Origin: Catajapyx aquilonaris
Lineage: Eukaryota
DNA: 34,443 nt
Reading direction: 5' to 3'
Assembly (NCBI GenBank): GCA_000934665.2
Contig: JYFJ02004143.1
Coordinates: 1 to 34,443, forward strand
A program made the position numbers and the translations under genes. Shown in pieces: positions 1 through 34,443 of this stretch. Each line of letters opens with the position of its first letter. Positions within the stretch are counted from its first letter, which is position 1. The notes below the pieces were generated by a model that had not been told where the DNA came from, searched no databases, and saw only the letters and a list, made by a program, of their open reading frames with translations.

Positions 1-12564: not shown

Positions 12565-13841
12565 ATGCCGCTGCCAGCTGCGTTGGCTGCCCGTCTGGCC
12601 AAGAGGGGGCTCCTCAGATCACAAGGGGAAGGTGGTAAATGACATGTGAAAGATGCACTTTGATGAGAACTGGAGAAAAGTAATGTGAGTGAATAGCACT
12701 GGAGCTAAAATTGCCATTTTTCTCTGCTCATTTCCTCAGCACCGGTGGAAGAGGTGATAGCAGAGGACTACGATGACGATGGACCGAAGACCACCGCGGT
12801 TGTCCACCAGCCGCCTCCACCGCCGCCGCCGTCTTTGGCCTACCCACAACTGTCATCCATTGTTGCACCGAAGGAGCCGGATGAGGACATGGAGACCAGG
12901 TTCCATGGCGTGATGGGATGCCCCAATAAGTGGAATGTATACCACGATTGCAGCTCCTACTGCAGAGAGAGATGGGGGAAGATCAGGTCCCTCGGAGGTG
13001 ATCATATGTACGAAAAGAAGAGGATGAAGATGCAAAAGAATTATCCGATGCCTGACAACTGGAAGGATGTGTTTGATCCGGGAACGTGAGTTGCACGGCG
13101 TAGTAATTGCTGAACGTACCTTACAAGTTGTGTTGCATTGCAGCGGTCGTTACTATTATTGGAACATGGACGATGACCTGGTGTCATGGCTGCCTCCTAG
13201 CCACCCTAAGGCAATTATATCAGAGTGTGCAGCCAAACTGAGGGAGGCCCTCCACATGAAGAGGGCTGAGGACCCTCACCTTATGGAAGACAAAGCAATG
13301 CCTCCGCCTCCTATGGAGACTGGAAGTGATGTGTGTACCTGCAGACACTGATTTGTACCATCTGACCAAATCATTTAAATTTTCATAATAATTTTCAGGA
13401 TAGCGACGAGGAGGACTTGAGACGTAAGCGAAGGTCATCCCCTCCCAGGCGGCCTCCACCTCCAAGACAAGACTATTCAAAGAGAGAGCGAGAAAGAAAG
13501 GGTCGTCCAAAGGTCAAGGATAATGACATTGACCCAATGGATCCTGCTGCATATTCAGATGCCCCAAGGTACAACATTTGAATGTTGTTTGATAAAATAT
13601 TAGTCTTAGAATAGTACAGATGTCAGTGTTTTCATGCAAGTGTGTGTAGTCCATGTTGACACCATGCTTTATGATCATTTTTTGCAGGGGAACTTGGTCG
13701 TCTGGCCTTGGAAAGAAAAATGAAGCCAAGACCGGTGCAGATGTGACAGCCTCCGGCCCGCTGTACCAAATGCGCCCTTACCCAAGCCCAGGAGCAGTGC
13801 TAAGAGCGAATGCTGAAGCAGCCAAGAAAAAAGTCTTATAA
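12565..13841 (+). CDS. PQBP1: Polyglutamine-binding protein 1 (WW domain splicing factor), 5 exons, about 308 aa
   Basis: Exons 12565-12634, 12740-13085, 13144-13330, 13399-13568, 13688-13841 (927 nt). [15 protein letters not shown] start, [11 protein letters not shown] domain ([22 protein letters not shown]), [20 protein letters not shown] and C-terminal YPSPGAVL (YxxPxxVL). Confidence 0.95.
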
Positions 13842-14250
13842 TTTGAGCGAAAAGACGTAGCTAATTACTTTTGTTTTTGTATTCAAAGCGTGTAGTGAAA
13901 ACTAAATTAAAATGAATAATCAACACGTGTCTCATTAACATATGTAGTTCTAATGTACAGCACAATATGCAAGACTTTTATTTGGGCAAGATTTGGAAGT
14001 TCAAACAGGGATTATTATGTACTTTATTAAGAAAATTAGTCCTCTTTGGTTCAAATCGTGGTTCAAATGACAGGAAAGTATTTCCTGAAGCGACGTACAC
14101 AGATGGCGTTCATGAAGTAGACGATGCTGCCACCTACCAGCAACTTTCATAATCAGCTAAACGATTGAATAGTTTGCTTCTGCGCCGATAGTATAGTCGC
14201 GATTTCACATTTTTTCGCAGCACGTGGAGCGAAAAGGTGTGGAGGAAAAA

Positions 14251-17200
14251 ATGTCTAAGAAGCCCAGCTTGTCTGAAAAGCTGGCCGAATTGGCCAGTAC
14301 AGCACCAGTATTTACCGCACCAGACGAAGATGATGTGCATCCAGGTACCACGTTCTATGCAATTCACCAAACATTGATTTACTTGGGCGTGTGTAATGAC
14401 CAAAAAATGCAACTGAGACCGCACTTGTAATTACATTTACAAATTGACTTTCAGAGACGAGGGCCAAGGTGGCTGATTGGGAAGAGGAGGGGGATTCGTT
14501 GGATGAGGCACAGTCTGCAGGTCGGAGCCAGCTTCGAGCAAGGGCGGAAGGCTTGCTGCAGGATGTGGACAAGCGCTACTCTGGAAAGTGCGTTTCCAGG
14601 AAGGAACTGCTTAAGCAGCAAGGGGAACTGATGAGCGACGAGGATGAGGACTCTGGACCAGAAGATGACCAGGAAATGGGAGGTGAAAGCGGCGATACCT
14701 CGGATGAGAGCCAAGCTGGGAGCGATGGGTGAGGAAACAAAATTGCTCAGGTCATACGAACTAAAGCCATGTTTACATGTGAGCGATTTGATGAGCGAGG
14801 ACACCACTGAGCGAAAGTAACAATTGTGGTAACAATATATTTTCGCCCCAAACAATTGGTCTCATTGCTGCGACATCGCTGATGGAATCTCTCACATGTA
14901 AATGCGGCTTAATAGAGTTCAACCTGCCTGTACAGTGTTGATCATGAATCGAGGCATGTTGCTAGCGACATTTTCAAAAGTGGCAGAAGAAGGAATCGAA
15001 GATAAGCATAAGCATACTACAGGCCGGGCGAGCAAGAGTCCTTCTTCTGCCGGTTCCGAAAATGTCGCTGGCAGTATGCCTCGATTTATCACCAACACTG
15101 TACCAGACTGACTTCCTATTATTAACTTGTAATGGTCAAAATTGCAATAATTAAGAGTGCATGTCTGGGGCTGATCTGTATTGCTATGATAGCACTGAAA
15201 AGAAAGTCAAGATGCATTGCGTCAATCTTTTATTTTCCAATGGTGATGCTGCCATTGCAACTGACTTGTAAGAAAGGATTCGCTGTTGGCAACCATATTT
15301 ATTTACACAAGCTGACAGTTTAATATTACAGGTAGCCCTTGTTTTACAACTGTGAGTCTTTGCTCTCATGTATGGCAGTCTCAACCGAAAAATCTTTACA
15401 GAAATACAATTGTTGCCTGTTAGCATGCTGTTACTTGAGATTTAAGAAAGGTTAGATCTTCTGGACATCATGAATGTTGAATCTGCATGCCTTGGCAGCA
15501 CTGGAATGTATCTGCCGTCTCTCTTAAAGAGAGGATCTTGTGCACTGGAAAACCTGGAGTTAACTCCTGACTGCTGCTCATTTGTGCCTCCGCAACCGCA
15601 TACAGAGAAAAACCCTCGCCACAAATTGGTTGAGGTCCGTTCCCTCAGTACATGGAATGCAAAGATCAGGAAACCTTGCAAAGTGTTGAACACACAGAAC
15701 AAATAGGTAAAGAGTATTCGGGCACCACCAATTGCAAAAGCACCAAAGAGCCATGTTAGCCCAAGAAGCACAAAAACACAGACAGCCATACGTAACTGGG
15801 TCACCGCAAGTCGGTATTGTTGCTGGTTGCATCGCAGGTTCGCTCTTTGGCAAAAGATGCCGTGAATTATCATTCCGAAAATTGCAGTGTTCACAGCCAA
15901 TATGGCAAAGAGTGGTATTAAAAATGCATAAAGGAAGGCATCAGGTGACATCCAACAGTATGACTGACCTGATGTGTATTGTGATGGGTCAGTAGCTAGC
16001 ACGGCTATCACAGGCACAAATGGGCAACCCCAGGCACTTAACCCAGCTTTCCACATGAAGCGTGGAATGTACGTACCAATAACTTTAACAAAGCGGAGGT
16101 ACTGATGTGTTGCTTCGACAAACATCCAACAAAATGTTGCAAGGATGAAGTAGTGTAAGGTTGCTGCAACTGTACCGCAGAGAATAGGGTTCCAAGTCTG
16201 GTGTATGCCAGCAAGAAAAATTACATACACAGAAAACAGAGCAAATGACAAGTTCACAATGATGCGGTTGCCCAAGGGTTTACGCCATCTAGGAAATAAC
16301 ATAAACGTAGTGAACACTAAGCACAGGCCAAGTATTGAAATGCTGCATCCAATTATAGTTATCAGGTCCAGTACAAAGCGATGTGATGGATCAATTGCAG
16401 ATTCACCATCTTCACCGTAATAGCTGATTAATTCGGCAAATGACGTCAGATGATTACACAAGCACACATCCTTTCCATCTTCATGACCAGCATACTGGCA
16501 ACCATCTTGTGACCATTCACCATTCCCACCGTTTGCTTCAAAGTCCCAGAATACACAAGTTGGATCTTCATCAACTGCTAGTCTCGGCTTGAACAGGATC
16601 TTGATCGCAGGGGTAACATCCCTAATAGCTCTGTCTCGTATGCTTGCTTGTACCACTGGTGCATTAACAACCATGCCACTACGATTACGGACAGTGTCAA
16701 ACAGAGTAGATTCGTTGTACACCACAAAAGAGATTCGAACAGTGCCTGCTGTTATGTTATCAACCAAGGTTTCAGGCAGGATTAAAGCAGCAGTTGTGTC
16801 AGGGTGTAAGTTAATGTTATCCCGATAGAGTGTGTTAATCCTGATCACCTCACCCTCAGGATTTGAGCTGAAGCCAATTACTTCTGGTTTTTCAAGATCC
16901 CACACTTCATATGACACATGTTCTCGCTCACTTTTGTAGCTATTCCCATTAACATTGCCATCTTCTGGTACAGTTCCTGACAATGTGATTGCTTCAGCTG
17001 CACTGACAATTCGATTGGACGTGTTTAGCAATTCTTGTGATGTAACTAGTTTGTCATAATTTACTCTGACCAAATTGCGAACCAAAGAAAATGAATCGTC
17101 CATGTTAACATGTGATATTTGTTTTCCATCAGACATTGCCTCCAGCAGTCTAGTGGCATAATGAACGTCGATTGGATTGAGCTTCCCTGGGTCAGAAGTT

Positions 17201-20200
17201 AATTCTTTTGCCAACTCAACATTACCAGCCGATAAACCAACAGTAATACTGCTTGGGTCACCATCACATTGTCCATCATATTCCCATCCTGCCCCATGGT
17301 TTAAACTACCTCTGCATTTAAACAGTACCGGCTTGCCATCTGAATTCAAGCATGGCTGCTCAGGCACAGAGTAACGATCAACTGGAGTTTCTTGGAGGGT
17401 TACAGTTTTAGGAGGAACCCCAGCTATTGTTAAAGGCCCTCCAGGACATGTGATGGTGCTACGAATAGATAAGACCTCCGTGCTTCCAACAGTGGAGTTG
17501 ACAAGTTCTGACAGGGTTGTCCATACCATGCGCTCATTTGGTGTGTTACTGACTGGATCATAATCTATCTCTAATCTCAAGGTTGCAAGGAGCCCATTTG
17601 CATCCGAAGCTAAATTGGTTACTGTCATGGTAACATTCGCTTGCATTAGAGGCATAAGGAAATCAGATACATGCACACTTAAATTGTGCCCGTATGAAGG
17701 GACGCCAAATGTGAAGTCATGCTTTTCAGGGCGGTATACGTCAGATCTGTCAAGTACATGCACTAAAAATGTGTATGTATTTTTCTTTACATACAACACT
17801 GGTGCTGACTTGATGTATGTTAGACTTGAAGCACTAAATGCATCGCACTGGTAGTACCCTTGTTCACTTACATGCAAATGATCCAGACATGTACCACTGC
17901 ATTTGTAGAATAAGAATCCATCGTGAAAACACCTAAACATGTGCATATCAGGTGAAACAGTAACTGTTAACTCCCTGTCATCTAGTACAGTATGTATGTA
18001 TGACATGTAAGAAGGACGCTCTCTTTCACATATAACATTTGAAACAATGTCATCATTAAGTGAGACGAGTCCCATACGTGATATTCCATATTGTTTTGAC
18101 AAATCGAGTGAGGGATCCCATGCCATAGTTTCCGGTAGCAACAAGTCTCCTTGCATGTCATACATGGTTCCATTGTGATTAATAAGGTTGAGCCATGTTG
18201 TGGTGTTGAAATAACCTGAACTGCGAACGTGCAATGGGCTGGAATCATGTTTCCTGCATACATCATTAGCTTCCTTCCAAGTGACATTCTTGAATTCTTT
18301 GTAACACTTATTGTGTCGTGGAACAAGTGAATTTGAAGACCATCCTGGCTGACAGTCATAGGTCTCATTATTTGCATCGTTTACTTCCAGTACGCATGCA
18401 TAGTTGTACTTACTGTTACAGTCTGCTGCAAACAGTGTCCTATTGGGATTCATTGCAAGGCAATCATAATTTCTCTTAGGTTCGCCACTTTCCCAACTGG
18501 CATTAAACATGTCTGTTAGTGGATAATCTCCTGTGTTAATGTCAGTGTAAGTGATGCCAATGTACGTCAGTGGGCCTCCAGAAACTATGCGCTGGTATGG
18601 GAGCCAAACTGATGCATTTTTAAATGTCAAATCCATATCGAAAGGTGACACTTCCAGTCCAGAACTTACGCATGACTGGAATGCACCACTCCACGTGTCA
18701 GCAGTTATCACTTTTGCACAGGTGTTATTGTTATATTGCTGGTATCCATATGGGCATGCATGATGGAGATAGGCACGTCTATAAGTACATTCATGCGGAT
18801 CAAATTTACTCCACTTTGCAGATGGAAACCCCCACTTGCACTGCCTTGCTAAAACTTGATGTTTGTCAGTAACACACAAGGCATCACTAGGTACGACAGT
18901 CATACCATCTTCTGCTATAGGCCACTCGTATTCACCAGTTTCATTGCTGCACACAGTCAGGAAGTAGAATGCAGACGTATTCAAGTACTTGAGTGTTCCA
19001 AACACGTAATCAGACATGAAGCCAGACCAGACCCACTCCAAGAGTTGATTTTTGCAATCATTCACAGTCAAGTTAACATGCAGGTAGTACCAGTGGTTAA
19101 CAATAACACCCTGAGAGAATTCCCTGTAGTCTGAGTGACTAAAATCCCATTCCCCTGCTGTGGTTAGATTAATTCCCTTCCTCCGCATCTGACGGGTCAC
19201 TTTCTTTGGTACAATAGATGAAATGTCATTGTTTGTCAACACATGACTGGTCATTACAACTGCATTTAATATATTCTCCAACTCGACTAGTACTGCATTT
19301 GACCTAACTCTCTCAAGGCGGCCTGGAAACCATCCCTCACACCAATACCGCCCCTGGCGACTGTACAGTGTACCTGGTGTAGACATGCGGCGAGTAATAT
19401 CATTGTACGTTGTCGGCTGCAACACTGGTGCATGTTGTTGCATGTATACTCCATCCTTGACCCAACTGACCTGCCCTGGACCTGACAATTCACACCTCAA
19501 AGTTAAGTTGTGAAATTCAGACATGTCAAGTACAAGATGATCATCTGCAGGGGTCATTTGAGCTTGTGCATTTTCATAGGTCCTTGTGATTTTGATGTCC
19601 TCTGGCTGATACAAACATGCAAAAGGAAGCACCATGTTACACTCCTCGGTGTGAAGCAGTGGTGGTGACAATTCAAATTTAGGCGACATGAGCTTGACAC
19701 AGTCGCCACCATTCTTCAGGTTGGGTTCCTTTGGGTGCCAACTCCAGAGGTTTTCTCTCTTGTATTCTGCAATATACATTATTACAATGAAAAATTGATG
19801 GCCACTTACGATCAAAGAAGCATTAAAATGGTGTAGGTCACAGTAAAACAATCTGTATTGCAACCTGGACTCAGTTGAAACATGACCTGATTTACATTTA
19901 CATTGCATAATAGCACTTCTATGATGATGTATCAAAATTTATATATTTTTAAAAGCAAGATACAATATCTTAAGTGACATGATTTTGTCATTGTACGTTG
20001 GCAATCACATTTTTTAAACAATTGATTTGTTATAGAATTTTTTTCTCATACCTGCATTCCGTCCAACCCACTGGAAGAATCCATTGAGTTTCTTCATGGC
20101 AACCCACATGCAATCAGGATGCATGTTGGCGATTAAGTCATCCAGCACAGACTACAGAAAAATATGCATTAGTCATTCAGTCACATGCTGCAATTTATTC

Positions 20201-22180
20201 ATGTGTGATAACATGCACTTGCTTAATAATTATTATCAGAGAGTTGCAAGAGGGATTTAAGTTATCCCTAAGTATGGAGGTGGCTAAGTACCGTACCTTC
20301 TGTGTTAGGCCTGCATGCTTGTTATTGAAATTCTCAGGAAATAATATTCCTAAGTGCTACCCTTTAATTCGTCTTACTGACTACTCACTTGAGGTGCCGA
20401 CTCATCCAACAAGTATCCACCGTCCTTGCTGCACAAATTTGCAGCGTCTTTCCAGGTCACTTCAGTGGCATTGTAGTGATAAAATATCCCATTGCTATAC
20501 TTCATATGTGGTGGCACTGACACTTTTTGTGCACTGATGGTGACACAGATCACTAACAAGGCAAGGTATGCAGGTGCCATTATTGTGACTCACAAAGTTT
20601 AGGTGTCACCAAGTAATGTTGGCGTCCAAGAGTTGAGTGGTGTAGGACCATACAAAGAGAGCCTGCTTGGCTATCTTTTCCCAATCCAAACCTGCGCTAT
20701 AAGTGACCTCCGGGGATTCATAATCACCAGAAGTGCTTCCAGGAAGGCCAGGAAGTCACTTCCTGCCTTGTGGCTTTCTTACGTCTTAATAAAGATGTTG
20801 TTCAGATTGCTGCAGAGAAACTTATCTGCGTGGTTTTGTGTTCCGGCACTAATAAGCGTTGATCCTTTCAGGGAAGATGACATCAAAAGTGACGGAGAGA
20901 ATGAGAGTGCAGAAGAGGTTGAAGGCCATGAGGGAAGCGACAACAGTGAACAGGAAGAGGAGGGTGATGACACAGTACAGGTCATCACCGCCACAGATAT
21001 CTCAGCAGAAATTGAGAAGGGCAAGGCAACAAAATGCCAGCTAGGTAAGCTATTTTTATTCAAGTTGCTGCAAAAGGGTACTCACATCACAATGATAACA
21101 ATAACTTCCGACAATGTCAACAATGTAACTGATAATGAAAAGCTGATGACATCAATCCAAGCGTAACGTTGCAAACTTAGGCAAAATGCAAGATAAATTG
21201 GTCCGAGTCGTTAATTTTCTTCTCCAGGTGTGTGGGACAATCTTCTGGAGATGAGAATCAGTCTACAAAAAGTGCTGTCAGCGGCCAACCGTCTTCCTCA
21301 GCATGACACATTCCCAGCATTCCAAAAACAAGTTGGAGGTGAGTTCCAGTCAGCTGTCCAGAGTGGCCAGAGCTCTGTGAAGAACCTCCTGGATAAATTC
21401 CTGGAGTTGCAGCACCAGCTTCTAAGGCAGTATCCTGAGACAAAGAACCTGGGAACCAATGAAGCTAAAGAAGAATCTGAGTCTGATGAGGAGATTCCAA
21501 GTGACTCAGACGAGGAAGCTGAGAAAGAAATAAAGGATACTGATGCAGATAATGAGGCAGTGTCACCAAAGAAAATGATGAAATTAGAGGAGTATGAGTC
21601 ACATGTTGCCCAGGTCCACTCAGACCTAGCCCAATTCCGTGATTCCACCATACAAAAGTGGAATGACAAGACACGCGTTGCCTATGGGAAGACAAGTAGC
21701 AAAAATTTCAGTGCATTTGAGCAGTCAACACTTAAGCAAATATCACAGCTGCTTAGTGACAAGGAGAGGCTGATACGTCGGACACAACTGAAGCGTTCCG
21801 TTTACCGCGCTTTAGGACGGAAGGAGGCACCACCTGAAGGCGGCTCAGCAGCAAACGCCAGTGAATATGATCCTGAAGTGTTTGATGATGATGACTTTTA
21901 CCACCAACTATTGCGTGAACTCATAGAACGTGATGCCTCAGGTGAGTCTGATCCCACACAGCTAGGACGTAAGTTGCTGGAGCTTCAGAAGTTGCGCAGC
22001 AAATTACGGCGCAAGGTGGACACCAAAGCCAGCAAGGGAAGGAAAATACGCTATGACATCCACAACAAGCTTGTCAACTTCATGGCGCCTGTGACTGAAC
22101 GTGGCATGGCAGAGGCTGCAAAGAGTGAACTTTTCAACTCCTTGTTTGGCCAAGTAACAACTCAGAGCAATGACAAATGA
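14251..22180 (+). CDS. AATF: AATF / Che-1 / Bfr2 homolog, 4 exons, 497 aa
   Basis: Exons 14251-14344, 14455-14728, 20872-21044, 21228-22180 (1494 nt, phases 1/2/1 consistent). Motifs DKRYSGKCVSRK, EIEKGKA..QLGVWDNLLEMRISLQK, FDDDDFYHQLLRELIE and VDTKASKGRKIRY..KLVNFMAP. Confidence 0.93.
14933..15100. mobile_element. 168-bp palindromic Tc1/mariner-type MITE in AATF intron 2
   Basis: 62-bp inverted arms starting CAGTGTTG and ending GGCAGAAGAAGGA (52/62 identical by hand count). Flanked by TA at 14931-14932 and 15101-15102. Confidence 0.85.
15442..20580 (-). CDS. Adhesion GPCR with C-type lectin, Ig-like, HRM-like, GAIN/GPS and 7TM domains, 3 exons, 1538 aa; nested in AATF intron 2
   Basis: Exons 20580-20389 (signal peptide MAPAYLALLVICVTISA), 20151-20052 and 19766-15442 (4617 nt in frame). 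GPS motif CVFWD..GEWSQDGC..CLCNHL/TSFAEL, followed by a class B2-type 7TM (LHYFILATFCWMFVEA, WGCP, YCW, LLGLTW, NTLQGFLIF). The first 56 residues of the 1497-aa ORF call are intronic. Confidence 0.92.
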
Positions 22181-22252
22181 AAAAATTGTATTTCCAATAA
22201 TGTTACATGTTAATAAATTGTTTTGATGTCAAAAGGAGATTTCTTGGGAGTT

Positions 22253-23919
22253 TCACCAGGAAGCCCAAGGTGGAGTCATCGGCTGTGGATTCTGCAGGTA
22301 AGACATCACCACTGCCGATATGGATAGCCTATAAAAATAAAGTGGTGGTTATTATTACCTTTTCTTGATCCTCACAGATAGGGGTATTGACATTTTAAAA
22401 TCATCGTGCAATGTACATTTGAGATTGAAAAATTGGCAATTGCATGCAGGTAGCACCAGAATTGCATGGATGCAATATGCCATAAAAAGTGATTCAATAC
22501 TCCAATAGGGTACTAATAAACCTCAGTCACTGAGGAAGTGCAATGATCAATGGCATTAGTTCAAAATACCACAATTCAATGCGATTTGGTGGAATGGGAA
22601 AGTTTACAAATTTTTCTCATCACATGAAACAATCATGGTGAGAAAGCATTTCATTATATTTTCTATATAGACTTATCTTGCTCATGGCTGGGCCACAGGT
22701 CAATGTTTTGGTACGTCCATGTGCCACATGATGAAATTACAAACTCTCTTTCCGCTGAATCGCACGTAAATGGGGATCTTTTAAAACTTTGTGTGGTGTG
22801 TCTTTTTACTCACAAGTTAGTGACATCAATATTTATTTGTACCCAGTGCTTGAATAATGCTTTCATGACGTAGTGCATGAATACTTATAAGCAACCCTAT
22901 TCATGTCATTTGGGTACTTAAAATAATGGGTGTCAAAAAAAAATGTGGCCTTCATCAAGACATAAATGACCTGATTTGTTGGGGACATTTTCAATAATGC
23001 AACATTAATTTACATAACTTGATTCCTAAATATACTCACATGAAGCTGCTAAGGATCTGTTTTGTGTCATCATTCACCCTACAGTTCGCAAAACTTATGC
23101 AGGAGCAGTACAGCGCAACCCAGGCACACCATTTTAACTGAAAATACATTTGTTAAGTCGTCACTCATTGATGGAAACAGTGGTGGGCGCCGCTAACTTC
23201 CGATAACAGCTAACTTGCCCAGTACAACCATGGACATCGCTAATGCTAAACAGCTAGAAGGTTAGTGGAAATACCCCTAATAAGTCTAGCTGTTTATCAT
23301 TAGCGATTTAGAGCCGCCCACAGTTTGCTAACCGAATCACCAGTTAGTGGAACTAAAAATTTCGGTTAGAGCCCACCACAGGATGAAAAGTAGTGTAAGT
23401 TATAAGAAACTGTTGCGCCATAAATATTTGAGGCAAGGGTTTGAGATGGCCTTTTTTTGTTGTTTCTATAGTTAGGCCAGATTTTTTTTTTACAGTTTTA
23501 CTATGGTAGGCCTACACATCTGTGGTCAATCTGACTCCACAATGAGCAGAAACGTAGCTTTCTGTGGGGATAGAAAACCCACCCATTTTGTCTATACCAA
23601 TTAATACCTCGCACCAGGTCCCTTGGCCTAGTGGTTCGGCATTCAGTTGATTGGTAAGGAGATCCCGATTTGAATTTCATTCCACCCATTCGCTACACCT
23701 TGTGCCCAGCATGTAATGACTCCCACAGTTATTGCTACACACAACCACCAAGTAATTTACCCTCATCATCAGTCCGCACATGCTGAAGATCATCCCAAGC
23801 ACGTTCATGTAATCAGGGGTCAGGTCCTCTCCTGGCCCATTCTGAGAGTTGGCCGCAGGGGCCTTGTACCGCTGGATCTTGTCCGGCCTCTTCGGATCAG
23901 TAGAGTTGTTCACAGACAT
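22253..23919 (-). CDS. WDR83OS: Protein Asterix (PAT complex subunit), 3 exons, 110 aa
   Basis: Exons 23919-23761, 23137-23040, 22328-22253 (333 nt). Spliced product includes [71 protein letters not shown]. Confidence 0.95.
23178..23381. mobile_element. 204-bp hAT-type MITE in Asterix intron 1
   Basis: 11-bp TIRs CAGTGGTGGGC / GCCCACCACAG (1 mismatch). 8-bp target-site duplication GATGGAAA (23170-23177) / GATGAAAA (23382-23389). Internal repeated GCTAAC/GTTAG motifs. Confidence 0.8.
23617..23680 (+). repeat. Possible decayed tRNA-derived SINE head
   Basis: A-box-like TGGCCTAGTGG (23624-23634) and a degenerate B-box-like GATTTGAATTTC about 33 nt later. No intact cloverleaf. Confidence 0.3.
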
Positions 23920-24093
23920 TTTCCTCTCGTCTCAACAAAAAAATAAATGTGCGCTGTTGAACCAAAGGTGAAACATGGTGTGAGTGCACAATTACCCAGA
24001 CAATAATACCCGTTAAATGATTCCAAACCGTTCCAAACGAAGTGAAGCAACAACACCTGCGAAAATGCTTGTGATGGCTGGCGGCCACGTTTG

Positions 24094-24135
24094 TGACGTC
24101 ACCCGCGCAATGTTGCCAAATATTGCTGGTTGCCA
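24094..24135 (-). promoter_or_regulatory. Putative Asterix promoter elements
   Basis: Perfect CRE TGACGTCA (24094-24101) and two TGGCAAC motifs on the minus strand (24112-24118, 24129-24135), about 180-215 bp upstream of the ATG. Confidence 0.4.
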
Positions 24136-24592
24136 GCTGCTTGTAGATATTGAATATTAAGTACAAAATAATTAGGCCTACATGGAACAATCATAAGTGC
24201 GTTTTGTGGCAGCACAGTGCCATAATGTTTAATTGTTAACTGCTGCTTATGTTGATGTGTGAATATGTATAATTATTTTAAAACGATATCATATGATCAT
24301 GTCTAAACCACAGCCTAAACAACCTATTACTCAAGCTTTCAATTAAAAAATCGATTTAAGGAATTGTAGTAAATGTATAACATTTCAAATGAGGCAACAT
24401 TATTATCTCTCAACTAGATTTGCTGCAAAGTATGAATCAATATGTTGTTACAAAACCAGGTCTTTATTGCAATTTGTACACAACCAGGACGTTACTACCC
24501 TGACTAGTAAAACAACTGGTGTAAATGGGTGTGACAGATCTAGGGCATCTTCCATTTCCTTTTATAGTAACAGCCAAATTTACACTTCATGC

Positions 24593-27500
24593 TCATTTTG
24601 ATTTCGGTTCGAGCATGTCTTCAGGCCGCACCCACTTCTTGAATTGCTCTTCGGTGAGATGGCCCAGATCCAAGGCGGACTTCAGAAGGGTGGTTCCCTC
24701 CTTGTGAGCCTTCTTGGCAATCGCTGCGGCCTTGTCATAGCCAATGTGAGGATTAAGGGCAGTGACCAGCATGAGGGACTCGTTCATTAGCTTGTTGATT
24801 CTCGTCTCGTCAGCCTCGATTCCAGACACACACTTGTCTGTGAAGGCCCCACAGCTGTCACCCAGGAGGCGGATGGAGCGGAGGACGTTAGCCACTATCA
24901 TGGGCTTGAAGACATTCAGCTCAAAGTGTCCGTTGGATCCACCCACTGTCACAGCAACATTGTTGCCCATAACCTGGAATAAGTTTATAATAAATTGTTT
25001 TAATCCAAAACTGAGCTGTTTGGATTTTCACCACGCATTCAGTGACATCCCTAATTTGGGAGAAATTATTCAATGCACAGTAAATGCCAAACCTGGGCTG
25101 CGACCATGGTGATAGCCTCACACTGAGTTGGGTTGACCTTTCCAGGCATGATGCTGCTTCCTGGTTCATTCTCAGGAAGCTGCAGCTCTCCTAGTCCACA
25201 CCTGGGCCCAGATCCTAGGAACCGAATGTCGTTGGCCACCTTCATGATGCTGCAGGCGACGGTGTTAAGTGCCCCGCTCACCTCAACCAACGCATCATGG
25301 GCAGCTAATGCTTCAAACTTGTTTGGCGCAGTCACAAACGGTAGTCCAGTCAGCTCAGCAACCTTCTTAGCCACCTTCTCGTCAAAGCCCTTGAATGTGT
25401 TGAGACCAGTGCCAACAGCCGTTCCACCCGCAGCCAGCATGTAAGCCCTAGGAAGTGTGTCTTTAACACGAGCAATTGCAAACTCCAATTGCTGTGCATA
25501 TCCGCTGAACTCTTGCCCCAACGTCAGTGGGGTTGCATCCATTGTGTGCGTACGTCCAATCTTTATTATTCCAGCGAACTTCTTGGCTTTTGCGTCTATG
25601 GCAGCACGCAGCTTTTCAAGCTGTGGCAACAAGGTTTGGTTCAGCTCCATAGCAACAGCAATGTGCATGGCTGTCGGGAAGGTATCATTGGAGCTCTGCC
25701 CCTTGTTGACATGGTCGTTGGGATGGACTGGTTCCTTGCTACCAAGCTTACCACCCATAATCTCAATGGCACGGTTGCTGATCACCTCATTTGTGTTCAT
25801 ATTGCTCTGGGTGCCTGATCCAGTCTGCCAAATGACCAGGGGAAAGTGTCCCTCGTCATACAGCTTCCCTGATATGACCTCATCAGCTGCTTTTGAGATG
25901 GCCTCGGCAACCTGGAAAGAAGGAAGAATATGTGATGACAATTTAGTAAAAACCTGGTTGTTACTGGAAGGAAAAATGTTATAGGACAAACAGCATGAGA
26001 GAAGTCTGTGCCACTATTAATTCGGAAAAGTTACAACTTACAACACATAACTGATTTTAAATACTGCATTAGTAATTACAAAATAATATAAATTATTGCA
26101 TTGTGAGCAGATAAGTCACTTATGTAATTATATAATTGACTTATTTGCTCACAATGCAATAATTACATTATACTATCAGGAAACAATCAATGATGCTGAT
26201 AATATCAATGTGATTAGCTTTAATTCAAGAGACCCCTTCACGGAAGTTACCACACAACCTACAGTATTGCTTCATGGTGCTGATATTTGGGACATTATTC
26301 AAGGTCTGTGGGCAAGGCATGTTCATGTTTCAGGCAGCAAGTGTGAAGTCGCATGCAACGGATGCTTCACAAGGACTCCTGAGTAATTAATGCTCCACTG
26401 AAAATGTGGCGAAATACTCTTAAAAATAGTTTCAATTACAAATTTCATACTTTTTCCCTTTCCTTGTGGTGAAATGAAAAACAAATCTTTTCCTGCTTCA
26501 AAAAAACCAATGCACATGCCACTTTCTGTAAGTCTTTTTGACGGGAAAGTAGTCAAACTGTCCCCATACCATGCCGCTTTTGCTGTAAGATTAACCCATG
26601 GTGTAAATCTGAGAGAATAATCACCGTAAATCTTGAAAGCATGAATAAATTTTTAAATGAAATTAGCACCTTATTTTCAAAACTCCCAAGTTTAATCACT
26701 TGAACCATGATATCTTGCTTAAGTAGGCACGATACCATTTCAGAACGCCAAACGCGCCCTTAGTTAGATAATCTAAAGTAGTTTCCATGACCTACAGATA
26801 TGCAATCCTGCCCTTCAAAATCCACATAACCTTTATTACTACTGTCTAATCTGGGATCATCCTAATAGGCATTTCAAACAGAAGATTCAACTATTAACAA
26901 CTTATTAACTGTATTTCTGGTTTATTAACTGTATTTCACATCCCCAAATCCTTGAGATGCCACATTACGTCACCTATTGGTCCTATGCTATTTTCGGACG
27001 TAAGTGGTTTGGCTGAAGTGGTGTGATACCACAACCACCATGCATGAATTTCTCTCCCTCCGTCTTTTATTTTATTTTTATTTTTTTCAACAATTTATTT
27101 AGTGGACCCGGGGGGGGGGGGGGGGGGGGNCGCAAGTGCAATGTTGTTGCTTGGTCATTTTGTAAACTCCCCCGGGTGGATTCGTCTAGCAGAGATTCCA
27201 CCCGAGACGAAGCCAGAGATGACCCCTAACTCTGCACGAGATGAAGGAGGGCATTGGCCAATCTTAATTATCAGCATTAATAGAAAATTGGTTCTTGTGC
27301 ATGAAGCAAATGCACTTTTTTTCATGCCAATCAGCAGCAATAATGGCAGATTTTACATTAATATGCGCTCATACCCAATGCTTCACATGTTCACTAAAAT
27401 TCCAATTATACATGTGTGCACACGTTTGGCTGCCCATTGCAATACCCTACAGGAAGGAATCTCACACTGTAAAACCTGGTAAAACCAGTAGCATACACCC

Positions 27501-28117
27501 ATAAATTTAATTGTCATCTGCCATTCTAGACTGACATGCCACAGCAACTTGCCATCACAATTTTCACAAATTTCATAATTGTGACTTTCAAACCTGGATT
27601 ATTGCAATTTAAAAATGGGTAGGTAAATGCTGAGATTCAGTTTTTCATCTGATATCATCAGGAGTAACCCTACGGGCTCATTTAGAACATGTGACATATG
27701 AATTTTAAAACAAGAACCATGAGGCGGTTAAGTGTACAACCAACTCTTTTATAACATTATTGCGCTACATGGAACCCACGTTATTACTTTAGGATCTAGG
27801 CCAAATTCCTGGTTGACAAGAGCGGCAGCCTTCTTGAGGATCCCAAAAGCGATGACCACCGGCCTGGGCATCCTCTCCGGCACCCCTCCGATGGGGAAGT
27901 TCATGACGGACCTGAGGGTCTGCGCCCCGTAGTACTTGTCCGCAGGCACATTCAGCTCCCCGAAGGTGTCCTTCTCCACCCTGAACTTGTCCATGCTGGC
28001 TGCGGTCCTGGAGAGCTCCCTGTGCGTAGTGCCTGGTGTTGCTACGACAGCACCCAGTCGGAGTCTGAGGCTGGTGTGCCTCAGCCCCAGCTGGGTCACC
28101 GCTCTTGTCAAGGACAT
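24593..28117 (-). CDS. FH: Fumarate hydratase class II, mitochondrial precursor, 3 exons, 509 aa
   Basis: Exons 28117-27788, 25911-25093, 24973-24593 (1530 nt). Motifs [50 protein letters not shown] and signature [15 protein letters not shown]. Arg/Ser/Thr-rich N-terminal presequence. Confidence 0.97.
27110..27130. other. Poly-G run ending in an ambiguous base, likely assembly or sequencing uncertainty
   Basis: A run of 20 G followed by n at 27130, inside FH intron 1. Confidence 0.7.
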
Positions 28118-28678
28118 GCTTAGAATATTCCGGGGAGGGCCCTTAAGCCGCTTTTATCTTCCACACGCCAGATTATTGCCTTATCACGTAAGGGAAGCCT
28201 TTGGAATCCCTTCCAAGTTTAGCCAAGGGCAATGGGAGGAGAGGTCTGGCAACGTCGCACCTCACCTACAACTGGCAACCCTGATCCAACTGTTGGCCAC
28301 TTTGTTTAATAATTATAATCAAAATTCTAGCGTACCTCATGTAAGCGTAAATTACGTGCTTGGGCGTGGTTGTTCGATTTGATTGCATGTGTGCCGGCCT
28401 CCAGTGCTCAGAAGCGTTGGCACCCCTGCAGACATCGTCAGCATTGAAGTCGCCAGCTGATGATAATTTCTCCTTCGTTATCATCCGTCGCATGCCTTCT
28501 TATTCTGCCGGATAATCACCCCTGGTACGCTGTAAGTACTCTGCATTCCGCTTCATCTTGTAATTGATGGAGGATGTGAAAGTGCTGCAGTATCACAGCT
28601 TCCATATGGGATGATCCTCACTCTCTTGATCAGGAAGGCTTCTTGGGGTGTTCCAGGTGGAATTATTGAGAGAGCAAC
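28118..28678. promoter_or_regulatory. Divergent promoter region shared by FH and BET1
   Basis: Head-to-head ATGs at 28117 and 28679. TGGCAAC motifs at 28247 and 28273. Confidence 0.55.
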
Positions 28679-30062
28679 ATGAGACGAACTTATGGAGGGC
28701 AGTACAATTACAACCAGAATGGGCATCGGAATTACGTTGAGGCTGAGAATGAGGAGATGGAGGACGAACTCAGGCACAAGGTTCATGCTTTGAAGTCGGT
28801 AAGTAACGGCAAGAGCTAATGGTAACGGAGATATCATAAAATTCAGTGAATGGGGACATTCCCTTTGGTTTCATAATGCAGTTACTGAATGAAATTTTTA
28901 AAATTATCATATCGTACATACTGGGTGATTGCATATGTCTTGTATACAGTATGTACGAGGGGTGTCCAGAAAGTAGGGTAAAGCATCTTTTATCTTGGAA
29001 AGTTTTAAAGACAGAAGCACACAACTTGCACATATTGAAGTGCATAATACCTGAGTCAGTTCATGCACTTGTCCGACCGTGAAACCAAGTCTTCTATACC
29101 CCCCACCTAGAATTGAGGGTCAAGCGAAAGTAACCAGGCATTAACCTGTAACGTCACTTCCTCATTAGTGGCAAACATCTTCCCATCAGATGATGTTTCA
29201 GGGGCCCAAAATGGAAGAAGTGAGCGGGGTCCAAGATTTCTCACCAGTAGCAAAGCACCCATTCTTTGGGTGCACAATGTCATGCTAGAAACCAAGATGG
29301 ATTCTACTGTTTGGAAGAATCCTTCTTCTCTCCAGCCAAAAAAATGTCAAGACCAGTTCTTCTGGGATGAAAGTTATAGTGACAGTCTGGGCTTGGCGCC
29401 CCCTGAAACGTCATTGTCAGGAAGAGGAACTGCCAATGACGAGATGAAGTTGTTAGAAGATAAGGCTGGTTACTTTCGCTTCACCTGAAATTCTAGGCAG
29501 GGGGTATAGAAGACTTGGTGTAATGGTTGCACAAGTGCTTGAACAAACTCAGGGATTATATTATCAAGAGACATTCACCATATCTTCAATATGTGTAAGT
29601 TGTGTGCTTCTGTCATTAAAACTTGCCAATATAAAAAATGTTTTACCTCATTTTCCAGACACCTCTCGTAAGTTGATTCATCCTGTTTTACAGTACTATA
29701 AGAAAGAGTCACTTAAATGGAATAGTGCTTTACAAGGTTTTTGACTAATAAAATTACTCTGCACAAGAATTTGTAGTTGTCCTCTTTTTCCAGCTGTCCA
29801 TTGACATTGGGGCAGAAGTCAGATCACAGAATGAAATGATTAGTAATATGGTAAGTTCTCTCATAGTGTGTTCAAGTACAGCTTCAATCCAAATGCTCTT
29901 TCATTTTAGGAAAATGATTTCGAAGGTACTGGCGGGATCCTTCAGAGAACTATGAATAGAGTCATCAAGCTTTCCAAAGGTGGACACAATTACTATATTC
30001 TCTACCTCTTTTTGTTTGCTGTCTTTGTGTTTGTTGTGCTCTGGTTTGTGATCAGATTTTGA
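28679..30062 (+). CDS. BET1: BET1 Golgi Qc-SNARE, 3 exons, 109 aa
   Basis: Exons 28679-28798, 29794-29850, 29910-30062 (330 nt). Product MRRTYGG..EAENEEMEDELRHKVHALKS-LSIDIGAEVRSQNEMISNM-ENDFEGTGGILQRTM..C-terminal TM anchor YILYLFLFAVFVFVVLWFVIRF. AATAAA at 30193. Not present in the ORF track. Confidence 0.92.
28956..29668. mobile_element. 713-bp non-autonomous mariner derivative in BET1 intron 1
   Basis: TA|CGAGGGGTGTCCAGAAAGTAGGGTAAAGCATCTTTTAT versus reverse complement TA|CGAGAGGTGTCTGGAAAATGAGGTAAAACATTTTTTAT. Decayed transposase pieces: WVHNVMLETKMDSTVWKNPSSLQPKK (+) and FGPLKHHL..FATNEEV..VNAWL..GGIEDLV (-). Confidence 0.88.
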
Positions 30063-30880
30063 TACCGATCCTTCCATTACCATGCCCAAGTTGTCAATTT
30101 CATCTCCCATTGTATCCCAATCTCCTTCAACCCAGAAATATATGTACACATGTAATCATTGAAAAGCTTTTCTTAAATATTTAATTTTTGTTAATAAAAG
30201 GAATTTTGGTGGACTCGCTGTTTATTATCTTTGATTAGGTTACACTCTCCTGGATCTTGGGAACCAAAAGACGATGCAAAAAAAAATCACAGCTACGTCT
30301 TGTATTTCTAGGTCTGGTTATCAGTTTTGTGTATCTCAGAAGGATGGACTTGTACCCTGATCAGCAAAACACAAATCAAGCAAATGCCAATCAAGCCACT
30401 TCTTTGGGAGGACAGAATTGCTATGAAAGGAAAAAAAGGGTCATAGTTCAAGTCACTCGATAAGTTACCAACTTTACAAGTTTGTATTAGGTCATATTTT
30501 ACTTGAACGTTGTTACTGATCACATATGTAACTATAAAGTTAATTCCAAGACTTACATATTTATTTGGGGAAAAAGCTTAACCATTTTTCTATTGCCAGT
30601 TACAACCAGGTGGACATCAAGATGTGAATATATTACCAAAACGTGAGCACTTCAGTGCATTTCTGCACTAACTTGTTAGTTGATCAGTGACCTACCATCA
30701 GGTGATTGGCGTATTGCTTTTTTCTGTTGACGTTTGTATTGGAATGACATCACAACATTAATCTTGTTATCTTGCGTAGATTCCTAAACCTTAAAGGAAA
30801 GATTGTGATATGTTATCGAAGGTTCATGGGGCCCTTTTTACATTCTGGTGTTGAGGAGAGCAGGTGACACTTTCATTACG

Positions 30881-32128
30881 ATGTACTCCTCATCTGAAGA
30901 TTTGATTTCGGAGACTAAATTTTTTTCAAAGCAAAAGCTGCTGAAACAGGGTGACGCACCAGTGACTCCTTTTTTCGCATTGGTCGTATTCATTGAATTT
31001 TGTGTCATTGTTCTGGTTGCTGTGCTGGCCTACTATCTCAGGTAAGAATACAGTCATGGAAATGATCAACAGGCAATATTAATAACTCACATTTTCAGAT
31101 TCACAGATGCATTCCAAGTCTATCATGGGAATATCAAAAATTGCTCCAACACTCAACATGAGCCATTTCGGGAACCACCGTACCTGTACAAACTAAGAAA
31201 CCAGGTTTTCTACAGTGTCCTGATTGTGGTTCCAGTTGGCTTGGTGAGTTAAGTGGAGAGTTCTTATGAGTCAGTCGTAACACACTTGCCCGTTTCAGAT
31301 TTTGAGTGGCGAAGTACTCAGAATTATTGTGGCAGACAAAGTGGAGAAGACACTACTTCTTGGAAGTCTGCGCTTTCCAGTTTGGCTCCGACGCCTGGTG
31401 CGATTTATAGGTAAGACTTCTTAGTTTTAATAATCACAAGTCGTGCACTTATGATTGTCATTTTGGTGCAGTACATACCAATGCAACTATGAGCCACACA
31501 ATTATTGCCTAGTTCAGAAAAAAGTCCAACCCTATTGCAATTCTAACTTAAATGTAGGATGTATCTTTCATTGGAAATTACTTTTTCATCAGGCATTTTC
31601 ATCCTGGGTCTTCTGTTGACATCTCTGCTGACTGATACTCTGAAGTGCTTGACTGGCCGACCCCGCCCAAACTTTTGCCAGGATGACTTGAATGCTGACC
31701 CGAAAAGGAGGGACATAACTTCTTTTCCATCCTTCCACTCTTCCATGTCGACCTTCTCTGCTACCTTTGCCTGCCTTTACGTGCATTTCCGATTCTCTGT
31801 GAGTGGCGTGTACACTCTGAGGCCAATCCTAATGGCTGCACTTACCTGTGCTGCTTTCCTTGTCTGCTGGCAACGGCTGCATAGCGGACTCCATCGGTGG
31901 GATGATGTTCTGGCTGGTTCGATACTGGGACTGTCTATTGGACTGTACCAAGGAATCTGTATGTCTGGAAAGTTTCAGGAGTCAACTCCAGGGCAGGAAG
32001 TTATCCAGCAGCAGCTGCCGATTGCCATACCAAGAATCAAGTGTCGCAACCCATTGGCACAGGCTGTTAATGATAATGTATCTCTTGTGGACTCTCAGTT
32101 CAGCCTACCATACTATTCAGCCTACTAA
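30881..32128 (+). CDS. PAP2-family phospholipid phosphatase(-related) membrane protein, 4 exons, 317 aa
   Basis: Exons 30881-31041, 31099-31243, 31299-31410, 31593-32128 (954 nt). Six hydrophobic segments. Motifs RRLVRFIG, C1 KCLTGRPRP, C2 SFPSFH and C3 QRLHSGLHRWDDV. Confidence 0.85.
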
Positions 32129-33369
32129 CATATTCTTTTGTACTAGTTCTGAGTAAAGCTAAAGTGGCATAAACGTGCCTATGTCTTGCTTACCTACAGT
32201 ACAGATAATTACTGGATGTATACTCACATTGTGACAATGTCAGAGTAATGTAAATTTTCTAACAACTATGACTGAAGTCTTGATGGTTGGATAGTACTCT
32301 GCGTTGTTTTTAAGAACTTAAAAAGAGGTAATATTCTTGTGTGCTTCTAGAGATATTGTTGCATCAAGCTATCACAGAAAGTAGTTATCTTGAGAGTGAA
32401 CAAAGTGCAAACACACTCCATGATTAATAAGAGCTATCAAAATGAGACTTACTTGTCTCAAGAAATACACCCCAGTTATCACAACTGTCAAAATGCACCA
32501 TCATGCGTGTAGAGATGTGTGCTGTTGTTGTGATAGGTTATTGGAGTGGCCATGGCAACGAAGACATTATAACTTTGTAAGAGAATGCTAAGGGACAGAA
32601 ATATTCAACAAAGGCCAGAGCAACCCAGCAAAGTCACTGAAAGTGGGCAGTGCAGTGGGTGGAGTTCTCCAAAAGTTTTAAATGAATGTAGGATTTTCCC
32701 TGTTGTTAAACATCTCACATGCTATCACCAGTGCAATCTTTTTGTGTGAAAACACTGAACTAGGCAACAAGATTTATCTCAGTGATGTAATTGTTATCAG
32801 GTTGTGGTGGTATGACTGCCCCACAGAGAAGGGTTTGGTAGGTGTAATAACACTGGACAGCAAAATTACCTTCATGAATAAACATCCATTGTTTGGATTT
32901 CCAAAAACTTCGGTAACATTTGTCTGCAAGCAGCGAGCATAAATCACTGCACTGCTTCAGTTTCTCCTTTTTCCAGTCAGTGGATCGTTTGTTACATTTC
33001 ATAGCTTTTAGTTTTCATTGGTACAGGCAATGTTTGAAGATCACTTTACTGGAGAAAAGTTGTGTAGCCAGAAATAATCAGGTGTCAGTAGCTGACTGTA
33101 TATCAATGGACTGCTTCAATAACTATTTTGCCTGCACTTTATGTTTATGTATGTTCAGTAAATAATATTGATCCTAGGTACTAGTAACAGGGAGCATTTT
33201 TTTATTGCTTCAATCTGGCATTAATGTCACATGGGCTAAAAAAATATGACATCAGGCAGATGCCCATATATTTAAATCCTTAACAACTTTGTACATGGCT
33301 TATATACAGTAAGGCAAAACATTTCTTACGTATTTACAACCAACTTTAATGAGAAAAAAACTTAAACAC

Positions 33370-33900
33370 TTATACCCGGATTTGATCAGGTGAAACTTCA
33401 ATCTCTTGCACATGGAAAAGGGCCTGCTGTTTCAGGTGCCTTTCCAATATGGCCGCCAGACGGGGCTCCACATTACCTAGAAGTGGTCGCTTGGAAGAAT
33501 CTGCATTCCAACACTCCTGCATCAACGACCAACTCTCTGAGTCAAATTTAGTCAGACGCTCTGGTCGGATGCCTATGAAATAAAAATCCATTCACGTAAC
33601 ACTGCCATGCCTTTTCTTATTCAGAATTTTCAGGACATATCACAACATACCTTTTCGAACGTTGGTCCAGAGCTGCTCCTTGTTCTGGCACTGCTCAAAC
33701 ACGTATGGCAAGTGAATGCCGCCTGAGCAAATGTACCAAAAGAGAATCCCAAAGGCATAGACATCCACACTGCTGTCGTACTGACCAGTGAACAGTTCGG
33801 GGGCCATGTGGACTGGTGTGCCAACTATGCTCCCAGATATCATGGCCTCAGGTTTGCAAAAGCCCAGGTCTGTGATCTTCGCATGGTTGTTCTTGTCAAG
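33370..33900 (-). CDS. DSTYK: Dual serine/threonine and tyrosine protein kinase, last two exons (gene continues beyond the window)
   Basis: Exons 33900-33651 and 33572-33370. Product [85 protein letters not shown] has the family-typical DLG and HMAPE motifs. Confidence 0.93.
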
Positions 33901-34443
33901 CTGTTCAAGGCAAAATAAAGTAAAATATCACTATCAGTTCTTGTAAACATTTTCTTTGCTTGCCACATGACAGGCAAACATATGAATAATGACATGGTTT
34001 GAAATTTGCAATTGAGGCGCCTTCTTCCAAAACCCGATAAATCCAAGATAAATGGTTCCGAGATAATTGAGAAAAAGCTGTGGTGCCGAAGCTAATTAAT
34101 ATTACTAGACAGGCCCAAGTCCATCTGCTACATATGTGGATGCTGCATATGATGAGCTTTTACAAGAAAATGATCAACATCGTCAAGTCGTAGTTTCAGG
34201 AATAGTCGTTGTGGATATATCGATTTTTGCTGCAAAGAGAGTGGATTTGGCGGTTTTTGCAACATTGAGGATGAGGCACAAAATATATGGGCGAGTGGCC
34301 TTCCGTTCGATTTGCCTGAAAATCGGATATGTTGTAGCCCAGACCCTCCTGATCAATGTTAGATAGGGACATTTCGAGGTAGGACCTACAGGGAGCGTGC
34401 TATTGACCTCCGAAGGTCATATGGGATATGATCTAGTTTTCCG

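Follow-up and report, generated by a model that had tools for sequence, protein, structure and literature searches.

Conserved pairs of host and nested genes exist among vertebrates and among invertebrates. AATF (Che-1/Traube/Bfr2 family) is a nucleolar ribosome-biogenesis factor and the product of an essential gene. In a Drosophila survey of nested genes, nearly 10% of genes are nested, with ~71% on opposite strands and most in the longest intron of the host; its typical hosts are large and rich in long introns, while the guests are small young duplicates (PMC5174743). Here we describe a locus of Catajapyx aquilonaris in which, judged from the DNA sequence, a complete and intact adhesion G-protein-coupled receptor (GPCR) very probably lies antisense in intron 2 of AATF, the two forming a genuine host/nested gene pair. 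The initial annotation of this DNA knew of no described nesting of an adhesion GPCR in AATF, and a search of the openly accessible literature likewise found none.

Results

The window, the whole stretch of 34,443 nucleotides analyzed here, contains AATF as four exons on the + strand. Exon 1 (14251-14344) begins with an ATG at 14251 and supplies 31 codons and one further base in an open splice model, with its N-terminus aligned to those of 14 orthologues. Exon 2 (14455-14728) encodes DKRYSGK.VSRK and the rest of the conserved N-terminal motif that surrounds it; its last codon is cut after two bases at the donor GTGAGG. Exon 3 (20872-21044), placed by sequence, splice model and orthologue alignment, encodes an acidic stretch followed by the start of the AATF-Che1 region, and exon 4 (21228-22180) encodes the AATF-Che1 and TRAUB domains recognized by Pfam and ends with the stop codon. 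Read from the sequence, the spliced coding sequence (CDS) is 1494 nt long, open throughout and translates to 497 amino acids. All three introns (110, 6143 and 183 bp) are of the GT-AG type. Intron 2 (14729-20871, + strand), the host intron, is bordered by TGG/GTGAGG at 14728 and CCTTTCAG/GGA at 20872, and the phase across it matches, as a Gly codon is split with two bases in exon 2 and its third base at the start of exon 3. The end of exon 2, the start of exon 3, the matching phase and the intron length proposed in the initial annotation were reproduced at every coordinate, as was its observation that intron 2 is the only large intron of the gene.

The identity of the host was established from domains and alignments. 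Pfam detected PF13339 (AATF-Che1, 7.7e-28) and PF08164 (TRAUB, 1e-25) in the expected order in addition to the conserved N-terminal block, and the protein aligned end to end with the 14 orthologues, with conserved blocks on either side of intron 2. Identity was 51-53% to insects and 49-53% over insect, brachiopod and vertebrate sequences, with the best relative at 53%. The window protein thus shares both Pfam domains, the N-terminal motif and full-length collinearity with AATF/Che-1/Traube/yeast Bfr2 and is unremarkable among them; the gene stands out only by its four exons and single long intron.

Could the two halves of AATF have been brought together, or driven apart, by a chimeric contig or a rearrangement that disrupted the gene, so that exons 1-2 and 3-4 are not joined in vivo? 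We regard this as extremely improbable. The phases match and canonical splice signals are present on both sides, the two halves are exactly complementary with neither overlap nor gap in the alignment, and the window holds no second N- or C-terminal piece of AATF. When AATF orthologues were searched against the window by tblastn, matches were found only at exon 2 (14457-14705, matched by 4 of the 6 orthologues) and at exons 3-4 (20816-22165), with the high-scoring segment pairs (HSPs) of P0004 and P0135 extending to 20816/20888 on the exon 3 side. The region is also free of N, the sole N of the window being at 27130, and no repeat marks the intron borders.

The - strand of the intron contains a frame from stop to stop at 19938-15442 with 1498 codons, a length in DNA of 42% GC that cannot be attributed to chance. 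Addition of two short 5' exons gives a receptor of 1538 amino acids from an ATG at 20580, with introns of 237 and 285 bp that are both GT-AG. Exon 1 (20389-20580) contains the ATG, the signal peptide and the first third of C-type lectin domain 1, aligned with the Lectin_C region of the decapod protein P0123; exon 2 (20052-20151) encodes the middle part of the same domain; and exon 3 (15442-19766, 4325 nt) encodes the remaining ectodomain, the GAIN domain with its GPS motif, the seven-helix region (7TM) and the tail, with the stop codon at 15444-15442. An in-frame stop is located three codons upstream of the ATG, with no AG between the two. All seven decapod receptors compared aligned with the model in a single collinear HSP that begins at model residues 22-43, ends at residue 1486 and runs across both exon junctions. 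The span of the receptor CDS (15442-20580, 5139 bp) is wholly within 14729-20871 and takes up 84% of the intron, in accord with the initial annotation, which had an intact 1538-residue receptor filling most of the intron in antisense. Both gene models stand because splice signals, phase, open frames and homology agree.

Without the guest, intron 2 would amount to about 1 kb. Two foldback (MITE-like) inverted repeats (14764-15103) lie in the spacer that separates the donor of AATF exon 2 from the 3' end of the receptor, one with 35-nt arms that are 80% complementary and the other with 68-nt arms that are 84% complementary; no further copy of either element was found in the window. Two AATAAA motifs (15229-15303, - strand), 138 and 207 nt past the receptor stop codon and inside the intron, are candidate poly(A) signals. 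At the other end, 291 bp (20581-20871) separate the receptor ATG from AATF exon 3, a spacer that presumably also holds the AATF branch site together with the acceptor. For the transcription unit to be nested in full, the receptor 5'UTR and promoter must lie within these 291 bp; the receptor may also have non-coding exons farther upstream, past AATF exon 3. Rfam and tRNA scans of the intron returned nothing, so no snoRNA host function is seen. Target-site duplications, a poly(A) tail or transposon ends flanking the receptor were searched for and not found, the only repeat pairs being of chance size (14-21 nt). A processed retrocopy as the source of the receptor was rejected, given the two retained introns and the absence of a poly(A) tract downstream.

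By its predicted 7tm_2 core, GPS motif, GAIN fold and adhesion-type ectodomain modules, the guest is classed as an adhesion GPCR (class B2). The seven-helix core (15664-16371, - strand) matches Pfam PF00002 at 2.1e-37 over 247 of 250 profile positions, and the hydrophobic segments found from residue 1232 to residue 1471 fit the 7TM; a further hydrophobic segment at residues 4-22 corresponds to the signal peptide. The GPS motif (16435-16563; Pfam 9.8e-15) is enclosed by the GAIN domain (16417-17310, - strand; full-length residues about 917-1214), and its HL/T site (L1204/T1205) lies directly before TM1. Across 24 family members the H, T and F of this site are invariant and the L nearly so. In a PDB sequence search, which gave 38 matches, solved adhesion GPCRs ranked on top, led by ADGRG6 (4.8e-60) and ADGRG2 (1.2e-56) with ADGRL3 close behind. 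By these PDB sequence matches, the 7TM would be closest to the ADGRG/ADGRL types. A Protein Atlas search gave a top score of 0.78 to a 7tm_2/GPS cluster with arthropod members, which is below the counting level and serves as a lead only.

Fold comparisons were made with an AF2 model of medium confidence (pLDDT 73). In this model, the GAIN domain was recovered by Foldseek (E 1e-14) and was aligned by VIA-align with BAI3 (4dlo_A; Z 23.0, rmsd 6.1, 276 residues), GPR110 (8hc0_A; Z 22.2, rmsd 3.1, 241 residues) and latrophilin (4dlq_A; Z 20.5, rmsd 3.4, 247 residues). Two tandem C-type lectin folds (18013-18768, - strand; residues 431-562 and 566-682) were identified by the same route, one matching 6py1 over 113 residues (Z 13.1, rmsd 2.7) and the other 3bdw_C over 110 residues (Z 12.8, rmsd 2.5). 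For the large exon, Pfam gave no Lectin_C match even with the cutoff relaxed to E 1, and an Ig_2 match of 0.15 was below threshold. The N-terminal module aligned with residues 73-170 of the decapod P0123, its Pfam Lectin_C region. The predicted layout is therefore a signal peptide, a C-type lectin domain, an Ig-like region, two C-type lectin folds, a GAIN domain with HL/T and a tethered-agonist sequence, and a class B 7TM. Vertebrate ADGRG6 (GPR126), ADGRG2, ADGRG4 and ADGRL3 match GAIN subdomain B and the 7TM of the receptor at E 4.8e-60 to 9.2e-51; vertebrate ADGRG/ADGRL receptors share the canonical cleavage motif with it and, on the modeled structure, the GAIN fold (Z 20-27). The ectodomains differ, as the window receptor carries C-type lectin and Ig-like modules, whereas the vertebrate proteins carry CUB/PTX/SEA or RBL/olfactomedin modules.

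Collinear relatives of the receptor, at 27-33% identity, come from malacostracans (Decapoda, Stomatopoda and Amphipoda) and a scorpion: these lectin-type adhesion GPCRs, annotated as 'uncharacterized' or 'ADGRG4-like', include Cherax P0123, Homarus P0127 and P0253 ('ADGRG4-like'), Oratosquilla P0252 and Hyalella P0411, together with Centruroides P0270. They have the same order from the N-terminal Lectin_C to the 7TM, with invariant Cys/Trp positions and an HL/T GPS, although the window receptor is about 150-190 residues shorter than the malacostracan members. Among 20 receptor clusters looked up, nine were malacostracan, one was from a scorpion and ten had no name; none of the ten named clusters came from insects. 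A metagenome scan with the receptor gave 13 pattern matches, none of which was confirmed, and the openly accessible literature, as searched, yielded no description of a lectin-type arthropod adhesion GPCR family. By these sequence comparisons, the family is old in arthropods. The initial annotation had described the insertion as lineage-specific; as applied to the receptor itself, this did not hold up, since the collinear malacostracan and scorpion relatives rule out an invention of this lineage.

In a quick tree (LG+G4), the window receptor fell outside a malacostracan clade of 23 rows, its best relative being 33% identical, and its grouping with the scorpion may reflect long-branch attraction. 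Its terminal branch in this tree is long, at 1.51 changes per column, as might be expected of a silent or decaying duplicate that is intact only through youth and is not a working gene. Such a duplicate nonetheless has little chance of being the right reading: 1538 codons are open over three exons with intact GT-AG sites, the invariant Cys/Trp scaffold and the GPS residues of the family are kept, and 27-33% identity to all relatives represents a long divergence while the frame stayed open, which argues for constraint.

The age of the position within AATF is a separate matter from the age of the family. None of 80 metagenomic AATF loci (80 kept of 168 confirmed, taken with flanks of as much as 10 kb) had a receptor match, these loci being distant relatives with short best segments of 52-63% identity and no close relative among them, some of them perhaps cDNA-derived. 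In four (L001, L007, L010 and L047), one HSP ran straight over the position of intron 2 (codon 122/123), indicating no intron there. In Centruroides vittatus, AATF is on a contig of 1,396,528 bp and the receptor relative on a different one of 2,780,071 bp. The metagenomic loci and the scorpion contigs are hints in favor of a position derived in this lineage, which we consider somewhat the likelier history. If instead the receptor had resided in this AATF intron since early arthropods, its absence elsewhere would be due to loss or movement. Such an ancient pairing would suit the spread of the family from scorpion to malacostracans and the long isolated branch of the window receptor, for which no close paralogue was seen; the separate scorpion contigs and the receptor-free metagenomic loci, distant as these are, speak against it, and we judge it unlikely. 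With a derived position and an old receptor family, the nesting would most likely have arisen through relocation or duplication of an existing gene.

Discussion

On the account that we favor, transcription of AATF would have to pass through all of intron 2, whose 6143 bp would then be removed by splicing, and the receptor would be a separate three-exon gene on the opposite strand of that intron. The receptor is probably driven by a separate promoter, located within the 291 bp that precede its ATG or farther upstream, and is probably polyadenylated at one of the AATAAA motifs 138-207 nt past the stop codon, so that both ends would fit in the intron. From what is known of the family, it would most likely be a surface receptor that senses glycans or contact and signals through its tethered agonist. 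The arrangement most likely goes back to a DNA-level event in this lineage that placed an existing receptor gene, moved or copied, in a short intron of AATF. Transcriptional interference, raised as a possibility in the initial annotation for a supposedly ubiquitous AATF and a supposedly tissue-specific receptor, would, if present, be of the general type known from other nested genes.

A bolder version of this account can be drawn. A 5-kb receptor of three exons would have moved at the DNA level into an intron of <1 kb in a compact essential gene, the reverse of the pattern of small guests in large hosts, and convergent transcription would then keep some cells from expressing the receptor and AATF together, so that a surface glycan sensor would be coupled to the growth state. 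Taken as a whole, this chain of events appears very unlikely to us.

The locus is of use in several respects. As a clean example of a nested pair, it is relevant to annotation, where gene finders may report AATF as two genes or lose the antisense receptor. With a guest far larger than the host CDS and taking up practically the whole intron, it would be a good case, given related genomes, for studying how the small introns of essential genes come to house large genes. The receptor family, with several predicted C-type lectin domains per protein, offers candidate sensors of glycans or pathogen patterns. Neither the size of the guest nor the receptor family overturns current understanding.

Set beside known nested genes, the AATF/receptor pair is real but has an ordinary gene-within-gene layout. 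Its atypical point is the combination of a large guest with a small, compact host: compared with the Drosophila pairs, the host here is compact, with a CDS of 1.5 kb, the guest CDS is 3x that of the host, and the guest belongs to an old family.

AATF and the receptor nested in its second intron

AATF (a nucleolar ribosome-biogenesis factor of the Che-1/Traube/Bfr2 family) was read from the sequence on the forward strand as a splice model of four exons (14251–14344, 14455–14728, 20872–21044 and 21228–22180), with the Pfam domains AATF-Che1 (7.7e-28) and TRAUB (1e-25) located in exon 4. All three introns (110, 6143 and 183 bp) are of GT–AG type and the spliced frame comprises 497 open codons. 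The matching phase claimed in the initial annotation across the 6143-bp intron was confirmed, as exon 2 closes with two bases of a Gly codon that exon 3 completes with its initial base, and the frame stays open. Fourteen AATF proteins, among them sequences from insects, one brachiopod and one turtle, align with the spliced product from first to last residue. Conserved blocks are found in exon 1, at DKRYxGxxxSRK in exon 2 and spanning the exon 3/4 junction. When six orthologues were searched back against the window, matches were found solely at 14457–14705 and 20816–22165, with no further AATF piece elsewhere; both halves thus complement each other as parts of a single gene. The closest relatives with a taxon name are insects of Polyneoptera and Palaeoptera, at 51–53% identity over exon 4 (1518 hits), and the top identity among longer proteins is 51% (345 hits); nothing near Catajapyx aquilonaris was found in the databases searched with AATF. 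The window is eukaryotic DNA with a GC content of ~42%.

Intron 2 (14729–20871) contains, on the reverse strand, a receptor gene extending from 20580 to 15442. Its main frame runs for 1498 codons stop-to-stop (19938–15442) and is preceded in the spliced model by two short exons (20580–20389 and 20151–20052). The two introns (237 and 285 bp) are both GT–AG, and the complete 1538-aa protein begins with a hydrophobic signal-like segment. Reading of the sequence revealed an in-frame stop three codons 5′ of the ATG without an intervening AG, which places the translation start at 20580. The CDS span of 5139 bp occupies 84% of the intron, in agreement with the earlier description of an intron mostly filled by the receptor. 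All figures of that description (exon 2 end at 14728, exon 3 start at 20872, intron lengths and the 1538-aa receptor) were reproduced, and the antisense nesting is real at the gene-model level as judged by splice signals, open frames and homology.

Outside the receptor CDS span, just 713 and 291 bp of the intron are left, ~320 bp of which are two foldback repeats. These MITE-like inverted repeats (14764–14910 and 14930–15103) are located in the spacer that separates the exon 2 donor of AATF from the 3′ end of the receptor. Their arms measure 35 and 68 nt (80% and 84% complementary, respectively), and the window contains no additional copies. No Rfam family was detected in intron 2. GC3 differs modestly between AATF (0.50) and the receptor (0.41).

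Candidate poly(A) signals are present 138 and 207 nt past the receptor stop, with AATF exon 2 still ~500 bp away, and 291 bp separate the receptor ATG from AATF exon 3; a self-contained receptor transcription unit would thus fit within the intron. Alternatively, the receptor may have upstream non-coding exons beyond the intron. AATF transcription would have to cross the entire receptor gene in antisense orientation before splicing removes the 6.1-kb intron. The putative interference between the two genes proposed in the initial annotation is possible in principle.

Domain architecture of the receptor

Pfam assigned 7tm_2 (2.1e-37) and GPS (9.8e-15) to the receptor. The best sequence matches among solved structures were ADGRG6 (4.8e-60), ADGRG2 (1.2e-56) and ADGRL3 (9.2e-51), spanning GAIN subdomain B and the 7TM region. 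For the ectodomain, 1120 residues were modelled with AlphaFold2 from an alignment of 24 family sequences (mean pLDDT 73, pTM 0.52). The model contains a GAIN domain recovered by Foldseek (E 1e-14) and by VIA-align (Z 20–23 overall), the latter matching BAI3 (rmsd 6.1, 276 aligned), GPR110 (rmsd 3.1, 241 aligned) and latrophilin (rmsd 3.4, 247 aligned). For the ectodomain of ADGRG6, Z was 26.6, but with an rmsd of 18.2. Two tandem C-type lectin folds (Z 13.1 and 12.8) are also present in the model; within the large exon, Pfam called no Lectin_C even with the threshold relaxed to E 1. A third, N-terminal lectin domain is divided among three exons and aligns with the Pfam-called Lectin_C of decapod relatives. 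The cleavage site HL|T corresponds to L1204|T1205, and across the 24 aligned members H, T and F at the site are invariant and L nearly so; the same holds for ~40 positions with Cys, Trp or Gly distributed over the full ectodomain. The family is one of uncharacterised arthropod adhesion GPCRs with several C-type lectin domains, and is a matter for specialists.

Age of the receptor family and of its position

A word-indexed protein search with the receptor returned nine proteins, and all seven with names are decapod 'uncharacterized' proteins (1690–1723 aa, Lectin_C + GPS + 7tm_2, 30–32% identity, 91–96% coverage). Each of the seven aligned with the spliced receptor in a single collinear HSP, from residues 22–43 to 1486. 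With the ectodomain as query, an exhaustive HMMER search yielded 968 proteins at E ≤ 1e-3, of which 20 reached E ≤ 1e-30; the full-length matches with the highest scores share 25–30% identity, so the receptor and its close relatives are absent from the searched library. Ten of the best 20 clusters carry a taxon name: nine are malacostracan (Oratosquilla, Homarus, Petrolisthes ×3, Scylla ×2, Hyalella and Penaeus vannamei), one is from the scorpion Centruroides and none is from an insect. In a quick 26-row LG+G4 tree, all named malacostracans fall in a 23-row clade (SH-aLRT 99). The receptor lies outside it, on a long branch beside the scorpion pair, for which the program flags possible long-branch attraction. 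With malacostracan and scorpion relatives and a placement outside the malacostracan clade, the family long predates the Catajapyx lineage; by these sequence relationships, the receptor is not an invention of that lineage. The malacostracans form two sub-clades, and two Homarus americanus paralogues of this lectin-type family (P0127 and P0253) share one 11.3-Mb contig and have LOC numbers close to each other, a pattern suggestive of an old duplication inside Decapoda.

The position inside AATF was compared separately. The receptor was found in none of 80 metagenomic AATF loci (up to 10 kb flank, 558,687 bases; tblastn E ≤ 1e-3). At four of these loci (L001, L007, L010 and L047), one HSP crosses residue 122/123, the intron 2 position, uninterrupted, so that the intron is absent there or the sequence is cDNA-derived. 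In Centruroides vittatus, the AATF-like protein and the receptor relative are encoded on separate contigs (1,396,528 and 2,780,071 bp, respectively), and the relative is therefore not within AATF. These comparisons, all with distant relatives, lend mild support to a derived position inside AATF. The initial annotation's reading is supported in part: its nesting stands at gene-model level, and the lineage-specific insertion it proposed is a putative one. No target-site duplication or transposon end was found flanking the receptor, and an origin as a processed retrocopy was rejected because two introns are retained. The L001 contig (11,884 bp) carries an intronless AATF relative at 2998–4443 (44% identity over residues 2–489); given the genomic size of this contig, AATF intron content varies widely among arthropod-like genomes.

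Neighbouring genes

Directly 5′ of AATF, open frames at 12709–13351 (+) are proline-rich in one stretch and include a segment that, by reading only, resembles a WW domain; Pfam gave no match to them at E 0.001. They are probably the 3′ end of a neighbouring gene, which would leave <1 kb for the AATF promoter. A fumarate hydratase gene on the reverse strand has at least three coding blocks (28153–27749, 26013–25066 and 25027–24593; Lyase_1 5.3e-103, FumaraseC_C 4e-26). Its ~1.7-kb intron contains the sole N of the window, at 27130 beside a G run, probably an assembly soft spot. An exon with a PAP2-type lipid phosphate phosphatase domain (PF01569, 1.4e-23) is located at 31547–32128 (+). The tRNA and Rfam scans detected tRNA-Pro(AGG) at 2307–2378 (−; Rfam 54.8 bits) and, 1.7 kb away, tRNA-Lys(CTT) at 4088–4164 (−).

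Comparison with known nested genes

No description of the AATF/receptor pairing was found in the literature on AATF with nested or host genes, in line with the initial annotation, which knew of none; a literature search for the lectin-type adhesion GPCR family in crustaceans likewise found nothing relevant. Among the figures given for Drosophila in PMC5174743, nearly 10% of genes are in nested structures, 71.3% of these structures are opposite-strand and the majority are in the longest intron of the host; according to PMC3786989, intronic genes make up ~6% in D. melanogaster. The AATF/receptor pair resembles the Drosophila nested genes in its strand arrangement, in the intron used and in the gene structure of the guest, but differs from the known kind in its compact host and in a guest coding length three times that of the host.

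Follow-up and report, generated by a model that had tools for sequence, protein, structure and literature searches.

The vertebrate adhesion GPCR ADGRG6/GPR126 has the order CUB-PTX-SEA-HormR-GAIN-7TM, and its SEA-HormR-GAIN stack is described as being under conformational control (PMC6954182). Among arthropods, a 'lipoprotein receptor' of the crab Callinectes sapidus, CasLpR (UniProt H6CSZ0, AEK99382.1), has been reported (Tsutsui and Chung 2012, PMID 22155280), and crab GPCR surveys place 'lipoprotein receptors' in class B2. A 2026 review gives the fly ADGRX receptors as equally related to all adhesion GPCR subfamilies (PMC13197933). The Catajapyx aquilonaris receptor described here has the SEA-HormR-GAIN stack of GPR126, with SEA-HormR probably present twice and with lectin-like and Ig domains, and it belongs to the same family as CasLpR.

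A nested receptor gene and its domain order

The receptor gene lies in a window of 34,443 nucleotides (the whole stretch of contig JYFJ02004143.1 that was analysed), inside the second intron (14729 to ~20871) of an AATF/BFR2 gene and on the opposite strand to it. It has three predicted exons on the minus strand and a predicted protein of 1538 aa; the model was chosen from the three open models found, for its GT-AG introns and best-looking splice sites. The hydrophobic N-terminus is called signal-peptide-like from its sequence alone.

14251..22180, plus strand: host gene AATF/BFR2 (Pfam AATF-Che1 and TRAUB; open 4-exon models)
20389..20580, minus strand: exon 1, with start codon, signal-peptide-like hydrophobic N-terminus and first part of CTL1
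20052..20151, minus strand: exon 2, central part of CTL1; its open frame is flanked by GT-AG sites and aligns with the CTL1 of relatives
15442..19766, minus strand: exon 3, 4325 nt, from the remainder of CTL1 to the stop codon
19603..20499, minus strand: CTL1, C-type lectin-like, aa 28-152, split by two introns (family HMM; Lectin_C in relatives)
19276..19602, minus strand: Ig1, immunoglobulin-like (AlphaFold model; Ig-fold matches with Z 8-8.6, rmsd 2-3.6)
18958..19275, minus strand: X1, SEA-like (ferredoxin-like) by model topology and structural alignment to GPR126
18775..18957, minus strand: HRM1, HormR-like (HHalign to HRM2, 97.2%)
18385..18762, minus strand: CTL2, C-type lectin-like (family HMM, profile comparison)
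18016..18363, minus strand: CTL3, degenerate C-type lectin-like, with four Cys and the inner disulfide pair missing
17779..18003, minus strand: Ig2, immunoglobulin-like (AlphaFold model, structural matches)
17455..17778, minus strand: X2, SEA by structural matches to SEA chains
17257..17454, minus strand: HRM2, HormR-like, before GAIN (profile comparison, family HMM)
16423..17247, minus strand: GAIN with GPS (Pfam GPS, E 1e-14)
15664..16371, minus strand: 7TM, secretin/adhesion class (Pfam 7tm_2, E 2e-37)

The architecture proposed in an earlier note on this DNA, [CTL-Ig-X-HRM][CTL-CTL-Ig-X-HRM]-GAIN-7TM, is borne out by family profiles and HMMs, and with X named as SEA (clearly for X2, less so for X1) the order becomes [CTL-Ig-SEA-HormR][CTL-CTL-Ig-SEA-HormR]-GAIN-7TM. 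The motifs quoted there are all present on the minus strand, with the Ig motifs starting at 19356 and 17862. GAIN with its GPS stands directly before a class-B 7TM in the Pfam annotation, as in adhesion GPCRs. Besides GPS and 7tm_2, Pfam matches in exon 3 are limited to sub-threshold Ig_2 (E 0.13) and CW_binding_2 (E 0.24), with no Lectin_C match; Lectin_C is found in 25 of 25 relatives, in 20 of them above the curated cut-off. CTL3 matches solved CTL-fold chains (E 8e-5 to 9e-3), and by profile match the lectin domains are of the CTL fold. Foldseek with module 1 returned Ig chains only, and ESM Atlas queries with the ectodomain and X1 gave no usable match. The ectodomain arm carries 21 N-glycosylation sequons.

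AlphaFold models of both modules are confident (pLDDT 87 and 90) and have SEA topology in the spacers. The case for X2 as a SEA domain is clear in the model: the top three VIA rows are all SEA-containing chains (Z 9.0-10.5, rmsd 2.6-3.1), led by TMPRSS6 (Z 10.5) and including MUC16 SEA5 (Z 9.9, rmsd 2.6, 101 aligned), GPR126 residues 401-503 follow with Z 7.9, and Foldseek gives MUC16 SEA5 a probability of 1.0 but an E of 0.012. Pfam SEA appears, below threshold, in 2 of 25 relatives. The assignment of X1 as SEA-like is weaker, pointed to by the beta-alpha-beta-beta-alpha-beta topology of its model and by a single mid-ranked structural match, in a list filled by Ig, of X1 plus HRM1 to GPR126 residues 376-564 (Z 7.3, 147 aligned, rmsd 8.0). 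The family HMM does not recover SEA1 of the Catajapyx receptor, though it is present in the model. A furin-like R-x-x-R in X1 was considered as a GPR126-like site and rejected; in the model it sits where helix 1 ends and so outside the beta2-beta3 loop.

A search of the genome with the outer ectodomain matched only the receptor's own locus (one match among three candidates). Its best 7TM paralogue is encoded on contig C173 and is a different type of receptor, since EGF repeats accompany frames that by eye look cadherin- and FN3-like. The Catajapyx receptor is a single-copy adhesion GPCR.

Family members and the sugar-binding question

In a survey of 174 proteins, from which nine isoform or duplicate records were excluded, CTL2-CTL3-Ig2-HRM2 occurs in 68, and 38 of these have CTL1-Ig1-HRM1 too. 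The Catajapyx receptor belongs with the double-module members, its CTL-Ig-SEA-HormR-CTL-CTL-Ig-SEA-HormR order being collinear with theirs; its ectodomain aligns at full length (residues 38-835 of 835) with crustacean receptors of ~1700 aa (best E 3e-42, 27% identity). The matching order is seen in decapods, krill, Daphnia and chelicerates including spiders, the first HormR is absent from cockroaches and termites, and molluscs (bivalves and abalone) have one module. A word-based ectodomain search found 0 of 7808 candidates where a full HMMER scan found 32, and its blank result is due to low sensitivity. In the GAIN-7TM tree the receptor groups with crustacean and cockroach members in a clade of seven rows with 96% SH-aLRT support. 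Its sister group is unstable, Blattodea in three trees and Malacostraca in one; for the mixture-model tree the 57 rows were thinned of near-duplicates to 32.

The earlier note suggested a glycan-sensing receptor family. Such a pattern-recognition GPCR would bind microbial or host sugars through its lectin domains and signal, for example, in hemocytes, and the three CTL-fold domains and the EPN motif in CTL1 of the Catajapyx receptor are in keeping with this. So are the reported hemocyte origin of CasLpR and its up-regulation after LPS and LTA (PMID 22155280); however, up-regulation is not binding, and CasLpR itself is without CTL1. In the Catajapyx receptor CTL1 lacks WND, and CTL2 and CTL3 have neither motif. 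Across the family EPN occurs in 1 of 37 CTL1 (that of the Catajapyx receptor only), 1 of 68 CTL2 and 0 of 68 CTL3 domains, QPD in none of these 37, 68 and 68, and WND in one of the 37 CTL1 and in no CTL2 or CTL3. EPN or QPD is never joined with WND, and because no lectin domain of the family thus has the complete calcium site, classical glycan sensing is unsupported. Classical sugar binding is, judging from these motifs, probably not a property of the receptor, and we consider the glycan-sensing reading as a whole unlikely. Non-canonical, calcium-independent sugar binding may be compatible with the missing motifs.

Duplication of the ectodomain module

Taken alone, the receptor sequence shows a repeat little better than chance. 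Self-BLAST of the protein gives the diagonal only, and the observed local score of half against half is reached by 6 of 500 shuffles; for the separate domains the counts out of 1000 are 2 for Ig1/Ig2, 5 for CTL1/CTL2, 125 for CTL2/CTL3, 562 for X1/X2 and 880 for HRM1/HRM2. The alignment of the two halves fails by self-BLAST, then, but succeeds between family profiles, which were cut from a 66-sequence alignment with 38-66 rows per domain. Whole module against module scores 99.4% in HHalign over 326 collinear columns, and the separate pairs give 98.3% (CTL1/CTL2), 95.5% (CTL1/CTL3), 92.0% (CTL2/CTL3), 97.7% (Ig1/Ig2) and 97.2% (HRM1/HRM2), with only 2.5% for X1/X2; all 39 control pairs of unlike domains score 4% or less. 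The HormR likeness is family-specific, since the HRM1 HMM has a median of 24.8 bits on 87 family HRM2 domains versus 0.0 on 19 vertebrate ADGRG pre-GAIN regions. For the Ig1/Ig2 pair one direction gives 11.0 bits versus 9.7 for generic Ig, a margin too small to set the pair clearly apart, and the other gives 18.7 versus 6.7. The tandem duplication claimed in the earlier note is supported by the module match together with the HormR likeness.

That the two halves were instead built by independent shuffling of common domains, with no duplication of a module, would agree with the blank self-BLAST, the unrelated sequences of X1 and X2 and the differing number of lectin domains, but this is already largely refuted and we hold it very improbable: the collinear profile match spans four domains, the HormR similarity is specific to the family, and single-module relatives of the same order exist in molluscs, a tick and some insects. 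The mollusc module scores 99.0% to Ig2-X2-HRM2 and 96.2% to Ig1-X1-HRM1, mollusc lectin A being nearest to CTL1/CTL2 and lectin B to CTL3. An insert in chelicerates is weakly lectin-like; its identification as a twin of CTL3 was unsupported (3.7-25% to CTL3, 85% to chelicerate CTL2).

The duplication is ancient and not peculiar to the C. aquilonaris genome. Arthropod double-module proteins form one clade (with insect short forms inside) in one tree but not in another, so the timing is not fixed. A plausible scenario starts from an ancestor with a single [CTL-CTL-Ig-SEA-HormR] module in front of GAIN, the state still seen in bivalves and abalone. This module would have been duplicated in tandem in the arthropod ancestor, and pancrustaceans would afterwards have dropped from the outer copy a lectin domain of which chelicerates seem to keep a degenerate form.

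Relation to crab, vertebrate and fly receptors, and proposed action

CasLpR has the order Ig-SEA-HormR-CTL-CTL-Ig-SEA-HormR-GAIN-7TM and falls in the same pancrustacean clade as the Catajapyx receptor (45% identity in GAIN-7TM), but carries five LDLa repeats in place of CTL1. The rest of its ectodomain is mostly without Pfam annotation. In databases the family goes under the names 'uncharacterized', 'ADGRG-like' or 'lipoprotein receptor', and the majority of its domains go unrecognised. The earlier note suggested that the family may be uncharacterised; one member, with its N-terminal tip swapped, is published as CasLpR, yet the family is little studied, and no description of the double-module architecture was found in the literature searched, which covered few subscription journals and so is no proof of absence from print. 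A receptor for lipoproteins (lipophorin or vitellogenin), suggested by the name that databases give to the crab protein, is the least credible reading, favoured by the names of P0030 and P0035 and by LDLa repeats in three portunid crab proteins, but with no LDLa match (Pfam) in exon 1 or exon 3 of the Catajapyx gene, none in 23 of 25 scanned relatives, and a 7TM protein in which the EGF/YWTD parts of LDL-receptor-family proteins were not detected.

Among the best 7TM matches the vertebrate names are G2, G4 and G6, at 31-35% identity. In structural comparison each module aligns to zebrafish GPR126 (6V55), the first more weakly; however, the N-terminus is CTL-Ig with no CUB or pentraxin, the family SEA domains have no conserved furin or GSVVV site, and the family forms a clade separate from ADGRG6/GPR126 and ADGRG4. 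The receptor thus has no CUB-pentraxin end, as a GPR126 orthologue would, but has the SEA-HormR-GAIN stack in common with GPR126 and ADGRG4. The GS[VI][VI] cleavage signal is absent from 56 SEA1 and 67 SEA2 calls, and R-x-[KR]-R occurs anywhere in the domain in 1 and 5 of these, respectively. ADGRF5/GPR116 and ADGRF1/GPR110 have a domain order unlike that of the Catajapyx receptor, and GPR116 has Ig domains too. Both are described as carrying SEA domains (PMC6954182), with a self-cleaving GSVVV-type motif absent from the Catajapyx family, and neither is among the 120 7TM matches listed.

Drosophila receptors of ~812 aa, which by elimination among the five fly adhesion GPCRs are Mayo/CG11318 or Ketchup/CG15556 (PMC13197933), score 15-21 bits for a HormR of the family type, against no match in 23 reversed decoys, and contain no CTL, Ig or SEA. 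In the GAIN-7TM tree they share one protostome clade with the Catajapyx family (99% support). A tree that unites vertebrate G4/G6 and the short forms of insects is rejected (p-AU 0.007), and one that places these short forms outside the long forms is not (p-AU 0.114); the fly receptors may be nested inside the family or lie beside it. A termite has both long-form and short-form genes, and the fly receptors are a paralogous insect lineage, not orthologues of the Catajapyx gene. The earlier note saw no match to Drosophila adhesion GPCRs in architecture; in HormR and in tree position these fly receptors are related to the family. In a broader reading, towards which we lean slightly, this is the form with the long arm in an unnamed protostome family whose arm grows or shortens by whole modules (one in molluscs, two in most arthropods, an LDLa tip in swimming crabs, HormR only in flies), with Mayo and Ketchup as truncated members with an overlooked HormR, and the doubled SEA-HormR would be a two-stage sensor, mechanical or for a ligand, not seen in vertebrate receptors.

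The reading that we consider fairly probable is that of a self-cleaving adhesion GPCR whose protostome family is related to ADGRG2/4/6, has its module doubled in arthropods and is gated through SEA-HormR-GAIN. The GPS is intact: cleavage is predicted at H-L|T, aa 1203-1205 (the Thr codon starts at 16446), with a Stachel-like peptide after it. Among 68 family members the triad is HLT in 49, HLS in 5 (54 of 68 with the consensus), HMT in 2 and HAT in 1, with no match in 11. With this site intact, a receptor that carries a tethered agonist and responds to protein or matrix ligands, by analogy with GPR126, is most likely. GAIN would cleave itself at HL|T and leave the Stachel peptide. At the tip of the long, heavily N-glycosylated arm the lectin-like and Ig domains would hold the ligand, a protein or matrix component, and this contact or a pull on the arm would move the SEA-HormR-GAIN stack in the manner of GPR126. 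The Stachel would thereby be freed or repositioned and a G protein activated. Specificity may lie in an exchangeable outermost domain, which is CTL in most members and a set of LDLa repeats in portunid crabs.

The receptor is a variant architecture conserved in arthropods as far apart as horseshoe crabs, shrimp and cockroaches, and not a new signalling principle. Naming its domains corrects the misleading 'lipoprotein receptor' name and offers a testable origin for the fly ADGRX receptors. The natural series of one module, two modules, a swapped tip and a lost tip then provides a means of testing how the arms of adhesion GPCRs set ligand and force sensitivity.

Domain order and module repeat

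Every motif quoted in the earlier note is found in the receptor, in which Pfam recognises GPS (E 1e-14) and 7tm_2 (E 2e-37) and leaves the ectodomain nearly blank. An outer module comprises a C-type lectin-like domain, an Ig domain, a spacer and a HormR-like domain (CTL1-Ig1-X1-HRM1), and an inner module has two lectin-like domains (CTL2-CTL3-Ig2-X2-HRM2). AlphaFold models of Ig1-X1-HRM1 (pLDDT 87, 53 sequences) and Ig2-X2-HRM2 (pLDDT 90, 66 sequences) give both spacers a beta-alpha-beta-beta-alpha-beta fold. The best three structural matches to X2 among 48,161 chains compared all contain SEA domains (TMPRSS6, Z 10.5; MUC16 SEA5, Z 9.9 with 101 residues aligned at rmsd 2.6; another MUC16 entry, Z 9.0), and X2 matches GPR126 residues 401-503 at Z 7.9. 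The match list for X1 is occupied by Ig chains, and X1 with HRM1 matches GPR126 376-564 at Z 7.3 and rmsd 8.0. As modelled, X2 is a SEA domain and X1 probably is one; the architecture, with the first SEA graded as probable, is [CTL-Ig-SEA-HormR][CTL-CTL-Ig-SEA-HormR]-GAIN-7TM. This bears out the order proposed in the earlier note and gives its spacer a name. The receptor shares its SEA-HormR-GAIN portion with GPR126 (PMC6954182) and ADGRG4 (PMC13197933), in each of which it is described as the membrane-proximal stack.

The proposed origin by tandem duplication, with two similar Ig ends, holds at the level of the family. Within the single sequence the repeat is marginal: self-BLAST gives no off-diagonal match, the local score of half against half is equalled by 6/500 shuffles, and the only unit pairs above chance are Ig1/Ig2 (2/1000 shuffles) and CTL1/CTL2 (5/1000). 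With family profiles, however, it is clear, CTL1-Ig1-X1-HRM1 matching CTL3-Ig2-X2-HRM2 at 99.4% over 326 collinear columns, with Ig1/Ig2 at 97.7%, HRM1/HRM2 at 97.2%, the three lectin-domain pairs at 92-98% and unlike domains at <=4%. The HormR likeness exceeds that to vertebrate ADGRG (median 24.8 bits on 87 family HRM2 versus 0.0 on 19 vertebrate regions), the Ig1/Ig2 likeness rises above generic Ig in one direction only, and sequence likeness between X1 and X2 is not detected.

Relatives in arthropods and molluscs

A GAIN-7TM search of 5636 candidates yields 638 proteins at E <=1e-20, and the best-scoring of those with names are ~1700-aa crustacean proteins (45-52% identity). From an ectodomain-only search 32 representatives emerge, and the top one is collinear almost from end to end. 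By family HMMs the full domain order occurs in decapods, a stomatopod, krill, Daphnia, horseshoe crab, scorpions, spiders and a soft tick, and lacks only HRM1 in cockroach and termite proteins. Once 9 isoform or duplicate records are set aside from 174 related proteins, the inner module is present in 68, of which 38 also have the outer one. The architecture is real and conserved. Only one module is present in four mollusc proteins, one tick paralogue and some insect proteins; that of molluscs matches the inner half at 99.0% and the outer at 96.2%, as expected of a pre-duplication state. Chelicerates carry about 110 additional, weakly lectin-like residues behind CTL1, and the predicted match of this insert to CTL3 failed in profile comparison. 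P0149 (Cylas formicarius, 1779 aa) carries three GAIN matches after a single module; here tandem copies have probably been fused into one gene model.

One member has a name. The Callinectes sapidus 'lipoprotein receptor' (P0030, H6CSZ0) has everything from Ig1 onward in common with the Catajapyx protein, but its CTL1 position is occupied by five LDLa repeats; the tip domain is therefore exchangeable. LDLa likewise replaces the first lectin-like domain in two further portunid proteins (P0031, P0033); other portunid paralogues retain it. The title of the Callinectes paper mentions hemocytes and up-regulation after LPS and LTA, and a crab GPCR survey places 'lipoprotein receptors' in class B2, in passages that leave their domains undescribed (PMC6341585). 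The family, which the earlier note took to be perhaps uncharacterised, has therefore already appeared in print with a name that misleads. The open-access literature searched gives no description of its architecture.

The protein groups with pancrustacean members in 4/4 trees, as sister to Blattodea in three and Malacostraca in one. In a tree of 32 of the 57 rows built under a mixture model, a single 99% clade, apart from vertebrate G4/G6, unites the long forms of arthropods with the mollusc forms and the short forms of insects. Among the short forms are ~812-aa Drosophila proteins. Of the five fly aGPCRs, elimination leaves Mayo or Ketchup as their identity; according to a 2026 review (PMC13197933; see also PMC6900090), both consist of GAIN-7TM alone and stand equally close to every subfamily. 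The ~812-aa proteins match the family HRM2 at 15-21 bits, and reversed decoys give no match. An N-terminal HormR-like domain of the family's type is present in the fly short aGPCRs P0148, P0150, P0152 and P0157, the Sarcophaga protein among them having two. The topology tests reject a union of the short forms with vertebrate G4/G6 (p-AU 0.007) but not a position outside the long forms (p-AU 0.114). Since outgroups are few and some branches long, the Drosophila link is likely rather than firm. The mismatch with Drosophila aGPCRs given in the earlier note applies to the CTL-Ig-SEA arm, absent from fly short forms, but not to the HormR domain or, probably, to the clade.

Gene structure and genomic setting

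The receptor gene lies on the opposite strand within intron 2 of an AATF/BFR2 gene:

20580-20389, 20151-20052, 19766-15442, minus: receptor exons, predicted product 1538 aa
14251-22180, plus: AATF/BFR2 host gene, 4 exons, about 493 aa
9535-12323, minus: MBOAT acyltransferase, which we take to be Porcupine-like
23677-23931, minus: Asterix
24593-28153, minus: fumarase, recognised by eye
31547-32128, plus: PAP2 phosphatase
33640-33927, minus: protein kinase

The predicted splicing, chosen among three open models by the best GT-AG sites, agrees with alignment to relatives. Nearly the whole receptor is encoded by the 4325-nt exon (15442-19766), unlike the surrounding genes, which have many short introns; the neighbours outside the host gene are ordinary genes. 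Several relatives, too, are called on contigs as single long frames, so that the scarcity of introns could either be characteristic of the family or point to retroposition.

As far as searches show, the gene appears to be single-copy in its genome (G000). A different aGPCR at locus L032 (G000:C173:85000-94900, minus) has, read by eye upstream of GAIN-7TM, cadherin-like, FN3-like, EGF and HormR-like frames. Contigs C609, C1063, C771, C541 and C151 each have several GPS/7TM matches, which suggests that further adhesion- or secretin-class receptors lie there in tandem clusters.

Lectin-like domains and proposed signalling

The calcium/sugar site of C-type lectins requires EPN or QPD plus WND. CTL1 of the Catajapyx protein has EPN and lacks WND, and its CTL3 is without the inner cysteine pair. 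Across the family EPN occurs in 1/37 CTL1, 1/68 CTL2 and 0/68 CTL3, WND in 1/37 CTL1, and QPD in none of these domains. The earlier note reads the architecture well, but its suggestion of glycan sensing is not supported by these motifs. The domains are lectin-like folds that more likely bind protein, with non-canonical sugar binding a possibility.

The cleavage triad is HLT or HLS in 54/68 family members. By analogy with other receptors, most likely the GAIN domain would self-cleave at HL|T, leaving the Stachel as tethered agonist, and the tip of the long glycosylated arm would bind a protein or matrix ligand and signal through the two Ig-SEA-HormR units to GAIN; the G protein, like the cleavage and ligand, would follow the same analogy. 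Family SEA domains have neither a self-cleavage motif nor a conserved furin site, and are therefore probably spacers or hinges rather than break points. The receptor is an adhesion GPCR, a known kind of receptor.
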